DNA from: Candidatus Pacearchaeota archaeon | GTDB lineage: Archaea; Nanobdellota; Nanobdellia; Pacearchaeales; GW2011-AR1 | DNA length: 64,000 bases | Direction: 5' to 3' | Assembly (NCBI GenBank): GCA_016181895.1 | Contig: JACOYL010000009.1 | Location: 3,346-67,345, forward strand | Part shown: positions 1 to 64,000 of the stretch, one piece after another | Layout of the letters: each line of letters opens with the position of its first letter | How positions within the stretch are numbered: position 1 is the stretch's first letter | The notes under the pieces: generated by a model | Database searches by the model: none | The model's input: only the letters and a program-made list of their open reading frames with translations | Told to the model about the DNA's origin: nothing | Translations under genes and position numbers: made by a program

Positions 1-277
1 GTCGCTACAAAATAGATTTCATCATATTTCTCTGCTCAAAAAAGTTTTATTGTGCAAACTTTAACTTTAAATTATAGGATGATTTCAGCTTAATTTTTTT
101 CTTCGGCGGAAAATCCTGTCGGAGATGGATTTGTAGTAATAGTAATAAGCGAGGCAAAGCCGAGCGTAAATTTATATAATTTCTTCCCAACATTTTTCTA
201 TATCATTAATAGAATACAATAAAAAACGTGTTTTCTCCAAAGCAAAAGAACCCAAAGATATATAAATAACCATTATT

Positions 278-811
278 ATGGTTATAATAACCCTTACTGA
301 GGTTATAATGGATTTAATTCAATTTTTAAGAGCAAACGAAGATGCAAGAAAGATATTTGGAAAAAGGGAACTGAAGATAATTGAAAAGCAGATTAATGGA
401 ATCAATTTGACACAATCTGAAAAAAACAGGCTTTCGAGAGATATAAGGAAAAAATTTCTTTTTATAAAAGAGGTTTCAAAATTTTCAGACGAATTTGATT
501 TAAAAAAAGGGCTTTCAATAAAGCGCCTGATTAAAGGGGCTAAAGAGACAATTTTAAGGCATCATCTGATAAGAAAAATAAAAAAAATTATTTTGTTCGG
601 TTCCGTGATTGAAAATAAGCTGACTTTTAAATCAGACATTGACATCGCGGTCGCATTTGATGAAATAACAGAAAAACAGGCGTTTGAATTCAGGAAGAAT
701 ATTATGGGAAAACTCCCCGATAAGATTGACATTCAAGTTTTCAATTTCCTTCCTAAAAAAATAAAAGAAGAAATTAAAAATAAAGGGAGAATTATCTATA
801 AAAATGAATAG
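278..811 (+). CDS. mntA: Minimal nucleotidyltransferase (MNT-type antitoxin of a HEPN/MNT module)
   Basis: 177-aa ORF. NTase core 'ILFGSVIENKLTFKSDIDIAV' (GS...DxD). Overlaps the downstream HEPN ORF by 8 nt. Start may be Met11 (308). Confidence 0.75.
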   Translation: MVIITLTEVIMDLIQFLRANEDARKIFGKRELKIIEKQINGINLTQSEKNRLSRDIRKKFLFIKEVSKFSDEFDLKKGLSIKRLIKGAKETILRHHLIRKIKKIILFGSVIENKLTFKSDIDIAVAFDEITEKQAFEFRKNIMGKLPDKIDIQVFNFLPKKIKEEIKNKGRIIYKNE

Positions 812-1217
812 AATAAAAGATAAAATTGATGAAGCGAGAAAATATCTTAATGAACTGTCTGAGATAATTCCTTCCGATTTTGAACAATATAAATCCGAAT
901 TTAAAACAAAGGCTGCTTGCGAAAGATATTTTGAAAAGATAATTGGGTCGGTGGTTGATTTGGCTTTTCTTGTAATAAAAGAGCATAAATTAAAAATTCC
1001 TGAAGAAGATAAACAGGCATTTGACATTTTGAATGGGGCGGACATTATTCCAAACGAACTTAAGGAAAGGCTGAAAGATGCGAAAGGCATGAGAAACATT
1101 ATTGCGCACGAATATGGAGAGATAGACAACAAAATGGTTTTTGAATCGTTAAAAGAACAATTAATCCCTGATATTGAAGAATTTATTGGGCAAATTAAAA
1201 AATTTCTAAGAAAATAA
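804..1217 (+). CDS. hepT: HEPN (DUF86) domain RNase toxin
   Basis: 137-aa ORF with the Rx4-6H motif 'RNIIAHEY' near the C-terminus. Paired with the MNT gene. Confidence 0.8.
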   Translation: MNRIKDKIDEARKYLNELSEIIPSDFEQYKSEFKTKAACERYFEKIIGSVVDLAFLVIKEHKLKIPEEDKQAFDILNGADIIPNELKERLKDAKGMRNIIAHEYGEIDNKMVFESLKEQLIPDIEEFIGQIKKFLRK

Positions 1218-1218
1218 G

Positions 1219-1674
1219 ATGTCTCTAACCATATACAACAAAAAACGCGATTTCAAAAAAACTTCCGAGCCGTCTGGGAAAATAAAAAAATCTTCTTCAA
1301 AAAAATTAATCTATGTTATTCAAAAACACGCCGCAACGAGATTGCATTATGATTTGCGTCTGGAAATGAATGGTGTTTTGGTTTCGTGGGCTGTTCCGAA
1401 AGAGCCACCGAAAACAAAGGGAATAAAACGTCTCGCAGTTATGACAGAAGACCATCCAATCGGATATGAAAAATTCAAAGGAACAATTCCAAAAGGAGAA
1501 TACGGAGCAGGGAAAGTTGAAATCTGGGACAAAGGCTTTTACGAATTAAAAATAAAAGATGAAAAGAAAATTGAATTTTTCATCCACGGAAAAAAACTTC
1601 ATGGATTGTATGTTCTTGTTAAGACGAATTTTGGAAACAAGCCGGGAAAATCCTGGCTTTTCTTTAAGATATAA
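1219..1674 (+). CDS. Stand-alone LigD-type 3'-phosphoesterase (PE) domain protein
   Basis: 'QKHAATRLHYDLRLE...SWAVPKEPP...EDHPIGY...GTIPKGEYGAGKV' matches the LigD PE core, including the HxxxxxHYDxR and EDHPxxY catalytic motifs. Starts 1 nt after the HEPN stop codon. Confidence 0.85.
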   Translation: MSLTIYNKKRDFKKTSEPSGKIKKSSSKKLIYVIQKHAATRLHYDLRLEMNGVLVSWAVPKEPPKTKGIKRLAVMTEDHPIGYEKFKGTIPKGEYGAGKVEIWDKGFYELKIKDEKKIEFFIHGKKLHGLYVLVKTNFGNKPGKSWLFFKI

Positions 1675-1679
1675 TTTTG

Positions 1680-1696
1680 TTCCCGCCCACCCGCCC
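1680..1696. repeat. GC-box 17-mer 'ttcccgcccacccgccc', identical copy at 54890-54906
   Basis: Exact 17-nt GC-rich match in otherwise AT-rich DNA. Followed by further shared modules (see 1755-1792). Confidence 0.7.
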
Positions 1697-1754
1697 CTAA
1701 AGAAGGTTAATCAATAATCATAATTTTATTAACTATTAATTGTCGTGAAAATTA

Positions 1755-1792
1755 TTTTCGCATTAATCTTTTTCATCAATAAGCGAGCCGAG
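1755..1792. repeat. Intergenic repeat module 'ttt(c)gcattaatcttttt(t)(a)catcaata(a/t)gcgag'
   Basis: About 90% identical to 49189-49225. Related copies at 54971-55023 and 46568-46618. Confidence 0.6.
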
Positions 1793-1901
1793 TGCTTTGA
1801 CTTTGGCAAATTTATTTTATTAATATAAAGTCGGGGCACGAGTAGAAGGCAAGCGTGAAATAATAATTTTGAAAGGAAAAAATGATTTTTTAAAGTGTAA
1901 A

Positions 1902-1972
1902 TCTCCCCAGCAGGACTTGAACCTGCACGCATCGGGCTACGGCCGATTGCTCTGCCCTTGAGCTATGGGGAG
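1902..1972 (-). tRNA. tRNA-Tyr (anticodon GUA), no encoded CCA
   Basis: Hand-folded cloverleaf. Acceptor stem CTCCCCA/TGGGGAG (7 bp, C1-G72 as in archaeal/eukaryal tRNA-Tyr). D stem GCTC/GAGC with a GG loop. Anticodon stem ATCGG/CCGAT with loop CCGTAGC. T arm GCAGG-TTCAAGT-CCTGC. Discriminator A. Position 33 is C, which is unusual. Confidence 0.8.
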
Positions 1973-2110
1973 AGAAATTTTATCAATCGGCTTATAGATA
2001 ATAGAATTCTGAGTTAAAACTAGAAAAACTAATCAACTTGCATAGATTTAATTTCAATTCAATATTCATGCTTTCTTAAGATTTATAATATATTTAAATT
2101 TATTGTCTTT

Positions 2111-2398
2111 ATGAATTACATCTTTGAAATCATAGATAAAACCGGAAGAAAAATCCGTTTGACAAAAAAGATTTGGTCAAAAATCAGAAAAAAACATTAT
2201 GAAATAGAAGACAAAGAGTTAATTCTTGAAACATTAAATAAACCAGATAAAATAGAAAATTACGAGGAAGGCGTTATTTATTATTATAAATATTATAAGA
2301 ATAAACTTCTTCCTAAGAGATTTTTATTGGTTGTCGTTAAATATTTAAATGGCAACGGTTTTGTAATCACGTCTTATTTTATAGATAAGATTGGATAA
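2111..2398 (+). CDS. Putative small toxin (DUF4258-like)
   Basis: 95-aa ORF overlapping the next ORF by 8 nt. Pattern 'H...ETLNKPDKI...LLVVVKY...GFVITSY' resembles DUF4258-type partners of DUF2283. Confidence 0.4.
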   Translation: MNYIFEIIDKTGRKIRLTKKIWSKIRKKHYEIEDKELILETLNKPDKIENYEEGVIYYYKYYKNKLLPKRFLLVVVKYLNGNGFVITSYFIDKIG

Positions 2399-2642
2399 AA
2401 TGAAAGAAGAAATATATGAGATTTATTATGATAAAGAAGCGGATTTTTTAGAAATATTTTTTGGAAAGTCCTCTAAATGCATAGCCGGTGAGATAGAAAA
2501 GGGAATATTTGTTAGAAGAGACATAAAAACAAATGATATTAAAAGTATCGGGATTATAAATTTTAGCAAAAGATTGGGTATTTTGAATAAAATTCTCTTA
2601 CAACTTGAAATAAAAATTCCTCTAGATATTAAGCCGATTTAA
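2391..2642 (+). CDS. DUF2283-like putative antitoxin
   Basis: 83 aa. N-terminal 'YYDKEADFLEIFF' matches the YDxExDxLyI signature of DUF2283. Confidence 0.5.
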   Translation: MDKMKEEIYEIYYDKEADFLEIFFGKSSKCIAGEIEKGIFVRRDIKTNDIKSIGIINFSKRLGILNKILLQLEIKIPLDIKPI

Positions 2643-2717
2643 GATAAATTTTTATAAATAAATCTTATTAAAATCCCTGTGAAAATCAACTTTGAGGCCA
2701 TAAATCCTCAATGAAGA

Positions 2718-2966
2718 TTGATGAAAAGAATAACAAAAAAAGAACTGAAGGAATATGATAAAGAAGTCAAGGAAAAATCCAAAAAATTCAAATTAAAGCC
2801 AGAAGATTTTCATAATCTTTACGATTTATTTTGGATGGTTACTTCTGAATCAGATGTTATGGACACTTTAAAATTGAACAAGATGGATAAATGGTTTCAT
2901 AATTTTACGGCAAGAGTTGAAAGAATTTTATTTGAGGAAGATTTTGCATTGGATTTTAAGAAGTAA
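2718..2966 (+). CDS. Hypothetical protein
   Basis: 82-aa ORF in AT-rich DNA. No recognisable motif. Confidence 0.35.
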   Translation: MMKRITKKELKEYDKEVKEKSKKFKLKPEDFHNLYDLFWMVTSESDVMDTLKLNKMDKWFHNFTARVERILFEEDFALDFKK

Positions 2967-2981
2967 AGAGTTGGTTGTTGT

Positions 2982-3251
2982 TTAAGGTTTAATTGACGTT
3001 TCGGGTTTTTTCAATTCATCTTCCAAAGAACTTAACTTTAAAATATTACTTCTTATCATTCTAACTGTATTTTCTTCGCTAGGAGATAAATCGCGCAAAT
3101 GAGGTTCTTCTAAATGAGTTACAGCCCCATATCCAAAAAGTCGATTAACAACATCTGCAAAAGTCGGAAGAAAATCATCTTTTCTCTTTGAATAATGATT
3201 AACTAAATATTCTTCGTCAGTTTTAACAATACTTATTCTATAATCTGTCAT
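2982..3251 (-). CDS. Hypothetical protein
   Basis: 89-aa ORF. No recognisable motif. Confidence 0.35.
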   Translation of the reverse strand: MTDYRISIVKTDEEYLVNHYSKRKDDFLPTFADVVNRLFGYGAVTHLEEPHLRDLSPSEENTVRMIRSNILKLSSLEDELKKPETSIKP

Positions 3252-3310
3252 ATTTTTTTATATTCTTGCTCTTTTTAAGAATTGTTATTCTCTATTTTTC
3301 TTCCTTCACA

Positions 3311-3583
3311 TCACGTTCCCCGCTTGTAAATATTGTCGTGATGGTCGTAATCTTCAATTATTATGTGTTTTTTATTTTCATCAACAGAGAAGACAAGCAC
3401 AAAACTTTTGTCAATATGAACCCTTTTAAGATGTTGCAGCGGTTTTCTTAAATTCTTATAATGTTGCGGATTTTGCCTGATTTCTTGAATTTTATTCTCT
3501 ATTATCATCAGTTGTTTGGAATTTTTCTTGGCTAACTTGAAGAATATCTTTTCAACATTTTTCCTTAATTCATAAGAATACAT
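3311..3583 (-). CDS. relE: RelE/ParE-family toxin
   Basis: 90 aa. 'QNPQHYKNLRKPLQHLKRVHIDKSFVLVFSVDENKKHIIIEDYDHHDNIY' is the typical RelE/ParE C-terminal pattern. Lies 1 nt downstream of the partner ORF. Confidence 0.7.
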   Translation of the reverse strand: MYSYELRKNVEKIFFKLAKKNSKQLMIIENKIQEIRQNPQHYKNLRKPLQHLKRVHIDKSFVLVFSVDENKKHIIIEDYDHHDNIYKRGT

Positions 3584-3584
3584 T

Positions 3585-3818
3585 TTAGTTCAAACCAAAA
3601 TGTTTTTTGAAATTGGTAATCTTTATAGTCGGTTCCAATTGCCTTTTTCTCATTTTCTCAATAAATTCGGGTCTCAAATCAGGCTCGGCTTCATCGTCAA
3701 TATATTTGCTGACTACGAAATTTATCGCCTCGGATTTGTCCTTAAAACCATATTTGGCTTTTATCAGATTCAAAACCCTGTTAAGATTCTCATCAAGTTC
3801 TATTAATGCTCTAACCAT
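3585..3818 (-). CDS. Antitoxin partner of RelE (small DNA-binding-type protein)
   Basis: 77-aa ORF immediately upstream of relE and tightly coupled to it. Confidence 0.5.
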   Translation of the reverse strand: MVRALIELDENLNRVLNLIKAKYGFKDKSEAINFVVSKYIDDEAEPDLRPEFIEKMRKRQLEPTIKITNFKKHFGLN

Positions 3819-3862
3819 TTTAACTTATTCCGACTAAGTCGGACTTATTTTTAAACATTTCG

Positions 3863-4312
3863 TTATTCTTCAGTTTTCTTCCCCGTCACATCCTCCGGAA
3901 TTCTGTATTCTTCCCATCGCACTTTCTTTTTATCAATAGTTTCCTTAAGATTTTTTTCGTGGTTGTTTATTTTTGCCTTTCCTGATTTGACTTCGACAAA
4001 AACAACTTCTTCAATATTCTTGTTGTCCGCGCCCTTGAAAACAAGAAAGTCAATCGGCTTTCCTAAAAAACGAACTTCGCTCGGGCTGTAAGGAAAATCA
4101 GGAAGATACGGAGCGAGTTGCTCTGAAAATAAACCTCCTAGCGTCGCCCTTGATTTTGCGATTGCATCCTGCCTGTGAATCGGTAGCTGATTTTCCCAAT
4201 GCCTGTCTCTTCTCATGACTCCGATAATGTGTCCGATAATTATTCCTATGAAGAGAAATAAAATTATTATTAAAATTGTGGAAAATTCCATTTTAATTGA
4301 GAAGTTTTGCAA
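3863..4312 (-). CDS. Membrane-anchored endonuclease related to archaeal Holliday-junction resolvase (PF10107-like)
   Basis: N-terminal TM helix, then 'SRATLGGLFSEQLAPYLPDFPYSPSEVRFLGKPIDFLVFKG...VVFVEVKSGKAKI'. Confidence 0.65.
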   Translation of the reverse strand: MQNFSIKMEFSTILIIILFLFIGIIIGHIIGVMRRDRHWENQLPIHRQDAIAKSRATLGGLFSEQLAPYLPDFPYSPSEVRFLGKPIDFLVFKGADNKNIEEVVFVEVKSGKAKINNHEKNLKETIDKKKVRWEEYRIPEDVTGKKTEE

Positions 4313-4607
4313 GTCTTCCTTTTCTGTGCATTAATCTTACTCTCGTTGAATTGTGAGTTAAACAATGTTTTGCATCACATTTTCTGACTTCATCATCGTA
4401 TCTTGGTACAAGCCCCGTTCTGCTATTTTTAGAGAAATTATATCCAATTAACACCCTTTTTCTAGGACTTCTCCCCATCCCTTCAATCGTTGGTAAATCA
4501 ATTTCTACAGGAACTCTTGAATTTAACTCCATAAATCCATAATATATCTCATCACCTATAATTACTTCAACTTCATATTCTATTGGTTTTTTATAATCAT
4601 AAACCAT
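4293..4607 (-). CDS. Hypothetical protein
   Basis: ORF 4293-4619. Met5 (4607) lies 1 nt after the uS2 stop codon, suggesting coupling. No motif recognised. Confidence 0.4.
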   Translation of the reverse strand: MVYDYKKPIEYEVEVIIGDEIYYGFMELNSRVPVEIDLPTIEGMGRSPRKRVLIGYNFSKNSRTGLVPRYDDEVRKCDAKHCLTHNSTRVRLMHRKGRLAKLLN

Positions 4608-4608
4608 C

Positions 4609-5544
4609 TTAATACACAACAGGCACCTCCAATTCTTCCTTCATCCACCAATCCATGTCGGGAATCCTGTCGATTGCGTCGATTCCTCGGGCTTTGCAAT
4701 ATCCTCTTGCGAGCAGGTAAAAAATCAAGCCCAAACTCTTGGAACTTTTGTTGTTTCCTATTATTACCTTGTCGGCGCCCTTTGCAAAATTGTTCGTGTC
4801 GCAAATCATCAAAACTTTTTTGTGGACATTGAGGGTGTCATGCAATGCATTTTTGTCAAGCCATGAATCAGTAACAATTGTAAGTTCATTTTCCATGAAT
4901 GTCGGAAGGTTTGTGTTTGTCAGGATTCCGGCGGGATATTTTTTCGTGAAAACTCTTATTCCCGTTAACTTTGAAAACATCTCCGCGGCGTTCCATCCGG
5001 TTTGCCTCTTGCACACGAGAATTATTTCCTCCGGATTGAACTTTGAAATAAATTCTATGGCTTCTTTTATTTTCTCGTCGATTATGTTTGTGTCGAAAAT
5101 CGCCAAGCCGTCCGCTCTCCGACGATAAACAAAGGGTTTCATGTCGGGAGTCACTGCTCTTTTGCCGATGTAAATTCCTGACTTGACATATTCTTCAAGG
5201 GGAATGAGCATTTCTGTTCTTTTCTTTGCCTTGACTTTTTCTTTCAGCTCTTCTGTCTTCGGTTCCAAAATCTGCTCCGAGAGTTTTTTCGCCCTTTCTA
5301 TAAGTTCTTTTTTCTTTTCCTCGATTGTTTTCTTTTCCTTTCCCGAAATCTCTGTTTCAAGCGATTCAAGTTCCGCAAGTTTTTCCTCTTCCTTGGAAAA
5401 TTCTTCTTTTTTTGCCTTGGGGGATTTCCTTGAAATTTTCTTTTTATTCTTTCCTTCTATTTTTTCAACAATTTCCTCGACAACTTCCTCTGCTTTTTCC
5501 AAACCCTCTTCAACCTTTTCCTTAATCTCATCAATAATTGCCAT
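4609..5544 (-). CDS. rps2: Ribosomal protein uS2 with a ~112-aa K/E-rich N-terminal extension
   Basis: The C-terminal ~200 aa ('GIYIGKRAVTPDMKPFVYRRRADGLAIFD...VCKRQTGWNA...ICDTNN') is canonical uS2. The N-terminal 112 aa are low-complexity K/E. Confidence 0.9.
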   Translation of the reverse strand: MAIIDEIKEKVEEGLEKAEEVVEEIVEKIEGKNKKKISRKSPKAKKEEFSKEEEKLAELESLETEISGKEKKTIEEKKKELIERAKKLSEQILEPKTEELKEKVKAKKRTEMLIPLEEYVKSGIYIGKRAVTPDMKPFVYRRRADGLAIFDTNIIDEKIKEAIEFISKFNPEEIILVCKRQTGWNAAEMFSKLTGIRVFTKKYPAGILTNTNLPTFMENELTIVTDSWLDKNALHDTLNVHKKVLMICDTNNFAKGADKVIIGNNKSSKSLGLIFYLLARGYCKARGIDAIDRIPDMDWWMKEELEVPVVY

Positions 5545-5563
5545 TAGAACTGTGGTGAAAATA

Positions 5564-5575
5564 GATTTTTAAAGT
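5564..5575 (-). promoter_or_regulatory. TATA-box-like element upstream of rps2
   Basis: Minus-strand 'ACTTTAAAAATC' centred ~26 nt upstream of the 5544 ATG. Supports use of the long ORF. Confidence 0.4.
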
Positions 5576-5624
5576 TATTTGTCAACATAACAATTCTTAA
5601 ATAATCTTGATATTTATTTGAGGG

Positions 5625-5855
5625 ATGGAAGACGAACTCATCCGAAAATTAGATGAAAGATACATTGGATGCGATATTAGGGGGCACAGATTGCCTAATC
5701 CAGAAAAAACTTATTGCAATTCTTGTTTTAGGAGATTGAATTATAATGCCACAAATGGGCTTTCAGAACGAGATCAAAGAAGTTTGGATAAATTAGCAGG
5801 ACTTACTTTATTGAGAAAAGAATTACTTCCTGCAGGAAAATTATTATCTCGCTAA
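5625..5855 (+). CDS. Hypothetical small protein
   Basis: 76-aa ORF between rps2 and eno on the opposite strand. Its 3' end overlaps the eno stop region. Confidence 0.3.
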   Translation: MEDELIRKLDERYIGCDIRGHRLPNPEKTYCNSCFRRLNYNATNGLSERDQRSLDKLAGLTLLRKELLPAGKLLSR

Positions 5856-7004
5856 ATCTTTCTCAATTTCAATCAATCTCTTTATTTTAACTTCCCTTTC
5901 TTTTCCAGCGATTCCGCATTTCAAAAAATCAGCCTGAAATCCGAAAGTCAAATCGGCAAGAATGTCTTCATTTGTTTCCCCGCTTCTGTGGGAAAAAATT
6001 ATTTTTATTCCATATTTTTTCGCCAATTCACAGACTGTTTTCACTTCTGTCAAATTTCCTATCTGATTCGGCTTTACGATCAATGCATTTATGCTTTTCA
6101 TCTTGATTGCTTTTTCAAGCCTTTCAGGATTCGTGACTGTCAAATCGTCGCCGACAATCAATTTATTTGCAAATTTTTTTGTCAGCTTGGAAAAATCTTC
6201 AAAATCTTCCTCGTCAAAAGGATCTTCAATATAAAACAAGTCAAAATTTTCTATAAGATTTGAAATGTATCTGAATTGTTCCCCTGAATCCCTTTTCAGC
6301 ATGGGATTTTTGTAAAGATATTTTTTCCTTGAATAAAAACTCGATGCCGCGATATCCAATCCAAGCGGGATTTCATATTTCAAAAGAACATCAAGAACTT
6401 CTTTTTCATTCAGGCTTGTTTCCCATGCATACTCATCATTTTTTATGCTTTTGAATTTCTCGTCAAATTCTTTCAAATCTTGTTCAACTTTTTCCTTGAT
6501 TTTTTTCATCAATTCAAAATTTTCTTTTGTTGATTTTTCATTTGGAATTAAAAGAAATTCCTGAAAATCAGGCTTTTTTTCATTGCCGGAATGTTTTCCT
6601 CCGCCAATGCAATTCCCGACAAGTCTAGGAAATTTTCTTGCCTTGGAATCAACGATTTCCCATACCTCCTTTTTCTTTTCTTTTGCCATTGCCTTAAGAA
6701 TTGCAGACTCCAATGCAAATAAAGTGTTTGCCCCGACATTACCAGAAACAATATCTTCAATTCTTTTCAAATCATCAAAGAAATCTATGTTCTCCATTGA
6801 AAAATAATCAGAGAATTTTTTTAACGTTTCAATGTCTCCAAGAAGATTTTTCTTGTAAGATTTTGCTTCGTGTTTTCCCTTTGACTTTCCATTCGGCGCG
6901 CTTGCCTTGAATTCACCGACATTTGTTTTTATTGAGACTTCGATTGTCTTCTCTTTGCGGGAATCAAAAATGGATTTCGCAGAAACACTTCTTATGACAA
7001 CCAT
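5844..7004 (-). CDS. eno: Enolase (short form, 386 aa)
   Basis: Signature 'SHRSGETNEDILADL' plus the N-terminal 'IFDSRKEKTIEVSI' pattern. Confidence 0.9.
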   Translation of the reverse strand: MVVIRSVSAKSIFDSRKEKTIEVSIKTNVGEFKASAPNGKSKGKHEAKSYKKNLLGDIETLKKFSDYFSMENIDFFDDLKRIEDIVSGNVGANTLFALESAILKAMAKEKKKEVWEIVDSKARKFPRLVGNCIGGGKHSGNEKKPDFQEFLLIPNEKSTKENFELMKKIKEKVEQDLKEFDEKFKSIKNDEYAWETSLNEKEVLDVLLKYEIPLGLDIAASSFYSRKKYLYKNPMLKRDSGEQFRYISNLIENFDLFYIEDPFDEEDFEDFSKLTKKFANKLIVGDDLTVTNPERLEKAIKMKSINALIVKPNQIGNLTEVKTVCELAKKYGIKIIFSHRSGETNEDILADLTFGFQADFLKCGIAGKEREVKIKRLIEIEKDLAR

Positions 7005-7074
7005 GAAATAAAAAATTCTCAGAACTTTTTAAAGGTGATTATTTTAAATGTAATCTACTTAGAATTTTATTCTA

Positions 7075-7575
7075 TCAAGGAAGGATAGCATCTTCCCAAA
7101 GATGTCTTTTCTCTTTCATTAATTCCTTAAAACCTTCCCAATCTTTATATCGGAAAATTTCATTAAATCTGTTTGCATTAACATAAATATTCCAAACATC
7201 TCTTAAAGGAATATGTTTAAACATACCATAACCACGACCAATAAATGTTTCTCCGACCACCCTATCTATTAAATTTTGTGGGATATTTTTTGCTAATTTC
7301 GTTCGGCCCTCAATATTTCCGGGTATAAAATCAGGGTAGATCTTGTTCATTTCATCATTGTCAAAATGGCTTTCATATATCCAGTTTCTTAAAAGAAATC
7401 TAGCGGCATTTTCTTTCGTTTCAATAAAATAAGGAGAACCAATACTCATTGTTATTGCATCACAATAAACAAATCTCTCTGTCGGTAGATGAGATATAAG
7501 CGAATCTCTTAAGTAATTGGCTTCTTTATTCCTCTTAAATCTGACATTTAATCTCAATCTATTTTCTTTTGTCAT
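7075..7575 (-). CDS. Hypothetical protein
   Basis: 166-aa ORF starting 1 nt after the stop codon of the upstream Tat-signal ORF. Confidence 0.45.
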   Translation of the reverse strand: MTKENRLRLNVRFKRNKEANYLRDSLISHLPTERFVYCDAITMSIGSPYFIETKENAARFLLRNWIYESHFDNDEMNKIYPDFIPGNIEGRTKLAKNIPQNLIDRVVGETFIGRGYGMFKHIPLRDVWNIYVNANRFNEIFRYKDWEGFKELMKEKRHLWEDAILP

Positions 7576-7576
7576 T

Positions 7577-8035
7577 TTATAATTTCCTAATAGTTTTGTA
7601 ATCTATTATTTGTTTAACTGAGATGTTCGGTCCATATTTGTCCCATTCTCTATGAGTAAAGGCACTTCTATTCAGGATCATCTTTCCGTTTTCATTTATT
7701 ACTTCTGGCGATATTTCAATAGTCATCTCTCCATCTTCGTCTGTCTCTAATCCAGAAACATATCCTGTGAGAGTGTATTCTTTATCTAAGTCAAAATCGG
7801 AGAACCATGGAGTAAATCCCCATTCATTGTCCTTTCTTGGATGTATTTTTATTTCTGCCAATTCAAAAGCTTCTCTCTTATCATAACGTCCTTTAGCTTC
7901 AGGCAATCTTCCTAATGATTCTTCTAAAGATGGCTGATATCTATCTTCAGCAATTTTCGGAACAGCCAAAGCTCCTGCTGTTAAAGCAAGTCCTTTCAAA
8001 GCTGTTCTTCTTGTGATTTTTCTTTCGTTTGTCAT
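7577..8035 (-). CDS. Secreted protein with twin-arginine-type signal peptide
   Basis: N-terminus 'MTNERKITRRTALKGLALTAGALAVP' has an RR motif and a hydrophobic region. Confidence 0.55.
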   Translation of the reverse strand: MTNERKITRRTALKGLALTAGALAVPKIAEDRYQPSLEESLGRLPEAKGRYDKREAFELAEIKIHPRKDNEWGFTPWFSDFDLDKEYTLTGYVSGLETDEDGEMTIEISPEVINENGKMILNRSAFTHREWDKYGPNISVKQIIDYKTIRKL

Positions 8036-8144
8036 TTTTCTTGTTTTATATTTTTGTTTTTATCTTCGGATTTAATTCCTTGTTAGTGGTTACAAATAGG
8101 AATATATAAAATCTTTTTCTTGTATATTTTGTAAAAACGTAAGA

Positions 8145-8154
8145 TTTATAAATA
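8145..8154 (+). promoter_or_regulatory. TATA box upstream of the tandem Lrp gene
   Basis: 'tttataaata' centred ~25 nt upstream of the ATG at 8175. 'aagatttataaa' recurs upstream of other genes, e.g. 51087. Confidence 0.45.
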
Positions 8155-8174
8155 AAATAGGAATAATACAAAAT

Positions 8175-9158
8175 ATGAGCAAACTGGATAAAATAGATTT
8201 GAAATTGCTGTCCGAGTTGGAAAAAGATTCAGAGCAAACACTTTCGAAGATTGCAAAGAAACTCAAAACTTCCCAGCAAGTTATTAGTTATAGGCTGAAG
8301 TCTTTGGAGGAACGCGGGATTTTGGGAGGATTTTACACGATAATTGACATTGCAAAATTAGGTTATACAAGTTACAGGACGATGATTCGTTTGAGCAATA
8401 TTACAGAAGAGAAACACAAAGAGATAATTAATTTCTTGATGAAACATAAAAATGTTCTCTGGCTTGTGGAATGTGGCGGGCGTTGGGATTTGATTGTAAA
8501 TTTCACGGCGAAAAACATAATTCATTACAATAATATTATGAAAGAATTTGTAAATAGATTCCCAAAACAAATGCAAAATTATGATATTTTAACAACGCTG
8601 GAAGTTATTTATTTTGGAAGAGATTATTTTATAAAAGAAGCAAGGACAGAAATAAAATCTTCCGGTTTCGGCGGAAAATGGGAAACGATTTCAACAGACA
8701 AGACAAATTTACAAATATTGAATTTAATTTCTGAAAACGCAAGAATTAATTCTGTTGAAATCGCAGATAAATTGAAAATAAGTCCGAATACTGTTTTATT
8801 GAGAATAAAAGAAATGAAAAAATCCGGATTGATACAGGGAACAAAACCTTTGATTCATCTAGAAAATATTGGCTATTCAGGATACAAGGCATTGATAAAA
8901 TTCCAAAATTTGACAGAGCAAAAAGAAAAGGAAATTGTCAATCATGTTAAATCAAATGCCAATATTGTCGGGGCGATAAAACTTGTTGGATTGTGGGATT
9001 TTGAAAGTGAATTTGAAGTCGAGAACAAAGAGCAAATGCTAAAGATTACAAGAAATTTCAGGGACAAATTCAAGGAAATTATAAAAGAATTTGAAGTAAT
9101 TCCGTTGTTTCACGAATACAGATATAATTTTTTTCCAGGAGATTTATTGAATGGATAA
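8175..9158 (+). CDS. Tandem (duplicated) Lrp/AsnC-family transcriptional regulator
   Basis: Two HTH_AsnC-like units: 'LDKIDLKLLSELEKDSEQTLSKIAKKLKTSQQVISYRLKSLEERGIL' and 'DKTNLQILNLISENARINSVEIADKLKISPNTVLLRIKEMKKSGLI'. Each is followed by a ligand-domain-like region. Confidence 0.8.
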   Translation: MSKLDKIDLKLLSELEKDSEQTLSKIAKKLKTSQQVISYRLKSLEERGILGGFYTIIDIAKLGYTSYRTMIRLSNITEEKHKEIINFLMKHKNVLWLVECGGRWDLIVNFTAKNIIHYNNIMKEFVNRFPKQMQNYDILTTLEVIYFGRDYFIKEARTEIKSSGFGGKWETISTDKTNLQILNLISENARINSVEIADKLKISPNTVLLRIKEMKKSGLIQGTKPLIHLENIGYSGYKALIKFQNLTEQKEKEIVNHVKSNANIVGAIKLVGLWDFESEFEVENKEQMLKITRNFRDKFKEIIKEFEVIPLFHEYRYNFFPGDLLNG

Positions 9159-9164
9159 AAAATT

Positions 9165-9539
9165 TTACTTGACAAACTCAACATTTTCAAAATCTTTAAA
9201 CTGATTGTCTCCCGTTACAAATCTAAAATTTCTGTTAATAGCCATAATATATCCAAGGCAGTCTATATAACTAAATCTTAGTTTAGAATTTTTTATTCTG
9301 AATTTCGATGCCTCTTTTACATCTTTGATTTCAATATTAATCTTCATGGTTTTTATCTGATCAATAATTTCATCAGCCCTTTTTGCCCCAAAATCCCTGC
9401 TTACGGAATAGTGAACTTCCAGCATATTCATAATGCCTGTAAAATTTATTGTTTTCTCAAATCTCTTAAAATTTTTGTTCTCTTTTATTATTTCAATCAG
9501 AGCATAACTATCTAAGAAGAACGTTTCAGGTGTTTCCAT
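9165..9539 (-). CDS. vapC: PIN-domain toxin (VapC)
   Basis: 124 aa. N-terminal 'FLDSYALIE' acidic motif and size fit PIN. Overlaps the AbrB-type partner. Confidence 0.65.
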   Translation of the reverse strand: METPETFFLDSYALIEIIKENKNFKRFEKTINFTGIMNMLEVHYSVSRDFGAKRADEIIDQIKTMKINIEIKDVKEASKFRIKNSKLRFSYIDCLGYIMAINRNFRFVTGDNQFKDFENVEFVK

Positions 9540-9766
9540 TTTCTTTTTTCCAATTGAAATTCTTCTTTTCTTAATTCATCTTTGAATTTCTGGGCATTTA
9601 TTTTCCAACCTTTCAAAGAACCGAATATCTCTTTTATAGGATTTCCTTTTTCAATTTCCACGGTTATTTCTGTTTCCTTGGTTATGCTTTCTCTTCTCAC
9701 CATTTCTTTGGGCAGGATGATTCCCAGAGAATTCCCCCATTGCTTTGGTTTTGTTATAATTTTCAT
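9512..9766 (-). CDS. vapB: AbrB/SpoVT-type antitoxin (VapB)
   Basis: 'KPKQWGNSLGIILPKEMV' swapped-hairpin motif. Confidence 0.65.
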   Translation of the reverse strand: MKIITKPKQWGNSLGIILPKEMVRRESITKETEITVEIEKGNPIKEIFGSLKGWKINAQKFKDELRKEEFQLEKRKWKHLKRSS

Positions 9767-9818
9767 ATAATGTATAACATATAACTATTTATAAATTTTT
9801 CTAACAACCAAAAATTAA

Positions 9819-10199
9819 TCACTCTTCCCCTGCCTCTTCCGTGGTTTCCTCCTCAACTTCGTCGTCGGGATTTGCAAGTTCCATTATCTCGCCCTCTTTC
9901 ACTATGTCCTCTTCCTCTTCATGTTCCTTTTCCTCGACTTTTTGCTCGCTTGTTTTTTCCTTGACCCTCTTTAATTTTTCTTCCTTTTTTCTTGGCATCG
10001 GTCTTTTCACGGAAATAGGCAAAACTCCCGATTCAAATTCAATCTCCGCAATTTTCAAGGCATCGTATCTTATTTTTTCCATTTCTTCATTGCTTAATTT
10101 TATCAATATCGGCGCGTTCATCGCGATTTGCAAAGCTCTTGCTCCCAAAATCCTTGCGATTTCATATCTCGTGAATTCCTCGTGTTTTTGTTTTTCCAT
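9819..10199 (-). CDS. rpoK: RNA polymerase subunit Rpo6/RpoK with acidic C-terminal tail
   Basis: 'FTRYEIARILGARALQIAMNAPILI' is the Rpo6/Rpb6 core. The last ~55 aa are E/K/D-rich. Confidence 0.85.
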   Translation of the reverse strand: MEKQKHEEFTRYEIARILGARALQIAMNAPILIKLSNEEMEKIRYDALKIAEIEFESGVLPISVKRPMPRKKEEKLKRVKEKTSEQKVEEKEHEEEEDIVKEGEIMELANPDDEVEEETTEEAGEE

Positions 10200-10227
10200 T
10201 TTATTGTCTTTATTAAATCAAAAAATA

Positions 10228-11025
10228 TTATTTTAAATCTTTGCTAATTTCTGAAAAGAGTTTTTTCCAGACTTTCTCGCACAAATCAAGTATCTTCTCA
10301 AAATCCTCGACGCTTAATGAGAAATGATCCCCCTTCTGCATCGAGTAAATTGTTCCCTCATGGCTTCCGATTGTCACTCTTGTTTCGCTTATGTCTTCTT
10401 CTTCCTGGCTCGGGTCTATGAGAAAATGGCTTCCGATCTTGTGGATTGTTATTGATAATGGGATTTCCTTTTTTGTCGGAATTTTTTCTTTCGTCCATTC
10501 TCCATAGACGACTTTTCCGGTTTCCTCGTCGTACTTTGGAATTTTGGCGTTTTTCAAGGCGACAACAGCACCGATTCCCGCCGCATCGAGCAAATTCCCG
10601 TCGGCGTTCATTGAATAAATGTCTATGAAGATGTTCCAGACTTTCTCTCCTTCCTTTATGCACAATTTTTCCAAGTCGATGAACTTGCTTTCCCTTACCA
10701 TCCTGTCGATTATTCTTGCAAGTTCTATTGACTCGATGCTTGGGGGTCCCGGCTCGAATCTCTTTGAACTTAATGGAAGCAATTCAGCCGTAACCATGAG
10801 GTTTCCCTTGTCGGGCGAATCTGAATAAGGTTCCGCCAAATCCATTTTCACCCCCACAATGACTTCCGTGTTTCCCAATTTGACGCGCGCGCTTCCCTCG
10901 GCTTTGTTTGAAATCCCTGTTTCTATTTCTATGTTCCTGAATTCGTCGAACTTTCTTCCGTCGAATCTTTTTCCGTGCTCGAGGTATTCCTTTATTCTCT
11001 CTCCTGTTATGTATGGTGTTTCCAT
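10228..11025 (-). CDS. rrp42: Exosome complex subunit Rrp42 (RNase PH-like, inactive type)
   Basis: 'GKRFDGRKFDEFRNIEIETGISNKAEGSARVKLGNTEVIVGVK'. 265 aa. Position in the superoperon. Confidence 0.85.
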   Translation of the reverse strand: METPYITGERIKEYLEHGKRFDGRKFDEFRNIEIETGISNKAEGSARVKLGNTEVIVGVKMDLAEPYSDSPDKGNLMVTAELLPLSSKRFEPGPPSIESIELARIIDRMVRESKFIDLEKLCIKEGEKVWNIFIDIYSMNADGNLLDAAGIGAVVALKNAKIPKYDEETGKVVYGEWTKEKIPTKKEIPLSITIHKIGSHFLIDPSQEEEDISETRVTIGSHEGTIYSMQKGDHFSLSVEDFEKILDLCEKVWKKLFSEISKDLK

Positions 11026-11201
11026 TATACAAATCTCTCCTGACTTTGTTCTGTTTCAAAATTTCTGTATTTATTTTGCCTTATATTTCTTAATTTTGAT
11101 TGAAATTTCCTTAGCATTTCTATGTCCCCATCTTCAGCAGATAATTCTAACATTAATTTGTAATAATTTTCTCTCCTGCTTGGCAAATATTCTTTATCCA
11201 T
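11025..11201 (-). CDS. Small ORF (58 aa) wedged between rrp41 and rrp42
   Basis: Not in the ORF track (below 60 aa). 'MDKEYLPSRRENYYKLMLELSAEDGDIEMLRKFQSKLRNIRQNKYRNFETEQSQERFV'. Starts 1 nt after the rrp41 stop codon. Its TAA overlaps the rrp42 ATG (TAATG). Confidence 0.35.
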   Translation of the reverse strand: MDKEYLPSRRENYYKLMLELSAEDGDIEMLRKFQSKLRNIRQNKYRNFETEQSQERFV

Positions 11202-11202
11202 T

Positions 11203-11910
11203 TTATTTTTCCTCCAAACTTTCCTTCAAGGCTTTTTTCTGGATTTCATAAATTTCCTTGCAGGCTTTTCTTGCCATTTTAATTGCTTCTTTCAATTGCT
11301 TTGTCTCGATTTTTCCGTCAAGCTGAATGTGCGTGATTCTTCCGTCAGATGTCATCGTTATCGGAATGTCTGTGGCTCCTTCTCCCTCTTCCCAGTCTTC
11401 CTCGTCTTTTGCAACGTCGACGACAAGTTGCTTGTCGAGTTTTCCTATTGAAACGCTTGAAACAATGTCTCTCATAGGAATTCCCGCGTGCGCAAGAGCC
11501 AAAGCTGCCGCGTTTATTCCCGCGCATCTTGTCGATGCGTTTGCCTGAATGATGCTCACGTAAACATCAATCACTGTTCCAGGAAACCTGTCTGTCATAA
11601 CAACAGGCTCGAGAGCCCATTCTGAAATCTTGCTTATTTCCATGCTTCTTCTGCTTGGTCCTGGGCGAATTCTTTCTGAAACAGAGAAACTTATCATGTT
11701 GTAATTGTATCTCAATGTTCCCTTTGCGACATTTTGCAGGTGCGCGGGGTGCATTTTCTTGGGTCCGTAGACGGCGGCGATTGCTATAGTGTCGCCGAAT
11801 GAAAACATCGCGCTGCCGTCGGCGTTTCCTATGATTCCAACTTTCGCGGTTATCTTTCTTGTCTCGTCGATTTTTCTTCCGTCGGGGCGTTTGAAATCTT
11901 TTTCTTTCAT
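11203..11910 (-). CDS. rrp41: Exosome complex exonuclease Rrp41 (RNase PH)
   Basis: 'RPDGRKIDETRKITAKVGIIGNADGSAMFSFGDTIAIAAVYGPK'. Confidence 0.9.
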   Translation of the reverse strand: MKEKDFKRPDGRKIDETRKITAKVGIIGNADGSAMFSFGDTIAIAAVYGPKKMHPAHLQNVAKGTLRYNYNMISFSVSERIRPGPSRRSMEISKISEWALEPVVMTDRFPGTVIDVYVSIIQANASTRCAGINAAALALAHAGIPMRDIVSSVSIGKLDKQLVVDVAKDEEDWEEGEGATDIPITMTSDGRITHIQLDGKIETKQLKEAIKMARKACKEIYEIQKKALKESLEEK

Positions 11911-11911
11911 T

Positions 11912-12244
11912 TTAATCGTAAACCCTCCTTTGTTTATCTTTCAACGTAAAATAAAGTTGCGCCACGTCTTCTTGGCTAAGTCTAGATACTTGGTTAATTT
12001 CATTTAATCTCCTCTGATTAACACTTTTCTTTTTATCGTATTTTAACAAAGGAAAGATTTGTTCACTATTTCTTTTCAAATCTTCAACATGATTCATAAA
12101 CCACGCGGCTGCAACCCCAGCATTTTCTATTACTGTCCCGCCAATAAGTTCTCCACTCGGCCCTTCATCAATCAACATTAGCGTATAACCACTTGAAGGA
12201 AATAAGTAATCTCCAACTCTTGATAACATTTTTCTAAGACTCAT
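11912..12244 (-). CDS. Hypothetical protein (110 aa) inserted in the exosome operon
   Basis: ORF 11912-12346. Met35 (12244) directly follows the stop codon of the 73-aa ORF. Its own stop lies 1 nt before the rrp41 start. Confidence 0.45.
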   Translation of the reverse strand: MSLRKMLSRVGDYLFPSSGYTLMLIDEGPSGELIGGTVIENAGVAAAWFMNHVEDLKRNSEQIFPLLKYDKKKSVNQRRLNEINQVSRLSQEDVAQLYFTLKDKQRRVYD

Positions 12245-12245
12245 T

Positions 12246-12467
12246 TTATTTTTTTGCCTCTGTTTTAATTTCAATTTCAAGTCCTCCGACAATAACTCTA
12301 TCTGGAGATGCTCGGGATATTCTCTCCATATGTCTCTTATAAACATTTCTTATCCCAGTATAATATTTCTTGAATGATGGAGATAATACCTCTTCTATTA
12401 ATTGGTCATTAGTTTCCAAATTTGTTGCATTAACTCTTCCATCTTCATACTCCAATCTTATTTTCAT
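12246..12467 (-). CDS. Hypothetical protein (73 aa) inserted in the exosome operon
   Basis: Its ATG overlaps the rrp4 stop codon (ATGA). Confidence 0.4.
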   Translation of the reverse strand: MKIRLEYEDGRVNATNLETNDQLIEEVLSPSFKKYYTGIRNVYKRHMERISRASPDRVIVGGLEIEIKTEAKK

Positions 12468-13129
12468 TTCCCCCTCCGATTTTTCTCAAACCATTTTTTT
12501 ACTTCTTCCGTCAATCCCTCGACAAATGATTTCTCGACGATGTGCAAAATCGCCTTCTTCGCGAACAATTCGTCCTCGACATTGTTTCCCTGAATCCATA
12601 TGATTCCGTTTTGTCCGACGGTTATGTTGCACCTTGTTTCGTCCTTAATCATGCTTATCATGCTCCCCTCTTTTCCGATAACACGGGGAACCTTGTTTGA
12701 ATTTACCTCCATCGTGATTCCCTTTTCTATTTTTCCCAAGCCGTGCATCTTCGTCGTCAAGTCAATTCCCCTTTTTGTTATTTCGTTTATTTTCGCGACA
12801 ACCATGTCTCCCAAGTCGAGAAATTCATCCAGCCCGTTTTTGTTCACGAATCTCGGAGTTTCCATCAAAGGAAGAAAAGAGGTTTCGGGAGTTCCGATGT
12901 CTATAACCCAGCCGTTGAATGTGATGTTCTCGACTTTTCCTATCACAAGATTTCCTCTTCGCGGAATGTAAACTCCCGACAAAGGAATTACTTTCACGAG
13001 TTTGTTTGCTTCCTCCGCAAGCCCGTATTTTATCGCGACTATGTCATTTCCTCTTTTTTCCGTTCCGTCTCCCGGAAGATAACTTTCTCCGCTCACTATG
13101 ACTTCGCCGGGAATTATCACTTTTCTCAT
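12464..13129 (-). CDS. rrp4: Exosome RNA-binding subunit Rrp4 (S1 + KH)
   Basis: 'YIPRRGNLVIGKVENITFNGWVIDIGTPETSFLP' (S1) and a C-terminal KH-like 'IGKEGSMISMIKDETRCNITVGQNG'. Confidence 0.85.
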   Translation of the reverse strand: MRKVIIPGEVIVSGESYLPGDGTEKRGNDIVAIKYGLAEEANKLVKVIPLSGVYIPRRGNLVIGKVENITFNGWVIDIGTPETSFLPLMETPRFVNKNGLDEFLDLGDMVVAKINEITKRGIDLTTKMHGLGKIEKGITMEVNSNKVPRVIGKEGSMISMIKDETRCNITVGQNGIIWIQGNNVEDELFAKKAILHIVEKSFVEGLTEEVKKWFEKNRRGK

Positions 13130-13401
13130 TTTTGTTTTAATTTAACTCCAAATTTACTCTGCATGAATTCAGCATATTTTTCAATCGTTTCTCTTTCTCC
13201 TGAAAGTTCAACTTCTGCCTGCTTCCCGGAGTCATCAAAAGCATTTCTTACAGCCATTCTTATTCCCCTATATCTTAAATTATAACTTCTTGTATCCTTT
13301 TCAAGTTCTACACAATTTTTGTAAAATTTGTATGTTTTGGCATCAAAAACAAACACTGACAAGGGCGCATCATTCTTGAAAACTAAATATTCAATCTTCA
13401 T
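13126..13401 (-). CDS. Hypothetical protein (91 aa from Met23) inserted between SBDS and rrp4
   Basis: ORF 13126-13467. The internal Met at 13401 abuts the upstream 73-aa ORF stop codon. Its own stop overlaps the rrp4 ATG (ATGA). Confidence 0.4.
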   Translation of the reverse strand: MKIEYLVFKNDAPLSVFVFDAKTYKFYKNCVELEKDTRSYNLRYRGIRMAVRNAFDDSGKQAEVELSGERETIEKYAEFMQSKFGVKLKQK

Positions 13402-13402
13402 C

Positions 13403-13624
13403 TTATGCCGCTTTTTCCAAAAATTTATTTTGATAACTTTCGCAATTAAAATTGCATCTTCCGGCAAACATTTGCTTATAATAACTGCACCAACTCTTGT
13501 TATTAGTGGGAATTTCGCTATTAATACAAGATTTATATGCGGGAATATTTCTTAATTTTTCAGTTAATCTTTCTGTTTGAGTTTGTGAACTTTCTATTAC
13601 TATTTGTAAACTCTTTAAGCTCAT
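13403..13624 (-). CDS. Hypothetical Cys-containing protein (73 aa)
   Basis: Its ATG overlaps the SBDS stop codon (ATGA). Confidence 0.3.
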   Translation of the reverse strand: MSLKSLQIVIESSQTQTERLTEKLRNIPAYKSCINSEIPTNNKSWCSYYKQMFAGRCNFNCESYQNKFLEKAA

Positions 13625-14292
13625 TCTTTCATCTCCTCCGTCAAAATCGCGCCGTGCGTCGCTGAATTTAATTTGTCGTAAAAATCAATTATAAATCCCG
13701 CCGGAATGCTGGCTATGATTTCCAAGTCGCCGTTTGAAAGCCAGTTTTCCTCTTCCTTATACTGATTGACAAGCCCGTAGGCTTTTCCGGTATGAATCGC
13801 TGGAATCGTGATTTTGACTTTCTTCGTTTCTATTTTTATGGGAAGGATCTTGCTTATCTCTGAAATTATCTCTTGAATTTGATTTTCAATTGCGACGTTT
13901 TTGATATTCACATGAGATTGTTCAAGCGCCGATTTAATTCTCTCTGGAGTGTGCGGCATTCTCGTTTGCGGATTAATCGCGTTTCTAGAAAGGAAATCAA
14001 CAACCTGTTTTATTCTCTTTTCCTTTTCTTCTTCCCTGAAATCTTGGGTTAGAAGTATCTCTCCGCTTTTCACGATTTTCTGCGCGATTTCATAAATGTC
14101 GTCTGTTCCGAAAGAATTTTTCAAATCAGATTCCTTCGCGGTGAATCCTTTTTTGCTGTCGGAAAAAATCTTGTCGATTTCCAGAAAATCGCTTCCTTTT
14201 CCCGTTTTCTTGAAATTTATCGCCTTTTCCAAGTCAACGAGAATTTCAAAATGTTTTCCAGACTGTTTTATTCTTGCGGTTGTTTGCGTCAT
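13621..14292 (-). CDS. SBDS-family ribosome maturation protein
   Basis: 'ARIKQSGKHFEILVDLEKA' N-terminal FYSH-domain signature. 223 aa. Superoperon position. Confidence 0.85.
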   Translation of the reverse strand: MTQTTARIKQSGKHFEILVDLEKAINFKKTGKGSDFLEIDKIFSDSKKGFTAKESDLKNSFGTDDIYEIAQKIVKSGEILLTQDFREEEKEKRIKQVVDFLSRNAINPQTRMPHTPERIKSALEQSHVNIKNVAIENQIQEIISEISKILPIKIETKKVKITIPAIHTGKAYGLVNQYKEEENWLSNGDLEIIASIPAGFIIDFYDKLNSATHGAILTEEMKE

Positions 14293-14540
14293 TTTGAATC
14301 TTCCCCTGAAAAAACAGCTTCTAATTTAACTAAATTTTTCCCTGCTCTGCTAAACATTATATTATTAAATACGGGATAAATACTTTCTATTTCTTGTCTA
14401 ATTTTTATAGGTAATTTTTCTCTTGCTTCTAAATCTAGGGTTTCTCCATTATGAGTTAAAAAAAATTCTGTTCTGTTACCATATTCTCGAGGTTTTATTT
14501 CTACTCTTAATATATATTCATTTCCCATATTACTTTGCAA
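14289..14540 (-). CDS. Hypothetical protein (83 aa) inserted between psmA and SBDS
   Basis: Its stop codon overlaps the SBDS ATG (ATGA). Met5 (14528) follows the psmA stop codon. Confidence 0.4.
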   Translation of the reverse strand: MQSNMGNEYILRVEIKPREYGNRTEFFLTHNGETLDLEAREKLPIKIRQEIESIYPVFNNIMFSRAGKNLVKLEAVFSGEDSK

Positions 14541-15252
14541 AATTCTTTAATTCGTTTCCCTCGAGTCTTGTGATTTTTCCCTTATCATCGATGTAAACAA
14601 CCTCGAATTTCTCGATGTTGAATTTCGTGCCTTGAATTTCCTTGAAAACATCAAGAACTGTTTTGACGCCTTTCTTTATCGTCAAGTCGTGCTTGTAAAC
14701 TTCCCTCAGCTTTTCCTTTATTTTGTCGTCGTTTTCCCCGATTGCGTTCGCGTGATACGAGAAATAATTTCCGGAGACATTGCTTACGTACAACTCCGGT
14801 TTCTTTCCGTTCATTCCCGCGAGCATGAAGAAAACCCCGAAAGGCCTTGCGCCCCCGTATTGCGTGAATTGCTGTTTTATGTTCGCGATTTCCTTTATGA
14901 CAAGTTCCGGTTCTATGGGAGAATCGTAAGTCACCCTGTGTTGTTGCGAAATTACCTGCGCCCTTTCAACAAGAACTCTCGCGTCCGCGACAACGCCTGC
15001 TGCTGAGGCAATTATGTGCGAATCGATTTCGTAAACTTTGTTCGCGGATTTTGAAACAATCAATTTGTCGTCTATTCTCTTGTCCGCAAGAATGAAAACT
15101 CCGTCTGTGCAAGCCATGCCGACGCTGGAACTTCCCCACTTTGTCGCCTTTTCCGCATATTCAACCTGAATTATCGTTCCTTCGGGAGAAAACATCGTGG
15201 CAGTCCTGTCATAGCCCATTGCCTGATGCTGCATATCCATAGGTAAATCCAT
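14530..15252 (-). CDS. psmA: Proteasome subunit alpha
   Basis: 'GYDRTATMFSPEGTIIQVEYAEKA'. Confidence 0.9.
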   Translation of the reverse strand: MDLPMDMQHQAMGYDRTATMFSPEGTIIQVEYAEKATKWGSSSVGMACTDGVFILADKRIDDKLIVSKSANKVYEIDSHIIASAAGVVADARVLVERAQVISQQHRVTYDSPIEPELVIKEIANIKQQFTQYGGARPFGVFFMLAGMNGKKPELYVSNVSGNYFSYHANAIGENDDKIKEKLREVYKHDLTIKKGVKTVLDVFKEIQGTKFNIEKFEVVYIDDKGKITRLEGNELKNFAK

Positions 15253-15302
15253 TATAAAAAATTCCTATTTTTTATTTTGACTTCTGTCATTATGCAACCT
15301 CC

Positions 15303-15362
15303 TGTTGCGATGCTTTGTTTCTCCCCGATGCGTATGGGAATCGCAATGCTAATCGCTTTGTA
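15303..15362. repeat. Partial copy of the MITE-like repeat core
   Basis: 'gttgcgatgc...ccgatgcgtatgggaatcgcaatgctaatcgctttg' resembles the cores of 32625-32820 and 46317-46437. Confidence 0.5.
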
Positions 15363-15523
15363 TGCTTGAAAAATTTATTTTTCATTTTCTAATTTCAGAG
15401 AAATTTATAATGTGTAAATTTCCTTTTCTTTCTCCGTACAAAAAACATAGAAATGGGGAATTTAAAAGGTTTTTGGTGTGTCCTTACACAAATTATTATA
15501 AATAATAATTTCTGTTTGCTTCA

Positions 15524-16384
15524 ATGAAAATTGGTGTTGTCGGAGTCGGGATTGTTGGCGGGGCTACTGCGGAAGTCCTAAAAAATGTCCATGAATTATT
15601 CTTATATGATAGATTCAAGCAGGAACACAATTCTCCGGAAAACTTGCGCAATCTTGTTAAAAATTCCGATGTGATATTCATTTGCGTTCCTACGCCGATG
15701 AAAATTACGGGAGAGATAGACTATTCAGACATACATAATTCAATGGACCAATTGATTGAAGAATTGATTAAAATAGGAAGAAACCCGCAAGACATTCTTA
15801 TTGTAATAAGGTCAACCGCGGTTTCCGGAGCCACGGACAAATTGGCATATAAATATCCGTTTAGATTTGCGTTTAATCCGGAGTTTTTGAGGGAAAAACA
15901 TGCCTTTGACGACATGAAAAATACTGACAGGATTGTAATCGGCGCCAATGATGAAAGAAGCACAAATCAATTGCGTGACATTTACAAACCGCTTTTTCCA
16001 AACGCCAAATATTCAACAGTAACGAGAAAAGAAGCCGAAATGATAAAATATGCCGCAAATGTCGTCCTTGCCTCTCAAGTTACAGTCGCAAATGAAATAT
16101 TTCAAATCTGCAAGGCGGTCGGCGTGGATTATGATATTGTAAAGAATGCAATTTTGCTTGACAAAAGAATTGGAAGCAACATAGAAGTTCCAGGTCCCGA
16201 CGGCGATTTTGGATTCGGCGGCAAATGTTTTCCAAAGGACTTGAAAGCATTGATAAGACTTGCGCAAGAACACGAGTATGACCCCTATCTTCTTCAGGAA
16301 ATATGGAGAACAAATGAAAGAATCAGAAAGAACAAAGATTGGCTGAAAATCAAGGGGGCAACTTCAAAAAATAATTATTTGTGA
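15524..16384 (+). CDS. UDP-glucose/GDP-mannose dehydrogenase family protein lacking the C-terminal UDP-binding domain
   Basis: 'MKIGVVGVGIVGGA' Rossmann motif and the catalytic 'GFGGKCFPKDL'. Ends at 286 aa, immediately before the duplicated pop5 3' fragment. Confidence 0.7.
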   Translation: MKIGVVGVGIVGGATAEVLKNVHELFLYDRFKQEHNSPENLRNLVKNSDVIFICVPTPMKITGEIDYSDIHNSMDQLIEELIKIGRNPQDILIVIRSTAVSGATDKLAYKYPFRFAFNPEFLREKHAFDDMKNTDRIVIGANDERSTNQLRDIYKPLFPNAKYSTVTRKEAEMIKYAANVVLASQVTVANEIFQICKAVGVDYDIVKNAILLDKRIGSNIEVPGPDGDFGFGGKCFPKDLKALIRLAQEHEYDPYLLQEIWRTNERIRKNKDWLKIKGATSKNNYL

Positions 16385-16385
16385 C

Positions 16386-16420
16386 TTCCCCTCAATCCCT
16401 TCAACGTCCCGCTGACTTTC
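16386..16420. repeat. Direct repeat DR1: duplicate of the pop5 3' end
   Basis: 'ttcccctcaatcccttcaacgtcccgctgactttc' matches 17113-17147 at 34 of 35 positions. Confidence 0.9.
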
Positions 16421-16483
16421 CATGAAGGTGATGTGCCCTGATTTCTTTTCGCGGATTTTGTTTTAATTCATATAGATATTTTG

Positions 16484-16831
16484 TTATATTAACTTAGAAA
16501 ATTCTTCTTTTACTTTTGATAAAGTTATTTTATTTACTTTAGCAATTCTCTTGTTGATAATGCTTTTATTCAGAGTAAATAATTTGTCAATCTTAATCCT
16601 GCTTTTTGCAGGTATTCTGCCATTTTTCAAATCACTATTATCAATTAAAACAGAATATTTTGCGTCTTTCAAATTTGAAGTAATTCCGCAAGTAATAACG
16701 TCATCAGATGTCTTATTGGCAATATCCTTGGACAATATTAAAACAGGTCTTTGTTTTATGTTGCTTAAATCAGAAAAAGGGAAGGGCACAACAACAATTT
16801 CTCCTTGTTCATACATCATTCCATATTTCAT
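16484..16831 (-). CDS. mazF: MazF/PemK-family toxin
   Basis: 'GEIVVVPFPFSDLSNIKQRPVLILS'. Confidence 0.8.
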   Translation of the reverse strand: MKYGMMYEQGEIVVVPFPFSDLSNIKQRPVLILSKDIANKTSDDVITCGITSNLKDAKYSVLIDNSDLKNGRIPAKSRIKIDKLFTLNKSIINKRIAKVNKITLSKVKEEFSKLI

Positions 16832-17042
16832 CGTATTTATTATTCCATAATTTCTTGGCTACTTTCTCAGAATGTTTTAACAAATCAGAGAAATCTTCTT
16901 TCCTAAGCTTTTTAATTACAATGGAATTATCGCTCTGTGTTATGATAAGTTCATCTCCCTGTTCAATATTTAAGATTTCCCGAATTTTAATAGGTAACGA
17001 AATCTGCCCTTTATCTGTAACTTTGATAATTTTAGTTTCCAT
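16809..17042 (-). CDS. mazE: AbrB/MazE-type antitoxin
   Basis: 'KVTDKGQISLPIKIREILNIEQGDELII'. Overlaps mazF. Confidence 0.75.
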   Translation of the reverse strand: METKIIKVTDKGQISLPIKIREILNIEQGDELIITQSDNSIVIKKLRKEDFSDLLKHSEKVAKKLWNNKYDEIWNDV

Positions 17043-17107
17043 AAATAAGTAAGAATTTCCTTACTTATAAATTTTTCTGTCTTGAGATTAAAACTTTAAT
17101 TATATAA

Positions 17108-17386
17108 TCATTTTCCTCTCAATCCCTTCAACGTCCCGCTGACTTTCTTCACTTCAATTTTCTCGGGAAAAACAGCCAGCGACGCGCGGACTTCATTAAT
17201 CACTTCTCTGTTGATGCAAATAATCGCGCTTTCATTTTCAGTCTTGATGAAACTCAATCCTGATTTTGACATCCCTAAAATCCCAAGAAAATCAAGAATT
17301 GCTTTTTCAATATTTTCTCTTAAGTTTTTCCCAATAACAAGAAGATATCTTTTATTCTCACGCATTGTCGGTTTCAGGGTTTTCAT
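17108..17386 (-). CDS. rnp2: RNase P protein component 2 (Pop5/Rpp14 homolog)
   Basis: 'LKPTMRENKRYLLVIG...' N-terminal motif. Small size. The canonical neighbour of psmA in the archaeal superoperon. Confidence 0.7.
   Translation of the reverse strand: MKTLKPTMRENKRYLLVIGKNLRENIEKAILDFLGILGMSKSGLSFIKTENESAIICINREVINEVRASLAVFPEKIEVKKVSGTLKGLRGK
17113..17147. repeat. Direct repeat DR2: last 11 codons of pop5
   Basis: Partner of 16386-16420. Confidence 0.9.
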
Positions 17387-17416
17387 GAATAAAACAAGAA
17401 AAAAGAGTTATTAAAA

Positions 17417-17731
17417 TTATCTTGTATTTCTATTCCTATAATGTATGCATATCTTATATCTTTCATCACCATCGTCATCCATACAATACAAGCTTAATTC
17501 CATCGGAGATTGCTTAGCGGATATGACTGAATTTAACGGCTCAATTTTTAATTCGGCATCTTCCGCGAGAATTCCACAATAATAAAATGAATCTCCCGCC
17601 TTTCTCAAATGAGGACATTTTACTTTTACCTCCTCTTCAAGTTTTTTCGTCAAGGCTTTTTCTTTTTCCGTCACCAAATCATCAACAGTTCTTATATCAT
17701 CCCATGTGTTCCACAATAACATAAAAATCAT
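17417..17731 (-). CDS. Hypothetical Cys-containing protein
   Basis: 104-aa ORF with 5 Cys ('KCPHL...YYCG...YCMDD...KICIHY'). Confidence 0.4.
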   Translation of the reverse strand: MIFMLLWNTWDDIRTVDDLVTEKEKALTKKLEEEVKVKCPHLRKAGDSFYYCGILAEDAELKIEPLNSVISAKQSPMELSLYCMDDDGDERYKICIHYRNRNTR

Positions 17732-17799
17732 TGCAGGATTTTATTTATAAAAATTATTGTAGTATAAACTTTTAAACCACTTTCGCCTTTTTCATAGAG

Positions 17800-19146
17800 G
17801 TGAAAAAAATGGAAGTTTTTAGCATTGGAGGTTACAGCGAAGTCGGAAAAAACATGACTGCTGTAAAAATCAAAGATGATGTTTTTCTTTTCGACTGCGG
17901 TTTGTACATTCCCGCCGTGATTGAGTTGCAGGAGGAAAAAATCCAGGATTACGGCGAAAGGCAATTGAGAGGCAAGCAGGCATTGCCCGATGATTTGATT
18001 CTTGACAAACTTGGATTGCGAAATAAAGTCAGGGCGATTTTTCTTTCTCATGGGCATCTAGACCATATTGGCGCCGTGCCTTTCATTGCATACAGATACA
18101 ACTGTCCGATTTTTGGCTCTCCATTCACTATTTCTGTTTTGAAACGGACAATGGAAGACGAAAAAAAAAGAATCCCAAACAAAATAATCACAATTGAGTC
18201 GGATTCATCTCATACGATAAATGGAAAATCCGGAGATTACGAGGTTGAATTGATTCACATGACTCATTCAATACCTCACACGACAATGATTGCCTTGCAT
18301 ACCAAAGAAGGAATTGTCGTCTATGGAAACGATTTCAAAATTGACAACACCCCTGTTTTGGAAAGTCCGCCGAATTACAACGCCTTGAAAAGAATTTCAA
18401 AACAAGGCATCAAGGTTGCAATTCTTGATTCTCTTTACTGCAGTTCCGAAACAAAAACACCGAGCGAGAATCTGGCGAGAAACATGGTTAAGGAAATTTT
18501 CTCCGGAATGCACGGAAGCAAAAATGCGATTTTTGTCTCGACTTTTTCCTCGCACATTGCAAGATTGAAAAGCATTGTTGAATTCGGAAAAAAACTCGAC
18601 AGGGAAATTTTCTTCATAGGTAGGAGTTTGAACAGATACACGCAGGCGTCAAACGACATCAATCTTTTCAGTTTCAAAAACCAAGTAAGAATTGTGACTT
18701 ACAAAAATCAGGTTGCCTCTGCATTGAAAAAAATAAGCAGTCAAAGAGACAAATTTCTTGTCATTTGCACAGGGCATCAGGGAGAACCGGGAAGCATTTT
18801 GGAAAGATTGTCGAGAAAAAAACTTCCGTTTGAATTTCGCAGGGGAGATAATCTTGTTTTTTCCTCGAAGACAATTCCGGTTCCAATCAACATTAAAAAC
18901 AAGGGGGAGATGGACAAGAGATTCAAGAAATACGGAGTCAGGATTTTCGACGAAGTTCATGTCTCGGGGCACGGAGGAAGGGAAGACATAAGAGAACTGA
19001 TTGAAACGCTGAATCCCGAGCATGTAATTCCTTCCCACGGCTCTTATCAGCAATTGCTTCCCATGAGGGAACTTGGAAAAGAACTCGGCTACAAAATGGA
19101 CAAGAATTTTCATCTGATGCAGGACGGGGAAAAAATAAGTATTTGA
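17800..19146 (+). CDS. rnj: Archaeal RNase J (beta-CASP metallo-beta-lactamase)
   Basis: 'FLSHGHLDHIGAVP' (HxHxDH) and 'VHVSGHG'. 448 aa. 'GAGGTGA' SD-like element upstream. Confidence 0.85.
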   Translation: MKKMEVFSIGGYSEVGKNMTAVKIKDDVFLFDCGLYIPAVIELQEEKIQDYGERQLRGKQALPDDLILDKLGLRNKVRAIFLSHGHLDHIGAVPFIAYRYNCPIFGSPFTISVLKRTMEDEKKRIPNKIITIESDSSHTINGKSGDYEVELIHMTHSIPHTTMIALHTKEGIVVYGNDFKIDNTPVLESPPNYNALKRISKQGIKVAILDSLYCSSETKTPSENLARNMVKEIFSGMHGSKNAIFVSTFSSHIARLKSIVEFGKKLDREIFFIGRSLNRYTQASNDINLFSFKNQVRIVTYKNQVASALKKISSQRDKFLVICTGHQGEPGSILERLSRKKLPFEFRRGDNLVFSSKTIPVPINIKNKGEMDKRFKKYGVRIFDEVHVSGHGGREDIRELIETLNPEHVIPSHGSYQQLLPMRELGKELGYKMDKNFHLMQDGEKISI

Positions 19147-19485
19147 AAAGATTTATAAATATTAATTTACAGGAATTTTTATGGAAAGAAAAATATTAAA
19201 ACAAGGGTTTGTCGATGGGCTAGAAAATTATTATCAAATATTAGCCCAAGCAAAGATTATCAAGAAAGGATAAAAGAAAGACTAAAGAAAAATTCTTTGG
19301 ATAACCTTGGTAACAGTAATTACCGTTGAGCTGTTTTTTCAGGGATGATTGCCGGAGCAACTTCAACAATAACACCATATCTTGTTTATACTAATTATGT
19401 GTTTAGTCAACTTAATTAATATTTTTCTTATATTCTTTCAAAACCCCTAATTTTTTAAATTGCAAAATCTTTGATTTAAAGTAAA

Positions 19486-20028
19486 ATGGTGAAGGAAGAT
19501 ATCATTCGCGGTTTGGAAGGTGCGATGTCAAAGGGTGAAAGTTTGGAAAGGGCGATGTACAGTTTCTACAATGCGGGCTACAACAAATCAGATGTCGAAG
19601 CGGCTGCAAGGGCTTTGAGCATTCATCTTTCGCAGCAGGAATCTCTTATTCCCTCTAAACCTGAGGAGATAAAAGTTCCACCAATACCTATTTCAAAAAA
19701 ACCGGTTGAAATTCCTGTTTCCATAGAGATAAAACCTCCAGAACCGAAACCGGAACCCAAACCAATAAAAGTTGAAGAAATAATTCCGAAACCCGGCTTA
19801 AAACCCATAAATGAAAAACAAAAAGAAAAGCCAAGTTTTTTCACGCCGCAAAAGCCGAAAGTCGTTCAGCAAGTTTCCGCCTATGAAACAAGGGAAAAAA
19901 CAAGTTTAAGGACAATTCTCATAATCGTTCTTTTGATTGTTTTGATTGTTCTTCTCGGCATTTTGACAAGCATATTTATTTTCAGGGACACTCTTCTCAA
20001 TTTCTTTGACAACTTGATAGGAACATGA
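19486..20028 (+). CDS. Tail-anchored protein: N-terminal helical 'KG.S...AG[YW]' domain, Pro-rich linker, C-terminal TM
   Basis: 'MSKGESLERAMYSFYNAGYNKSDVEAAARAL', then PEPKPEPKP repeats, then 'ILIIVLLIVLIVLLGILTSIFIF'. Confidence 0.5.
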   Translation: MVKEDIIRGLEGAMSKGESLERAMYSFYNAGYNKSDVEAAARALSIHLSQQESLIPSKPEEIKVPPIPISKKPVEIPVSIEIKPPEPKPEPKPIKVEEIIPKPGLKPINEKQKEKPSFFTPQKPKVVQQVSAYETREKTSLRTILIIVLLIVLIVLLGILTSIFIFRDTLLNFFDNLIGT

Positions 20029-20558
20029 ATGAAATTTATATTCCAAGAGAAGACTCGTATTTGCTGACCAGGATTTTAAAAAAACAAATTCCGAAACTGA
20101 TCGCAGAAAATAAAAATCTGAAATCGCTTGAAGTTGGCTGCGGTTCTGGAATTCAATTGCTGACATTGAAGAGTTTGGGAATTAAAAATATTTTTGGCGT
20201 TGACATCAATAAAAAAGCAGTGGAACATTGCAAGAAACTTGGATTAAAATGCACTCATTCAAATTTGTTTCAAAATGTAAAAGGCAAATTTGATTTGATT
20301 ATTTTCAATCCACCATATCTTCCATTGGATTCAAGAGAGCCAAAGGATTCAAGAGTTGCAACAACCGGCGGAGAAAAAGGAAGCGAACTGACAAATAGGT
20401 TTTTGAAACAAGCTAAAAAACATCTTGCAAAAAACGGAATAATCTTTCTCGTTTCAAGTTCCTTGACAAAAGGAATAAATTTTCAGGGATTTAGGAAAAA
20501 AATCCTGGATTCCAAAAAATTATTCTTCGAGGAACTGAGAGTTTGGGAAATTTATTGA
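20025..20558 (+). CDS. HemK-related/Mtq2-type SAM-dependent methyltransferase
   Basis: 'LEVGCGSGIQ' SAM motif and the 'IIFNPPYLP' NPPY motif. 177 aa. Confidence 0.8.
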   Translation: MNEIYIPREDSYLLTRILKKQIPKLIAENKNLKSLEVGCGSGIQLLTLKSLGIKNIFGVDINKKAVEHCKKLGLKCTHSNLFQNVKGKFDLIIFNPPYLPLDSREPKDSRVATTGGEKGSELTNRFLKQAKKHLAKNGIIFLVSSSLTKGINFQGFRKKILDSKKLFFEELRVWEIY

Positions 20559-20847
20559 GAGTTTCTTGTTAGAATTTCAAGAGCCCTTTTTGCACCTGCA
20601 TATCTTGGGTTAGAATAATTAACAATTGTCCTATCTATCTTGCCCCTATATATCCAAGACTATAATCTCTTCCTCTATATAAAAAATCATGGCGCCACAT
20701 TTCTTGTAATCTTGCAAATTCATTTGCATTCATTAGAATTTTCAATATTGTTATGGGGTTGGTTATACTCTCACATTTCCATCACACTTTTAAACTTTCC
20801 TTTTTCACCACAACTATATTTATATATTTCTTATTAAAATTATTTTT

Positions 20848-22014
20848 ATGGTGAAATTCGCGCATATGGCTGACGTTCATCTTGGAGGATGGAAGCAAAA
20901 GCCGATGCAGGAATTGAATTTCCAGTCGTTTCAGAAAGCCATTGACATTTCGATTCAGGAAAAAGTCGAGTTTCTTCTCATTGCAGGAGACTTGTTCGAT
21001 ACAGCCTATCCCTCGATAGAAATCCTCAAGGAAACATTTGCGGAATTCAAGAAATTGAAGGAATCTGGAACTCCATGTTTTTTGATTTCGGGAAGCCATG
21101 ACTATTCCGTTTCCGGAAAAACATTTCTCGATGTTCTCGAAAAATCCGGCTTCTGCAAAAACGTTTCTGTTTTTGAGGACGATGGCTCGGTTTTATTATT
21201 GAAGCCGACAAAATTCAGAGACGTTGTTTTCTACGGCTATCCCGGAAAAAAAACCGGGCTTGACGTCGGAGATTTGAAAAGATTAAAACTCGAACATTCA
21301 GACGGAAAATTCAAAATCCTAATGCTTCACACGACAATTGACAAGGCTGTTGAAACTCTTGGAAACCTGCCGATTGATTACATAAAAGCGGATTCGCTGC
21401 CTGAAACAGATTACTGTGCATTAGGGCACATTCACATTTTGCTTAAATACAAAAGCTTTGTTTATCCCGGTCCTGTTTTTCCGAACAATTTCGCAGAACT
21501 CGAAAATTTGAAGCACGGGCATTTTTGCATTTATGATTCCAATTCGGAAGTTCCATTGAGAAGAATTGAGCTGAAAATAAAACAAACAGAAAGAATTGAA
21601 ATCAAAATCAACAATTCTTCCGAAGCCACCGAGAAAATAATTTCCGAACTGAACAAAAGAAACGTTTATGACAAAATAATTTTATTGAGGATTTCAGGGG
21701 AAATTGAAAGTCCGCAAAACCAGATAAAATTTTTTCAAATAGAGGAATTTGCAAAAAGAAAAGGTGTTTATTTTCTGCTGAAAAACACCCACAACCTTAA
21801 AACAAAAGAAATTGAAATGGAATTGGAAATAGAAAAATCCGAGAATGTCGAGGAGGAAACGATAAAACTTTATTCCTCTCAAAATCCCTCTGCTTTTGAT
21901 TCTTTTATTCCTCAATTGATGAATTCACTTGCTATAGAAAAGCAGGAAGGGGAAACTTCCGAAACTTTCTCATCAAGAATTTTGGACGAATCAAGAAAAA
22001 TATTAAGGTTTTGA
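20848..22014 (+). CDS. mre11: DNA double-strand-break repair nuclease Mre11
   Basis: Phosphoesterase motifs 'HMADVHLG', 'AGDLFD', 'GSHD', 'MLHT', 'GHIH'. Confidence 0.85.
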   Translation: MVKFAHMADVHLGGWKQKPMQELNFQSFQKAIDISIQEKVEFLLIAGDLFDTAYPSIEILKETFAEFKKLKESGTPCFLISGSHDYSVSGKTFLDVLEKSGFCKNVSVFEDDGSVLLLKPTKFRDVVFYGYPGKKTGLDVGDLKRLKLEHSDGKFKILMLHTTIDKAVETLGNLPIDYIKADSLPETDYCALGHIHILLKYKSFVYPGPVFPNNFAELENLKHGHFCIYDSNSEVPLRRIELKIKQTERIEIKINNSSEATEKIISELNKRNVYDKIILLRISGEIESPQNQIKFFQIEEFAKRKGVYFLLKNTHNLKTKEIEMELEIEKSENVEEETIKLYSSQNPSAFDSFIPQLMNSLAIEKQEGETSETFSSRILDESRKILRF

Positions 22015-22017
22015 AAA

Positions 22018-23211
22018 ATGAAAAAAATATTGATTGTCGGAACAGGTGGCAGAGAGCATGCATTAGGCTGGAATCTTTCAAAAGACAGAGATTCTAAAAT
22101 TCTTTATGTTGCTCCGGAAAAAACTTCAAGAGAGGTTGCGGAACTGATAAAAAAAGAAAAAATTGAATTGACTATTATTGGTCCAGAGGAACCCTTGGAA
22201 AGAGGAATGGTTGATTTTTTGAACATGAACGGGATTCAAAATGTTTTCGGACCAACCAAGGAAATGACAAAACTTGAATCTGACAAATTTTATTCTTACG
22301 ATTTGATGGAAGAACTTGGAATTCCGCAGGCGCGTTCTGTAAAGTGTTTTCATCTTTTTGATATTAAAAAAGCGATTAAGATGTTTGAAAAGCCTGTTCT
22401 GAAATACAGGGGGCTTGCAGGAGGAAAAGGGGTAAAAGTTTGCAATTCCCAAAAAGAAGCCATGGAGGATTTGAATTTATTTTTAAGAAAATTTGGCAAG
22501 GATATACTTGTTGCTGAAAGATTATATGGAAAGGAATTTTCTGTTTTTGGAATTGCCGATGGAAAAAATGTTTTGCCCTTTAAAGTTGCCTTCCAGGATT
22601 ACAAAAGACTGAATGACGGAGACATTGGTCCAAATACAGGAGGCATGGGTGCTTACGGGCCGGTACAATTTGTTTCAAAGAAATTACTGAAAAAAATAAA
22701 TGAAGAAATAATGATTCCGGTTGTAAGAAGAACAAATTACAGGGGTTTTCTTTATGTCGGAATGATTCTGACAGAAGATGGTCCAAAGGTTATAGAATTT
22801 AATGCAAGATTTGGAGATCCTGAGGCGCAACCGGCGATGATGTTGCTTAAAGACAGTTTATATGTTCCATTAAAGCTTTCTTTGGAAGGAAAAGTTTTGG
22901 AATCATCATTGGATTTGAAGGATGGCGCTTCATGTTGTGTTGTCCTTGCATTAAAAGGTTACCCTGAAAATTATGAAATTGGATTGCCTATTTCTGGGAT
23001 TGAAGAAGCGGAAAAAATTGAAGGAATAAAGGTCTTTCATGCCGGAACAAAATTTGAAAACGGCTCATGGAAAACCAATGGCGGAAGAGTCTTGGATGTA
23101 ACAAGTTATTCTCGCGGACTGCCCCAAGCCAGAGACTTGGCGTATCAAGCCGCCTCAAAAATAAATATTCCCGGAGGATTTCACCATAGGAAAGACATAG
23201 CCTTATTTTGA
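22018..23211 (+). CDS. purD: Phosphoribosylamine-glycine ligase
   Basis: 'VGTGGREHALGW', 'GLAGGKGV', 'GPNTGGMGAY', 'EFNARFGDPEAQP', 'TNGGRVL'. Collinear with E. coli PurD from memory. Confidence 0.9.
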   Translation: MKKILIVGTGGREHALGWNLSKDRDSKILYVAPEKTSREVAELIKKEKIELTIIGPEEPLERGMVDFLNMNGIQNVFGPTKEMTKLESDKFYSYDLMEELGIPQARSVKCFHLFDIKKAIKMFEKPVLKYRGLAGGKGVKVCNSQKEAMEDLNLFLRKFGKDILVAERLYGKEFSVFGIADGKNVLPFKVAFQDYKRLNDGDIGPNTGGMGAYGPVQFVSKKLLKKINEEIMIPVVRRTNYRGFLYVGMILTEDGPKVIEFNARFGDPEAQPAMMLLKDSLYVPLKLSLEGKVLESSLDLKDGASCCVVLALKGYPENYEIGLPISGIEEAEKIEGIKVFHAGTKFENGSWKTNGGRVLDVTSYSRGLPQARDLAYQAASKINIPGGFHHRKDIALF

Positions 23212-23220
23212 AAATTTAAA

Positions 23221-25266
23221 ATGAAACTGAAAAAAATTATTTTGGAAAACATAAGAAGTTACAAGAATCAGGAAGTGGAATTCCCGGAAGGCTCGATTTT
23301 GCTTTCGGGAGACATCGGCTCCGGGAAAACTTCCATTCTTCTTGGAATAGAATTCGCACTGTTCGGTTTGCAGCCGGGACAAAAAGGCTCTTCTTTGCTT
23401 AGAAACGGGGAAAACAAAGGTTCCGTGGTTTTGGAATTTGAAATCGACGACAAAAACATTCTGATAGAAAGGACTTTGAAAAGAGGAAAATCAATTTCCC
23501 AGGAAGACTGTTCAATAACAATCAACCATGAGAAAAAGGAAATATCTGTCATGGAACTGAAAAGCCGCGTCCTTGAACTTTTGAATTATCCCAAGGAATT
23601 TTCCAAGAAACAAAATCTTCTTTACAAATTCACGGTTTACACGCCGCAGGAGGAAATGAAGGAAATAATTTTGCAGGATTCCGAGATGAGAGTCAACACG
23701 TTGAGGCACATTTTCGGGATTGACAAGTACAAGAAAATATTGGAGAATGCCTCTGTTTTGGCTTCAAAAATAAGGGAGGAAAAAAGGATTAAGGAAAATC
23801 TTGTCCTGGATTTGGAGCAGGATAAACTGGAACTTGTTTCAAAAGAAAACGAACTTGAATCAAAGCATTACAATCTTGCTTCTGTTGAAAAGGAATTTTT
23901 TTTGAAAGCAGAGGAAAGAAAAAAAATTCAGGAGGAAAAAGACCTGATTCAGGAAAAAATCAACGAGAAATCAAAAATCCAAGGAGAGGTGGAAAAAACA
24001 AAAATAATGATTTCAAACAAGGAAGATTTGATTTCAGGAAACGAGAAAACTACAAAACAGTTGTCTTTGCAGATTAAGGAATCGGAAGACGCAAGGTTTG
24101 ACGAAACAGAGATTTTGAAACTTGAGGAGGAATTAAAAACGACAAAAAGGCAGAAAACAGATTTGAATGATTTATTCATCAAGATTTCAGCAGAAATAAA
24201 TTCCCTCAATTCAAAAAACCAGGAAAACGCCGAGGTAAAAGCAAGGATAGGCAGCGTCGATGTCTGTCCGACATGTCTTCAGGAAGTCAATGTTCTCTAC
24301 AAGAACAACATCCTTGCCAAAATAAATCTCGGCATTTTGGAAAACCTGAAAAAAATCGAGGCTTTGAATTCGGAAAAAAGAAACGCGCAAATACATCTTT
24401 CGGAGATTGACATGCAAATCGATTTTACAGAGAAAAAAATCCAGGATTGCAACATTGTTAAAATAAAACTTCAAAACATAAACGAAAAAAAATCAAGGAT
24501 TGAGGAATTGAAAAACAGCAACTTTCTCATTCAAAAGGAAATAAAAGATTTGCAGGCAAAAATATCCTCTTTGGAAAAATTGCTTGAAACATTGGAAAAA
24601 TTCGATTCTTTGCATGAAGAAAAGCAAAAGGCGTTTGACATTGCCATGAAACAAGAGAGACTTGCGGAAATAAAAACGGCTGAATTAAAAAAAGAAATTG
24701 AATTTTTCAACAGGCAAATCGAGGAACTGAAGGAAAAAATAAAGAAAACGGCGGAAATAAAAAGGCAGCTGAATTATCTTGCCGAGGTTGAATCTTGGAT
24801 TTCCAAGAATTTTTCTGTTTTGATTTCTGCAATAGAAAGAAACGTGATGATAAAATTGAAAAAGCAATTTTCCGAGTTGTTTTCGGAATGGTTTTCAATG
24901 CTTGTCTCCGAGTCATTCAATGTAAGGCTCGACGACAATTTCACTCCAGTAATTGAGCAGCAGGATTATGAGTTGGATTATTCATATCTCTCGGGAGGAG
25001 AACGCACCGCGGTTGCTTTGGCGTATCGTCTGGCTCTTAATCAAGTCATTAATTCCCTTCTGAGCAAGATAAAGACGAAAGACATCGTTGTTCTCGATGA
25101 ACCCACTGATGGATTTTCAAGCCAGCAACTGGACAAGCTGCGCGACGTTCTTGCGCAATTGAATGTAAAGCAACTTATCATCGTAAGCCACGAGCAGAAA
25201 ATCGAGAGCTTTGTGGAAAACGTGATACGATTCAAGAAAGTGAATGGAATTTCTGTCAAAGAGTAA
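23221..25266 (+). CDS. rad50: Rad50 ATPase (short, 681 aa)
   Basis: Walker A 'GSGKTSIL', Zn hook 'CPTC' (~24262-24273), signature '[17 protein letters not shown]', Walker B 'VVLDEPTDG'. Confidence 0.9.
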
Positions 25267-25296
25267 ATTTATATATTATCATCTGCCGAGAAAATA

Positions 25297-25698
25297 ATGG
25301 AATTGGAAAGAGTAGAAATGTTAAAATATGTCAATTATGAATTTGAAAACATTTTAAGACTTTACGAAGATTACAGGAACCTTATATCTGAATTGGCGAA
25401 ACAAAAAATGATTCCGTCGCCGCTTGGAAAATTTATCAAGGCTAACTTGTTTTTTGGGCTGAACGGTTCTCCAGCCGCGGATTTTTACTGCAAGTTTGGT
25501 TATCGTTACGGTTCTGAAATGGATTTGCAAAATGATGCGTTGATTTTTCCATTGAGGAGGGTTTTGTTTCATAGTACACAATCTGTCGGAAACGGCTCCA
25601 TAAATCCGATATACAAATTATTCCGCGATTTCTCGGATGCGAAAAAATACAGGCTTCAATACAAGAACGATTTGTCAAATCCATTTTCAGTTCCCTGA
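25297..25698 (+). CDS. Hypothetical protein
   Basis: 133-aa ORF downstream of rad50. Confidence 0.4.
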   Translation: MELERVEMLKYVNYEFENILRLYEDYRNLISELAKQKMIPSPLGKFIKANLFFGLNGSPAADFYCKFGYRYGSEMDLQNDALIFPLRRVLFHSTQSVGNGSINPIYKLFRDFSDAKKYRLQYKNDLSNPFSVP

Positions 25699-25790
25699 AA
25701 CTGAAAAACAAAACATTTATAAAATATCATTTTATTGATAAATCATTCTAGAAATTTATTCTAAATTATTTACAAGACAAAGCAAACAAA

Positions 25791-26453
25791 ATGGACGCTG
25801 AATTAAAAAACTCGATTTTGAAGACGGGAACGACAATCCTTGGAATTGTCTGCAAAGACGGGATTGTGATGGCTGCTGACAAACAGAGTACTGCAGGAAA
25901 TATTGTTATGAACAAGGATTCTGAAAAAATTAAAATAATTAATGAGTATCTTGCCTTTGCTGGAACAGGGATGGTTGCAGACATCCAAAGGGCAATAAAA
26001 ATCGCTGCAGCAGAATTAAGACTTAAAGAACTTAGGGCAAGGTCAAGACCTTCTGTTGTAAATGGCGCAAGTTTAGTTGCCTCTTTAATTTATAATTCAG
26101 TTAGGCAACCTGCAATGATTCAATTTATGGTTGGTAGTTTGGTTGGAGGTGTAAATGAAGACGGCTCAACAGAATTATATTCTATAGACCCTGTTGGAGG
26201 CATAAAGCAAATTAAAGATTATGATGCTAATTTTGGTTCAGGTATGCCTTATGTTCTGGGACTTTTGGAAAGACAATATAAAAAAGGAATGTCTATTGAA
26301 GATGGAGTTAAATTGGCCGTTGAGTCAATAAAATCTTCGACACAAAGAGATACCGGAAGCGGACATGGTATTGATGTTTATACCCTTACAAAAGACGGAA
26401 TAAAAAAAGTAATTGACCAGGATATAATTCCAGAGTACAAAGACAGCAAGTGA
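25791..26453 (+). CDS. psmB: Proteasome subunit beta
   Basis: Short propeptide, then 'TGTTILGIVCKDGIVMAADKQST'. Confidence 0.9.
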   Translation: MDAELKNSILKTGTTILGIVCKDGIVMAADKQSTAGNIVMNKDSEKIKIINEYLAFAGTGMVADIQRAIKIAAAELRLKELRARSRPSVVNGASLVASLIYNSVRQPAMIQFMVGSLVGGVNEDGSTELYSIDPVGGIKQIKDYDANFGSGMPYVLGLLERQYKKGMSIEDGVKLAVESIKSSTQRDTGSGHGIDVYTLTKDGIKKVIDQDIIPEYKDSK

Positions 26454-26599
26454 TTTATTTTAATTTTAAATAATTTAAGAGGACAAATCTAAATACAAAG
26501 CGAGATATTAATGAATATTTCATTTAAACTTACTAATTTGCAGAATGATTAATTTTATGTTAACTAAATAAAGCGAGCCGAAAGGCAGCACATTTTTCA

Positions 26600-28486
26600 A
26601 TGGACATCTTAAAGACAATAACAGAAAGGTTTGAGAAAAAAATAAAAGAAGCGAGCTTCGAAGGCGCGAACATTGTTCTCTATACGGACAACGAGAGGTT
26701 TTTCATTGAAGGGGAACCGGAGATAAAAAAAATCGTCAACGAGATAAAAAAAAGAATTGAACTTCGTGCCGATGAAAGCATTCTTCACTCTCAGGATGCG
26801 GCGGAAAAGGAAATAAGAAAAATCGTTCCCGATGAGGCTGAAATAACAAACATAATTTTCGAGTCTCAAAGAAGCATTGTTATAATTGAAGCAAAAAAAC
26901 CAGGATTGGTAATTGGAAAACAGGGAAGCATTTTGGACGAAATAAAAAAAACAACTCTTTGGAATCCGCAGGTTCAGAGAAGCCCGGGCATAAAAAGCAA
27001 GATTGTCGAGAATATAAGGGAAGTTTTGTATGCAAACAACAACTACAGGAGAAAATTCCTGAACTCAATCGGGAAAAAAATTTACAACGAGTGGAATCCG
27101 GAAAAAACAGATGAATGGGTCAGGCTTACTTTTCTTGGAAGCGCGAGGCAGGTTGGAAGAAGCTGCCTGCTTTTGCAGACGCCGAATTCAAAAATTCTTC
27201 TTGACTGCGGGATTGATGTCTCGGCCCAAGGCGAGGACAAGTTCCCGTATTTCAACATTCCCGAATTTGATCTAAACCAATTGGATGCGATAATTTTGAG
27301 CCACGCCCACATTGATCACTCGGGATTTGTTCCTTATCTTTACAAGATGGGATACAAAGGCCCGATATACATGACAGCTCCTACAAGAGACATATCTGCT
27401 TTGCTCGCATTGGATTTCATAGGCGTTGCATACAAACAGGCTGAGAAACCTCTTTTCAGTTCCTCAGACATAAGCGAAATGGTGAAGCACAGCATCTGCA
27501 TCAATTACAACGAAGTTACCGACGTGACTCCGGACATAAGACTGACTTTCTACAATGCGGGGCATGTTCTCGGAAGCGCGATGGCGCATTTGAACATTGG
27601 AAACGGCTCGCACAATTTGCTTTATACCGGAGACTACAAATACGGAAGAACAAGGCTTCTGGATCCTGCTATTACAAATTTCCCAAGGCTTGAATCGGTT
27701 ATAACAGAATCAACATACGGCGCAAAGACAGATGTTCTTCCTCCAAGAATAGAGGCAGAGGAAAAATTGATTGAATTAATCAACAAGACAATTGAAAGGG
27801 GCGGTAAAGTTTTGATTCCAGAGCTTGGGCTCGGTCGTGCTCAAGAGACAATGATGATTGTCGAGGATGCAATAAAAACAGGAAAGATGAAAAAAATTCC
27901 TGTTTATATCGACGGAATGATTTGGGACATCAATGCAATTCACACGGCTTATCCTGATTTTTTGAGCAACAGTTTGAAATCATTGACATTCGCGGATAAA
28001 AACCCATTTGTTTCAGAGATTTTTTCCCGTGTCGGTTCTGTTTTGGAAAGAAAAAAAGTTTATGAAGGAGGTCCCTGCCTTGTTCTCGCGACTTCTGGAA
28101 TGCTTACCGGTGGAGCTTCGGTTGAATATCTCCGCGAGTTTGCATCTTCGCCAAAAAATTCTCTTATTTTTGTTTGTTATCAAGGCCATGGTTCATTGGG
28201 AAGGCAGATTCAGGACGGATTGAAGGAAACAAAAATGATTGTCGAAGGAAAAGAGGAATTTGTGAAAATAAATCTCGAAGTCCACAATACTGTCTATGGA
28301 TTGACGGCGCACGCGGGAAGAAATGAAATCATGTCTTTCTTCTCAAGGATTTCGCCGAAGCCGAAAAGAATAATAATAAATCACGGAGAAGTTTCAAAAT
28401 CTCTCGACCTTGCTTCTTCATTGTACAAACTGCACAGGATTGAAACAAATGTTCCTAGGATTTTGGAAACTTTGAAGTTGAGATAA
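26600..28486 (+). CDS. fttA: aCPSF1/FttA: KH + beta-CASP ribonuclease (transcription termination factor)
   Basis: 628 aa. N-terminal KH region ('GLVIGKQGS'), 'ILSHAHIDHSGFVPYL', beta-CASP C-terminal motifs. Confidence 0.9.
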   Translation: MDILKTITERFEKKIKEASFEGANIVLYTDNERFFIEGEPEIKKIVNEIKKRIELRADESILHSQDAAEKEIRKIVPDEAEITNIIFESQRSIVIIEAKKPGLVIGKQGSILDEIKKTTLWNPQVQRSPGIKSKIVENIREVLYANNNYRRKFLNSIGKKIYNEWNPEKTDEWVRLTFLGSARQVGRSCLLLQTPNSKILLDCGIDVSAQGEDKFPYFNIPEFDLNQLDAIILSHAHIDHSGFVPYLYKMGYKGPIYMTAPTRDISALLALDFIGVAYKQAEKPLFSSSDISEMVKHSICINYNEVTDVTPDIRLTFYNAGHVLGSAMAHLNIGNGSHNLLYTGDYKYGRTRLLDPAITNFPRLESVITESTYGAKTDVLPPRIEAEEKLIELINKTIERGGKVLIPELGLGRAQETMMIVEDAIKTGKMKKIPVYIDGMIWDINAIHTAYPDFLSNSLKSLTFADKNPFVSEIFSRVGSVLERKKVYEGGPCLVLATSGMLTGGASVEYLREFASSPKNSLIFVCYQGHGSLGRQIQDGLKETKMIVEGKEEFVKINLEVHNTVYGLTAHAGRNEIMSFFSRISPKPKRIIINHGEVSKSLDLASSLYKLHRIETNVPRILETLKLR

Positions 28487-28519
28487 AAACTTTAAAAACT
28501 TCTTTTCCATTTTTCACTT

Positions 28520-28714
28520 ATGAAAAGATATGTCAGGAAAATTCTTAACACTCTCTTAATTGCCTTTGCAATCGTCGCCTTCTGGCGCGGAATTTGGGGT
28601 TTGATGGATTTGTACCTGTTTCCGAATTATGAAATTTTGAGTTATTTTGTTTCAATTTTAATCGGAATAGTGATACTTTATTACACTGAAAATCTTTTGG
28701 AGGGTTTGATATGA
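28520..28714 (+). CDS. Small membrane protein
   Basis: 64 aa with two hydrophobic helices. Confidence 0.35.
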   Translation: MKRYVRKILNTLLIAFAIVAFWRGIWGLMDLYLFPNYEILSYFVSILIGIVILYYTENLLEGLI

Positions 28715-28772
28715 TTTCATTAATAGTTGAGGGATTCACAATATTAGGGAAAAGTTCGCGGAGGTTTTTACT

Positions 28773-29756
28773 ATGAAGCACAACTTAAAAATCACAGTCA
28801 TTCTTCTTGCGATGTTCATAATAACGCAGTTAATCGGAATTTATGTCGTGAATTTTTATTCCCCGACAAAAATAATCGGGGGGCAAATAACAAATGTTTC
28901 CGCTCCTGAACTTCCTTTTGGATTGGAAACTCCTGAATTAAAAGAAAAAAGCGAGTTCAATTACGCATTTGTTTCAATTATCATCGCATTCATGATTGCA
29001 ATTTCCCTGCTTTTGTTTCTCACAAGATTGAATGCTGAATTTTTCCTGAGATTGTGGTTTTTTCTTGTGATAATAATCTCGCTTGTGATTGCATTCAATG
29101 TTTTTGCATACCAGATTGGATTGTTTTCTTACGAAATTAGTTTCTTGTCATGGACGTTTCCGATTTCATGGCTTCTTGCCCTTGCGATTTCCCTGCCGTT
29201 GGCTTACATAAAAATTTACAAGCGGGATTTTTTGGTTCACAATTTTACAGAACTTCTTATTTATCCAGGAATAGCGGCTGTTTTTGTCCCGATTTTAAAT
29301 ATTTACACGATATCTTTGTTGCTGATTTTGATTTCCCTTTATGATGCATGGGCTGTCTGGCATTCGGGAATAATGCAAAAAATGGCGAAATACCAGATAA
29401 ATCAATTGAACATTTTTTCCGGTTTCTTTGTCCCTTATGTTTCAAAGAAAGTGAAAATGCAGATGATGAAAATGAAAAGCTCGTCGAATTCAATGAAGTC
29501 GAAATCAAAATTAAAAAAGAAAATGAAAGTCAACATCGCAATTCTCGGCGGCGGCGATGTTGTGTTTCCCATAATCACCGCGGGAGTCATGCTAAAAACT
29601 CTTGGGCTTTTTCCCGCGTTGCTTGTGATTCTCGGCGCGGTTTTCGGCTTGGGTTATTTGTTTTTCTTCGCCGAAAAAAAGAAATTCTATCCCGCGATGC
29701 CTTTCATAACCGCGGGAATCTTTGTAGGAATTTTAGCGGGTTATTTGCTTTTTTGA
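28773..29756 (+). CDS. Presenilin/signal-peptide-peptidase-like intramembrane aspartyl protease (A22 family)
   Basis: Polytopic protein. 'SLYDAWAV' (YD), a K-rich loop, 'LGGGDVVFP' (GxGD) and 'FPALLVIL' (PAL) in the canonical order. Confidence 0.75.
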   Translation: MKHNLKITVILLAMFIITQLIGIYVVNFYSPTKIIGGQITNVSAPELPFGLETPELKEKSEFNYAFVSIIIAFMIAISLLLFLTRLNAEFFLRLWFFLVIIISLVIAFNVFAYQIGLFSYEISFLSWTFPISWLLALAISLPLAYIKIYKRDFLVHNFTELLIYPGIAAVFVPILNIYTISLLLILISLYDAWAVWHSGIMQKMAKYQINQLNIFSGFFVPYVSKKVKMQMMKMKSSSNSMKSKSKLKKKMKVNIAILGGGDVVFPIITAGVMLKTLGLFPALLVILGAVFGLGYLFFFAEKKKFYPAMPFITAGIFVGILAGYLLF

Positions 29757-30092
29757 TTTCTTTCTTTCATCTTTCAATTTTCTAGCTTCTTTTCTGTTAT
29801 TAAATTCAAAAAATCTTTCCAAATTTTCTTTTGTTATCGGCTCTACGACTGAAATATCAGAAACTCTTATCGTGGAATCATCATATATCAATTTTCTTAT
29901 CAACCCTTTTTTCACATCCCATTCTCCACCTTGAAAAGGATTTAGAATTATATACCCTTCTTTTATGGAATTAACTTGCCCTGAAAAATTTGTTTGCTGA
30001 CCTTGAACATAAATTATTACATATCTCCCGATGTATTTGTCATAAGTTCTTTCTTTAATTTCTTCTCTCCCAAAACCTGCTTGTTTTTTCAT
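29733..30092 (-). CDS. Hypothetical protein (possibly Sm-fold)
   Basis: 119 aa. 'YIGRYVIIYVQGQQTNFSGQVNSIKEGYIILNP' is weakly Sm-like. Confidence 0.35.
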   Translation of the reverse strand: MKKQAGFGREEIKERTYDKYIGRYVIIYVQGQQTNFSGQVNSIKEGYIILNPFQGGEWDVKKGLIRKLIYDDSTIRVSDISVVEPITKENLERFFEFNNRKEARKLKDERKKSKKQITR

Positions 30093-30164
30093 AAATTCAT
30101 TTCAATAAATTCCTATTTAAATCTTGCCTTTTGTTACTTTTTTGAAGTGGGAACAAAACATAAG

Positions 30165-30174
30165 CTTTATAAAA
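30165..30174 (+). promoter_or_regulatory. TATA box for the TrmB-family gene
   Basis: 'ctttataaaa' ~25 nt upstream of the ATG at 30195. Argues against the longer 29994 start. Confidence 0.45.
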
Positions 30175-30194
30175 CCCCTAAGTTTTGGGATTTT

Positions 30195-30968
30195 ATGATA
30201 GTGAAACAGGAACTTGTTAACAGAATAAAGGACTATTTCGGCTTGAACATTTACGAGACAAAAGTCTGGCTCGCGCTTTTGAAGAAAGGAATCGCTTCTG
30301 CTGGCGAGGTGGCCGAATCTTCCGGAATTCCGAGAAGCAGGACTTATGATGTTCTTGAAAGCCTTGAGAAAATGGGGTTCGCAATGGCAAAATTGGACAA
30401 GCCTGTGAAATACATAGGAGTGAAACCGAGAATCATTCTTGAAAAACTGAAGAACAACGTGAAAAAAGAGGCAAGCGAAAGGATAGTTGAATTGTCAAGA
30501 GTCAAAAATTCCGACGAATACACGAAGCTCGAGGAACTTTACAACGAGGGAATGAGCCCCATGAAAAAAGAAGAACTTTCCCTTGCATTAAAGGGCAAGA
30601 TGAACATCTCAAATCATATAAAAGAATTAATATTGAATGCAAAAGAGGAAGTCATAATCTGCACGAATGCCGATGAATTGGCTTCAAAATTTAAATTATT
30701 CAAGCAAACTCTCGATATTTTGAAAAAATCAAACGTGAAAGTCAGCATTGCTCTTTCGGGAGATGAAAAAATGATAAAGCAGCTTTCAGAAAAACTTAAT
30801 GTCAAAATAAAAAAGATAAATTTGAATTCAAAATTCTTCATCGTTGACGGGAAGGAAATGCTTTTCTACATATCAAAAAATTCCGATGAGGATTCCGCAA
30901 TCTGGCTTAACTCGGAATTTTTCTCAAAATCATTCGCGGAATTGTTTGAAAAGGCGGTGAGGAATTGA
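30195..30968 (+). CDS. TrmB-family transcriptional regulator
   Basis: 'LNIYETKVWLALLKKGIASAGEVAESSGIPRSRTYDVLESLEKMGF' winged HTH. Start reassigned to 'MIVKQ'. Confidence 0.8.
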   Translation: MIVKQELVNRIKDYFGLNIYETKVWLALLKKGIASAGEVAESSGIPRSRTYDVLESLEKMGFAMAKLDKPVKYIGVKPRIILEKLKNNVKKEASERIVELSRVKNSDEYTKLEELYNEGMSPMKKEELSLALKGKMNISNHIKELILNAKEEVIICTNADELASKFKLFKQTLDILKKSNVKVSIALSGDEKMIKQLSEKLNVKIKKINLNSKFFIVDGKEMLFYISKNSDEDSAIWLNSEFFSKSFAELFEKAVRN

Positions 30969-30969
30969 G

Positions 30970-31341
30970 ATGAAACTTGAAGATGAAGCAAGATTTATGT
31001 CAAATGAAAAATTGGAAACTGAAATATCAGATTTAAGAGGAATTTTGACTGACCTAAAAAAAACATTTAAACGATTTGTTATTGGGGCGTATATAGGGAC
31101 ACCTGTTATAGCATTAGCAACTTATCTTTATGGTTCTTACACTAAGTCTTCATTTACAGAGTTAGATACAATAGCATTTTCAGCAATGAATCTTGGACTT
31201 TTTGCTCATCTTTTGATAGGAACATCTCATGCAATCAGATCAAGAGAAAATCGTTATAATATTTTACAATCAGAATACAATTCCCGACTTGAAAGAGGAA
31301 TTATCCAAGAATCTTCATCCCCACCACACCCATCTCCCTGA
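30970..31341 (+). CDS. Hypothetical membrane protein
   Basis: 123 aa with two TM-like segments. Its 3' end overlaps the convergent cca gene. Confidence 0.4.
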   Translation: MKLEDEARFMSNEKLETEISDLRGILTDLKKTFKRFVIGAYIGTPVIALATYLYGSYTKSSFTELDTIAFSAMNLGLFAHLLIGTSHAIRSRENRYNILQSEYNSRLERGIIQESSSPPHPSP

Positions 31342-32569
31342 TTTTTCCCCTGTTTTTTCTTTCCCAATCTTTCAAAAATTCCTTCAAATCAAAATTAATT
31401 TTTTCCCTTGCATAAACTTTTCCCGACTTGTAAAATATGTTCTTGTGTTTCTTTCTGAAATCTCTGACGTTTTCTTCCTGTTTTATCAAAGGACCTGAAA
31501 GAATTACCTCTTTTTTTCTTTTCGCGGCAAAAAAATATCTCGCGCTTTTTCCTTTCTTGTATTCAAATCCTCTCGCCTTTACTTCAAAAAACCTGTCGAT
31601 TTCGCTTGTAAGATGATTGTAAAACTTCAGCAATTTTGCGCCCGCGATGTCTCCTTCCTGCCTGTCTGTCATTGCATTCAAAACAACAAAATCAAATTTT
31701 TTCTTTTTGGCTTGTGCTTTGATTTTGTCCAGATTTAAAACCCTCGGTTCAAAAAACTTCCCGCTTGGATTTCTCAGGAATTCAGAGCAGGCTTTCTTGA
31801 ATTTCTCAAAAGTTTCATTTGACAAGGCAGCCAATGCATTTCTGCTCTTGAATGTAGGATCAACAAGGATTATTGGAGAATGAAGTTTCGACTCGTTCAA
31901 ATCCATGAAAACATCGTTCTTGTTTTTGAAATGCTTTTCAATGTCTATCACTTCCTTGACTCTGATTTTTTCAAAAGCCTTTATGAATTTCAAAAAACTT
32001 CCGTAATGATAAACAAGCAATTCTATCGCATATCCCGAGAAACCGCGGACATAAGACTCCGCGCCGTAACATCCGTTTGCGTGGCAGAACGCCTTTGCCA
32101 GTTTTATCTCGTCGAGAATTTTCGGATTTTTTATTCTTTTTTTTATGTAATTCACATGGCTGTATGACAAATCCATGACGTTCTCGGCTTTTCTCGGGTT
32201 GTTTATTTTTAAAACCGGAACTATTTCAATGAAAAAATGCCCTTTGTCAATTATGAAATAATTCCTCGAGCCCTTTACTTCTTTTTTCCTGAAATTTCCC
32301 AGAATCTTTCTTGTTAATTCTGAAATGTTTTCGTGTTTTTTGTCGAATCTTATGAAGACGTCTATGTCGTAAACGTCTTTTTTTATCATTGTTTTCTTGG
32401 CAAAACTCCCGCCGATGAAAACATCTGCCTTTATTTTCAGTTCCTTAATTTTTTTCCCGATTTTTTTCCTGAAATTATCAATTATGCATTTTATGAGATA
32501 AGCCTCTTCTTTCGACGGGTTTATCTTTTCAAAAACGATTTTCAAAATTTCGCCGATTCTTTTTGTCAT
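31301..32569 (-). CDS. cca: CCA-adding enzyme (archaeal class I tRNA nucleotidyltransferase)
   Basis: 'VFIGGSFAKKTMIKKDVYDIDVFIRF' NTase motif. 422 aa. Consistent with the tRNA lacking an encoded CCA. Confidence 0.85.
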   Translation of the reverse strand: MTKRIGEILKIVFEKINPSKEEAYLIKCIIDNFRKKIGKKIKELKIKADVFIGGSFAKKTMIKKDVYDIDVFIRFDKKHENISELTRKILGNFRKKEVKGSRNYFIIDKGHFFIEIVPVLKINNPRKAENVMDLSYSHVNYIKKRIKNPKILDEIKLAKAFCHANGCYGAESYVRGFSGYAIELLVYHYGSFLKFIKAFEKIRVKEVIDIEKHFKNKNDVFMDLNESKLHSPIILVDPTFKSRNALAALSNETFEKFKKACSEFLRNPSGKFFEPRVLNLDKIKAQAKKKKFDFVVLNAMTDRQEGDIAGAKLLKFYNHLTSEIDRFFEVKARGFEYKKGKSARYFFAAKRKKEVILSGPLIKQEENVRDFRKKHKNIFYKSGKVYAREKINFDLKEFLKDWERKNRGKIREMGVVGMKILG

Positions 32570-32624
32570 TTCCAGAATAACGCAACCGCACTTATAAAAT
32601 TAATCTAATCTTTTGCTTTGTTTA

Positions 32625-32820
32625 AAAATTGACTCACTCCTTCGTCGTTCGCATATTAATAATGTTAATACGAAAACATTTAATTTTTCGTGTTTCGCGT
32701 CTCGTTGCGATGCCTATGCAATGGCACGTAATCGCTGCTTTTATTACTCCATGCCTCGCGATGCGTATGCGTAATCGCTTTTAAACAGCGACTACTTGTT
32801 AAACAAAGCCTCGGCAGAAT
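32625..32820. mobile_element. MITE-like repeat, full copy (196 bp) with 11-bp terminal inverted repeats GCTTTGTTTAA
   Basis: Left end 'gctttgtttaa', right end 'ttaaacaaagc'. Internal blocks are collinear, in reverse orientation, with 39624-39833 and 62908-63094. Shares a 25-nt exact match (32767-32791) with 42911-42935. Confidence 0.6.
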
Positions 32821-32824
32821 TGTT

Positions 32825-33220
32825 TCAGTCTTCCCCTCTTATTCCCGACTTGTCCGTCTTCATCATCGTCAAATCTATTATGTACTTTCCCTCGCTTACC
32901 TTGAATATTATCGGCCTGTCTTTTCCAAAAAGATTCACGACGTCGATTTCATATTTGCCCGGGCTTATTACTCTTACCGATTCAATGTCGAGGATCACGG
33001 GAACCATTTCATCCTCCATGTTTGCCATTTCCCTTATGTCCTTCTCGATTTTTTCTTTTTCCTTTTGCGGCAGTTCAATGGGATTTTCCCTGGCTTTTTT
33101 CAATTGCTCGTCCCTTATGTAAAAAAAGAAATGCCCGCCGCATTCGCCGCATCCGTCTAATATTTCCCTGCTTCCCGCGGGATATATTTTTCCACAGTGC
33201 ACGCATTGATGGCTACCCAT
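32825..33220 (-). CDS. Zn-ribbon protein (DUF2072/COG3364-like)
   Basis: 'CVHCGKIY...CGECGG' double CxxC at the N-terminus. Operon context with DUF2073 and the GTPase. Confidence 0.55.
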   Translation of the reverse strand: MGSHQCVHCGKIYPAGSREILDGCGECGGHFFFYIRDEQLKKARENPIELPQKEKEKIEKDIREMANMEDEMVPVILDIESVRVISPGKYEIDVVNLFGKDRPIIFKVSEGKYIIDLTMMKTDKSGIRGED

Positions 33221-33408
33221 TATCTGACCAATCCCTCCCCCAAATTTTTGTTCACAAAGTTATTATCTATTAATATTTTTCCACTTTTTCTTCTGTTATC
33301 TTCCCTTGTTAACCATTGTAAATTTTTTGGAGAAAATGCTTTTTTAATTTCATCTTTAGATTTAGCGTTAATATTTTTTCCGCAATACTCGCATTTTTTG
33401 AATGTCAT
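33220..33408 (-). CDS. Degenerate HNH-nuclease-like small ORF
   Basis: 'CEYCGKNI...NLQWLTREDNRRKSGK' resembles the C-terminal half of an HNH motif. No DH/His half is present. Confidence 0.35.
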   Translation of the reverse strand: MTFKKCEYCGKNINAKSKDEIKKAFSPKNLQWLTREDNRRKSGKILIDNNFVNKNLGEGLVR

Positions 33409-33493
33409 TTATATTAATGGAATTTTGAAATTATATAAAGTTTCTTGTGATATATAATATAATAATGTTTATATATGGATTGGTTTCTGAGGA

Positions 33494-33835
33494 ATGATGA
33501 AATTTAATTTACTATTGCTTTTAACAGGGGCATTTACATTAGGAACTCTGGTGGGGGCATCGGCTTTAGTAAATATCTTTTATTTTAATTCAACCGATAA
33601 AAATTTTCTTGATAGATTATATTTTGGAAGAGAATACATTTGCGCGATAAATTCAGAGCCAACTGCCGAAGAAATAACAAAATCAATCAGGTTGTTGGAA
33701 TCGGCATGGGAAAAACATTATCGGGATTACAAACCGGATTTGTTCGGAAATCTTTTTTCTACTGGATTAAATACTCGCGTGGATTTAACCTGCAGAAAAA
33801 TTGAAGATGCAGAACAAAAAGAAACTACCTATTGA
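33494..33835 (+). CDS. Hypothetical secreted or membrane protein
   Basis: N-terminal hydrophobic 'MMKFNLLLLLTGAFTLGTLVGASA'. Confidence 0.4.
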   Translation: MMKFNLLLLLTGAFTLGTLVGASALVNIFYFNSTDKNFLDRLYFGREYICAINSEPTAEEITKSIRLLESAWEKHYRDYKPDLFGNLFSTGLNTRVDLTCRKIEDAEQKETTY

Positions 33836-34220
33836 GCAGCAGTTCAATCTTTTTCGGATTTCTTTTTATCTCTTTTACAATTGTCGCGGGTCCTATGATT
33901 GTTATCGCCCCCAAATCCCTTCCTGAAAGCGCGTTGACAATTCCCATCCTGAATTTTCCGATGGGATTCTCGCTGCCGTTTCCGGAAATCACGGCAAGCT
34001 CGACGCCCTTGAAATCCCTTACATGCCCTATCATCGCCATCGTGTCTTCAATCAATCTTGTTTCTTCCTCCGGTTTCAGCCTTCCCTGAAGTATCAAAAT
34101 GCTGTTTCCCAAAATGACATCGAGGATTTTTCTTATTCTTTTTGTCGAATCCAATCCTGAAATCTCCGAATAAGGCATGAAGTTTATCGTGAATCCTCTT
34201 ATCTTCCCCTTCTTTTTCAT
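33825..34220 (-). CDS. DUF2073/COG3365-like conserved archaeal protein
   Basis: 'ILILQGRLKPEEETRLIEDTMAMIG...FKGVEL' matches my recollection of the DUF2073 core. Confidence 0.55.
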   Translation of the reverse strand: MKKKGKIRGFTINFMPYSEISGLDSTKRIRKILDVILGNSILILQGRLKPEEETRLIEDTMAMIGHVRDFKGVELAVISGNGSENPIGKFRMGIVNALSGRDLGAITIIGPATIVKEIKRNPKKIELLLNR

Positions 34221-34228
34221 TTTATATT

Positions 34229-34492
34229 TTAATTAATTATCTGTTCCCTCTTTACTATTTGTATTTCACCCCCCTTTTCAATTACAGGGGGCTGATGAAG
34301 GCATATGTAAACTAAATTATCTTCTTCTTTAAGCAAACTAACTTTTATTCTGTCTTGGTTGATAAGCGGCAGGGGATAAAATCCTTCAATAATTTCCCCC
34401 CTATAATTTTCAAATGAAAAACTTCTTTCATTGCTGAACATTCCTTTTCCCAAATCGCATTTCAAATAAACTTCGGTTAATTTGTTTCCCAT
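34229..34492 (-). CDS. Hypothetical protein (87 aa from Met29)
   Basis: ORF 34229-34576. The internal Met at 34492 lies 4 nt after the GTPase stop codon. Confidence 0.4.
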   Translation of the reverse strand: MGNKLTEVYLKCDLGKGMFSNERSFSFENYRGEIIEGFYPLPLINQDRIKVSLLKEEDNLVYICLHQPPVIEKGGEIQIVKREQIIN

Positions 34493-34496
34493 TTTC

Positions 34497-35138
34497 CTAG
34501 ACTTTTTTTGCCAGTTTAAACAATGACTCGTAAAATTCCTCGAGATTTTTTCCGTATCTGGCGCTGATTCCGACAACCTCGTATTCCGGAAACGCAGCCT
34601 CGATTCTTTTCACGTCGGCTTTTCTCAAGTCAACTTTATTCGCCACCACTAAAACGGGAATCTTTCTTGCCGCGAGATTCCCTATAATTGTAATATTAAC
34701 TTGGTTATAAGGGTTTTCGGTGGCGTCCAAAACCACGACGACAACATCCATGTCGTCGAGCCATTTTATCGCCTCAATTACTCCCTGCGTGGCTTCCTTT
34801 GCTCTTTTCTTTGAATCCGCTTTTTTCATTTTGTATTTCATGAAATCCTCGTAGTCTATTTTTGTCGCGATTCCCGGGGTGTCAATCATCTTGAAAGTCA
34901 TTTTTTTTCCGTTGTATATTATTTCAACCTGCTCTTTGAACTGCACGTTTCTTGTTTCATGCGGAATTTTGCTCACGGTTCCTATTTCCTCTCCTGTAAA
35001 ATCCTTGCAAATTCTGTTTGCCAGCGAGGTTTTACCGGCATTCGGCGGCCCGTAGAAGCCGAGCTTTATGTTTCTTTTTCCCTTGAATATATTGGAAAGG
35101 ATTCTTCTGAAGAAATTCGCCATGATTTTAATTGCCAT
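34497..35138 (-). CDS. Small GTP-binding protein (COG2229-like)
   Basis: G1 'GPPNAGKTS', G3 'DTPG', G4 'NKVD'. Confidence 0.8.
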   Translation of the reverse strand: MAIKIMANFFRRILSNIFKGKRNIKLGFYGPPNAGKTSLANRICKDFTGEEIGTVSKIPHETRNVQFKEQVEIIYNGKKMTFKMIDTPGIATKIDYEDFMKYKMKKADSKKRAKEATQGVIEAIKWLDDMDVVVVVLDATENPYNQVNITIIGNLAARKIPVLVVANKVDLRKADVKRIEAAFPEYEVVGISARYGKNLEEFYESLFKLAKKV

Positions 35139-35163
35139 GTAAAAACCTCCTGCGGGTTTTTAC
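35139..35163 (-). promoter_or_regulatory. Perfect 9-bp stem / 7-nt loop hairpin abutting the GTPase start codon, containing the SD-like AGGAGG
   Basis: Plus strand 'gtaaaaacc tcctgcg ggtttttac'. On the mRNA strand GTAAAAACC-CGCAGGA-GGTTTTTAC is followed directly by ATG. Confidence 0.4.
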
Positions 35164-35366
35164 GAATCCAGCAACCATTTTATTTTTCATTTGTTGTAAA
35201 TTTTCTGCTTCGCAGAATTTAATTTGCGCAAGTTAATAGGAAAGCCTCTTTTATCATCTGATAATTTATTGTATGAGGATTTATTTGTTAACATCTTAAT
35301 TCGGATATTTTACATATTTTTATTTTCATTTTTTTCTTGTTTTTCTAAAATGCATAAATCCCTTTA

Positions 35367-38054
35367 TTAAATTTTTCGTGGTTGAGTTGCATTTTGGTTC
35401 TTAATATTTGAATTGCCGAAAGAGGTCTTGGGATGCCTTGCAAACTTGAACAATTCCCCCATGGGAATTTCAAACATGCCTGTTCTTTTTCCGTAATATT
35501 TTTTCATTATGTAGGCAACCTGCTCTGAATTCCAGCCCGCTTTTTTTAATCCCAAGGAAACTTTCCTGTCCTCAACCCCCTGCTTCTTCATGTTGTGCAC
35601 ATACGAAACTATGTTGAACAAATCATTTCTGTTTTTGAAAAGATGGCTTTCGTATTTTCTCTTGTACCACTGCTGCATTGTTATATAGGAAATAAATCCA
35701 AGTAAACTAACGAGCAACACAACCAAAATGATTAAAGTTAAATCAGATATTTTTTCAGTGTTAAGTATCTTAAATTCCTTTTGAATAGAAATCTCGCTTA
35801 ATTTAGGGGAAATGAATGCCGGCAGTTCTGAAAATTCAATGTCTTCTATTGTTGAAAATCCTATGGTTTCTCCGCCTTCAAGCCGGATTGAAACATATCC
35901 TTCTTCTTTCTGTTCAGAATAATCGCCGTCAAATGTGAGATTTTCAAATTCAGGCATAATCAAATAAGCACCGTCAATTTCAGGATTGCTGCTTATTTGC
36001 AATTTAAACACATTTAATATTTCCACGGGATTGTCTTCGAAATTTGCCGTGAATTCCTTGGAACTGATTTTCGTCTGGCTGTTCGCGGCGTTCCATGCCA
36101 AAACAGCTTGCGTGTATTTTTCACTGTCGTTTCCATAATTCCCGCCGCCAATCTTTTTTAAAATTTGCAGATTCACGCTTTCCTCACTTGGAAAAAACGG
36201 AATTGATTCAACATTTTTTGTTATGTCAATGGAACTAGGTATGCTCAGAGTTACCAAATCGGCCATTATTGAAATGTAATCATTATCATCACTTCCTGCG
36301 GTTGCATTTCTCTGCTGTATGTCGCTTAATATTGATTCAACGTCATCAAGATTTAGAATCGCATCCAATGAATTTTGTTCAAATAAAGAAAGATTTTCAA
36401 TCTGTGCCTTTATGTTGTTTAAATTGTCCAAATTCCGTTTTAACAACTTATTTACGGCATTTCTTGGCGTTGCAATTTCAATGTTGAACGATTTTGAGGA
36501 ACTTTTTCTGTTGGAATCTGTTACCATTATTGTCACGACATACTCTCCAATTTCAGTGTAAGTGTATGTGGTTTTGTTTTCTGTGGTTTTCTGGCTTGGA
36601 GAATCGTCGCCAAAATCCCATTCATAATTAATTATTCTTGCTGAAGAATTAAAAGTGTTAACCCTAACCTTGAATTCCGTGGGGAGAGCGGCAATGGCAA
36701 TCATGGGACTTAAGGAAACTATCTGCGGCACTTTTTCAATTTCAATTGTTTCCGAGAAAATTGGTTCATCGTTTAAACTCAGAGAAAGATTGTGTCTTCC
36801 GAAATTTCCCGGAACTGAAAAATTTGCATAATCCAATAAAATTTTTAAAAATCCGGATGTAATTTTTGCGGGGGTTTCTGATATATTATGAATTGGAAAA
36901 TTTCCTCCTTCACATATACCGATTTCCTCATTATAACACCTAAACGTTCCATCCACCTCATAATTAATATGCACGTCTGAAATCGTAACGGCTTGCTGCT
37001 GATTTTTTCCGGATGTAATCCTTATTGGGACAATGCATTCATTAGCACACTTTCCATTATATTTGTCCAAAATATATCCTCCTATTTCCCCATCAAGTTC
37101 ATTTAAAGCAATTGTTCCCAATGCTGCAAATTTTCCAGGTTTTGCAAATATCTGGAAATCTTTCGGGAATTGCTTGCTTGTGGCATAACCGCATATTTCT
37201 CCTGCTTGTTCAAATTTTATTTTATAATTATAGTTCGCAGGGTCATCCTCATTGTTTTTGATGCACACATAATAATCCTCTTGCTTGTCTATTTTGAAAT
37301 CTTCCGGAACGCAGCCGATTCTTCCCCCTCTAAGCACGGAGACATCGCAGGATGCGCTGTTTCCATTTTCATTGTCTATTGTAAATCTAAAACTTGCGCT
37401 TGGGTTTGTTGGGTCTGTTATATAGGCGCCTATTTCAACTTCCGGCGCAATGGGAATGTTTATTTTTTCGCAAAAAGAATTTGTTATTATAAGTGTTTCT
37501 CCTAAAGTTTGAGTCAAAGGGTCAAAACACCCGAAATCCTCATTGTAGAAATTTCCGGATGCATCAGATGATTCCCAGTCATTTTCTCCGTCAGCCAAGA
37601 CATCGATAAATAATTGTTTGAAAGTGGATTCAGGGGCATTACTTTGTATGTTCATTGAAAAACCGTTAATTTCGTCAATTGTTTCTCCTAAAAATCTCAA
37701 TCCAAAAACTTTTGATTCCCTGCTTCCCAATGTAATTTCTTTTATACTTTCTCCGCTTTCATCCACGGAAGAATAATCAGAGGCGCAGTCAAGGGGCGAA
37801 CATGTGTAATTCACACCCGCTTCAAACTTGTTTAAGTCCATTAAATCAACCAGACTTATGCCGTCTCCAAAACCTGTTTCAAACAATGAATTTACAGATT
37901 CTTCGTTCAAGCTTATGTTTATCCAGCCTCTTAAAGAACTGCCCAAAGGATATTTTTTTTCAATTGAACGGCTTAGATTTCCATTTGTAAAATCCGCGGA
38001 AATAAAATTTGAAACCAGTATGACTAATAATAAAAATATCACCGCTTTTTTCAT
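35367..38054 (-). CDS. Large surface protein (895 aa): signal peptide, PKD domain, TM, cytoplasmic 'KG..AGW' tail
   Basis: 'MKKAVIFLLLVILVSNFISA'. PKD-like 'YEWDFGDDSPSQ...YTYTEIGEYVVTIMVTD' (~36430-36610). TM 'LTLIILVVLLVSLLGFISYI'. Tail 'MKKQGVEDRKVSLGLKKAGWNSEQVAYIMKK'. Confidence 0.75.
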   Translation of the reverse strand: MKKAVIFLLLVILVSNFISADFTNGNLSRSIEKKYPLGSSLRGWINISLNEESVNSLFETGFGDGISLVDLMDLNKFEAGVNYTCSPLDCASDYSSVDESGESIKEITLGSRESKVFGLRFLGETIDEINGFSMNIQSNAPESTFKQLFIDVLADGENDWESSDASGNFYNEDFGCFDPLTQTLGETLIITNSFCEKINIPIAPEVEIGAYITDPTNPSASFRFTIDNENGNSASCDVSVLRGGRIGCVPEDFKIDKQEDYYVCIKNNEDDPANYNYKIKFEQAGEICGYATSKQFPKDFQIFAKPGKFAALGTIALNELDGEIGGYILDKYNGKCANECIVPIRITSGKNQQQAVTISDVHINYEVDGTFRCYNEEIGICEGGNFPIHNISETPAKITSGFLKILLDYANFSVPGNFGRHNLSLSLNDEPIFSETIEIEKVPQIVSLSPMIAIAALPTEFKVRVNTFNSSARIINYEWDFGDDSPSQKTTENKTTYTYTEIGEYVVTIMVTDSNRKSSSKSFNIEIATPRNAVNKLLKRNLDNLNNIKAQIENLSLFEQNSLDAILNLDDVESILSDIQQRNATAGSDDNDYISIMADLVTLSIPSSIDITKNVESIPFFPSEESVNLQILKKIGGGNYGNDSEKYTQAVLAWNAANSQTKISSKEFTANFEDNPVEILNVFKLQISSNPEIDGAYLIMPEFENLTFDGDYSEQKEEGYVSIRLEGGETIGFSTIEDIEFSELPAFISPKLSEISIQKEFKILNTEKISDLTLIILVVLLVSLLGFISYITMQQWYKRKYESHLFKNRNDLFNIVSYVHNMKKQGVEDRKVSLGLKKAGWNSEQVAYIMKKYYGKRTGMFEIPMGELFKFARHPKTSFGNSNIKNQNATQPRKI

Positions 38055-38220
38055 AATAAATTATGGTGAATTTGTTTTATAAATATTTGGAGAAAATCAC
38101 TATGAAGTTAATTCGCCAACCTAATAAGCATTATTTAAGATAAATCTTAATGCTGTGAATTTAAATTATCCGACACTGCCCGATTAAGTTATTATAGATT
38201 ATTGATATAAAATTATTCAA

Positions 38221-39579
38221 TTATTTTTTCTTATGCTTATGTTTCCTTTTTTGTTTTTCGATTATGTTGAATATTGCGTAAATCAATGCAATCAAAATTC
38301 CAGAGATTATCAAATTGTAGAAATTGAAAAACGGAAGCTGCACCAATGCAGGACATGCAAGTTTCTTTGAGTCAACTTCACAGGAAGCAGGCTTGTCTAA
38401 AAGTTCTCCACTCCATGTTGCCGTCCAACTGTATGAAATAAATCCGTCGCCGCATCCATCAGGGTCGCTGCTTGATGCCTTGATTGTGCATTTTCCTAAA
38501 ATGCTTTCCTGCCCTGTTGTAGGATCGTAATTAACAGTCTGAAATGCCGAATCGCATGTTGATGAAGATGTATCCCACTCGCAGAAACAAAATGACGGAG
38601 GCGAACATTCGCTGCTTTCAGGAACACTGTCCTCTGCAACATCGCACACATCATTATCAGTGCAATATGCTTGCCCATAATCAGAACACACAAACTTGTC
38701 ATCGCAGAATCCCGCGGTTAAAACAGTTCCTATCTTCAAATCCCCGCTTGTGGCTAATGAATTTCCCGCATTTGAAGCTTCGAAATAAAATTCCATTTCA
38801 TCATAATCTTCAACAAGAGCTTCAAGAAGAGGGTGTCCTTTATCCAAATCTATTTGAGTAATAAGCCATTCATAGTTTGCTCTTTCATCAGCACCTGTTT
38901 GGACTGTCACGGTTTTTATTAAGTCGTCTGCAGTAAGAGTATCATCCCTTTCTTTAATCTCAAATGTTATTTGCGTTCCTTGGGGAAGATTTGAATTCTT
39001 TAATATCATCCATATTTTTGTTGTGTCTGGAACAACATCTATCGTGCTTACAGACGTTACACCATTTTTAGACCATATGGCAGATGTTATTAGTGAAGAA
39101 GATGTACAATAAATTTTAACCCCGTAATCATTAATCGCTCCAATATGGGCATTTGTTTCTGCCGATAATGATAATACAGGGATGGGATATTTATCCGGAG
39201 CATATTCAGGGTCATTTGAATCTACACACTCCAAATCCCCGTAACAAACAAAATTTGCAAGAATTGTATAAGCAGTTCCCGATGGGATTTCAGCGTGTGC
39301 GTTTGTTGCAGATGAGAGTCCGATAACTTTGTTGGTTCCGGAACATGCTGCGTTGCCGCCGGCAAAATTACAGCAAACATATTTGTATCCGGAAGGACTC
39401 GCTTCTGTTGTTGCGCCGTGCGCATTCGTTAGGTCTGAAACTCTCATCAATTCATAATCAGAACCGGTATCGGTACAGGCTGTACTTTGAATCGAACAAC
39501 TTTCTCCGGTCGCAAAAACTCCGATTGAAAGAAACATTGTAAAAATCAACGTCAGTAATAAAACCACACCGCTTTTCAT
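38221..39579 (-). CDS. Cys-rich surface protein with three 'S..TNAH' repeats and a C-terminal TM/basic anchor
   Basis: Signal-like 'MKSGVVLLLTLIFTMFLSIGVFA'. 'SDLTNAHG', 'SSATNAHA', 'SAETNAHI'. Very Cys-rich throughout. C-terminus '...ILIALIYAIFNIIEKQKRKHKHKKK'. Start set at Met8 from TATA spacing. Confidence 0.6.
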   Translation of the reverse strand: MKSGVVLLLTLIFTMFLSIGVFATGESCSIQSTACTDTGSDYELMRVSDLTNAHGATTEASPSGYKYVCCNFAGGNAACSGTNKVIGLSSATNAHAEIPSGTAYTILANFVCYGDLECVDSNDPEYAPDKYPIPVLSLSAETNAHIGAINDYGVKIYCTSSSLITSAIWSKNGVTSVSTIDVVPDTTKIWMILKNSNLPQGTQITFEIKERDDTLTADDLIKTVTVQTGADERANYEWLITQIDLDKGHPLLEALVEDYDEMEFYFEASNAGNSLATSGDLKIGTVLTAGFCDDKFVCSDYGQAYCTDNDVCDVAEDSVPESSECSPPSFCFCEWDTSSSTCDSAFQTVNYDPTTGQESILGKCTIKASSSDPDGCGDGFISYSWTATWSGELLDKPASCEVDSKKLACPALVQLPFFNFYNLIISGILIALIYAIFNIIEKQKRKHKHKKK

Positions 39580-39623
39580 CTCCCCTATAACAAACCGCAT
39601 TTTATAAACTTTAATATTCTATT

Positions 39624-39877
39624 GGCTTTGTTTAATAAGTAACCACTGTTTAAAATTGGCTCGCATTCTGCTCGCGATTGATGAAAGAATTAACCAAAAA
39701 ACCATTACGCATAGCGATTAGCCATACGCATAGGCAAACACTAAATAAAAAAATATCGCGAGACACGGAAAACTAATGGGTTTTGCATTAACGTTATTAT
39801 TAATATGCGAGCGAATGAAGTGAGTGAGCCATTTTGTTTAGCAAGTCAATAAAAATTGTTTAGCAAGTCAATAAAAA
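39624..39877. mobile_element. MITE-like repeat copy with a perfect 22-bp tandem duplication at its right end
   Basis: 39624-39706 aligns at ~85% with 62908-62991. The right arm is collinear with the reverse complement of the left part of 32625-32820. 'ttgtttagcaagtcaataaaaa' occurs twice, at 39834-39855 and 39856-39877. Confidence 0.6.
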
Positions 39878-39903
39878 TCAAGACTTTTTCAACAAATCTT
39901 ATT

Positions 39904-41100
39904 CTATTCCCCCTTCCAGTTTATCATCGGCTTTATGTGCTTTATTATCTTGATTGATTCTTTTTGCGCTTCCATGACTTCCGAGATGTTTTTGTAAGCC
40001 ATCGGCAATTCATCGAGTGTTTTATTGGAAATAGTTCCTTTTATTCCTTTCATTGACTCTTTGAATTGCTCCATCGTGTATTTTTCCCTAGCTTTTTTTC
40101 TGCTCATGCTTCTTCCTGCCCCATGGCTTGAAGAGTTGAGGAATTTCCCGTTTCCTTTTCCTACTACAAGAAAAGAACCGTCTCTCATGTTTCCCGGAAT
40201 AATTCCTCTTTCATTTTTTTTCGCGGGCGTGGCTCCTTTTCTGTGAATGAAAAAGCCGTTTTCATAAATTGCATGATTGTGATTTTTATTAACCCAAATT
40301 TCGTATTTCAAATCTTCTTGAAGAACCCCTTTTAAAATCTCAATAATTTGATAAGCTATTTCGAGCCTGTTCAATAAAGCGTAGTCCAAACCGAATTCAA
40401 GAACATTCAAATATTCTTTTCCGATTTCCGAATTGGAATCCAGGGGAAATGTTTTTTCATATTTTGTTTTTTCCCTGCTTCCCGAAGCGCTTATCATGTA
40501 TTTTTTTGCAACATTGTGCCCGATGCCCCTGCTTCCGGAGTGGATTATAAGCCATAATTCTTCACTATTCTTTTTCTTCGGGGGTTTTGCAAAGGGGGTG
40601 TCCCCCTGCTCGTCTGTTCCCAATTCAATGAAATGATTTCCTCCTCCCAAAGTTCCAAGATGCCTTATTGCAGTGGTTTTTAAATAATTCAAAACATTTT
40701 TGTCATGCGGTTTTTTTTCAAACTTTTCTAGAATTTTCTTGAAATCTTTTTTTGTTTTCTCCGTGATTTTTTCTGGTTTGTTGTAGCTCCCGACACCCAT
40801 TGGAATTTTTCTCATTACTTGGCTGTAAATCCTGTCCTGATTTTCTCCGACTCTTTCAATAAGTTTCTTGCCTTTGATTCTCAACGCAATCAAGCCGCAG
40901 CCAATGTCAAAACCAACCCACGCGGGCACGATAAATCCCTTTGTTTTCAAGACAGCGCCTATTGGAGCTGCATATCCCAAATGCGCGTCAGGCATCAATG
41001 CCGCGGCTACAACAAACTTTTCAGAATAGCAATTTTTGAACTGTTCCAACGTTTCCTTGTCAACATCTATCGCGTAATTGTATATTTCTTTTGTTTTCAT
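39904..41100 (-). CDS. rtcB: RNA 3'-phosphate/5'-OH ligase RtcB
   Basis: 'MPDAHLGYAAPIG', 'GGGNHFIE', 'IHSGSRGIGH', 'NHNH', 'SSHGAGR'. Start reassigned to 'MKTKEIY' (41100). Confidence 0.9.
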   Translation of the reverse strand: MKTKEIYNYAIDVDKETLEQFKNCYSEKFVVAAALMPDAHLGYAAPIGAVLKTKGFIVPAWVGFDIGCGLIALRIKGKKLIERVGENQDRIYSQVMRKIPMGVGSYNKPEKITEKTKKDFKKILEKFEKKPHDKNVLNYLKTTAIRHLGTLGGGNHFIELGTDEQGDTPFAKPPKKKNSEELWLIIHSGSRGIGHNVAKKYMISASGSREKTKYEKTFPLDSNSEIGKEYLNVLEFGLDYALLNRLEIAYQIIEILKGVLQEDLKYEIWVNKNHNHAIYENGFFIHRKGATPAKKNERGIIPGNMRDGSFLVVGKGNGKFLNSSSHGAGRSMSRKKAREKYTMEQFKESMKGIKGTISNKTLDELPMAYKNISEVMEAQKESIKIIKHIKPMINWKGE

Positions 41101-41120
41101 CTTAAATGAAATGCAATTAA

Positions 41121-41130
41121 TTTTATAAAG
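41121..41130 (-). promoter_or_regulatory. TATA box for rtcB
   Basis: Minus-strand 'CTTTATAAAA' centred ~25 nt upstream of the 41100 ATG, inside the longer track ORF. Confidence 0.45.
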
Positions 41131-41150
41131 ATTGACAACGAAGGATTCTG

Positions 41151-41462
41151 ATGGATTTAGCAGAAAGAATTCAGGATTTTTCTTCGACTTATAACGCCCT
41201 TCTTGATTTGGGAAAGAACAGATTGCCTTTTTATCAAGGAATAAAAGATGCAAGAATTAATTTGCTCGTTGAAAAAGGATATCTCATTCCTGGAATATCA
41301 AGAGTTCATTTGGATGAAGGAAAAACAGTTAACGTAACCCATTATAAAAGAACTCCCAAGGGACAAAGAGCATTATTTTTCGCGCAAATCCCAGAAAAAA
41401 TCAAAAGAATTCCTTCGGAAATTTGTTACAAAATAGATTGCTTTCTCCATCCTGATGATTAA
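41151..41462 (+). CDS. Hypothetical protein
   Basis: 103-aa ORF divergent from rtcB. Confidence 0.4.
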   Translation: MDLAERIQDFSSTYNALLDLGKNRLPFYQGIKDARINLLVEKGYLIPGISRVHLDEGKTVNVTHYKRTPKGQRALFFAQIPEKIKRIPSEICYKIDCFLHPDD

Positions 41463-41466
41463 ATTC

Positions 41467-41922
41467 TCATCCCTGCGCCCAGCAAAACAGGTTTAGTTTT
41501 CTCGGAGCATATAAATTTTGATTCGCCCCAAAGAACGAGGATTGCACGAAAACGTCTTTGTCGTCGGGAACCAAATTAATGACGCAATCATCTTGGATTT
41601 CGCAAAGTTGCGCTTCGCATTTTAAATATCCCGGAGCTCTTGTTTCTATTTTATCTTTGACATCGTCTAGATTGTTAGGGGGCCCGTTAAAATCATCCCA
41701 TTCAATCGGAAGATTTCCAACAGGAACAGCAATGATATCATTTCTCAAATCATTATTCAGTTGTATTTCCCTCAAAATCGCATATTCCGAATCATAAACA
41801 AAAACCGAAGAATCCGGGACTTGAAGCCCGAGGCTGTTTATTATTATGAGCAAAGCGCCTGCTATTAGAAGTATGCTCGTGAAAGCCTCGACGATTTTTA
41901 TCCAACCTTGCTTGTTTTTCAT
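41467..41922 (-). CDS. Pilin-like protein with class III (type IV prepilin-like) signal peptide
   Basis: 'MKNKQG/WIKIVEAFTSILLIAGALLII'. Promoter-like 'AATATTAATAAACTT' lies upstream. Confidence 0.55.
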   Translation of the reverse strand: MKNKQGWIKIVEAFTSILLIAGALLIIINSLGLQVPDSSVFVYDSEYAILREIQLNNDLRNDIIAVPVGNLPIEWDDFNGPPNNLDDVKDKIETRAPGYLKCEAQLCEIQDDCVINLVPDDKDVFVQSSFFGANQNLYAPRKLNLFCWAQG

Positions 41923-42102
41923 AATCTAATTATCAATAATAAGTTTATTAATATTTTGAGAAAAATGGCTCGTTGCCCTGCAACTCGCATGTTGATATAA
42001 TGATAAATTAATGAAAAAATTTATCGCAAGTTTTTTAGAATAACAAGATTATGCATTGACATTATTTTCTTCTGGTAGTGCTGGCTTTTCAATGTCACAT
42101 AG

Positions 42103-42957
42103 TCACCATACCTTTATCGTCAAAAAACCTATTTGAAGATTTGCATCGCTGTCAAGATACTGCAGCGGAAATGTTGTTGCGTAAACATTTGTGTTTGGAA
42201 TTCCCCCGCATGCTTCAATATTTGGTTCAATTACTAATGTTCCATCTGCCGATTCAAACCTGAATGTAAACTCGTTTCCCTCGGGAACTCCAAGTCTTGT
42301 TTTAATGGTTTCTCCGCAGTCCAGTTCATATTCATCTTTCAATGCATAAATGTTTGACTCAAGGATTTGAGTTTGTTCTTCGACGAGGGAACCAACGGTA
42401 TAATCACTTACAGGATGGCAGCCGCTCATACTAACCTGATTTTGCTCTAATGCTTCTGAATAATATATCTTGAAAAAAAAACCGTTTGTCTGCAAATCTC
42501 CTGGTGCCCAAAAACCAACCTGTAAACTATTGCCAGAACGCGAATAATCAAAATTTTTAGAGTTGTTTTTTATTTTTAGCTGATTATTTGTAATATATGA
42601 TTCAGCAATTTGGTTGTCTCCGCTGCCAATTATATTTTGTAGGCTAACACAATCTTTATCTGGGCTTATCGGTTCGCCATCTATAGTCATCACTGTCAAA
42701 TCTCCAACCCTAAATTCCTCAACCAATGAAAATCGGAAAAAATCCAGCAACGATTGTTTGCTTGCCTGCGTTTTCAAGAACGGCTCTATTGCGGAGAACA
42801 TGAAAATTATGAACATTATGAAAATCACGAAAGACAAAACAAATCCTATTTGGGTTGCGCCCCTTTTCCGAGTTTTCGAGGAAAACGAGTGAACTCTTTT
42901 TTCAGTGCTTCGCGATGCGTATGCGTAATCGCTTTGTGAAACCCTTTTAGTTTTCAT
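42103..42957 (-). CDS. Pilin-like protein with a long (33-aa) basic leader before the class III motif
   Basis: '...SSKTRKRG/ATQIGFVLSFVIFIMFIIF'. No alternative start codon lies between 42957 and the hydrophobic core. Confidence 0.55.
   Translation of the reverse strand: MKTKRVSQSDYAYASRSTEKRVHSFSSKTRKRGATQIGFVLSFVIFIMFIIFMFSAIEPFLKTQASKQSLLDFFRFSLVEEFRVGDLTVMTIDGEPISPDKDCVSLQNIIGSGDNQIAESYITNNQLKIKNNSKNFDYSRSGNSLQVGFWAPGDLQTNGFFFKIYYSEALEQNQVSMSGCHPVSDYTVGSLVEEQTQILESNIYALKDEYELDCGETIKTRLGVPEGNEFTFRFESADGTLVIEPNIEACGGIPNTNVYATTFPLQYLDSDANLQIGFLTIKVW
42911..42935. repeat. 25-nt exact copy of the MITE core inside the pilin leader coding region
   Basis: 'cgcgatgcgtatgcgtaatcgcttt' is identical to 32767-32791. 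Confidence 0.85.
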
Positions 42958-43016
42958 GAATTATAAAAGAAAAACTCTTTTTAATATATTATGCTCTGGG
43001 CAAATTTTATAAAGGG

Positions 43017-43718
43017 GTGATGTTAAACAGATTTATGCAGGAAATAGAATTTGAAGAAAATATAGGCAAAATGGTGGATTTTCCATGGAAGGAGGAAGAT
43101 TTTGATTTTGCAAAAGAACCAATTAAAAAAACAAAGAGGGAATTGTCGCCGGTTGAAAGACTTGAAGAATCTTATAAAAATTCATGGATTGAAAAAAGGA
43201 AATCTTTTTACTTCAATACCAAAGCGTATGAAAATCTGCCTGCATCTTTGTCTTACAGTTACAGGGCGACAATAAAAACTTCCAAGGGTTTCAAAACTTT
43301 GACAAATCTTACGGAAGAGGGTTTAACGGGATTTTTGGAAGAAGTCGGGGAAAAATCTTCCTCTACTGTGTCTGGACCGGGATTAATTCAGAGACCGATT
43401 ATAAAAGGTTATAACATTGGAATTGGAATGCAAAACGGAAAAATGGTTTCTTCGGAAGAAGAATGCGGTTACATAATTGAGGTTTATGACCCGAGCCAGC
43501 CGATTGAGATACTCAGAATCGGGGAAGACGGATTCATTTACGAGAACAAGGGAAAAAGAAAACCGCAAATTAAAAAAGAGATGTTCTACAACAGGCGCAG
43601 GTATTCTAATGCTTATGCTTTCAGGGGAAAAGCCAAGGATTTGGAAAATTGCTTTTTTTCTGCCAACATCAAGGCAGTTCATATGGTTAAATCAAACAAG
43701 CCTAAATTTTTGAATTAA
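43017..43718 (+). CDS. Hypothetical protein
   Basis: 233-aa ORF convergent with the platform gene. No motif recognised. Confidence 0.45.
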   Translation: MMLNRFMQEIEFEENIGKMVDFPWKEEDFDFAKEPIKKTKRELSPVERLEESYKNSWIEKRKSFYFNTKAYENLPASLSYSYRATIKTSKGFKTLTNLTEEGLTGFLEEVGEKSSSTVSGPGLIQRPIIKGYNIGIGMQNGKMVSSEEECGYIIEVYDPSQPIEILRIGEDGFIYENKGKRKPQIKKEMFYNRRRYSNAYAFRGKAKDLENCFFSANIKAVHMVKSNKPKFLN

Positions 43719-44554
43719 CCGCCCAAAAAAATATTCGCCACAGAGGAAATCACGAAAGCCATCAGCATCAATGCAAAAGAGTGTTTTACTCCTGATTTCA
43801 GACTTCCTTCCGCAAGTTTTCCTATCGCCAAACCTGAGAACAATCCTTGAATCAAAATCAAATAAAGGAATGAATTCGTCACCTCTCCCTGAATGTTTTC
43901 AAACTGCGTTGAAACTCCCAACTCCCTTTCCAAACTGCCCGTTCCCTGAATTCCCGAAAGCAATGGAATAATCTTGAATTGCATCACAAGAACAATAATC
44001 ATGAACACGAAGAAAATTATGTATCCCTGAACAACCAGCGTCGATATCACTGCTTTTCTTTCTTTTTTCAATTTGTCGGAAGTGTTGACGGCTCCCGCAA
44101 CCGATTCCAGAATCTCGCCGATTTCTCCGCCCGATTTCTCCGCCTGTCCTATCAGCGTGATAGCTCGGGAAATCGTTTTGTTGTTGACGTCTTTTGAAAA
44201 AACCTGCAACGCCAAACTGAGCGGAATTCCCATGTAAATTTGGTTTGCAAGTTTGTTTATGTGCTGGCTCAAAACCCCGTAGGGTTTGTCTTTTATGTTG
44301 ACGATGCTCTTGCTTATCGGCGTTCCTGTTTTTACGGATTCGACGAGATTTCTTGAAAACTCGAGGAACATCTGCTCCTTTTCACTGGAGTCCCTTGCCT
44401 CTTTCATCAACGAAAGCACAAAAGGCAGAATTCCCGAGATGACCCCTATGCCGAGAATCAAAAAGAAAAATCTCGATTCCGAAATGAAAAAAGACATTCC
44501 GATTATTGTCAATGCGACCATTATTCCAATGAGATGAATTTTTTTCAATTCCAT
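43715..44554 (-). CDS. Type IV filament platform protein, single T2SSF domain (TadC/FlaJ-half-like)
   Basis: 'FSRNLVESVKTGTPISKSI...ALQVFSKDV...LIGQAEKSGGEIGEILESVA' flanked by TM helices. Confidence 0.75.
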   Translation of the reverse strand: MELKKIHLIGIMVALTIIGMSFFISESRFFFLILGIGVISGILPFVLSLMKEARDSSEKEQMFLEFSRNLVESVKTGTPISKSIVNIKDKPYGVLSQHINKLANQIYMGIPLSLALQVFSKDVNNKTISRAITLIGQAEKSGGEIGEILESVAGAVNTSDKLKKERKAVISTLVVQGYIIFFVFMIIVLVMQFKIIPLLSGIQGTGSLERELGVSTQFENIQGEVTNSFLYLILIQGLFSGLAIGKLAEGSLKSGVKHSFALMLMAFVISSVANIFLGG

Positions 44555-44814
44555 TTTTTATCTTTTCTTTTTTTAAATAATTTACTTTCAATATATCTTC
44601 CAAAATTTGTTTTAAATAAAATTTCTATAAGTATGAATATAAGTATTAAATGGATAATAAAGAACCATGTACGATTTAGTTTATTTCCTAAAATAAAAGT
44701 TAGAAAATCTCCAATGAGGCTTGCCCCCACTAATACTAATATTATAAAAAGGATTGTCACTGAAATTAATCTAAATTTTTCTTTCATTATAAAATTCCTA
44801 TTTTTTATTTCCAT
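44545..44814 (-). CDS. Small membrane protein between the two platform genes
   Basis: 89 aa with 2-3 TM segments. Overlaps both neighbours. Confidence 0.45.
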   Translation of the reverse strand: MEIKNRNFIMKEKFRLISVTILFIILVLVGASLIGDFLTFILGNKLNRTWFFIIHLILIFILIEILFKTNFGRYIESKLFKKRKDKKWN

Positions 44815-46139
44815 TACACATTCGGCTGTTTTAATTGAAGGAAAACGAGGAACGCTATATTTATTCCGATGACTCCGAGAATCATAATAAGGGTAATGGC
44901 GCTCGTGCTTAATGAAATTCCCAATCCGGAAATCCTCATCATCATCAGCAAAAGCATTAAAATCATGGGAGCCGCGATTACAACGGAAATGTAAATGTCC
45001 ATGAAAGTTTCCGCGGCTTTCGTGGATTTTTCCCTTTCAAGATTGTATTCAAAAAGCATGGTCTCCGCCCTTTCCCCGAAAAATTTCACCAAGTCTCCTC
45101 CGGAACTTATCGTCGTTGAAAGCCCGTTGAACAAATCCGCGAGTTTTTTGCTCGCGGTGTTGAAACTGCTGTTTCTCAGGGCGGAGACAAAATCCTGCCC
45201 AAGAACATTCACTGTATTGAGAAGCTTGTTGAATTCTTTTTCCAAATAAGGATATTCTTTTGTTGAAATTATTATGTTGAACATTTTCGTCGGATCAATT
45301 AATGAGCCAGAAATCGCAGCCATGTTTATCGTCGCAAAAGGCAGTTCCTGCTCGATTTTTTTTCCGACAGAATCCCTTTCCAGAGAAGGATAAAAATACA
45401 TGAAAAGCAATGTCGTCGTTGGGAAAATAAAAATCAGCCAGAATGTTTTCAGAAATCTCAGGGCAATGCTTTCAGTCCTCAAAGTCACAAAAGGAAGAAT
45501 GGTTCCAATATTGAAAAAAAGCAGAAACACCACAATCAAGACGGCGGCAAAAAGAGAAATCAACGTTGTGAGAATGATGACGGAAAGATAGCTCCTCAAA
45601 AGAAAATTCATGTTTGCCTTCACGATGTCAACCTGCAATTCCCTGAATCCGTATTTTTTTATCATCTCTGCGGAAAATTCCGAGAAAAGCTTGTTTGCGA
45701 ACCCAATATATCTGCTCGGCTTTTTTATTTTTTTTCTTTCGACTTTTTCCTCCTCCTCTTTTTGCTTCAGCCTTTTCAACGTTTCCTTTTCAATTTTTGA
45801 AATCTTGTATTTGTTCTGGAATTTGAGAAACTCGGGAACACTGAGAAAATTTTTTTTCCGGGATTTTCCTTCTGCTTTTCTTTCCGGAATTATTTGCATT
45901 ATTCTGGATTTCAAAGAGGCATTCAAGGACAATTGGTTCAATTTTTTAACGATTCCGTCGCCAACTTTTTTCATCTCTTTTTTCAGGGTTTTTATCTGCT
46001 CTTCTATCTCTTTTTTGTCTCCTGAATTGGATTTTTTTCCCATTTCTTTTGAAAAGACGTTTATCTCCTTGACCATTCTTACTTCCTTTGAAATGTCCCT
46101 TTTAAAGTCGAGAAAAAAATCTTCTTTTTTATTCAGCAT
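44814..46139 (-). CDS. Type IV filament platform protein, single T2SSF domain with a K/E-rich N-terminal extension (TadB/FlaJ-half-like)
   Basis: 'ELPFATINMAAISGSLIDPTKMF...LRNSSFNTASKKLADLFNGLSTTISSGGDLVKFF' plus TM helices. Confidence 0.75.
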   Translation of the reverse strand: MLNKKEDFFLDFKRDISKEVRMVKEINVFSKEMGKKSNSGDKKEIEEQIKTLKKEMKKVGDGIVKKLNQLSLNASLKSRIMQIIPERKAEGKSRKKNFLSVPEFLKFQNKYKISKIEKETLKRLKQKEEEEKVERKKIKKPSRYIGFANKLFSEFSAEMIKKYGFRELQVDIVKANMNFLLRSYLSVIILTTLISLFAAVLIVVFLLFFNIGTILPFVTLRTESIALRFLKTFWLIFIFPTTTLLFMYFYPSLERDSVGKKIEQELPFATINMAAISGSLIDPTKMFNIIISTKEYPYLEKEFNKLLNTVNVLGQDFVSALRNSSFNTASKKLADLFNGLSTTISSGGDLVKFFGERAETMLFEYNLEREKSTKAAETFMDIYISVVIAAPMILMLLLMMMRISGLGISLSTSAITLIMILGVIGINIAFLVFLQLKQPNV

Positions 46140-46308
46140 TCAAAACCTCCGCGATTTTTTCCTGAATTTCAACCATTGTTTTTTTCGTTTTGTTGAATTT
46201 TTCAACGTCACCTGCTTTATAATATCTTTCAAGGCTTGGTTCTAAGTCCTCCATAGATTTCACCATTTGCTCGAGAAAAGATGTATCTTTTTCCATGTTA
46301 TTCACCAT
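46129..46308 (-). CDS. Small coiled-coil ORF (59 aa) coupled to the platform gene
   Basis: Below the track cutoff. 'MVNNMEKDTSFLEQMVKSMEDLEPSLERYYKAGDVEKFNKTKKTMVEIQEKIAEVLNAE'. Its stop codon overlaps the start region of the 441-aa ORF. Confidence 0.35.
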   Translation of the reverse strand: MVNNMEKDTSFLEQMVKSMEDLEPSLERYYKAGDVEKFNKTKKTMVEIQEKIAEVLNAE

Positions 46309-46316
46309 TTTTCTAA

Positions 46317-46437
46317 TTTTCCGTGTTTCGCGATGCTTTTTTATTCAGTGTTTGCCGATGCCTTTCGTTGCGAAGCGTATGCAATCGCATCGCTATGCGT
46401 AATCGCTTTTCAATTTAAAACAGAAATACGTTATTAA
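46317..46437. repeat. Partial MITE-like repeat copy
   Basis: 'ccgtgtttcgcgatgc...gtgtttgccgatgc...gctatgcgtaatcgctttt..tttaaaacag' is collinear with the 32625-32820 and 39624-39877 elements. Confidence 0.6.
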
Positions 46438-46644
46438 ATTTTACTTAACTGGATATTATTCCCATTACCTTCATCGCGATATTAATGAGGTTATCCAACC
46501 ACCAACCCCTGACCATCGACCCAAAAGAATGTTAACTAATCATCAAATTTTATTAAACAAATTAAAAAATTCTTTACATTAACATTTATATCAATAAGAT
46601 AGTATGATAATGCGAGCGTATTTTTAAAATTCTTATTTTTCTGC

Positions 46645-48216
46645 CTATTGAATCCCGAATTCCCTTAAAACTTTCTCGGGTTTTTTGTAATATTCGTTTA
46701 TTATTTCCTGGACTTTTTCAAACCCGAAAATTTTTCTTTGATACATCATGTAAATAATCTTGCTTCTTCTTCTGAACTCAAGCTCGATTTCCTCGATTCT
46801 TTGCCCCGTCATTCTTGAAATTTTTTCGAAAATTCTGCTGTTTCTCTTGAAATAAAAACTGTCGTCAATCGGATTCCACGTGAATGGAGTGTTTGTCAAT
46901 GCAACTCCTTCCGGAGTTATGTTTATTATTTCCACGACTTCCTTGAGTTTTCTCGTTTCCTGTTTTTTGACAACCGCGTGCGTCATAACACAAACAGCGT
47001 CGAGAACATTAACAAGCGAAGGAGAAAGTTCTATCGGAGGGGTTTCAAGCCTTTTTACGACGGTATCGACGGAGTCCGCGTGCATCGTGCTTATTGAACT
47101 GTGCCCTGAGGCCATTCCCTGGAACAAAACAAAAGCCTCCTTGCCTCTGACTTCCCCGACAATCACGTAATCCGGATTTTGCCTGAAAGAGCTTCTCAAT
47201 AACGCGAACAAATCAATTTCCCCCAAGCCGCCTATTCCCGTAGCCGTTCTTGCAACGCTGGGCAGCCAGTTTTCCCTTGGAAGATTCAATTCCCTCGTGT
47301 CTTCGATGCTTACAACTCTTGACTCTGGGGGAATGAAAAAAGCCATTGCATTCAGCAAAGTTGTTTTTCCCGACGACGTTCCTCCTATGATCAATATGTT
47401 CATTTCATTTTCAATAAGCAGCCAAAGATAGGCAAGCATCTCGGGGCTTAAAGTGTTGAATTCGATAAGCTGCGGCGGCGTCCATGGTTCTTTCGTGAAT
47501 TTTCTTATCGTGAATGTTGGTCCTCTTGATGTGATGTCTTTAGTGTATGTCGCATTTACTCTGCTTCCGTCGGGCAAACTGCCATCTAAAATAGGATTTG
47601 CGTATGAAATGTATTTCCCGACCCTTTGCGCGAGTTTCTCCACGAAGCTCGCGAGTTTCTCCACGTCATTGAAAATAACATTTGTTTTCATGTTTCTGTA
47701 CATTCTGTGGACAATGTAAACCGGCGTTTCGGCGCCGTTGCACTCAATGTCCTCCACGAAATAATCCCTCAGCAACGGTTCCGCCTCGTTGAATCCGACG
47801 AAGTTTCGCGCAAGATAATAATAAATTTTCTTGAAGCTTTCATAAGGAATGTCCAATCCGAGTTCAACGGCAAGAATCCTGAACATCTTGTCAATGTAAT
47901 CAAGCAAAACATTTATTTCCTTTTCTACGATTGTGTCGAAATTAATCATGTTCTCCATCGCGGAAATAAGCTCTTCCCTGTAATATTCTTCTTTTTTTGT
48001 CAAAATCGGCTCCTCAATCTCATAAACCAGTTCGGAAATTTTGTTGTTCCAATAAATGTGAGCGAATGCAAAAGGAGCAATCAACGTGTATCTGACATTG
48101 ACTTTTGTCTTGTCATCTGTTTTTTTCAATCCTGGGATTTCAGGAGAGAAATTTATCTCCACTTTTGGATAACTCTGGATTCCAACTCCAATGAGGTTTT
48201 CTTTTTTTATTTCCAT
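46645..48216 (-). CDS. FlaI/PilB-type secretion ATPase (archaeal type IV filament assembly ATPase)
   Basis: Walker A 'GGTSSGKTTLLNA', 'SIEDTRELNL', 'GEVRGKEAFVLFQGMASGHSSISTMHA'. FlaI-like N-domain 'YTLIAPFAFAHIYW...YEIEEP'. Confidence 0.9.
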   Translation of the reverse strand: MEIKKENLIGVGIQSYPKVEINFSPEIPGLKKTDDKTKVNVRYTLIAPFAFAHIYWNNKISELVYEIEEPILTKKEEYYREELISAMENMINFDTIVEKEINVLLDYIDKMFRILAVELGLDIPYESFKKIYYYLARNFVGFNEAEPLLRDYFVEDIECNGAETPVYIVHRMYRNMKTNVIFNDVEKLASFVEKLAQRVGKYISYANPILDGSLPDGSRVNATYTKDITSRGPTFTIRKFTKEPWTPPQLIEFNTLSPEMLAYLWLLIENEMNILIIGGTSSGKTTLLNAMAFFIPPESRVVSIEDTRELNLPRENWLPSVARTATGIGGLGEIDLFALLRSSFRQNPDYVIVGEVRGKEAFVLFQGMASGHSSISTMHADSVDTVVKRLETPPIELSPSLVNVLDAVCVMTHAVVKKQETRKLKEVVEIINITPEGVALTNTPFTWNPIDDSFYFKRNSRIFEKISRMTGQRIEEIELEFRRRSKIIYMMYQRKIFGFEKVQEIINEYYKKPEKVLREFGIQ

Positions 48217-48225
48217 TTTTTATTT

Positions 48226-48759
48226 TTAGCTTACAACAATGTCAATTATTATTTTTCCTTCTGCATTTTCTCCCTTGTTTTCTATTGAAATAGTGTAGGG
48301 CGTTGTCGAATCTTCTATTGTTCTTTCATCGTTTGCCCCGTTATTAGTTATATCGTAATCGTAAGTTGATGTCAAGGTTACTGTGTTTGTTCCCCCGATG
48401 TCTTCTGTCATTGCTTCCATGTTTCCTATGCTGACTGTTTGTCCTGGCTCGCTGTAAACATAATTTGTTTCCATTTCAAAAATTATTTTGTCATTAACAC
48501 CATCTATCTTTAATTTTCCCTTTCTTATGTTTGTTTCAACGAGCCTTTTGTTTCCCGTCCCCCCATGAACGACAGAGAGTATTACATTATTTATATCCTT
48601 CACTGCGTTTATGCTTTGCTCTATCACAGAACGGTCCTGAATTTCCTCGATTCTTGGGATGACGAAAGCCAAAACCGCGCCAATCATCGTCAATGCGATA
48701 AGAGTGTAAATCACGGTTTCAACCCAGATTTGTCCGAATTTATTCATGCCCCTTTTCAT
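48226..48759 (-). CDS. Pilin-like protein (class III signal; Glu at +5)
   Basis: 'MKRGMNKFG/QIWVETVIYTLIALTMIGAVLAF'. Lies 9 nt upstream of the ATPase gene. Confidence 0.6.
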   Translation of the reverse strand: MKRGMNKFGQIWVETVIYTLIALTMIGAVLAFVIPRIEEIQDRSVIEQSINAVKDINNVILSVVHGGTGNKRLVETNIRKGKLKIDGVNDKIIFEMETNYVYSEPGQTVSIGNMEAMTEDIGGTNTVTLTSTYDYDITNNGANDERTIEDSTTPYTISIENKGENAEGKIIIDIVVS

Positions 48760-49188
48760 TTCAAACTAAGAAAGATTTTGTTTAAATAATTAACTTAAAG
48801 TCCCGCCTCTCGCAATCCCACTTGATATTAATATGAAAAATTTCACTCGTGAAGCTGCCCTTCTCGCGACCCGACTTTATTATTAATAATTTTAAAATTG
48901 TTAAAGTCAAATCGCTCGCCCACCCTTGGAAACAAGTATTAATGCAAAATCCGGGTTCATCAACTATTAATTCAGGATAAATTATCTGCACATTAGCCTT
49001 TTTCATGTAATATTTATGCTCCAAAAATCAACGTTAACCCACAATAATAATTTTATAATGATTTAATTGGGATTTTATATTATTATTCATATCAATATTC
49101 TATAATTTTCCCATCCGCATAAGAGAATAAGTTTAATTTTCAAACAATTTTAATATCGCGTCCAACTGATAATTTAACTATGAAAGAT

Positions 49189-49238
49189 TTTCTGCATTAA
49201 TCTTTTTTACATCAATATGCGAGTTCGCAGAACGAGCC
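49189..49238. repeat. Intergenic repeat module abutting the pilin stop codon
   Basis: 'tttctgcattaatcttttttacatcaatatgcgagttcgcagaacgagcc'. Related to 1755-1792, 54971-55023 and the inner left arm of 39624-39877. Confidence 0.6.
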
Positions 49239-49240
49239 AA

Positions 49241-49738
49241 TCATGCAAGCAAGGAACAATCATCAATGTCTGAAACAACATCTGAAACCTCGCACTGAAC
49301 CCCTGAAATTATCGGAGCGATTTGAATCGTGTTCGGTCTTGTACTAGAATCATAAAAATAAGTTCTGCCGCTGTTTTTTGGAGGAAGTCTTGCTAAATCT
49401 GTTCCATTAAAATATTCCAAACCATTAATTAACTGCTCTTCGTTTGTCAATGTAAAAGGCGTTGTTTCAGCTTGCGTTGAAATTGAAACCAAAACACCTT
49501 CAACGTCGATATCTCCGATGCTGATTGCAAAATGGACTTTATTAGTTGTATCGTCAAAACAAATGTACTTTTCATCCAATGTTATTTTCCCGAAATTTCC
49601 AAAGCACGATTCTGAACTTTTAACTTTTTCTGTAATAAGGTTATTGATGAATGTCCAGACAATTACAACAGAAACAACAGTAAGTGCTATTAGAATCAAT
49701 GTCACGACAATTCCTGAAAGCCCTGATTTGTTTTTCAT
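49241..49738 (-). CDS. Archaeal pilin (Pilin_N/DUF1628-type N-terminus)
   Basis: 'MKNKSG/LSGIVVTLILIALTVVSVVIV'. Confidence 0.7.
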   Translation of the reverse strand: MKNKSGLSGIVVTLILIALTVVSVVIVWTFINNLITEKVKSSESCFGNFGKITLDEKYICFDDTTNKVHFAISIGDIDVEGVLVSISTQAETTPFTLTNEEQLINGLEYFNGTDLARLPPKNSGRTYFYDSSTRPNTIQIAPIISGVQCEVSDVVSDIDDCSLLA

Positions 49739-50022
49739 ATAAAAGAATAAAGAAATATTATTTATTAAATCTTCCCGTCAAAAATCCTAATTTATAAATC
49801 TCTTTCCGTTTATAGAAACAGATGCTAATGTAAAAACCGCCTTTATCAACTATTAATCGTCTGTAAAGAATTTTTGTACATTAACCATTTTCAGATTATT
49901 GTCGTGAAGTTGTTCACCCCTATCAATCAAGTTTTAATAGAAAACTTCCTCATATATTTTTCAATGGGTTGCACCAAGCGATAAAGTGGATTTCAGATTA
50001 AAATCTGTTTCTGCATTAAAAT

Positions 50023-50493
50023 TCAAAACGAAATTTCCCGTCCATAAAGTTTTTCATCGCAGGCAAATGAAGCCTGCGCCCCCTTTTGAGTAGTTCCGAG
50101 GAGAATTGGAATCAGCGTTATGTCTCCTTGCAAACCGCCGACATTGACTAAAGTTGCTTCTCCTTCAACTAATCCATCATTTTCATCATCCCAATCGGCA
50201 CGCAACTCGCTCAAGTCTTTTGTGTCATGTCCTCCGGGACCTGAAGTTATAACTTTAAAGCCGTAAATGGGAACACTTCCAATATTTTTAATTGCCAAGT
50301 CCCCTGTTACATCAGAATAACTTGCATCAAATTGCACGTCATTGCAAACCAGTTGAATGTTTTGGTCGTTTTTCATCCCAGCTTCCTGTATAAATCCTCG
50401 GAACCACATAAAAATAATCAATCCGGAAACGACGACAAGCCCAACGAGAAGCACTGTTGCGATTACGGGGGACAAGCCTCTTTTATTTTGCAT
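50023..50493 (-). CDS. Archaeal pilin (Pilin_N/DUF1628-type N-terminus)
   Basis: 'MQNKRG/LSPVIATVLLVGLVVVSGLIIF', the classic motif. Confidence 0.8.
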   Translation of the reverse strand: MQNKRGLSPVIATVLLVGLVVVSGLIIFMWFRGFIQEAGMKNDQNIQLVCNDVQFDASYSDVTGDLAIKNIGSVPIYGFKVITSGPGGHDTKDLSELRADWDDENDGLVEGEATLVNVGGLQGDITLIPILLGTTQKGAQASFACDEKLYGREISF

Positions 50494-50603
50494 TAAAGAA
50501 TAAAGGAGAGAGCGTTTATAAAAGTTTTTTAAGTTTAGTCTCTAAGATAATCTAATGAGAATAAATTAGAAAAGTATATTAATGGAAGAAAATTAAATTT
50601 TTT

Positions 50604-50804
50604 ATGGAATCAAGTCAAAAAGTCTCATTAGAAAAGATTTACAAAAAACTGGAAAATTTGGAGTTATTTATGAAAAAATTTGAGCAATTTGCTGAAGATT
50701 TGGAATTTGCGAGAAGAACAGAAGAGGCCTACAGAAAGCATGAAGAAGGGGATTTTGTTGAGATGGATTCTGAAAAGTTCTTAAAAGAACTTAAAAAATG
50801 GTAA
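50604..50804 (+). CDS. Putative antitoxin (orphaned partner of the decayed RelE)
   Basis: 66-aa helical acidic ORF. Its stop codon overlaps the ATG of the relE remnant (ATGGTAA). Confidence 0.4.
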   Translation: MESSQKVSLEKIYKKLENLELFMKKFEQFAEDLEFARRTEEAYRKHEEGDFVEMDSEKFLKELKKW

Positions 50805-51045
50805 AGATAATTTATGATTAAAAATTTCAACGAATTATTTCTAAAATAAAAAACTCTTCTGTTCAAAATAGCATAAAAATAAAATTGCAAAAATTATAGA
50901 AAATCCAGAAATAGGCAAACCGATGAGATATATAAGGAAAGGAACAAGAGAAGTTTATGTTGGTTCTTTTCGCCTTTCTTATAAATATTCAAGAGAAGAA
51001 AGTTTAATAGAGTTTCTTGATTTCTATCACAAAGATGAACAATAG
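50798..51045 (+). pseudogene. relE: Decayed RelE/ParE-family toxin gene
   Basis: 'MVKIIYD' is followed by an in-frame TAA (50819-50821). Further stop codons and a frameshift follow near 50893. The C-terminal frame reads 'ENPEIGKPMRYIRKGTREVYVGSFRLSYKYSREESLIEFLDFYHKDEQ*'. Confidence 0.6.
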
Positions 51046-51086
51046 CCTTCTTTTTCACCCCCCAATAATAACAACAAATCATAAGA

Positions 51087-51095
51087 TTTATAAAG
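51087..51095 (+). promoter_or_regulatory. TATA box upstream of the Tat/lipoprotein gene
   Basis: 'tttataaag'. Its spacing favours the 51123 ATG over 51101. Confidence 0.4.
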
Positions 51096-51122
51096 TTTGA
51101 ATGTCAATGAATTTTAAGAAAA

Positions 51123-52097
51123 ATGATATTGGAAAGCAAATTAACCAGAAGGGAAGCGCTAAAGAGGGGAGCGGGTTTAGCAGGCATGTTGGCTTTTGGC
51201 AAACTTTTCACTGCTTGTGCCGACGACGGAAGCAAAAAACATTCTCCAGAAATAACTTCAAATCCTGTAACAGAAGTCAATGAGGGACAAATTTACAATT
51301 CTAAGATTACCGCAACAGACGAGGACAATGCTGAGTTGGAATATAAAATAAACAAAGCTCCTTTATGGCTTTCAATGGAAGAAAGAAGTGATGGGATTTA
51401 CATAACAGGAATGGCTCCTCAGGTTTCTGCAGACACTCCAAATCCGGTTGAGGTTGAAGTTTCCGACGGAAAAAGAACAGACAAGCAAGAATACACTCTA
51501 ACTGTAAAGGATGTTCCTGAACCGGTAAATCATGCCCCGACCGCATTTTTGAGCGAGCCTGATTTTGGCGATGGTTTAAGCGGAACATATTTTGTAACAG
51601 TTGGCGGAGATGATGAAGACGGAGATGGCATTGAAGTTTACGCAAGATTTAACGGCGAGGAGTGGAATTTCTATGACAACGGGCAAACCATCGAGAGGCC
51701 GATAGTTGAGGGACAAAATACCATAGAATCAAAAGTTATTGATGAATTTGGAAATGAATCAGAAATTGTGATGAAGAGTTTTTACTCACCGACGGAGGAG
51801 GAGGCGAGGGAGAAGATTGAGGAGATATTGAATGCAACTAGTAACGGGGGTATTATAGAGGACGATAATTTTAGAAATACTGGAATTATGGTTGATTATG
51901 CTATAGAACCACAACCTTCTGTTCCAAGTGGAGATGTCATTATAGAATATATTGGAGAAAATGATAATTTAACTCAAGAAATGAATGACAAAGAATATTT
52001 TGATGCTAATAATATTCCTAATCTTTACATGAATAAATTACCTGTCACAGAAATAGAACTAAGAGTTAATAAATTTATTCAAGATATCTGGCAATAA
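51123..52097 (+). CDS. Tat-signal lipoprotein with Ig/cadherin-like domain
   Basis: 'LTRREALKRGAGLAGMLAFGKLFTAC' (RR motif plus lipobox-like Cys). 'ITSNPVTEVNEGQIYNSKITATDEDNAELEYKI...' is a putative-Ig pattern. Confidence 0.6.
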   Translation: MILESKLTRREALKRGAGLAGMLAFGKLFTACADDGSKKHSPEITSNPVTEVNEGQIYNSKITATDEDNAELEYKINKAPLWLSMEERSDGIYITGMAPQVSADTPNPVEVEVSDGKRTDKQEYTLTVKDVPEPVNHAPTAFLSEPDFGDGLSGTYFVTVGGDDEDGDGIEVYARFNGEEWNFYDNGQTIERPIVEGQNTIESKVIDEFGNESEIVMKSFYSPTEEEAREKIEEILNATSNGGIIEDDNFRNTGIMVDYAIEPQPSVPSGDVIIEYIGENDNLTQEMNDKEYFDANNIPNLYMNKLPVTEIELRVNKFIQDIWQ

Positions 52098-52110
52098 AAT
52101 TTCTTCTTAA

Positions 52111-53511
52111 TTAATACTTTACTCCACTAATATTAATTCCATCAATGTAAAATTTATCACCATCAGAATTCATCCCACCGACAAAACTAAATTGTGTAGA
52201 ACTGGTAAAAGAAGATGTGTCAGTTAAAATGACATTTTGAGGAATCCAGCCATCTTGAGTTGTTGAACTACACCAAGAATTTATTACAGATGTTCCTACT
52301 TTAAATTGAAGACAATCTGAACCCTCAAAACTATTATAATATCCGCTCCAGTTTACTGTTACGGTTGTATACCCTACTAAATTGAAATTTTGTGATATTG
52401 AGGCTGTACCCCCTCTTATTCTAATATTTGCAATACCCCCTTTTTGTCCGGCGTCTGTAACATTGATTGTAGGACTTTCCACAGTATTCCTATTAACATT
52501 TCCACTAATTGTCCATCCTTGATTTACAATTGTATTATCTTCAAATCCAAAAACTTTCAAAGAGGGGTATTTAAGAGCCACGATATTTAATGTTTCTACC
52601 TGACAACTACTTGAGCAACCATCTCCGCTAAGAGGCGGACTTCCTACATCATTATCACATTGCTCACTTTCCTGATTAACTGTTCCATCTCCACAAACAG
52701 CTGCCGGTGGAGGAGCAGTGCATCCGGTAAACGTGCAACTTGATGTACAACTCAAAGTTCCAGTCCACCCACTTTCAAAAGCAGTTTCACAGTTTTTCCC
52801 ATCCAAATCAGTTCCATCACACTGCTCTGTTCCTTCTATATTATTATTAAGATTACAGCTTATTCCAAATGTTCCGCAAATTAAATTTTCTTTTATCCTC
52901 GCATCTGTGCAACTAACAGGTCTTATTCTGTTTTTTATCGTCTCATATCTTAAAGGAACTATTTCAATTGAATAAATGCATTGGCCAGAACTAGAGGAAC
53001 ACGTGCCACCATTGACACTTAAAGGACCAATTGCAAAAGAATCGCTTAATGTATCTCCAGCACTTTTCGGATTTATGTCATTTCCTCCTGTCCAATATTT
53101 TACAAAACCCCCGACTTTTCTTTTGGGATTGGTGTTATAAGAAGACAAATCATTCACGGCAAGTTCCTGATCTGAAGATGTTGTTGCATGAATAAAATAT
53201 CCCGCGATGTCAAATCTTCCGTTATTTTTAAGAGTTAAATCAAATCTGTCGTCACTGCAATCATTGTTGTAACTTTGTATGAAAAGCGAAACGCCTTCAT
53301 CGCATTTTATTGATTCCTGGGGAACGTATGTTTTTACCCACTGATAGACAATTATGCTCATCAGGATTGCCATTGATATGAGCAATATGTACCCAATCAT
53401 CACGCTGATTCCTCTGCGATTTTTCAGTAAACCCTTTCTTTTTCGAGCCAGAGACGAACGCCAAGATGTTGTTCGTGAGGAAGATGGGTGAACTTGTGAA
53501 CCTCTTTTCAT
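52111..53511 (-). CDS. Pilin-N-terminus fused to a Cys-rich repeat adhesin module (466 aa) with a 34-aa leader
   Basis: '...LLKNRRG/ISVMIGYILLISMAILMSIIVY'. 'CGDGTVNQESEQCDNDVGSPPLSGDGCSSSCQVE' is a Myxococcus-type Cys-rich repeat (~52590-52830). C-terminal beta-sandwich-like region ending 'GDKFYIDGINISGVKY'. Confidence 0.7.
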   Translation of the reverse strand: MKRGSQVHPSSSRTTSWRSSLARKRKGLLKNRRGISVMIGYILLISMAILMSIIVYQWVKTYVPQESIKCDEGVSLFIQSYNNDCSDDRFDLTLKNNGRFDIAGYFIHATTSSDQELAVNDLSSYNTNPKRKVGGFVKYWTGGNDINPKSAGDTLSDSFAIGPLSVNGGTCSSSSGQCIYSIEIVPLRYETIKNRIRPVSCTDARIKENLICGTFGISCNLNNNIEGTEQCDGTDLDGKNCETAFESGWTGTLSCTSSCTFTGCTAPPPAAVCGDGTVNQESEQCDNDVGSPPLSGDGCSSSCQVETLNIVALKYPSLKVFGFEDNTIVNQGWTISGNVNRNTVESPTINVTDAGQKGGIANIRIRGGTASISQNFNLVGYTTVTVNWSGYYNSFEGSDCLQFKVGTSVINSWCSSTTQDGWIPQNVILTDTSSFTSSTQFSFVGGMNSDGDKFYIDGINISGVKY

Positions 53512-53561
53512 AAAACAAAAAGAAAATACAAATTAATAAATGTTTTGAGAAAATCTTAATA

Positions 53562-53891
53562 TTAAAGCCGCAATAATTCTCTTATCTCTTCATCTATCTT
53601 TTTAAGATGGAATTCTTCCAAATTACCTATCTTTGAAATAAATCTTTTTTTATCCAATGCTTGAAGTTGAAGAACGAGGGCAACAGAATCTTTATCTAAT
53701 TTATTATCTTTTGATTTATCAACTCTCAAGGTATGGGGAAGTTTGTTTAAAGCTTGTAAGTTTGATGTTAAAGGAACAACTAATACAAGATTTGTTCCAG
53801 TATCGCCCATTATTACAGAAGGTCGTGTTCCGGCTTGTTCTTTCCCGCCTCTCAAAGGGAAATCAATAATCCATATCTCTCCTTTTTTCAT
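53562..53891 (-). CDS. mazF: MazF/PemK-family toxin
   Basis: 'MKKGEIWIIDFPLRGGKEQAGTRPSVIM...VVPLTSN'. Start reassigned to 53891. Confidence 0.8.
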   Translation of the reverse strand: MKKGEIWIIDFPLRGGKEQAGTRPSVIMGDTGTNLVLVVPLTSNLQALNKLPHTLRVDKSKDNKLDKDSVALVLQLQALDKKRFISKIGNLEEFHLKKIDEEIRELLRL

Positions 53892-53937
53892 ATTCAATGC
53901 CTCAGGAAAAATGGAAATTTCACATTTCCTTTGTTCA

Positions 53938-54108
53938 TTATAAATTATTTTTCTCAAAAAAATCCGCGCTGTCCTCAATTGATGCCTGTTCCAATTCAAT
54001 CATTTCTTCTTCTAAAGATAATCTTTCCTTTATGTAATCAACATCCGACTGAAGTCTCGTCAGTTTTGTCATGATTTCTTTTACATTGGCTTTTATTTCC
54101 TGTTCCAT
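53938..54108 (-). CDS. Candidate antitoxin (56 aa) upstream of mazF
   Basis: Below the track cutoff. 'MEQEIKANVKEIMTKLTRLQSDVDYIKERLSLEEEMIELEQASIEDSADFFEKNNL'. Confidence 0.4.
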   Translation of the reverse strand: MEQEIKANVKEIMTKLTRLQSDVDYIKERLSLEEEMIELEQASIEDSADFFEKNNL

Positions 54109-54194
54109 AATTTATCTAAAAATCACAATTATATAAGCTTTTTGTTAAATGAGATATATTCAGGAATCTTCCAATTTTTCAAGCGCGTTTTCAC

Positions 54195-54252
54195 CACGCC
54201 CCCGCAACCCGAGTTTTAATAATAAAAAACTTTACATCAAGTTGTCAGTTGA
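54195..54252. repeat. Direct repeat (GC box + 'tttacatcaagttgtcagttga') downstream of pilin gene 54327-54857
   Basis: The 22-mer at 54231-54252 matches 54937-54958 at 20 of 22 positions. Both are preceded by a GC-rich box. Confidence 0.6.
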
Positions 54253-54326
54253 GTACGTTTACGGAATTTTGCGCGTTAATTTTTTGCTGCTGCGAAAAAC
54301 ATGACGAAGTTTTGAGCATATTCATT

Positions 54327-54857
54327 TCAACCATTCGTCGTCGTATAAACATTTCCCTCAATTTCCTTGGAAACAATGAAAAAGAAATTTTGCCCCTCGT
54401 TCAACGTGAATGAATAACTTACTCCGTTAACAGTAATGGTTCCAGTTGGAGATGAAACAGAAATATCCCTTGTTGTAAAAATCCCCTGACTTAAAGTTAT
54501 ATCTATTCCGCTCCCGGAACTAAAATCAACATTAACAATTCCATCACTTCTTTTCTTCAATCCGGCAAAAGTTATTTCCGAAACCGTGCCAAAAATATAA
54601 TAAAAGTCGTCGGCGTTGGAATAAGTCGAGTAATCTTCTGCAAAATCAGTTAAAAGTTGTTTCATGTCGGCATCATTCATGCTTTGGCTTATCCCGTAAT
54701 CAATGGCTTTCTCGCTTTCGAATTTCAGTTCCTCGCCGACATGGTAAAATTTCACGTCGCTTTGTTTTACAACAGAGTTTGTTATCGTAGCCAATCCTGC
54801 GACAAGTCCTATGATTATTACGGAAATTATAATGAAAAATTGTCCTCTTTTGTTCAT
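54327..54857 (-). CDS. Pilin-like protein with class III signal peptide
   Basis: 'MNKRGQ/FFIIISVIIIGLVAGLATI'. The track's longer start (54908) reads through the GC-box repeat and is rejected. Confidence 0.6.
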   Translation of the reverse strand: MNKRGQFFIIISVIIIGLVAGLATITNSVVKQSDVKFYHVGEELKFESEKAIDYGISQSMNDADMKQLLTDFAEDYSTYSNADDFYYIFGTVSEITFAGLKKRSDGIVNVDFSSGSGIDITLSQGIFTTRDISVSSPTGTITVNGVSYSFTLNEGQNFFFIVSKEIEGNVYTTTNG

Positions 54858-54889
54858 GAAAAGAAATATTGAAAGAAGTTTATTAATAT

Positions 54890-54958
54890 TTCCCGCCCAC
54901 CCGCCCAAAGAGCAGACAGGTTTTAACGATAAAAATTTTACATCAAGTTTTTAGTTGA
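54890..54958. repeat. Direct repeat partner (GC-box 17-mer + 'tttacatcaagtttttagttga') upstream of the pilin gene
   Basis: The 17-mer is identical to 1680-1696. On the gene strand it reads GGGCGGGTGGGCGGGAA followed by ATATTAATAAA, i.e. BRE/TATA position. Confidence 0.6.
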
Positions 54959-55090
54959 ACAAATTTATGAAATCTTTTTTACATTAACATTTTTATGCCA
55001 ATGCGAGTTGCGAAGCAACGAGCGAATTAAGCGAGCCGAAGGCGAGTGTATGTGAAAAAGATTTAAAAGAGGTTGATTTTAAATTGTTAA

Positions 55091-56035
55091 ATGGTACAAG
55101 AAATAAAAAATGAAAAAAGTTTTTGGGACATATTAGCAGGAAATCCTGGAAAAGAAATTATAACTGTTGATGGAGAAAAAGTTGCGGAGATTAGACATGA
55201 GACTACATGGACTGGAAAGCCTGTAGATAGGGTTTATACTCCAAAAGGGGAAATAGTTTCAGAAACAAAGAAGGATACAGATTGGTTAGGAAGAGATGTA
55301 AGGGTTACTCGTGATACTGGAGGAAAGGTAATTAGCAAGCAAACAGAAACTTCTTCGGGAGCTGTAATTAAACGTTATGATGGGCGCGGTAAAATAGAGA
55401 GTACAACAGAACATAAAACAAAAATTTTGGGTGGAAGTGTTGATGTTACCAGAGATTCTCGTGGTAAAGTAGTTAGCAAGACAGAGCATATAACAGATAT
55501 TTATGGAAGACCTTTTAGTCTAACTACTTATAAAGACGAAAGGAAAGATGATAAAACCAGTGGACGTAATTCAGAAGGAAGAGTAGTTGGGGTTAGTCAT
55601 CATAAAAGAAATCTCGCGGAAATAGTCAAAGAAAAAGGGCTTGAGAAAAAAGTAACGGGAGAAAGTTATTCCAGCTCTTCAAGCGAGGAATCATATTCTG
55701 CAAAGAACAAATCAAGCGGAGTTATACCAGCCATATTAATTCTTGGGGTTCTTTCTTTTATGGGATATTGCACTTATTCAAATATCATTCGTCCAGCAGT
55801 AAACTATTGGAATGAAATAAGCAGAGAGTATGATCGAATGGTCAATGAACTGATGATTTATAACCGGTTAAAAGATAAAATAAATAATGTTGCGGACAAT
55901 AATAAAAATAAATTTCTGGATTCGTTTGAAATAAAGCAAGTTTATGAGGCTCTTGGTTTAAAGTGCAACGAACTTTGTAATTTTTTAAATTTATCTTCAC
56001 AACAAATGCAGAGATATTTGGATATGCAAAAATAA
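55091..56035 (+). CDS. Membrane protein with YD/RHS-like short repeats
   Basis: 'DVRVTRDTGGKVISKQTE' and 'SVDVTRDSRGKVVSKTEH' plus looser copies ('YDGRGKIESTTEH'). TM 'VIPAILILGVLSFMGYCTY'. Confidence 0.5.
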   Translation: MVQEIKNEKSFWDILAGNPGKEIITVDGEKVAEIRHETTWTGKPVDRVYTPKGEIVSETKKDTDWLGRDVRVTRDTGGKVISKQTETSSGAVIKRYDGRGKIESTTEHKTKILGGSVDVTRDSRGKVVSKTEHITDIYGRPFSLTTYKDERKDDKTSGRNSEGRVVGVSHHKRNLAEIVKEKGLEKKVTGESYSSSSSEESYSAKNKSSGVIPAILILGVLSFMGYCTYSNIIRPAVNYWNEISREYDRMVNELMIYNRLKDKINNVADNNKNKFLDSFEIKQVYEALGLKCNELCNFLNLSSQQMQRYLDMQK

Positions 56036-56218
56036 TAATTTTTAAATAAAATGCGAAAAATATTTAATACGATTGAAGAAGTTGTTACTGAGAAGGTGAG
56101 TGCAGAATAAAAACATCAGACAACTTTTCTTATTCTTCCGGATTTGACATCTTCCAAGCTGTCTTTGAATTGCCTTATCAAATCAAAACTCTTAAAAACC
56201 CATTTCCTTTTCTTCTTT

Positions 56219-56478
56219 CGCAGACTAGGTTGGCGGGTTAGCCCTCCGCTATTTGCAAACGGGCTTCATGGCAAACTGCGAGGAAGACGTGACAGACGCG
56301 TTGAAAAGTCTTTATTTGGACGTTGACGTTTTGTCCGCTTTGATCTTGCAGGTGCGAAACGGGTCAGGCCTTGATCGGAGCAGCCCTAAACATTTGTTAA
56401 GGTGCTTGGCGGGTTACAGGACCGAGAAAGAATGAAGGAAACTATTCAGTGTGTTTGAAGCAACCTTCCGAGTCTGCG
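56219..56478 (+). ncRNA. Signal recognition particle RNA (7S/SRP RNA), ~260 nt
   Basis: Local GC-rich island. Helix-8 motif 'GGGUCAGGCC..UCGGAGCAGCCC' (56361-56386) matches the universal GGUCAGGUCC...GGAAGCAGCC. 5' 'CGCAGACUAGG' pairs with 3' 'CCGAGUCUGCG' at 10 of 11 positions. Alu-like 5' 'GGCGGGUUAGCCCUCCGC'. TATA-like 'cttaaaaa' ~24 nt upstream. Ends approximate. Confidence 0.75.
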
Positions 56479-56484
56479 TATAAT

Positions 56485-56850
56485 ATGTTCAATCCGCTAA
56501 AACCATTTCAGAGACATGATGACAAATTTTTTGCCTTCCTTTTAGAAAACGATTTCTCGAAAGATTTGGAATTTATTACCCATTTAATTTTGATATCTGA
56601 AAGAGATACCGAGAAAATTCCTATGATAGAACCTTTATTGGATTCTCTAAGAGAAAAGTACTCAAAAGAAAACCCCTCCTATAAATATGCCTCAAAAAAT
56701 TTGAGGGATGAATATGATGAAATTAGCGGCAAAATAAACCGGATTTTGCGGTTGGACTCTTTGAGAATGAGCCACAATCCAAGAAGCAAAGTATATCAGC
56801 ATGCTTACAGGCTTTTAAGAAAAGAATTGAGTCAAATAAATTATAATTGA
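56485..56850 (+). CDS. Hypothetical protein
   Basis: ORF 56449-56850 trimmed to Met13 to clear the SRP RNA 3' end. Confidence 0.45.
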   Translation: MFNPLKPFQRHDDKFFAFLLENDFSKDLEFITHLILISERDTEKIPMIEPLLDSLREKYSKENPSYKYASKNLRDEYDEISGKINRILRLDSLRMSHNPRSKVYQHAYRLLRKELSQINYN

Positions 56851-56851
56851 T

Positions 56852-59731
56852 TTATCTCCTCCTGAAAACAGCAATAAGCAAGATTAAAACTCCGACAACC
56901 AAATTCATCCAAACCAGATATTTGTTTGCAGTGTCAAACTGTTTGTAAAATTCGCCGTTTATGTTATTCCCTTGGATTTCATTGTTCGTTGTTTCGCCAT
57001 TTTCATGATTCAAGTCGCTTGAAGATAAAAGAATTTTCTTGAATGCTGAAAATTCTGTTTTAACTTCATCAAAGCCGTCGTCAAAAACAACCTTTGCATT
57101 TAAACTATATTTTCCCTGCTCAAAATTTTCGGGAATTTTTATAGTGACGTTCCAAAATGCTTTGTCATCTTCGTCAAATTCCTCCAATTCAAAAACCTCG
57201 CTGACTATATTTATTTCCATTTCGGGAATGCTGACAACGACATAAACCTCTTCATCTCTTGTTCCGATGTTTTCAATTGAAACCCCGACATTCAAATAAT
57301 CTCCGAGATAAGCATAAGGGCTTGTCGTCAATTCTTTTATTATGACGTTGTGCTTTTCCCTTTCAGCATCAATTAAAATCGCTTCCTCATTGCATTGCGA
57401 TTCCTGATTGTTTTTTTCGTATGCTTTCATGTATAATATGTAATTGTCATTTTCATCCAAATCTCTTGGAATTTCAAGCTCGAATTCAAATTCCTCGCCT
57501 TCATTTCCTTTTATTCTCTCGTCATGGCTTTCTTTTTCTTCCTCTTTATTTTTATCAACATTGTATAAAACCGCTTTGAGAACTAGATCCTTGCTTTGCT
57601 CGTTGTTGTTTCTTACATCTGCTTCAATGTCAACAAAATCTCCAACTTCAACCTCGTCATTTTCCTCGGGGTCGTTTAAATCAATCTCCAAATTTCCCCG
57701 AACCCCTGAAATGCATTTTGCCAATCCTGTTAAGAGGCTTAAGTCAATTATCTCTCCGCTTCCGGTTACAAAGAAAGAAGAAAAATGCTCGACTTCAAAT
57801 TCGACAATTCCGTTTGCCGTCGGAAAATTTGTGTAATTAATGATTTCACAAAAATCACAATTCTGATTTATCTGGCTTGAAATACTTGTGAAACCGCTTG
57901 TAAAAAGGATTTTCGGAACGGAATTGTAACTTGCTTTAAGGGTTATTGTCGCGTTTTTGTTCAATTCAGGATATTTCGTGGTGTTTACGGCTATAATTCC
58001 ATTTTGAATTATCACGTTTCCGTCAATGTCCAAAACGTTTGTCAAATCCACGACATCGTTGAATGTGATTTTTCCGGCAGAATTCTCAAGCGTGAAATCC
58101 GATACGTTGCTCAAATCGGCAACAGCCGAAAGATTTGTCGTCGCGTTTCCCGTGAAGGAATTCATTATTGGAATTATCGTGGAAATTAAATTCCATTCTT
58201 TTGCAACTTCATTGTTTCCCAAATCGAAAACAATTACTGTTATGTTAAATTGCCCAAGATTTTGAGATTGATATAAAAAACTGCTTGTGTTTGTTTCATT
58301 CTGGATTCCGTTGACAAACCATCTATAAATTAAGGTATCTCCGCCGAAATCAACGGCAGTTACATTGAACATCTGGCTTTGATTTTGTTTTATAATAATT
58401 TGCGATTCCAAAGGACTGAAATTTGTTATCTGCGGCAATCCGTTGTTAATCAAAATTTGTGCAATCGTGCTTACATTTGCATTATTCACATTATCTATAG
58501 AACTTATATTAATAAAATAAAATCCATCCAAAAATGAAGATGTATTGAAAGAATTGTTAATCCAGTTTCCTCCGATAAATTTTGCCGGATAAGTCATGTT
58601 TCCCACGCTGAAAACAAGCGATTGAACCCCGCTTAAATCAGAAACGCTTGCATTTAAGAGAGTCATTCCGAAAATCGTTGAATTGTTTGCAGGAGAATTC
58701 AAAGTTGCTATCGGGGCGGTATTGTCGACGAAAATTGTCCCGACAAAAATTTCAACAGTATTATTTCCTGTGTCTGTTAAAGTTGTATTGATTGTATAAA
58801 TTCCGTCTGGAACAAATGGGGGAATTGTTTCTGTAAATCCTCCTTTCCAAACTTCAACATTTGAATAAACATTATTTGGACCCACAAAAAATTTAACTTG
58901 ATCAGCGCTTGAATTATGAATCTCTGTTCTTCCCCAGTCCTCAATTAATTCCGAGGCGTTCATTGTTATGTTTGCAAAGTCATAAAATCCGTCCTGGTTT
59001 GCCGGCGAGAAAATGTAATCGCTGCCGTTGAAATAAGCTCCGGAGATTGTGGTTGAGTTTAGTGTTGGAAAAACTTCGTCAAAGAATTCAACAATCTGTC
59101 CGTTAATTACTACATCATCAACATAAGACTCATGTTCCAAATATTGTGGAATCCAACCATCAATTTCTATTTGGATTTTTAATATGTTCGCGCCGGAATA
59201 ATTTATTTTCCAGTCTGCAAGTGATTTATGATTGTTATCAAATGTTGAGTCTCCGCAAGGTCCCGGAGGTCCGGAATTCAACCAGGCATAACTTAAATTT
59301 GTTAAAATTCCCTTATCATCAAAAGTGCTTAGGTTTCCTGTGGGATATGGTGCATTATCACAATTTGATTGATCAACTTTTGCATATTCAAAGACAAGAA
59401 CTTCTCCATTATCGAGAAAAATATCCGCATGTGGCAAATAACCTTGAACAACATTTGCCTGCCAAGAGATATTTTCCAAATCGATTAATGGTACTGGAAC
59501 ATCAAATGTTATGTTTATTCTTGCTTCATTTGAAGGAGGGTAACTTGTTATATTATCCGCCTGCAAATAAACAGATTCTGAACCGCTAAAATTCCAGTTT
59601 GTTGAAATTTGGGAGATTGCAGAACCTGTAACCGACAAATCCGAGGTCGTGGAAAAAGCAGAAGTAAAAATAGCAACAAGAACAAGAATCAACAATAACA
59701 CAAATACACTCTCAATCCCTCTTCCCCCCAT
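56852..59731 (-). CDS. Giant surface adhesin-like protein (959 aa), sequon-rich, with C-terminal TM anchor
   Basis: N-terminus 'MGGRGIESVFVLLLILVLVAIF'. Dozens of N-x-S/T sequons. CARDB-like segments ('GDFVDIEADVRNN', 'GDYLNVGVSIENIGTRDEEVYVVV'). C-terminus 'LVVGVLILLIAVFRRR'. Confidence 0.7.
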   Translation of the reverse strand: MGGRGIESVFVLLLILVLVAIFTSAFSTTSDLSVTGSAISQISTNWNFSGSESVYLQADNITSYPPSNEARINITFDVPVPLIDLENISWQANVVQGYLPHADIFLDNGEVLVFEYAKVDQSNCDNAPYPTGNLSTFDDKGILTNLSYAWLNSGPPGPCGDSTFDNNHKSLADWKINYSGANILKIQIEIDGWIPQYLEHESYVDDVVINGQIVEFFDEVFPTLNSTTISGAYFNGSDYIFSPANQDGFYDFANITMNASELIEDWGRTEIHNSSADQVKFFVGPNNVYSNVEVWKGGFTETIPPFVPDGIYTINTTLTDTGNNTVEIFVGTIFVDNTAPIATLNSPANNSTIFGMTLLNASVSDLSGVQSLVFSVGNMTYPAKFIGGNWINNSFNTSSFLDGFYFINISSIDNVNNANVSTIAQILINNGLPQITNFSPLESQIIIKQNQSQMFNVTAVDFGGDTLIYRWFVNGIQNETNTSSFLYQSQNLGQFNITVIVFDLGNNEVAKEWNLISTIIPIMNSFTGNATTNLSAVADLSNVSDFTLENSAGKITFNDVVDLTNVLDIDGNVIIQNGIIAVNTTKYPELNKNATITLKASYNSVPKILFTSGFTSISSQINQNCDFCEIINYTNFPTANGIVEFEVEHFSSFFVTGSGEIIDLSLLTGLAKCISGVRGNLEIDLNDPEENDEVEVGDFVDIEADVRNNNEQSKDLVLKAVLYNVDKNKEEEKESHDERIKGNEGEEFEFELEIPRDLDENDNYILYMKAYEKNNQESQCNEEAILIDAEREKHNVIIKELTTSPYAYLGDYLNVGVSIENIGTRDEEVYVVVSIPEMEINIVSEVFELEEFDEDDKAFWNVTIKIPENFEQGKYSLNAKVVFDDGFDEVKTEFSAFKKILLSSSDLNHENGETTNNEIQGNNINGEFYKQFDTANKYLVWMNLVVGVLILLIAVFRRR

Positions 59732-59796
59732 ATTTCCTCAATTCAGTTTTCATATTTAAGCATTATTGTCCTCTAAAAATATTGTTTGAAATAATG

Positions 59797-60582
59797 CTAA
59801 TAACTCTTCCACAAAACCAATTTTCCTTCCTCATCTCTGAGGAACAGAGTATCTCCTGTTCTTGTCCAGACATAATTCTCATTTTTCCAGAATAAAACAT
59901 TTTCCTTGCCAGTTTCATTGCCGACTTTTATTGTAATTTCTTTATTTCCATTTAATACAAATTTTAGAAAAATGAATTTCTTTCTTCCCTCGTCCTTTAT
60001 TTCCCAATTTGTTAAATCGCAGGAAAAATCGCATTTGTTTCCAAAAACAACAATTTCATTTTTGTAGTCAAAATTTTTCAATTCCACGCAGCTTGAACAA
60101 ATATCTTTTGATTTCTCGCACAAATTTATATTTTTCTTCAAACATTCGTTCCACGCTTCTTGGAAATTATCATAATAAACATCTTTTCCTGCGGGAAAAT
60201 AATAATTCCCGAATCCATTTTCTACAACTCCCAGATTTACATTTTCTCCATTGAGAAAAATATATGCCAGGGTTCTGTTGTACAAGTCCTTTCTTTCCTT
60301 TCCGAATTTTAATTGAACTGTTTTATTAAGAATTTCCTTTTCCAAAAATTCCTTCGCTTCACTATAATATTTCTCTTTTCTTTCCGGCGTGTTAATTCCG
60401 AGAAGCCTTATGCTTTCATTGTTCCCGATTATTGTGTCTCCGTCGACGATTCTTGAAACAAAAGCTTCTTCGTCGCTTTCCAGAAATTTTACAACAAGAC
60501 TGTCAAGGAAAGAATAATCAACTGTGAACAAAAACAGGAAAAGAAAAATCAGGAGATAAATGTCTATTCTCTTTTTGCTCAT
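59797..60582 (-). CDS. Secreted/membrane-anchored staphylococcal-type nuclease (SNase) fused to a lamin-tail-like domain
   Basis: 'VSRIVDGDTII...IRLLGINTPE...YYSEAKEFLEKEILNKTVQL...DLYNRTLAYIF' (SNase). C-terminal 'CVELKNF...CDLTNWEIKDEGRKKFIF' is LTD-like. Confidence 0.75.
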   Translation of the reverse strand: MSKKRIDIYLLIFLFLFLFTVDYSFLDSLVVKFLESDEEAFVSRIVDGDTIIGNNESIRLLGINTPERKEKYYSEAKEFLEKEILNKTVQLKFGKERKDLYNRTLAYIFLNGENVNLGVVENGFGNYYFPAGKDVYYDNFQEAWNECLKKNINLCEKSKDICSSCVELKNFDYKNEIVVFGNKCDFSCDLTNWEIKDEGRKKFIFLKFVLNGNKEITIKVGNETGKENVLFWKNENYVWTRTGDTLFLRDEEGKLVLWKSY

Positions 60583-60824
60583 AAAACAATAAAAAAATTT
60601 ATCTTAATAATCGAATAGCGGTCGGCTTTTCCTGTTTCTGAAAGAATTTTTGTTCCATCTTTTTCCCTATGCTCTCTCCAAAGTCTTTCCTCATAAGTTT
60701 CATTTCTTCTAAATGTTTGTTGTTGATTTTCAGTTCTGTTTGAATATTGTCTATTTAGTGTACAACCTCCAATTGCAACAATTCCCACAATTAATGGCGT
60801 AATTACATATTTTCTTAAATTCAT
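60579..60824 (-). CDS. Small putative lipoprotein
   Basis: 'LIVGIVAIGGC' lipobox-like signal. Overlaps the nuclease start. Confidence 0.4.
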   Translation of the reverse strand: MNLRKYVITPLIVGIVAIGGCTLNRQYSNRTENQQQTFRRNETYEERLWREHREKDGTKILSETGKADRYSIIKINFFIVL

Positions 60825-60877
60825 TATTAGTCTTGGGAAAAAGAATACTTAAACATTATTATAAAAAAGGATATATA

Positions 60878-62251
60878 TTATTCCAGGCTTCCCCTTTGCT
60901 CCGAGACAAAGAACGCCTTGTTCGACGATGTTTCATGTATCTCTCCTTCTTTTTCATAAATCGCGGTTGCTTCCGGCAATGCAAATTTTCCCATCACTCC
61001 GACTTTTGAATAAATCACGTATGAAAGCACCCTCTTTTCGCCGGGCATGAGATTGCTTATGTCCCACTCGATTCTTCTCAGTTTGTCGTTGATTCTGCTT
61101 GGTTTTTCACCGCCGAATCTCTCGTAAAGTTTTACAAGCGGCGGGATTCTATCAACGACGCTTATTCTCTCAACATGCCTTCTTGCTCCGACGACAATGG
61201 AAATCTTCAATGCAAATTCCCCGCCTTTGGCATGGACAAAAGAAACCTTTTTTCTCAAAACAAGATTTGTCATCGCATATTGCTTTACTATCACGACTAT
61301 CGCAACAATAAAGAAAATCACAAGCAGCGGGAAAAGCCAGTTTGTCCTTACCGTGATTTTCAAACTCTCTCCTGGATTTATTTCCTTTGCCCAGGTGTAA
61401 TAAACATTGAATCCCTGCCTTCTCACGGAATCCGGCTCAGGATTCAAAGTCGTGAACAATCTGGAAATAATGTTCTTTTTTATTGTTGTTTGCGATTCAG
61501 CGACGACATTTCCCTGATTTTTCTTTTCTATGACATGCGTGCCGATTAAAAATCCGTAGTCGTTCTCTGTTGTTTTCAGCAAATCCTGTTCGACAAATTT
61601 CACAACACCCTCGACCTTTGCGTCTTCATTTTTGTACGTGACATCCGCCTTCAAAGTGTAAAAACCTGCTGTTAATTTTTCAAAATCCTCCCTGTTCAAT
61701 TGAACCAAAAACTCCTTTCTCTCAAAAGCCTTCAATGGAATGTCCTGCTCCAATTCAAAAAACGGAGAATCAAAACTGACGCGAATGATGTCAAAATTAA
61801 AATTTACCTTGTTGCTTATGTACACGTTTATCGAGCTTGTTTCCGGAAATATTTCCCACGAGCCTATTTCAAAAGCGTCTTTCAAATCAATCATGTTTAT
61901 TGTGACTTTTTCGGAAACTTTTTCCTTGTTGGTTCCCTGTATGAAATATTCGAAAGTGTAAAATCCGTTGAAATTCAAATCCTCTCTTGGATAAATCATC
62001 AATTGAACGTCTTTTGTTTCGCCGCCCGCTATCAAAACAGTTCCTTTCGGCGCCATGGAAAACCCGAGAAGATTGTAAAATTCAAAGTTGTCGCTGCTTC
62101 CGAGATTTTTTACCTTCAAGTCAAAAGTTGCCGGTTCGTTCACGTTGTTTATTATCACTTCCCTTGAACCGACTTTTTGAACCTCAAGATTTATTGCCGA
62201 GAGATACGGGAGAGCCAATAACAGAATTATCAAAAAAATCAATTTTTTCAT
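60878..62251 (-). CDS. Surface/membrane protein with signal peptide and central TM
   Basis: 'MKKLIFLIILLLALPYLSA'. Ig-like beta-rich N-half. TM 'LFPLLVIFFIVAIVVIV'. The C-half resembles DUF58/DUF11-like repeats (weak). Confidence 0.5.
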   Translation of the reverse strand: MKKLIFLIILLLALPYLSAINLEVQKVGSREVIINNVNEPATFDLKVKNLGSSDNFEFYNLLGFSMAPKGTVLIAGGETKDVQLMIYPREDLNFNGFYTFEYFIQGTNKEKVSEKVTINMIDLKDAFEIGSWEIFPETSSINVYISNKVNFNFDIIRVSFDSPFFELEQDIPLKAFERKEFLVQLNREDFEKLTAGFYTLKADVTYKNEDAKVEGVVKFVEQDLLKTTENDYGFLIGTHVIEKKNQGNVVAESQTTIKKNIISRLFTTLNPEPDSVRRQGFNVYYTWAKEINPGESLKITVRTNWLFPLLVIFFIVAIVVIVKQYAMTNLVLRKKVSFVHAKGGEFALKISIVVGARRHVERISVVDRIPPLVKLYERFGGEKPSRINDKLRRIEWDISNLMPGEKRVLSYVIYSKVGVMGKFALPEATAIYEKEGEIHETSSNKAFFVSEQRGSLE

Positions 62252-62310
62252 GAAAAATCATGGAATAACTTTATTTTAAGGATTTCGGTTGTGGAAATAT
62301 TGTTTTTGAT

Positions 62311-62814
62311 TTATTTCCTTCCTTCCAAATCCAGATACGCCTTTGCCTGGTTTAGAAATTCGTCGCATTCCTCCGCAATTTTTCCCTGATACTCTTCGAC
62401 TCTGGATGGTATGACCCATTTTTCATAAACGCTTCTCAGGAATTTTCTGAAAGCGGACATTTCAAATTTTCCCTGATAATCCCTTGCAAGCACGCCTTTC
62501 ATTTTTATTTCCACCGCGCCGCGGTTTGTCTGTATTTTCACGCCGCCCTGATTTATTTCGGCTTTTGTCAAATTTGAAATCCTGAAATCAACCCTTGTTT
62601 CAAACTGGAAATAATCAGTCATTCTTTTGAAGCAAACCCACGTTATCTCGATTCCTTTCGCGTCTCCCGTCAGTTTTTCCGAATATTTTGTTTCCGAAAG
62701 TATAAGCCCTGTTTCTTCCGTGAGCCACGCATGGCAGAAATTGTAAAAATCCGTGAATGAAAAAATCCCGTTGTATCTTATCTTGCTTGAAAACACAGTG
62801 TCTTTTTCCACCAT
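62311..62814 (-). CDS. Hypothetical protein
   Basis: 167-aa ORF. No motif recognised. Confidence 0.45.
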   Translation of the reverse strand: MVEKDTVFSSKIRYNGIFSFTDFYNFCHAWLTEETGLILSETKYSEKLTGDAKGIEITWVCFKRMTDYFQFETRVDFRISNLTKAEINQGGVKIQTNRGAVEIKMKGVLARDYQGKFEMSAFRKFLRSVYEKWVIPSRVEEYQGKIAEECDEFLNQAKAYLDLEGRK

Positions 62815-62907
62815 TCAGCAACCCCCGAGGAAACATGCAAATATTTGATTTACTTTTTCTGCCATTTTAGAATTAGTGAAATTTTATTTAAATATTCTTC
62901 GGATTAT

Positions 62908-63094
62908 GGCTTTGTTTAAACAGTAATCGCTATTTAAAATTTGGCTCGCATTCTGCTCACAATTGATAAAAAAATTAACTAAAAAACAATTGGTCTTGTA
63001 TTAACCTTATTAGTAATATGCGAACCGTGCCATCGGCGTTCGAGGAGGAGCCGTTTTGTTTAATAAATCAAAATTCGGAATTCTTAAACAAAGC
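62908..63094. mobile_element. MITE-like repeat, full copy (187 bp) with GCTTTGTTTAA terminal inverted repeats
   Basis: Left 'ggctttgtttaa', right 'ttaaacaaagc'. 62908-62991 aligns at ~85% with 39624-39706. Confidence 0.6.
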
Positions 63095-63101
63095 AGAATT
63101 A

Positions 63102-63674
63102 TTACAATATATTCATGCAGCCTTCACAGAGAAGCATCCCGTTGAATTTCTGCAAAACGCTTTGCCTTCCGCAGCGTTCGCACGAGCCTTCTTCCCTTGA
63201 CATTTCCGACTCTTTTTTTTCCCTGATTCTTTTCAGTTTTTCAGATTCTTCCTTGATTTTTGCGAACTCTTCAAGCTCCGTGTAAATCTCCGGATGGAAA
63301 CTCAAAATATCCCTTACAGTTATGATTCCGACAAGCTCTTTTTTCTTCACGACGGGAAGCCTCTCGAATTTCAATTCCTTTATTTTTTTTATCGCCTCCC
63401 TTATCGTGGCTTCCGGCTTTACCGTCGCGATTTTTTTCGGGGAAATGTCAATGGCTTTTATTTTTCCCAAGTCCTCTTTCGGTTTTTTAACCAAAGCCCA
63501 TAGAATGTCCTTGTTTGTTATTATTCCGAGAAGCCTTTTTTTGTCGTCGGTTATGACGAGGCTCCCCATGTTTTTTCTTACCATGATTTTCGCGCATTCA
63601 AGCAAATTTGTATCGGGTTTGATTTTTGTGGGATTGTGGGTCATTATGTCCGAAACAAGCACTTCCTTTAACAT
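63102..63674 (-). CDS. CBS-domain pair protein with C-terminal Zn ribbon
   Basis: 'VSDIMTHNPTKIKPDTNLLECAKIMVRKNMGSLVI' and a second CBS unit. C-terminal 'CERCGRQ...CEGC'. Start set at Met17 from the TATA at ~63700-63711. Confidence 0.75.
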   Translation of the reverse strand: MLKEVLVSDIMTHNPTKIKPDTNLLECAKIMVRKNMGSLVITDDKKRLLGIITNKDILWALVKKPKEDLGKIKAIDISPKKIATVKPEATIREAIKKIKELKFERLPVVKKKELVGIITVRDILSFHPEIYTELEEFAKIKEESEKLKRIREKKESEMSREEGSCERCGRQSVLQKFNGMLLCEGCMNIL

Positions 63675-63755
63675 AAGACTCTTAAGAAAAAGGCGGTTAT
63701 ATAATTTTCTTCTGTAGAACAATAATGCTTAAAAGCCCGGTGGAAATCCCTTTTT

Positions 63756-64000
63756 ATGGATAGAGATGTTGCCAGTAAATTGGTTGAAGAATTGTCCAAA
63801 CACACTCTTATTTTTCCGATTGATGAAGACAAATTTCTTGAGATTCTAATGGTTTTAGATGTTCCGGAATCTTCAAGATTTTATCATGATATGCCTGAGA
63901 ATGAACAGATTTTAAACGAGTCTGATAGATATCATTATCTCTCTTTAAGGAGGGTTTTGAGAAACAGGAATGCGGCAAATTACAAATTATCTGGGGCAAA
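63756..64000 (+). CDS. Hypothetical protein, 5' partial (runs off the window)
   Basis: Open frame from the ATG at 63756 to the window end (81 codons, no stop): 'MDRDVASKLVEELSKHTLIFPIDEDKF...'. Confidence 0.4.
   Translation, partial: MDRDVASKLVEELSKHTLIFPIDEDKFLEILMVLDVPESSRFYHDMPENEQILNESDRYHYLSLRRVLRNRNAANYKLSGA

Follow-up and report, generated by a model that had tools for sequence, protein, structure and literature searches.

In archaea, the exosome/proteasome superoperon that Koonin, Wolf and Aravind are said to have described in 2001 reportedly carries psmA, SBDS, rrp4, rrp41 and rrp42 in this order, with pop5 upstream. The canonical superoperon is not known to have genes between these members. 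The locus considered here, in a window of 64,000 nucleotides from a Candidatus Pacearchaeota archaeon (GCA_016181895.1, JACOYL010000009.1:3346-67345), shares the core order and the upstream pop5, but all of its internal junctions from psmA to rrp42 are occupied by small open reading frames (ORFs), and insertions interrupt its pop5|psmA and rpoK|eno neighbourhoods as well.

When ORFan genes enter native operons, they often do so behind a native gene; there, annotation by location alone is misleading, a shared function does not follow from a place in the operon, and the mechanism of insertion has been called unclear (Price, Arkin and Alm, 2006, 'The Life-Cycle of Operons', PMC1480536). The small ORFs described here resemble ORFan passengers in the sense of that study, as they have no relatives outside a narrow group, lie downstream of a native gene and are missing at the orthologous position in close relatives; expression from a native promoter would be a further likeness (PMC1480536). 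Unlike those ORFans, they are found at all internal junctions of a single archaeal operon that is ancient and essential, with ~28% of such junctions occupied order-wide. They differ, moreover, in being replaced between close genomes and in being strictly gap-filling sense ORFs with -4/+1 boundaries.

Translational coupling requires gene spacings between about -4 and +1 and disappears beyond ~30 nt; archaeal polarity acts on untranslated RNA (PMC12548453). Furthermore, the partners of a complex are often encoded by tightly coupled gene pairs, according to the title of a study cited therein (Huber et al., 2023, in PMC12548453). The present locus resembles the coupled pairs of Haloferax volcanii and E. 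coli (PMC12548453) in its NTGA overlaps and its -4 to +1 spacing, whereas orphan ORFs that are newly arrived and yet conform to coupling spacing on both sides distinguish it from them. A survey of gut bacteria found rare, lineage-restricted orphans, some of them operon-like, and sometimes an unrelated-looking orphan at the orthologous site of a sister species (Vakirlis and Kupczok, 2024, PMC11293555). Rare, lineage-restricted genes and unrelated occupants of orthologous sites recur here. However, junction-exact insertion into a coupled essential operon was not described in that survey, and most of its orphans were GC-matched, whereas the inserts considered here are lower in G+C than their neighbours.

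Anatomy of the operon

The five core genes, identified with Pfam and NCBIfam, are co-oriented on the minus strand in canonical order, which 97 related loci share. The array starts with psmA for the proteasome alpha subunit (14530-15252; Pfam Proteasome, 5e-46, and Proteasome_A_N), whose identity to the copies recovered from three same-genus genomes is 86-91%. It continues with the SBDS/Sdo1 homologue (13621-14292; Pfam SBDS_N, SBDS_domain_II and SBDS_C), rrp4 for the exosome cap subunit (12464-13129; Pfam ECR1_N, RRP4_S1 and KH), rrp41 for the exosome RNase PH ring subunit (11203-11910; NCBIfam TIGR02065, ECX1, 1.8e-82) and rrp42 for a further exosome ring subunit (10228-11025; NCBIfam NF003282, 4e-90). 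The next conserved gene, 28 nt downstream of rrp42 and also on the minus strand, is rpoK/rpo6 (9819-10199; NCBIfam NF002208, 1.9e-20).

These genes are split by six co-oriented ORFs of 79 (or 83), 73, 91, 73, 110 and 58 aa, referred to below as o79, o73a, o91, o73b, o110 and o58. A preliminary description of the locus had listed the same six ORFs, joined by ATGA or TAATG overlaps or 1-nt spacers, and is confirmed here with the adjustment that its 83-aa ORF is more likely one of 79 aa. ATGA overlaps are located at 14289-14292, 13621-13624, 13126-13129 and 12464-12467, a TAATG overlap (11023-11027) joins o58 to rrp42, and 1-nt spacers of the form TAAnATG are found at psmA|o79, o73a|o91, o73b|o110, o110|rrp41 and rrp41|o58. 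As such, all ten junctions lie at -4, -1 or +1, inside the -4 to +1 range for coupling (PMC12548453).

The rrp4-to-rrp42 part of the locus was recovered at 99.98-100% identity in three Logan contigs (SRR12113430, SRR12113420 and SRR12113384), which are mutually identical. The G+C content of the inserts is 0.27-0.33 vs 0.37-0.41 in 2-kb windows spanning the operon, and an Rfam search of the region returned no family.

The six small ORFs

All six ORFs are on the minus strand. The psmA|SBDS gap is filled by o79 (14289-14528), whose ATG lies 1 nt past the psmA stop and whose stop overlaps the SBDS start (ATGA); the 83-aa version (14540-14289) has a TTG start inside psmA, and the ATG at 14528, giving 79 aa, is the likely start. 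Between SBDS and rrp4 are o73a (13403-13624), a Cys-rich mini-protein with an ATGA overlap with the SBDS stop, and o91 (13126-13401), with its ATG 1 nt past the o73a stop, an ATGA overlap with the rrp4 start and an alternative TTG start at 13467 that would give 113 aa. Similarly, the rrp4|rrp41 gap holds o73b (12246-12467), with an ATGA overlap with the rrp4 stop, and o110 (11912-12244), which begins 1 nt past the o73b stop and ends 1 nt before the rrp41 ATG; starting at an ATG at 12346, o110 would be 144 aa long. Finally, o58 (11025-11201) fills rrp41|rrp42, its ATG 1 nt past the rrp41 stop and its end in a TAATG overlap with the rrp42 start, and this gap is also spanned by an 80-aa antisense ORF.

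As a comparison for its tiling, each gap was shuffled 1000 times with its dinucleotides preserved. The shuffles matched the observed arrangement (1, 2, 2 and 1 pieces) 0, 0, 0 and 18 times and needed a mean of 3.7-10.4 pieces; the open frame of o79 was reached in 0/1000 shuffles, and that of o58 has a P of 0.016. Five of the six ORFs score as gene-like, above ~99% of spurious ORFs, and each of these five is best in its own frame. Gene-like codon use with a period of three was found in o91 (P 0.026 vs a random open frame), o73b and o110 (P 0.019). The codon statistics of o79, o58 and o73a are no better than those of a random open frame with equal base composition: o79 is in the top 1% against spurious ORFs but reaches only P 0.12 in this comparison, o58 has a P of 0.30, and those of o73a are weak by themselves. 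Both o79 and o58 are therefore at most candidates for selection on the protein sequence. Residues of o73a and o73b are conserved across genera, and o73b has a confident fold. Taken with the independent assemblies and the junction anatomy, the shuffle tiling bears out the earlier expectation that ORFs of 73-110 codons are unlikely to be noise.

In Pfam and NCBIfam, no family was found for any of the six ORFs at E-values up to 1 beyond noise, and nothing like Csl4, DnaG or Rrp4-like S1/KH proteins was seen. Only self matches were obtained for o110, o91 and o73b in large protein collections; for o91 this match was the only one among 5.8 billion clusters, where it is called at 91 aa, and a full-length relative of o110 was found neither among 1.84 billion representatives nor among 5.8 billion clusters. 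No relatives of o79 were found, and o79, o91, o110 and o58 are orphans. Two known classes of element were considered, and neither is supported. For a type II toxin-antitoxin module, no credible toxin or antitoxin domain was detected in Pfam, NCBIfam, PADLOC or PHROGs, and the pairs are not inherited as pairs; for a mobile element of the IS, MITE or integron-cassette kind, the 0.74-Mb genome yielded neither paralogs nor repeated DNA, and the locus yielded no meaningful repeats.

Two small-protein families

The other two ORFs belong to new small-protein families, both restricted to one order. The famA family, to which o73a belongs, is a mini-protein with four conserved cysteines, and the famB family of o73b is a beta-hairpin/helix domain that is modelled confidently and has no fold match. 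Among 401 genomes of the order, famA was found in 4 and famB in 7. Relatives of o73a are located at SBDS|rrp4 in G403, at psmA|SBDS in G014, after MCM in G292, and in G040, with C33, C46, C61, P28, S36 and Y64 invariant and the fourth cysteine, C57, also conserved. Those of o73b are found at rrp4|rrp41 in G279 (locus L075) and G120, and elsewhere in G224, G211, G174 and G177. Counting the present genome (G000), famB occupies rrp4|rrp41 in three genera and famA occupies SBDS|rrp4 in two, a recurrence above that expected from random placement, which could reflect a functional tie to the operon. At the same time, four of the seven famB members and two of the five famA members are at unrelated loci, beside MCM, TFS, a tRNA or a GNAT gene, and the relatives in nine other genomes never have an o91-like or o110-like partner.

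The AlphaFold2 model of o73b, built from six sequences, has a pLDDT of 92.3 and a pTM of 0.76 and comprises a beta-hairpin, a long helix and a strand; Foldseek searches of PDB and BFVD gave no match. Structure prediction, which the preliminary description had recommended, was thus productive for o73b and not for o110, whose single-sequence model is unreliable (pLDDT 42).

Distribution and turnover among relatives

The survey covered 428 junctions in 97 Pacearchaeota/Woesearchaeota-type loci, with an insert defined as at least 120 nt, and found inserts at 119 junctions (~28%). The core genes, assumed beforehand to be directly adjacent as a rule, are so in most relatives (~72% of the 428 junctions are tight) but not in all. 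Sense ORFs cover at least 90% of the insert in 91 of the 114 inserts analysed, the first ORF starting at -4 (33 cases) or +1 (33) and the last ending at -1 (37) or +4 (23). Inserts are also present at rrp42|rpoK in 11/87 relatives. At uncoupled control junctions, the inserts were ORF-filled in 0/28 cases for pop5>psmA, 5/33 for rpoK>eno and 0/29 for eno>uS2. Comparison of the ends of the 114 inserts with controls gave no duplication signal.

None of the six ORFs had a tblastn match in the operons of 20 relatives, including four same-genus genomes, the sister genomes in which their presence was to be sought. In the closest relative, G003, whose core proteins are 86% identical, psmA, SBDS and rrp4 are directly adjacent and three of the six ORFs are absent, the psmA|SBDS and SBDS|rrp4 gaps measuring 8 and 4 nt vs 237 and 491 nt in G000. 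The ORF of G003 at rrp41|rrp42 is of a different family from o58, one common to the loci L076 and L100. Within genome pairs sharing at least 90% Rrp41 identity, an insert was involved in 13 junction comparisons: nine were insert vs tight, four were unrelated inserts and none were homologous.

Similarity between ORFs at the same junction is bimodal, with ~10% clearly homologous (z 4-45) and the remainder like controls. The occupants are mostly unrelated between genomes, close ones included. Homologous ORFs are kept at four junctions by L076 and L100 (82% Rrp41 identity) but not by L084/L087 (96%) or L063/L064 (98%), which argues for replacement rather than in-place divergence at a common rate. 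Despite heavy divergence, the insert proteins of L076/L100 and of L099/L102 are still 28-47% identical over aligned regions.

Origin and possible roles

The six ORFs are probably genuine small genes of an accessory pool that travel as passengers of the operon, or are at most optional and lineage-specific, rather than fixed exosome or proteasome subunits. Their source would be a fast-turnover accessory gene pool of Pacearchaeota/Woesearchaeota-type DPANN archaea, from which small genes would lodge where one gene stops and the next starts in the psmA-SBDS-rrp4-rrp41-rrp42 operon and be co-transcribed from its promoter. Their translation would then depend on termination-reinitiation, at ATGA, TAATG or TAAnATG, by ribosomes finishing the upstream gene. 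The essential downstream genes presumably rely on this coupling, and untranslated RNA within the operon would invite polarity, so that only complete sense ORFs abutting both neighbours would survive; such a selective filter would account for the exact tiling. The cargo would be gained, lost and replaced over short evolutionary time. Of the interpretation first offered for the locus, the view of the ORFs as real sequences on a conserved, presumably well-expressed operon stands, while its proposals of accessory factors, taken as fixed ones, and of selfish two-gene modules are not supported.

Some or all of the small proteins might instead assist the exosome, SBDS or the proteasome as optional, lineage-specific accessory factors, made in matched amounts through adjacency to a partner and coupling, which we consider unlikely. 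Subunits of one complex are often the products of overlapping gene pairs, as the title of Huber et al. (2023, in PMC12548453) indicates, o73b is predicted to be a well-folded domain, and the repeated settings of famB (rrp4|rrp41 in G000, G279 and G120) and famA (SBDS|rrp4 in G000 and G403, psmA|SBDS in G014) would fit such a role. However, none of the six is present in the four same-genus genomes, G003 having tight junctions, and the families occur in only 4-7 of 401 genomes, with 4/7 famB and 2/5 famA members at unrelated loci; as fixed parts, the new exosome or proteasome factors proposed initially are unsupported on these grounds. Moreover, the same junctions hold unrelated ORFs elsewhere, rrp42|rpoK behaves alike, and nothing resembling Csl4, DnaG or a known family was detected.

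A similarly doubtful proposal is that some ORFs, chiefly o79 and o58, are bridges whose frame is kept open for ribosomes to carry through, with the peptide itself unconstrained. This would suit the tiling rule, which 91/114 in-operon inserts follow and inter-operon spacers almost never do, the dissimilarity of most insert ORFs even between close genomes, the likeness of o79, o58 and o73a to random open frames of equal composition, and the low G+C of the inserts (0.27-0.33 vs 0.37-0.41). It accords poorly with the residues of o73a and o73b conserved across genera, the o73b fold (pLDDT 92), the period-3 codon use in o91, o73b and o110 and the retention of insert proteins at 28-47% identity in L076/L100 and L099/L102, and it leaves the origin of 200-550 nt of stop-free DNA unexplained.

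There is also a slim chance that, in Pacearchaeota/Woesearchaeota-type archaea, the stop-start junctions of this operon serve new small genes as a dedicated landing pad and nursery, a recombinase-free analogue of a gene-cassette system within core information-processing operons. Exactly at the junction, close strains would gain, lose and exchange complete ORFs bounded by TAAnATG or ATGA, without a recognisable recombinase, repeat or target duplication and possibly through microhomology at the junction motif, and the requirement of the operon for uninterrupted translation would filter the survivors.

It is very improbable that o73a+o91 and o73b+o110 are new toxin-antitoxin-like or other selfish two-gene modules, or remnants of mobile elements. 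The paired layout with its 1-nt spacer, gene sizes like those of type II modules and the richness of the genome in such modules beside the operon, among them the PIN-domain and MazE-like genes after rpoK, speak for it, but Pfam, NCBIfam, PADLOC and PHROGs gave no match to a toxin, antitoxin, defence or phage family, the relatives of o73a and o73b are single, with no partner like o91 or o110, and paralogs, terminal repeats, target-site duplications and a recombinase are all absent. It is scarcely credible that the ORFs are open frames arising by chance in AT-rich spacer DNA or artefacts of assembly, for although the genome is a metagenome-assembled bin and o58 alone has a P of 0.016 in a gap with an 80-aa antisense ORF, the shuffle tests, the matching independent contigs from three runs, the exactness of all ten boundaries, the 91/114 inserts in 97 loci that obey the same rule and the absence of an Rfam family from the region all speak against it.

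If the small ORFs are accessory-pool passengers, gene flux in reduced genomes would have a hot spot even in one of the most conserved gene arrays of archaea, and genes inserted in DPANN exosome operons should not be named as exosome or proteasome factors from position alone, a warning for guilt-by-association approaches. The simple rule proposed here, that a coupled operon tolerates only translated, abutting sense ORFs, makes it possible to test by what route new small genes come to be expressed and how an operon can take up an insertion, the latter a question left open by Price et al. (2006).

Two further observations concern the flanks of the array. A PIN-domain gene and a MazE-like gene are paired after rpoK, and a cassette after pop5 is flanked by a 34/35 direct repeat.

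Organisation of the operon and its junctions

The window belongs to a genome bin of 0.74 Mb in 24 contigs (G000), which is that of a DPANN archaeon, the closest public relatives carrying the labels Pacearchaeota, Woesearchaeota or Nanoarchaeota. On its minus strand, Pfam or NCBIfam matches assign psmA (15252-14530), SBDS (14292-13621), rrp4 (13129-12464), rrp41 (11910-11203), rrp42 (11025-10228) and rpoK (10199-9819). The four gaps from psmA to rrp42 measure 237, 491, 553 and 177 nt and hold six co-oriented small ORFs, namely o79, o73a with o91, o73b with o110, and o58, so named for their lengths in amino acids; every internal junction of this stretch is thus occupied. As read from the sequence, three boundary types account for 10 of 10 junctions: ATGA overlaps (o79|SBDS, SBDS|o73a, o91|rrp4 and rrp4|o73b), a TAATG overlap (o58|rrp42) and TAAnATG 1-nt spacers (psmA|o79, o73a|o91, o73b|o110, o110|rrp41 and rrp41|o58). 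The preliminary description had placed an 83-aa ORF between psmA and SBDS; the ORF itself is real, but that start is a TTG within the conserved psmA C-terminus, and the ATG lying 1 nt past the psmA stop gives 79 aa and is in line with how the remaining junctions are built. In the public collection, the 73-, 91-, 110- and 58-aa versions had been picked by independent gene calling.

A heptamer-like stop/start motif is found on both flanks of many inserts, with TAAaATGA/ATGAC at the start and ...TAAaATG at the end (window 10980-14600 and the junctions of relatives). This shared motif may be only the preferred coupling signal of the lineage, or microhomology used in exchange.

Coding potential of the six ORFs

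The view that the six ORFs are artefacts is not supported. Each gap was given 1000 dinucleotide-preserving shuffles; tiling as economical as that observed (1, 2, 2 and 1 open frames) came up in 0, 0, 0 and 18 of them, and the mean number of pieces required after shuffling was 3.7-10.4. A codon log-likelihood score, trained on the genome's 270 longest ORFs, places five of the six among real-gene segments and above ~99% of spurious ORFs, each scoring best of six frames in its own, with o73a as the exception. Under a stricter null of random open frames with the same base composition, only o91, o73b and o110 are set apart (P about 0.02), and o79 (P 0.12), o58 (0.30) and o73a (0.69) are not; for o79 and o58, possibly only the open frame matters. 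In addition, rrp4-rrp42 with its inserts is reproduced by three Logan contigs from different runs (SRR12113384, SRR12113420 and SRR12113430), with 1 mismatch in 4164 nt. No Rfam family was found in 10900-14700.

Fusion of o73a and o91 as a single frameshifted gene was also considered, as the o91 frame has no stop as far back as 13551 and outscores the o73a frame on codon usage over 13403-13551, but it was dropped on finding that four relatives share the cysteines in the C-terminal half of o73a. By their conservation, these cysteines settle the whole o73a frame as coding, its weak codon score notwithstanding. On the minus strand, no stop interrupts the o91 frame over the 26 codons that precede its earliest possible start, the TTG at 13467, where it overlaps o73a, and the dual-frame openness at 13403-13551 spans the conserved-cysteine region.

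Inserts across the order

The operon was reconstructed in 97 non-redundant loci of the order, where gap sizes are bimodal, being either tight or about 150-600 nt. With gaps of at least 120 nt counted as inserts, 119 of the 428 junctions (~28%) contain one: psmA|SBDS in 23 of 74 loci, SBDS|rrp4 in 32 of 84, rrp4|rrp41 in 28 of 90, rrp41|rrp42 in 25 of 93 and rrp42|rpoK in 11 of 87. Sense-strand ORFs cover at least 90% of the insert in 91 of the 114 analysed. The relatives are mostly fragmented metagenome bins with core-gene starts set by rule, and on this basis the start of the first insert ORF lies at -4 or +1 relative to the upstream stop (33 cases each), and the end of the last one at -1 (37 cases) or +4 (23 cases) relative to the downstream start. 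Junctions of the same loci with normal promoter-sized spacers served as controls, and their enlarged spacers were ORF-filled in 0 of 28 (pop5>psmA), 5 of 33 (rpoK>eno) and 0 of 29 cases (eno>uS2). Because these control spacers are mostly not ORF-filled, the rule that inserts must consist of sense ORFs filling the gap is one that applies specifically inside the coupled operon. Sandwiched small genes as such are not unique to this operon, since 23 gaps between larger co-oriented genes of G000 are tiled likewise, four consecutive ones lying in this operon.

Several loci had individual peculiarities. The SBDS|rrp4 gap of L032 (G002; 1416-1566) consists mostly of Ns, after which the final 16 SBDS codons are repeated; it is probably a scaffolding or masking artefact with no real insert, and was left out of the counts. 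At L058, L071, L074 and L130 the Rrp41 matches span 841-885 nt compared with the usual about 700, some ~140-185 nt longer, which suggests an insertion within the rrp41 gene itself. Lastly, the operon contig L102 (DATKUW010000062.1; Rrp41 75% identical) was deposited under a 'Bacillota bacterium' bin and is probably mis-binned.

Turnover of the inserts

The overwhelming majority of the 153 insert ORFs are mutually unrelated. Searches by tblastn (E up to 0.01) for the six ORFs gave no match in the operon regions of 20 relatives, four of which belong to the same genus and have an Rrp41 82-92% identical. The closest relative (G003; mean core-protein identity 86%) has psmA-SBDS-rrp4 spacings of 8 and 4 nt and different inserts elsewhere, with a 69-aa ORF at rrp4|rrp41 and a 112-aa ORF at rrp41|rrp42. 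One hint of hidden homology is that ~20 N-terminal codons are common to this 69-aa ORF and o73b.

Sixteen genome pairs whose Rrp41 identity reaches at least 90% provided 13 junction comparisons involving an insert, of which nine set an insert against a tight junction, four involved unrelated inserts and none was homologous. Among pairs at least 80% identical in Rrp41, the similarity of same-junction ORFs is bimodal: about 10% are plainly homologous (z 4-45) and the remainder equal different-junction controls. General weak hidden homology among same-junction ORFs was accordingly rejected, as tests against shuffled controls gave a bimodal outcome with no general signal. Loci L076 and L100 (82% Rrp41 identity) have kept homologous ORFs at four junctions, with 28-39% identity over the aligned regions, whereas the inserts of the much closer pairs L084/L087 (96%) and L063/L064 (98%) are unalignable between well conserved flanks. 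The core-gene DNA of such 'close' pairs is just 80-93% identical, which weakens an argument for cassette replacement from unalignable interiors alone; because of this divergence, it is the comparison of rates with L076/L100 that carries the case for replacement. The 112-aa ORF of G003 is a member of the L076/L100 family, which suggests that o58 is a replacement of an older rrp41|rrp42 occupant, or its remnant.

Sparse families of o73a and o73b

A concatenate of the six proteins was searched against 401 genomes of the order, followed by profile searches, and relatives were found for o73a (famA) and o73b (famB). The five members of famA share the invariant residues C33, C46, C61, P28, S36 and Y64, with C57 as one more conserved cysteine, the fourth. 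At the operon they lie at SBDS|rrp4 in G000 and G403 and at psmA|SBDS in G014; elsewhere, with neighbours named by eye, one sits between an MCM-like gene and another gene (G292) and one near a TFS-like gene (G040). The seven famB members occupy rrp4|rrp41 in G000, G279 and G120, and are otherwise found after an apparent tRNA gene (G224), before a GNAT-like gene (G211), in G174, and in a string of small ORFs in G177. Family sizes are small, and since both families recur at the same junction a facultative tie to the operon is possible. The G177 string (L154, 131-2393) contains at least six small ORFs of 86-112 aa head to tail, downstream of a 229-aa ORF that is elongation factor 1-alpha-like by eye, and is possibly an islet of small accessory genes.

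An AlphaFold2 model of o73b from a six-sequence alignment is confident (pLDDT 92.3, pTM 0.76) and comprises a beta-hairpin, a 24-residue helix and a C-terminal strand. Foldseek returned nothing significant for it in PDB or BFVD (best E-values 2.3 and 0.05), and neither family profile matched solved-structure sequences below E 0.1. The single-sequence model of o110 is unreliable (pLDDT 42). Among 5.8 billion clusters o91 and o73b matched only themselves, as did o110 among these and 1.84 billion representatives, where giant repeat proteins matched by o110 were read as compositional. Two further candidates were at chance level over 401 genomes: o79 with a 426-aa G377 gene (per-genome E 0.0075) and o110 with a 242-aa G117 gene, TrmB-like by eye (per-genome E 0.0023). 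The G377 gene has, by eye, a class II aminoacyl-tRNA-synthetase-like motif.

Interpretation

On the reading with the best support, the six ORFs are small genes carried as passengers within an essential operon. Translational coupling depends on a spacing between about -4 and +1 and disappears past about 30 nt, and FttA-dependent polarity acts on untranslated RNA within archaeal operons (PMC12548453); the interior-only ORF-filling rule agrees with this known coupling and polarity. Because the contrast with uncoupled spacers is clean, the data point to a translational filter on inserts. ORFan insertions into native operons have been described for E. coli and B. subtilis, in work showing that functional annotation can be misled by operon position and leaving open how the genes are inserted (PMC1480536), and the present inserts resemble a DPANN-scale version of these. 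In gut bacteria, too, orphan genes have been noted where sister species have orthologous sites (PMC11293555). Particular to this case are the many occupied junctions, the exact boundaries, the fast exchange and the contrast with uncoupled spacers.

The two ORFs paired in some gaps had earlier raised the idea of selfish or toxin-antitoxin modules, which is not supported: PADLOC, Pfam, NCBIfam and PHROGs gave only noise and no credible match for any of the six ORFs, and famA and famB genes are without a partner, an o91-like or o110-like companion being found in none of the other genomes. Mobile elements are likewise not supported, as the six ORFs have no paralogs or repeated DNA in their own genome, family HMMs included, and target-site duplications or duplicated gene ends at insert borders show no excess over controls.

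Neighbouring variable sites

A direct repeat (34/35 identical; 16386-16420 and 17113-17147) brackets a two-gene cassette at 16484-17042, situated after pop5 and before the psmA upstream region, and the arrangement looks like an integration footprint; the operon junction ORFs have no such bracketing repeat. A two-gene pair near a tRNA islet (3311-3818) has a relative immediately upstream of psmA in G003 (L031, 3610-4117), and since that pair adjoins psmA, insertions within the genus vary at the pop5|psmA spacer as well.

Follow-up and report, generated by a model that had tools for sequence, protein, structure and literature searches.

In the genome of a Candidatus Pacearchaeota archaeon, the last codons of pop5, the gene for RNase P protein component 2, are present twice, once at the end of the working gene and once ~700 bp downstream, where they run into the convergent gene ugd, with an intact mazE-mazF pair and the relic of another toxin gene between the copies. 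This duplication is probably the mark of a recombination hot spot behind pop5, at which cargo has been exchanged serially by the homologous and microhomology recombination of the host. Coordinates are those of the window, the whole stretch of 64,000 nucleotides that was analyzed (contig JACOYL010000009.1, positions 3,346 to 67,345). The preliminary description of this DNA proposed that mazEF entered the 3′ end of pop5 by site-specific integration, as cargo without an integrase. The insertion site is supported by an empty site in a sister species and the cargo indeed comes without an integrase, but the view that the repeat arose by site-specific integration is not upheld: a toxin-gene relic is joined to it at a microhomology, unrelated gene ends in the same genome are scarred as well, and the repeat lengths vary.

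The Repeat Pair at the 3′ End of pop5

The direct repeats at 16386–16420 and 17113–17147 (both read on the minus strand) agree in 34 of 35 positions and share an exact core of 30 nt, as originally described. A search of the whole 736-kb assembly for further copies of the 35-mer returned these two alone, both at the pop5 locus, so the repeat is not a dispersed motif; when the window was shuffled 100 times at the dinucleotide level, two matches never occurred. The reading of both copies also stands. The proximal copy is the working pop5 tail, codons 81–91 (KVSGTLKGLRG), followed by K and the stop at 17108–17112. The distal copy, a pseudo-tail, reads in the same frame KVSGTLKGLRGSHK and then a stop, down to 16375, its last codons lying antisense to the final 10 nt of ugd (stop codon 16382–16384). 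The sole mismatch between the copies, AGG vs AGA, is synonymous and falls close to the 3′ edge of the repeat, at a distance of 4 nt.

Five other runs yielded independent Logan contigs that keep the same order through one junction or both, and a single contig carries both repeat copies. All Logan contigs were occupied and collinear; neither an empty nor an alternative allele from this species was among them, and one apparent divergence at the locus proved to be a Nextera adapter. The 90% clusters of Pop5 and of MazE have one member each.

The two copies continue differently. Behind the proximal copy stand AAATGA and a 21-nt flank 3′ of the pop5 stop (17087–17107, minus strand), AATTAAAGTTTTAAT, which aligns pairwise with AATTAAAAATTTAAT at the same place in the sister species; the blastn alignment with the sister locus L078 (4393–4720) reaches as far as window position 17087. 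Behind the distal copy, the end of ugd follows directly. Since the flank of the pop5-side copy is sister-like, this copy and its flank may be the ancestral end and the ugd-side copy the extra one. No simple model yields a distal copy that runs into ugd together with a sister-like flank on the proximal copy, so that a further step, a deletion or a conversion, has to be assumed at least once. At 34/35 identity, the locus on its own offers no foreign allele, and its copy could have arisen within the locus itself.

The Neighborhood of pop5

The pop5 gene (17108–17386, minus strand) encodes 92 amino acids ending in KVSGTLKGLRGK. As a single sequence it falls below the cut-off for Pfam Rpp14/Pop5 (E 3.6e-4), and a profile built from eight Pop5 orthologues matches the archaeal RNase P component 2 structures PDB 6K0A, 2AV5, and 2CZV, best of all 6K0A (E 2.3e-8) over its full length, including the VSGT strand. 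The order rrp4-sbds-psmA-[gap]-pop5-rnj is kept throughout the family, so that the gene is recognized as Pop5 both by profile similarity to solved Pop5 proteins and by conserved genomic position. No obvious mosaic pattern was seen in pop5 among three members of the genus. On its far side, the variable gap is bordered by the conserved psmA (14530–15252, minus strand), which encodes the proteasome alpha subunit. Within the gap lies ugd (15524–16384, plus strand, convergent with pop5), a short-form UDP-glucose/GDP-mannose dehydrogenase-like accessory gene that elsewhere is found within glycosylation clusters and has the same position in the sister species. Truncation of ugd by the insertion was considered and rejected because its 286 amino acids are the usual length in the family. 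An Rfam scan of 15000–17900 gave nothing close to any gathering score.

An Ordinary mazEF Unit

The intact pair is made up of mazF (16484–16831, minus strand; PF02452, E 8.1e-18, profile positions 1–107 of 109) and mazE (16809–17042, minus strand; PF04014, E 1.3e-12), whose reading frames overlap by 23 nt (16809–16831). With a toxin of the PemK/MazF fold, full-length and downstream of an overlapping AbrB/SpoVT-type antitoxin gene, and with a palindromic putative operator over the promoter, the pair resembles the MazEF (PemIK) family, and the genes themselves show nothing unusual; MazF has 511 homologues, many of them named MazF. By its sequence it is an ordinary type II toxin-antitoxin pair of a MazF RNase and an AbrB-type MazE. 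The putative operator (17046–17071, minus strand), some 26 nt ahead of the mazE ATG, consists of the palindrome TAAGTAAG-N6-CTTACTTA (17046–17067) overlapping a TATA box, TTTATAA (17065–17071). The palindrome recurs at a paralogue on genome contig C20, its hairpin folds with a z of −3.2, and it probably acts as the MazE operator. A scan for bacterial-type promoters and terminators was uninformative.

Promoter/operator, mazE, and mazF form a cassette of 608 bp (16476–17083, minus strand; GC 28–31%), defined by its identity to two other loci, L064 and L065, whose cassettes are 81–82% identical to it at the DNA level over exactly this span. The 26–29 nt ahead of the mazE ATG are 100% identical in both, vs only ~81% for the genes. 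These closest relatives of the unit sit between tail copies of genes other than pop5, and the cassette DNA is absent from all four genomes of the same genus.

A Toxin-Gene Relic and Its Joints

The preliminary description held that the 692 bp between the repeats contain mazE-mazF alone, which is not so. Between mazF and the distal repeat copy, ~50 nt (16417–16470, minus strand), which read in part LKQNPRKEIRAHHLHG, represent the relic of a toxin gene of the RelE/ParE family and are fused to the repeat. The relic aligns with residues 25–52 of an 85-aa toxin in the relative G003 with a BLOSUM62 score of 76, which none of 3000 shuffles reached, and is 85.7% identical at the DNA level, over 49 nt, to the intact gene of the relative L096. 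Among all loci and the genome, the toxin behind pop5 in G003 and L096 is its only strong match; the G003 toxin matches PF05016 (ParE_toxin).

Both ends of the distal copy are microhomology joints. The relic meets the tail inside a GAAAG microhomology, within a homeologous patch of ~20 nt (GGAAA....GCGGG) that the pop5 tail has in common with the toxin gene; the tail copy meets ugd at GAAG. The fusion of the relic to the distal copy at a microhomology ties the duplication to the older cassette or to a later rearrangement rather than to the arrival of mazEF.

Empty Site, Older Cassette, and Other Cargo in Relatives

An empty site, with pop5 abutting ugd, had been predicted and was found in the sister species (L078–L081), where psmA, ugd, and pop5 have the same layout, 46 nt separate the stop codons of pop5 and ugd vs ~700 bp here, and the pop5 tail is present in a single copy. 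The signal for a decayed tail copy in the 46-nt spacer is marginal (p 0.02–0.25 by strain).

In the two closest relatives, G003 and L096, the RelE/ParE toxin is intact behind pop5, and the cassette is closed by a displaced, synonymously diverged pop5 tail. These two fit the proposal that incoming DNA carried its own gene end, as the displaced copy differs almost only synonymously: in G003, 7 of 10 codons differ from the working tail, six synonymously (including AGC vs TCG for serine) and one by a K/R exchange. The modules of L096 and G003 are orthologous, displaced tail included (74.7% over 640 nt). Their displaced tails use the serine codons TCG/TCC, whereas the copy here has AGC like its own working tail and is thus not simply an orthologue of theirs. 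A link between the AGC codon class and the presence of a cassette is not used as evidence because close relatives are mixed.

In a further relative, G177, identity extends over 26 nt, and the end beyond them is homologous but has diverged. Three independent events on pop5 (in this genome, G003, and L096) were considered and dropped; since the relE module is common to all three, the comparison suggests at least two independent origins, one in the relE clade and one in G177, plus a later rearrangement in the genome analyzed here. A second pop5 tail downstream on the same strand was found in four solid cases among 66 loci (controls 0), a fifth (L027) being a likely chance match, and a family scan found two tail copies in 3 of 169 genomes (reversed-pattern control 0). 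The distance between pop5 and psmA is at most 190 bp in 11 of 24 family loci, and the remaining loci hold varied cargo that includes PIN, ParE, DUF4258/DUF2283, and a restriction-modification pair.

The Same Scar at Other Gene Ends

Genome-wide, five loci have an exact 7-aa gene tail with its stop a second time on the same strand farther downstream, compared with 0, 0, and 0 in three controls. Four tail-scar loci hold cargo, namely mazEF (C5), vapBC (C9), and relBE-like pairs (C11 and C16), and at C21 the copy lies just 48 nt downstream with no cassette between. The scarred gene ends are unrelated in sequence to one another, and repeat lengths at such scars overall range from ~21 to 200 nt. 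All differences between copies at the recurrent tail loci are synonymous, an argument that is partly circular where peptide identity was what brought a locus to light. Displaced copies that look like diverged alleles also occur in this genome, at rps7 and C16. Exact repeats of at least 20 nt within 3 kb number 18 in direct and 0 in inverted orientation.

Origin of the Duplication

The reading that we consider probable is that small addiction modules were gained, overwritten, and lost behind pop5, leaving a layered locus. As we infer the order of events, a RelE/ParE-type cassette would have been acquired first, in the lineage common with G003 and L096, where the displaced pop5 tail still closes it. 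Here, only ~50 nt of its toxin gene would have remained, fused to a pop5 tail copy with almost no mismatch. The intact mazEF unit, placed between the stop-proximal flank of pop5 and the relic, would most likely be the later arrival. The pathway would be host recombination without a dedicated integrase, in cis or in trans: incoming or sister DNA may be anchored by the conserved homology of the gene end while the other joint forms at a microhomology, by a Campbell-type or unequal crossover or by homology-facilitated illegitimate recombination. Surviving products would be those that keep the essential C-terminal strand of Pop5 (KVSGTL), and a spare tail would be left behind because only cells with this strand intact survive. 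The addiction effect of mazEF would then keep the islet in place.

An unlikely but still sizable alternative is that the distal copy was made within this chromosome with no gene end imported, mazEF being added later by illegitimate insertion. Between the pop5 tail and the homeologous patch of a resident relE, unequal crossover or template switching could have produced the copy; a transposition-like staggered break could also have done so, as a true long target duplication. An origin in place would explain why the copies are 34/35 identical though the resident relE module is old (~71–86% identical to that of relatives), why the relic-to-tail joint falls inside the patch shared by relE and pop5 and the other joint at GAAG, and why the copy has the serine codon of its own tail and not that of the displaced tails of G003 and L096. 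However, after a simple unequal crossover or target duplication, both copies should continue into one and the same stop and flank; the distal copy lacks those of the proximal one, so that an additional deletion is needed. The copies from diverged alleles at other loci and in relatives, moreover, are impossible to make in place. This alternative overlaps the preferred reading, both being host recombination, and differs from it only in the source of the copy.

More doubtful again is that the 3′ end of pop5 served as attB for a small element whose attP resembled the pop5 tail, integrated by a tyrosine recombinase that acted in trans or has since been deleted, so that cargo without an integrase would now lie between attL and attR, much as in a cis-mobilisable remnant. 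In favor of it are the 30-nt exact core of the repeat, the duplication of the same ~30–40 nt of pop5 with differing cargo in two or more independent lineages (relE clade, G177), and the cargo-side copy in G177 and G003, which resembles another allele, as attP-borne gene ends do. No PF00589 recombinase was found in the 736-kb assembly, nor any recombinase in the pop5-downstream gaps examined; this assembly has a completeness of ~90%, and Xer-like tyrosine recombinases, one to five each, are encoded by 34 of 41 relatives, all four same-genus genomes among them, so that the absence may be an assembly gap and a trans-acting enzyme is conceivable. Against integration stand the toxin-gene relic inside the repeats, between cargo and distal copy and joined at a microhomology, flanks unlike attL/attR, a repeat without the inverted arms typical of a recombinase core, repeat lengths of ~21 to 200 nt, the same scar at five or more other, unrelated gene ends, and the absence of the 30-mer core from the viral and metagenome contig collections searched.

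Chance similarity or an assembly artifact, such as a graph loop via a shared k-mer, has a negligible probability even though a repeat of 30–35 nt is close to usual assembler k-mer sizes, as the shuffles gave no such pair, one base and the flanks distinguish the copies, relatives show the same architecture, and the independent contigs from several runs, which cover both junctions, effectively refute it.

Comparison With Known Systems

In integration by integrases into gene 3′ ends, and in integrase-less att-flanked remnants, direct repeats of the gene end bracket foreign DNA. As here, the gene stays intact and the same site is reused; the present locus differs in that no integrase was found by the PF00589 search, the joints lie at microhomologies, and many unrelated gene ends are scarred within one genome, with variable repeat lengths. 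Integron gene cassettes share with the locus, and with L064 in particular, a size of 0.5–1 kb, frequent toxin-antitoxin cargo, stacking in one orientation, and short repeats as separators. Integrons have reportedly been described in archaea, too (Ghaly et al., 2022; bioRxiv 10.1101/2022.02.06.479319). Neither an IntI gene (PF00589 search) nor attC imperfect palindromes are present here, and the separators are copies of the coding ends of host genes. A candidate attC-like hairpin at the distal boundary of the cassette folds no better than shuffles (z −0.35).

Closer to the scar is the insertion of restriction-modification units with long target duplication (Nobusato et al., 2000, cited in Furuta, Abe, Kobayashi, 2010; PMC2853133). 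In these insertions, a small addiction-type unit without mobility gene lies between direct repeats of >30 bp, and the repeat, variable in length, occurs once in a related genome and often covers the 3′ end of a neighboring gene. The insert criteria given there (<20 kb, no mobility gene, repeats >30 bp, single in a relative) describe the pop5 locus with its ~700 bp insert and 35-bp repeat, the R + M cargo criterion being not applicable. The cargo here is a type II toxin-antitoxin pair and the host an archaeon, whereas no archaeal case passed the screen of the 2010 survey (PMC2853133). The two copies here have unlike downstream flanks, not the same continuing sequence expected from one contiguous target, and the copies in relatives are diverged alleles and therefore no clean duplication of one such target.

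In the tail displacement model (2009; PMC2935791), a replacement gene end enters with a toxin/immunity-type module, no recombinase is needed, and the old end is pushed downstream, where it persists as an orphan. G003, L096, and G177 fit this model, and diverged alleles are found in these three and at the rps7 and C16 loci, compared with one synonymous difference between the nearly identical copies in the window. The displaced piece here is 11–14 codons of a housekeeping gene whose protein function is unchanged, and the cargo is an independent operon instead of the variable tip of the same protein (PMC2935791). The scar at pop5 is best read as a newly described variant of these two known kinds of scar, long target duplication and tail displacement. 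No paper on toxin-antitoxin cassettes combined with duplicated gene tails, whether from DPANN archaea or elsewhere, turned up in the library searched.

Implications

The question of how chromosomal toxin-antitoxin systems move has lacked an answer ever since these were first labeled "mobile cassettes," and to our knowledge no mechanism has been established outside integrons and plasmids. The pop5 locus offers an unusually complete natural series, with an empty site, an intact older cassette in two relatives, and a relic next to a newer cassette, and the joints at microhomologies make a recombinase-free, homology-anchored route concrete enough for testing. Should a trans-acting recombinase eventually be found, the locus would become an ordinary integration scar. 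Tentatively, and with a chance that we put below even, minimal toxin-antitoxin operons of DPANN archaea might more generally be recombinase-free mobile cassettes that use a gene-end copy as a portable homology arm. Such operons would move from one related genome to another, using host recombination as the way in and displacing the tail already in place; the C-terminal strand of Pop5 would be one recurrent landing pad, at which successive cassettes would replace each other, as mazEF would have overwritten relE here. Even the conserved exosome-proteasome neighborhood of a 0.7-Mb DPANN genome tolerates the rapid turnover of selfish modules.

The duplicated pop5 end and its cargo

Two stretches of the window, 16386–16420 and 17113–17147, are direct repeats with 34/35 identity and an exact core of 30 nt; no shuffle of the window yields two matches to the repeat, and a search for further copies of the 35-mer found only these two in the assembly (736 kb, 24 contigs, ~90% complete; the window is contig C10:3346–67345). 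As the preliminary description had it, the right, proximal copy is the 3' end of pop5 (codons 81–91 of a 92-aa gene), and the left, distal copy reads in frame toward the end of ugd, as KVSGTLKGLRGSHK and a stop, overlapping the final 10 nt of this convergent gene. The identity of pop5 is confirmed by a profile of eight orthologues, which matches archaeal RNase P component 2 (PDB 6K0A, 2AV5, 2CZV; E down to 2e-8) from end to end, terminal VSGT strand included, and the gene lies in the conserved neighbourhood rrp4-sbds-psmA-...-pop5-RNase J. The copies differ in one base, a synonymous AGA/AGG change at 4 nt from the repeat's 3' edge. Across the junctions, the window is matched collinearly by Logan contigs of five further sequencing runs, and therefore the arrangement is real; both copies are present on one such contig of 1.1 kb. 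An apparent divergence at a Logan contig end was adapter and not an alternative allele.

The ugd-like gene (286 aa, a short form of the length usual for its family) is an accessory gene, located elsewhere within glycosylation clusters. Within the spacer between psmA and ugd, positions 15303–15395 are a dispersed repeat, probably of a MITE family, that recurs on contigs C8, C18, C19, and C23 with up to 96% identity over 83 nt. On the other side of pop5, before RNase J, a 104-aa ORF with CxxC-type cysteines and without Pfam match (17417–17731, minus strand) looks like a second accessory insertion; it is missing in the closest genome (G003) and in a sister species, in both of which 60–124 nt separate pop5 from rnj.

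Between the repeat copies, mazE (PF04014, E 1e-12) and mazF (PF02452, E 8e-18) are intact. DNA identity gives their unit sharp boundaries, 16476–17083, beginning 41 nt ahead of the mazE ATG and ending 8 nt past the mazF stop; cassettes of two further DPANN contigs (L064 and L065) match it at 81–82%, and its GC content is 28–31% vs 36–48% in the neighbours. The 26–29 nt preceding the ATG are 100% conserved in these cassettes and form a palindrome, TAAGTAAG-N6-CTTACTTA, overlapping a TTTATAA box ~26 nt from the ATG, which we infer to be the promoter and a putative MazE operator. The genome has at least four mazEF-like loci, and a paralogue at C20:26485–27100 carries the identical operator palindrome (TAAGTAA...TTACTTA) over its TATA box. 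The cassettes on L064 and L065, the closest relatives of the mazEF unit, stand within toxin-antitoxin arrays, interspersed with 32–96-nt copies of other genes' ends. The tandem arrays (L064 1–5472, L065 1–3149) comprise MazE-PIN, MazEF, VapB-ParE, HicBA, and DUF2283/DUF4258, and each separator repeats the end of a flanking gene.

A toxin relic and the empty site

The earlier statement that only mazE and mazF lie between the repeats needs correction: ~50 nt adjoining the distal copy are the relic of a RelE/ParE toxin gene. In another frame they read ...LKQNPRKEIRAHHLHG... and align with residues 25–52 of an 85-aa ParE/RelE-family toxin (PF05016; BLOSUM62 score 76, reached by 0 of 3000 shuffles), the sole strong match among all fetched loci and the genome. 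The genome closest by core genes, G003, carries the matching toxin gene directly behind pop5, and so does the metagenome contig L096 (psmA 95% aa identity to this genome), whose toxin gene is 85.7% identical to the relic in DNA over 49 nt.

The joint between relic and tail, ...CTTCATG/GAAAGTCAGCGGG..., falls within a 4–5-nt identity; the intact relE of L096 has CTTCATGGAAAACTGGCGGGG there, and thus a homeologous patch (GGAAA....GCGGG) is common to the toxin gene and the pop5 tail. The joint between tail and ugd, GGGGAAG/TCAC, coincides with GAAGTTCAC of the sister species. These joints, and the lone mismatch close to the repeat edge, are marks of illegitimate or microhomology-mediated recombination. 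The distal boundary has no hairpin (fold z -0.35).

An empty site, with pop5 abutting ugd, had been proposed as a check and was found in the sister species (psmA 87%, pop5 79% aa identity), four metagenome contigs of which carry the closest homologue of the ugd-like gene (88% aa). They carry psmA(-), ugd(+), pop5(-), and RNase J(+) in this order, and the stops of ugd and pop5 are only 46 nt apart. By blastn, positions 2544–4366 of one of them, L078, correspond to 14525–16388 of the window and 4393–4720 to 17087–17420, so that ~700 bases are extra here (roughly 16389–17086). The proximal copy and 21 nt past its stop can be aligned to the sister's pop5 end (GLRGK and stop, then AATTAAA.TTTAAT). 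Campbell integration, unequal crossover, and staggered-cut duplication all predict the same stop and flank after the distal as after the proximal copy. The structure as a whole follows from none of the simple one-step models and calls for at least one additional deletion or conversion; therefore, no exact order of events is claimed.

Pop5 tails in relatives

The distance between pop5 and psmA is at most 190 bp in 11 of 24 family loci, and the cargo at the others is varied, including PIN, ParE-like, and DUF4258/DUF2283 pairs and one restriction-modification pair. In the family genome locus L051, the first 1.5 kb past pop5 hold, by sequence appearance, a restriction endonuclease-like and a DNA methyltransferase-like ORF directly behind pop5, which would be another addiction-type module at this hot spot. 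A degenerate-pattern scan found the tail motif in 169 of 401 family genomes, twice in 3, and the reversed-pattern control gave no match; a peptide scan found a downstream same-strand tail copy in 5 of 66 loci (0 control matches). Four cases are solid: the window, G003, L096, and G177, a genome of a different genus. A copy at L027 (6/9, inside an HTH gene) is likely a chance match.

G003 and L096 have an intact relE-like gene and, ~220 nt beyond it, another copy of the pop5 tail; the two modules are orthologues, sharing 74.7% identity over 640 nt with the tail copy included. The displaced copy of G003 (AAG GTT TCG GGA ACT CTG AAG GGA TTG AGA ...) and the working tail (AGA GTA AGC GGG ACG CTG AAA GGG TTG AGA ...) differ at 7 of 10 codons, six of them synonymously, with a serine codon family switch among these, and one by K/R. 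A copy of this kind must stem from the working pop5 of another allele, and duplication in place could not have produced it. The displaced tail of L096 is decaying (K to M, stop lost); at L096 2170–2250, pop5 has a mid-gene in-frame insertion of ~22 codons (VITQVKIRSERIGASEHRETLKD). In G177, a module of 199-aa and 51-aa ORFs lies between two pop5 tails that are identical over 26 nt, then homologous but diverged (KGLGIK and stop vs RGLGMKNGN and stop). The same pop5-psmA gap of G177 (L061 3676–4508) holds a 134-aa ORF bracketed by a ~200-nt direct duplication (97–100% identical) of the psmA 5' coding end and its upstream region. Since the relE module is common to this genome, G003, and L096, the pop5-tail duplication is counted as having arisen independently at least twice, and not three times. 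For the invariant serine of the Pop5 KVSGTL strand, some close relatives use AGY and others TCN, codons not interconvertible by one synonymous step; such a mix would be explained if the gene end were often replaced by recombination.

The same scar at other genes

Exact direct repeats of at least 20 nt, 150–3000 bp apart, number 18 in the genome, against 0 inverted. When the last seven residues and stop of each gene were sought within 3 kb, five matches were found downstream on the same strand, and three control placements gave 0, 0, and 0; at four of these loci the cargo was examined. A second mazEF (C5:11300–12026) and two relBE-like pairs (C11:35040–35505, behind rps7, and C16:549–1013) end in displaced copies of the last 7–9 codons of the upstream gene, and a vapBC pair (79-aa antitoxin and PIN toxin; C9:23427–24261) lies between two exact 28-nt copies of the 3' end, stop included, of an ftsY-like SRP GTPase gene. 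At the fifth locus, on C21, the tail copy is cassette-free and just 48 nt downstream. Every difference between paired tails is synonymous (two at C5, five at rps7, five at C16), as are those in the KKK codons upstream of the 28-nt repeat; at peptide-found loci this is partly built in, yet it is hard to reconcile with neutral decay. On C7 (20167–20874), a 200-aa NYN-domain gene lies between two 25-nt copies of the 5' end of the gene that follows it (ATGAACCTCC...), and therefore the scar is not confined to 3' ends or classical toxin-antitoxin pairs. The repeats are unrelated in sequence between loci and ~21 to 200 nt long, which argues against one site-specific recombinase.

Origin of the locus

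The simple picture of a mazEF cassette with its integration footprint is superseded: the locus is most likely a layered hot spot, with an older relE module largely overwritten. These events were probably the work of host recombination, both homologous and at microhomologies, with the conserved pop5 end as its anchor. That the duplication was made in place is rather unlikely in view of the G003 displaced tail, which came from another allele. Less likely still is a recombinase acting in trans: Xer-like genes of 270–290 aa occur in 34 of 41 relatives, all four same-genus genomes included, and their absence here may be an assembly gap, but the assembly has no PF00589 match, no pop5-downstream gap examined holds a recombinase, and the repeats vary between loci. 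Integrase-mediated site-specific integration, the origin first proposed, likewise lacks support, in view of the missing PF00589 match, the microhomologies at the joints, and the unrelated repeats.

By its operational features (no mobility gene, repeats >30 bp, single copy in a related genome), the scar qualifies as an "insertion with long target duplication", published for restriction-modification units by authors who report no archaeal case (PMC2853133); unlike what that system implies, it is not a clean contiguous duplication. It also resembles the C-terminal displacement of rhs genes, for which homologous recombination with circular intermediates has been proposed (PMC2935791), and differs from it in cargo and scale. 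The locus is not an integron, and no paper in the literature searched describes such a scar for toxin-antitoxin cassettes. The value of the pop5 locus is that it provides, step by step, a natural series on which the movement of toxin-antitoxin pairs can be tested.

Follow-up and report, generated by a model that had tools for sequence, protein, structure and literature searches.

IS903B is bounded by inverted repeats (IRL/IRR) of the form GGCTTTGTTGAATAAATC and has a direct repeat of 9 bp (PMC10569121). The IS903 target motif is given in a secondary table as WTTYA-N9-TRAAW (PMC2577343). A bulk census of 2024 recorded many MITEs in a Woesearchaeal genome, the families of which were not described (PMC11602168). 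Our literature search revealed no paper giving for archaea the terminus reported here.

In the present study we analysed a family of repeats in a 64-kb stretch of archaeal DNA (the window). We conclude, with a probability of about 0.88, that these repeats are non-coding, internally rearranged MITEs of an IS5-family cut-and-paste DDE transposon near the IS903 group that is abundant in DPANN archaea. They are an ordinary kind of mobile DNA, in a family whose identity is now firmer.

Results

Host of the window

The window is AT-rich (36% GC) and encodes the archaeal markers CCA-adding enzyme, OapC-like protein, RtcB and proteasome alpha. Among the best relatives of its proteins are those in Pacearchaeota and Nanoarchaeota MAGs. 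A divergent archaeal SRP RNA is present at 56218-56479 (+; 80 bits against an Rfam gathering threshold of 96.5, E = 3e-16), and its divergence is as expected for a DPANN lineage. Marker genes, SRP RNA and protein relatives thus indicate a DPANN-type archaeal host. No close relative of the window genome was found in the databases: the nearest homologue is 47% identical, and protein identity to the nearest relatives compared for empty sites is 45-62%.

Full copies and their termini

The window contains three full copies, the first of them inverted, as the first-pass annotation had claimed and as pairwise BLASTN bore out (c2/c3, E = 4e-20; c1/c2, E = 1e-17, with c1 inverted). The copies and the duplication flanking c2 are as follows.

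32614..32810, minus strand: MITE copy c1, 197 bp, in the opposite orientation to c2 and c3 (nhmmer E = 1.4e-28)
39615..39623: left copy of the c2 target-site duplication, TATTCTATT, perfect 9 bp
39624..39899, plus strand: MITE copy c2, 276 bp (nhmmer E = 4e-43 and 2e-6)
39900..39908: right copy of the c2 target-site duplication, TATTCTATT, perfect 9 bp, including the RtcB stop codon at 39904-39906
62908..63095, plus strand: MITE copy c3, 188 bp, the backbone form without GC-rich module (nhmmer E = 5.7e-44)

The terminus GGCTTTGTTTAAnAAGT is common to all three. The left-type terminus of c1, GGCTTTGTTTAACAAGT, starts at 32810 and reads leftwards, and the other end is TGCTTTGTTTAAAAATT at 32614; the termini of c3 are GGCTTTGTTTAAACAGT and ...GAATTCTTAAACAAAGCA. 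These are the two copies with perfect 11-bp terminal inverted repeats (TIRs), in line with the earlier description. Copy c2 begins with GGCTTTGTTTAATAAGT and has a degenerate right terminus, AGATTTGTTGAAAAAGT, which matches at 13 of 17 positions and ends at 39899. This end was set by homology to the other copies (the nhmmer alignment runs to the end of the model) and, with the 9-bp repeat TATTCTATT, it corrects the previously proposed end at 39877. A perfect 22-bp tandem duplication (TTGTTTAGCAAGTCAATAAAAA twice, 39834-39877) lies in the right part of c2 and copies an internal terminus-like motif. The block 'ggctcgcattctgctc...', previously assigned to all copies, occurs in c2 and c3 and not in c1.

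Exact GCTTTGTTTAA was found five times in the window, at copy ends only: 32615 (+), 32799 (-), 39625 (+), 62909 (+) and 63084 (-). When one mismatch was allowed there were 12 matches against 3.9 expected, a number reached in 0 of 100 shuffles. The longest ATG ORF in the window copies encodes 26-40 aa, and none exceeds 40 aa. Global identity between the copies is 52-56%, indicating that they are old. Each full copy is indeed located upstream of a minus-strand gene, as had been pointed out, yet the minus strand holds nearly all genes in 31-50 kb. Copy c1 directly adjoins a homologue of OapC (origin-associated protein; 32825-33220, -).

Target-site duplications and empty sites

The 9-bp duplication of c2 abuts termini that were independently defined by homology. 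Because its right copy contains the RtcB stop codon, c2 was inserted into the ~39-nt spacer between RtcB and the next gene. That gene starts at 39579 (452 aa, P0121, in agreement with the database protein) and not at the ATG of the longest ORF, 39600; a TATA box ~22 nt upstream of the start (region 39579-39609) implies a leaderless mRNA. No in-register target-site duplication was found at the ends of c1 and c3, so we infer their mobility from homology only. Copies c1 and c3 have lost their duplications and c2 keeps its own.

Outside the window, inverted pairs of the 17-nt terminus GGCTTTGTTTAAWAAGT bound elements of 0.07-5 kb.

65-66 bp: L013, L020, L021 and L024 (mini-MITEs)
179 bp: L022 (window-type MITE)
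717 bp: L002
1.0 kb: L005
3.7 kb: L007
4.1 kb: L017
5.0 kb: L047

Nine of these have perfect 9-bp target-site duplications (L013, L021, L024, L022, L002, L005, L007, L017 and L047), giving ten in total (eight loci, c2 of the window, and L047). The duplication of L022, which belongs to the same subfamily as the window copies, is CATTAAAAC. L020 is the only one of the ten TIR-bounded elements with no 9-bp direct repeat at its termini.

We also searched for sites without the element. A syntenic RtcB-homologue pair in a distant relative (L057) has a 164-nt spacer that lacks it, and the matching promoter of a 167-aa gene in another distant relative (CGAAGGATATTTAAATA; L035) likewise lacks it. The element-free spacer and promoter give weak support to insertion. 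No exact empty site could be aligned, the L057 and L035 relatives being too distant (45-62% protein identity). The window gene that starts at 39579 and its syntenic counterpart in L057 are laid out alike.

Distribution of the terminus

A scan for the 30-nt terminal pattern GCTTTGTTTAANNNGTANNNNCTNTTTAAA, with one genome per species, revealed 26 loci in MAGs against ~0.1 by chance (our own estimate). The loci are mostly in Nanoarchaeota, Woesearchaeota and Pacearchaeota MAGs, together with three Hadesarchaea contigs and one contig each of Omnitrophota and Ca. Oleincola; viral contigs yielded only one match. Extra look-ups by transposase returned mostly one insertion in different samples, or diverged ends, and added few new independent sites.

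In MAG JBBSYQ (Hainich groundwater), the MITE copies L022 and L035, from different loci, share 99.4% identity, and the family was probably active there recently. Several contigs of the MAG have one of their ends within a near-identical MITE (L001/L035, L003/L032, L014/L030); the MITE copies probably break its assembly. A second subfamily, GGCTTTGTTTAATAAATAATTyTTGTTTAAAyTGCC, is present in the same MAG.

The terminus or the transposase was also observed on contigs binned as bacterial (L008, Omnitrophota MAG; P0056, Fusobacteriaceae MAG) and on two Hadesarchaea contigs and one unclassified-archaeon contig (L004, L010, L023). In the latter three the motif CTGTTTAAAAAGTC is triplicated. The occurrences binned as bacterial or Hadesarchaea reflect either mis-binned DPANN contigs or horizontal spread.

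Transposase and relationship to IS903

Three elements (L007, L023 and L016) carry an intact transposase with DDE_Tnp_1 and a SWIM zinc finger. The L007 element (4133-7804), which represents a sister subfamily of the window copies and comes from a different genome, has TIRs as in those copies and the 9-bp duplication AGAAGTATA. Its transposase (419 aa, encoded at 6509-7768) matched Pfam PF01609 (DDE_Tnp_1) with E = 1.7e-21 and scored 139.6 bits on NCBIfam transpos_IS5_2, 0.4 bits below the cut-off of 140. The non-autonomous elements L002 and L017 retain C-terminal transposase remnants within their right ends. The protein family comprises at least 6,462 clusters at E <= 1e-10, which bear the source names 'transposase' or 'IS5 family transposase'.

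tblastn with a related transposase revealed no homologue in the 64-kb window, in agreement with the first-pass annotation, and tblastn found no cognate transposase in the JBBSYQ and Ga0208375 loci. Among the loci examined, no transposase-carrying element had a window-type interior. The ends of the window copies are homologous to those of transposase-carrying elements. These common ends, the inverted termini and the 9-bp target-site duplications (c2, L022) support the earlier proposal of non-autonomous mobile elements. The following features of MITEs were found: small size without coding capacity, inverted termini, a target-site duplication of fixed length, and ends shared with an autonomous element.

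The archaeal terminus GGCTTTGTTTAATAAGTA is identical to the IS903B repeat GGCTTTGTTGAATAAATC at 15 of 18 positions; inverted repeats that start with GGC and resemble GGCTTTGTTGAATAAATC, a feature of the IS5/IS903 group, are thereby present. BLASTP aligned the IS903B transposase (from plasmid Rts1) with the L007 protein over the whole DDE domain (E = 4e-9, 21% identity). A bacterial IS5-family element matching the archaeal protein (L027) has GGCGTTGTTGCAAAA ends. Terminus, 9-bp repeat, transposase alignment and L027 ends make it likely that the parent family is an IS903-like branch of the IS5 family, with an added SWIM domain.

Defence-type cargo recurs inside the TIRs of full-length relatives (L037-L046, L060-L062 and L069 included). 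L047 (1936-6906) carries a C5-methyltransferase and an MwoI-like nuclease (Pfam PF27366), and L007 has a 230-aa ORF of the same length and position as this nuclease, without a Pfam match. L017 (2820-6882) and the L037 series carry a type IIG Eco57I-like enzyme, and L005 (799-1826) a HEPN-like protein. The type IIG cargo among the full-length relatives is Eco57I/MmeI-like, and EVE-domain proteins also occur.

Element anatomy and the GC-rich module

The window-type backbone is ~180 nt long and is found in c2, c3, L022, L026/L031, L034 and L036. Its left end is GGCTTTGTTTAAyAAGTAnnnnCTGTTTAAAATT, in which the terminal motif recurs as the inner CTGTTTAAAA (cf. L069, TTTGTTTAATAAGT-AGTTC-TTGTTTAATAAGTC). 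The interior contains GSYTCRC ... GYGAGCC repeats, and the right end consists of two facing termini.

The GC-rich block "GCGATTACGCATACGCATCGCGAA", with core AAAGCGATTACGCATACGCWTCGCGAARCACTGAA, is an internal module that varies between copies: c3 and L022 lack it, c2 has it once (39694-39763) and c1 twice (32669-32739 and 32738-32784), and in L026 and L034 it has another position in the backbone. L034 (~8190-8330), a MITE of another species, contains two identical 56-nt GC-rich modules in tandem, which indicates that the module grows by tandem duplication. Three further sites in the window were assigned to the module.

46314..46438, minus strand: decayed fragment consisting of the GC-rich module and an inner left-terminus remnant, TTTAATAACGTATTTCTGTTTTAAATTG (nhmmer E = 1.8e-9)
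42884..42940, minus strand: isolated GC-rich module, GCGATTACGCATACGCATCGCGAAGCACTGAA (nhmmer E = 6e-12)
15318..15361, minus strand: possible highly degenerate GC-rich module (nhmmer E = 0.055 with a model built without this site; no BLAST match)

The first corresponds to a partial copy reported at ~46.3 kb and is well founded: the 48 nt from 46314 to 46361 are 88% identical to c2 (E = 5e-10), the module alone occupying 46314-46414. More weak remnants lie beyond it in the spacer 46297-46644. The exact 25-nt match that had been noted at 42911-42935 is also real and corresponds to 32757-32781. The proposed partial copy at 15303-15362 is marginal, with the values given above.

The isolated module at 42884-42940 lies in frame at the 5' end of ORF 42103-42957 (-), which encodes a pilin-like protein. 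There the module translates as 'SDYAYASRS', part of an N-terminal extension of 36 aa ahead of KRGATQIGFVLSFVIF, a motif similar to a class III (prepilin) signal peptide; the ORF has no alternative in-frame start further down. Neighbouring genes (44814-48216) encode a T2SSE/T2SSF-type ATPase and platform protein.

We read the module as a variable part of the MITE interior that is prone to slippage. A nested transposon flanked by a 9-bp duplication of its own was considered on account of the repeats AAAACCATT/AAAACTAAT in c2 and AATAAGCGA twice in L026; this reading is weakened by L034, in which the identical boundary occurs as a plain 56-nt tandem repeat. A CRISPR-like arrangement was rejected, as the tandem units of L034 are identical, spacer included.

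Structured RNA and in-situ decay as alternatives

It is improbable that the repeats are small structured RNA genes or a cis-regulatory RNA transcribed from the TTTAAAA box in the left end. This box is TATA-like; however, it belongs to the second TTGTTTAAWAAGT repeat (L069). GC-rich segments are conspicuous in a genome of 36% GC, the helix GCTCRC/GYGAGC has one compensatory change among five copies, and in the minus strand of the c2 module a hairpin of 10 bp precedes T6 (z = -2.5). However, folds of the GC module gave z values of -0.04 to -1.3 in 9 of 10 strands (few copies, with low power), and the two inverted-repeat pairs of L026 cross and do not nest (by inspection). Alifold analysis of five backbone copies (200 columns) gave a weak consensus fold of -13.4 kcal/mol, in which the covariation term was +2.3, and Rfam had no match at the repeats either at the gathering threshold or at E <= 10. 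The most conserved part of the repeat is the terminus, which is common to transposase-bearing elements and is flanked by duplications. The missing Rfam match, the weak folds and the positive covariation term speak against the structured-RNA alternative of the first-pass annotation. A C/D-box sRNA was dropped because c3 does not preserve the TGATGA of c2 (by inspection). Origin-recognition boxes, prompted by the neighbouring OapC-like gene, were also dropped, since the copies, which have TIRs and duplications, are scattered across 30 kb.

We consider it very unlikely that the repeats are in-situ relics of full-length transposons, with interiors deleted independently at each site. Internal deletion does occur: in the mini-MITEs the initial 37 nt of L007 are fused to its final 30 nt at the direct repeat CTGTTTAAAAAGT, so that these elements arise in this way; L002 and L017 keep transposase remnants. 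The window copies, however, have no such remnant, and L022 and L035 are nearly identical at different loci. The ~180-nt non-coding backbone is common to c2, c3, L022, L026 and L034 in different genomes and loci, which indicates that a deletion derivative spread as such.

Fixed distance between element ends and promoters

The flanks of 55 non-redundant ends were aligned at the terminus. TTTnTAAA at -23..-16 and TT at -13/-12 were present in 35-39 of the 55 ends, and 48 of 88 TATA-like hexamer starts fell in 3 of 40 positions (binomial P ~9e-31). Read outward from the element, the flank motif is the BRE-TATA promoter (AAsnTTTAWAAA) of the flanking gene, and across the family the element end lies ~13 bp from this TATA/BRE-like motif. 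All three window copies (flanks 32614, 39624 and 62908) keep the register at the end facing the downstream gene, in either orientation. Among elements with both ends known, the motif occurs on at least one side in all but L069 (by inspection of flanks), and elements between divergent genes (L013, L024, L047) have it on both sides. L070, an independent insertion, has no flank motif.

It is extremely unlikely that the repeats do not move and serve as regulatory DNA, be it as duplicated modules of promoters or operators or as clusters of binding sites ahead of minus-strand genes. The three full copies do lie within 15-25 bp of the TATA box of the downstream gene, and a GC-rich module without the rest of the element is located both between divergent genes, in their promoter region (15.3 kb), and at the 5' end of a gene (42.9 kb), but the repeats have defined termini and 9-bp duplications, copies occur in both orientations, transposase and cargo genes at other loci are bounded by these same ends, the genes' own BRE/TATA lies outside the element, and the matching promoters of relatives work without it. 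Two objections raised with the first description, that the similarity might be confined to AT runs and that the copies might be duplicated promoters without termini, are both ruled out by the termini, the target-site duplications and the shared ends.

The promoter register of the MITEs is the one feature worth more attention; the insertion distance is strikingly fixed. The TATA part of the register may reflect either a target preference of the transposase, perhaps for sites similar to its own TTTAAWAAGT, or the very short tolerated spacers of a compact genome. The transposase might target archaeal promoters, such that the 9-bp duplication starts ~4-6 bp upstream of BRE/TATA; we regard this as a tentative and rather doubtful idea. 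Targeting of this kind could use TTTWAAAsnTT, which resembles the element's own subterminal site, or DNA bound by TBP/TFB. If true, it would constitute a prokaryotic 'safe-haven' integration system, and the fixed promoter distance would be of wider interest if it came from targeting and not from compact-genome selection. Between tightly spaced genes, the MITEs could then serve as insulators or terminators, together with their GC-rich module (in some copies a hairpin and T-run).

Discussion

The mechanism that we propose for these MITEs starts from a transposase (SWIM + DDE_Tnp_1, ~415 aa) whose gene lies outside the window; supplied in trans, it would bind ends of ~35 bp. Each end would offer a terminal site, GGCTTTGTTTAAWAAGT, and a second, subterminal TTGTTTAAWAAGT-like site, both predicted from the repeated motif. 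The transposase would excise the element and insert it with a 9-bp staggered cut, giving the 9-bp target-site duplication. The internal changes that the window copies have accumulated comprise gain, loss and tandem duplication of the GC-rich module of ~35-60 nt, and the 22-bp duplication. At present the family is presumably inactive in the source genome.

This reading gives a clean label, IS903-like MITEs and not RNA genes, to puzzling intergenic repeats of an archaeal lineage that has been little studied. Bacteria and DPANN archaea have in common the end sequence of IS903, a duplication of 9 bp and a part of the target motif. In DPANN MAGs, where the repeats break assemblies, automatic annotation of ends, duplications and cargo (restriction-modification, HEPN-like) is now possible.

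The family resembles the known prokaryotic MITEs (IS5-derived; archaeal catalogue, PMC11602168) in that its members are 65-276 bp long, non-coding, AT-rich, intergenic and multi-copy, with TIRs, target-site duplications and a transposase presumably acting in trans. It differs from them in its modular interior, the GC-rich unit of which varies by gain, loss and tandem duplication, in a right end made of two facing termini, and in a range that spans DPANN and Hadesarchaea. Transposons that carry restriction-modification or defence genes are similar to the full-length relatives, which are TIR-bounded, have 9-bp duplications and contain passenger genes, whereas the window copies have no genes. The likeness to IS903/IS903B lies in the terminus (15/18), the 9-bp target duplication and the DDE_Tnp_1 catalytic domain; the target motif WTTYA-N9-TRAAW has TT at -13/-12, as in the archaeal flanks. 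In contrast to IS903, the family has an archaeal host, a transposase ~100 aa longer with an N-terminal SWIM domain and 21% identity, and ends with a second subterminal repeat. IS903 is 1.06 kb long, whereas the archaeal autonomous relatives reach 3.7-5 kb, often with restriction-modification or HEPN-like cargo, and the window holds their non-coding derivatives only.
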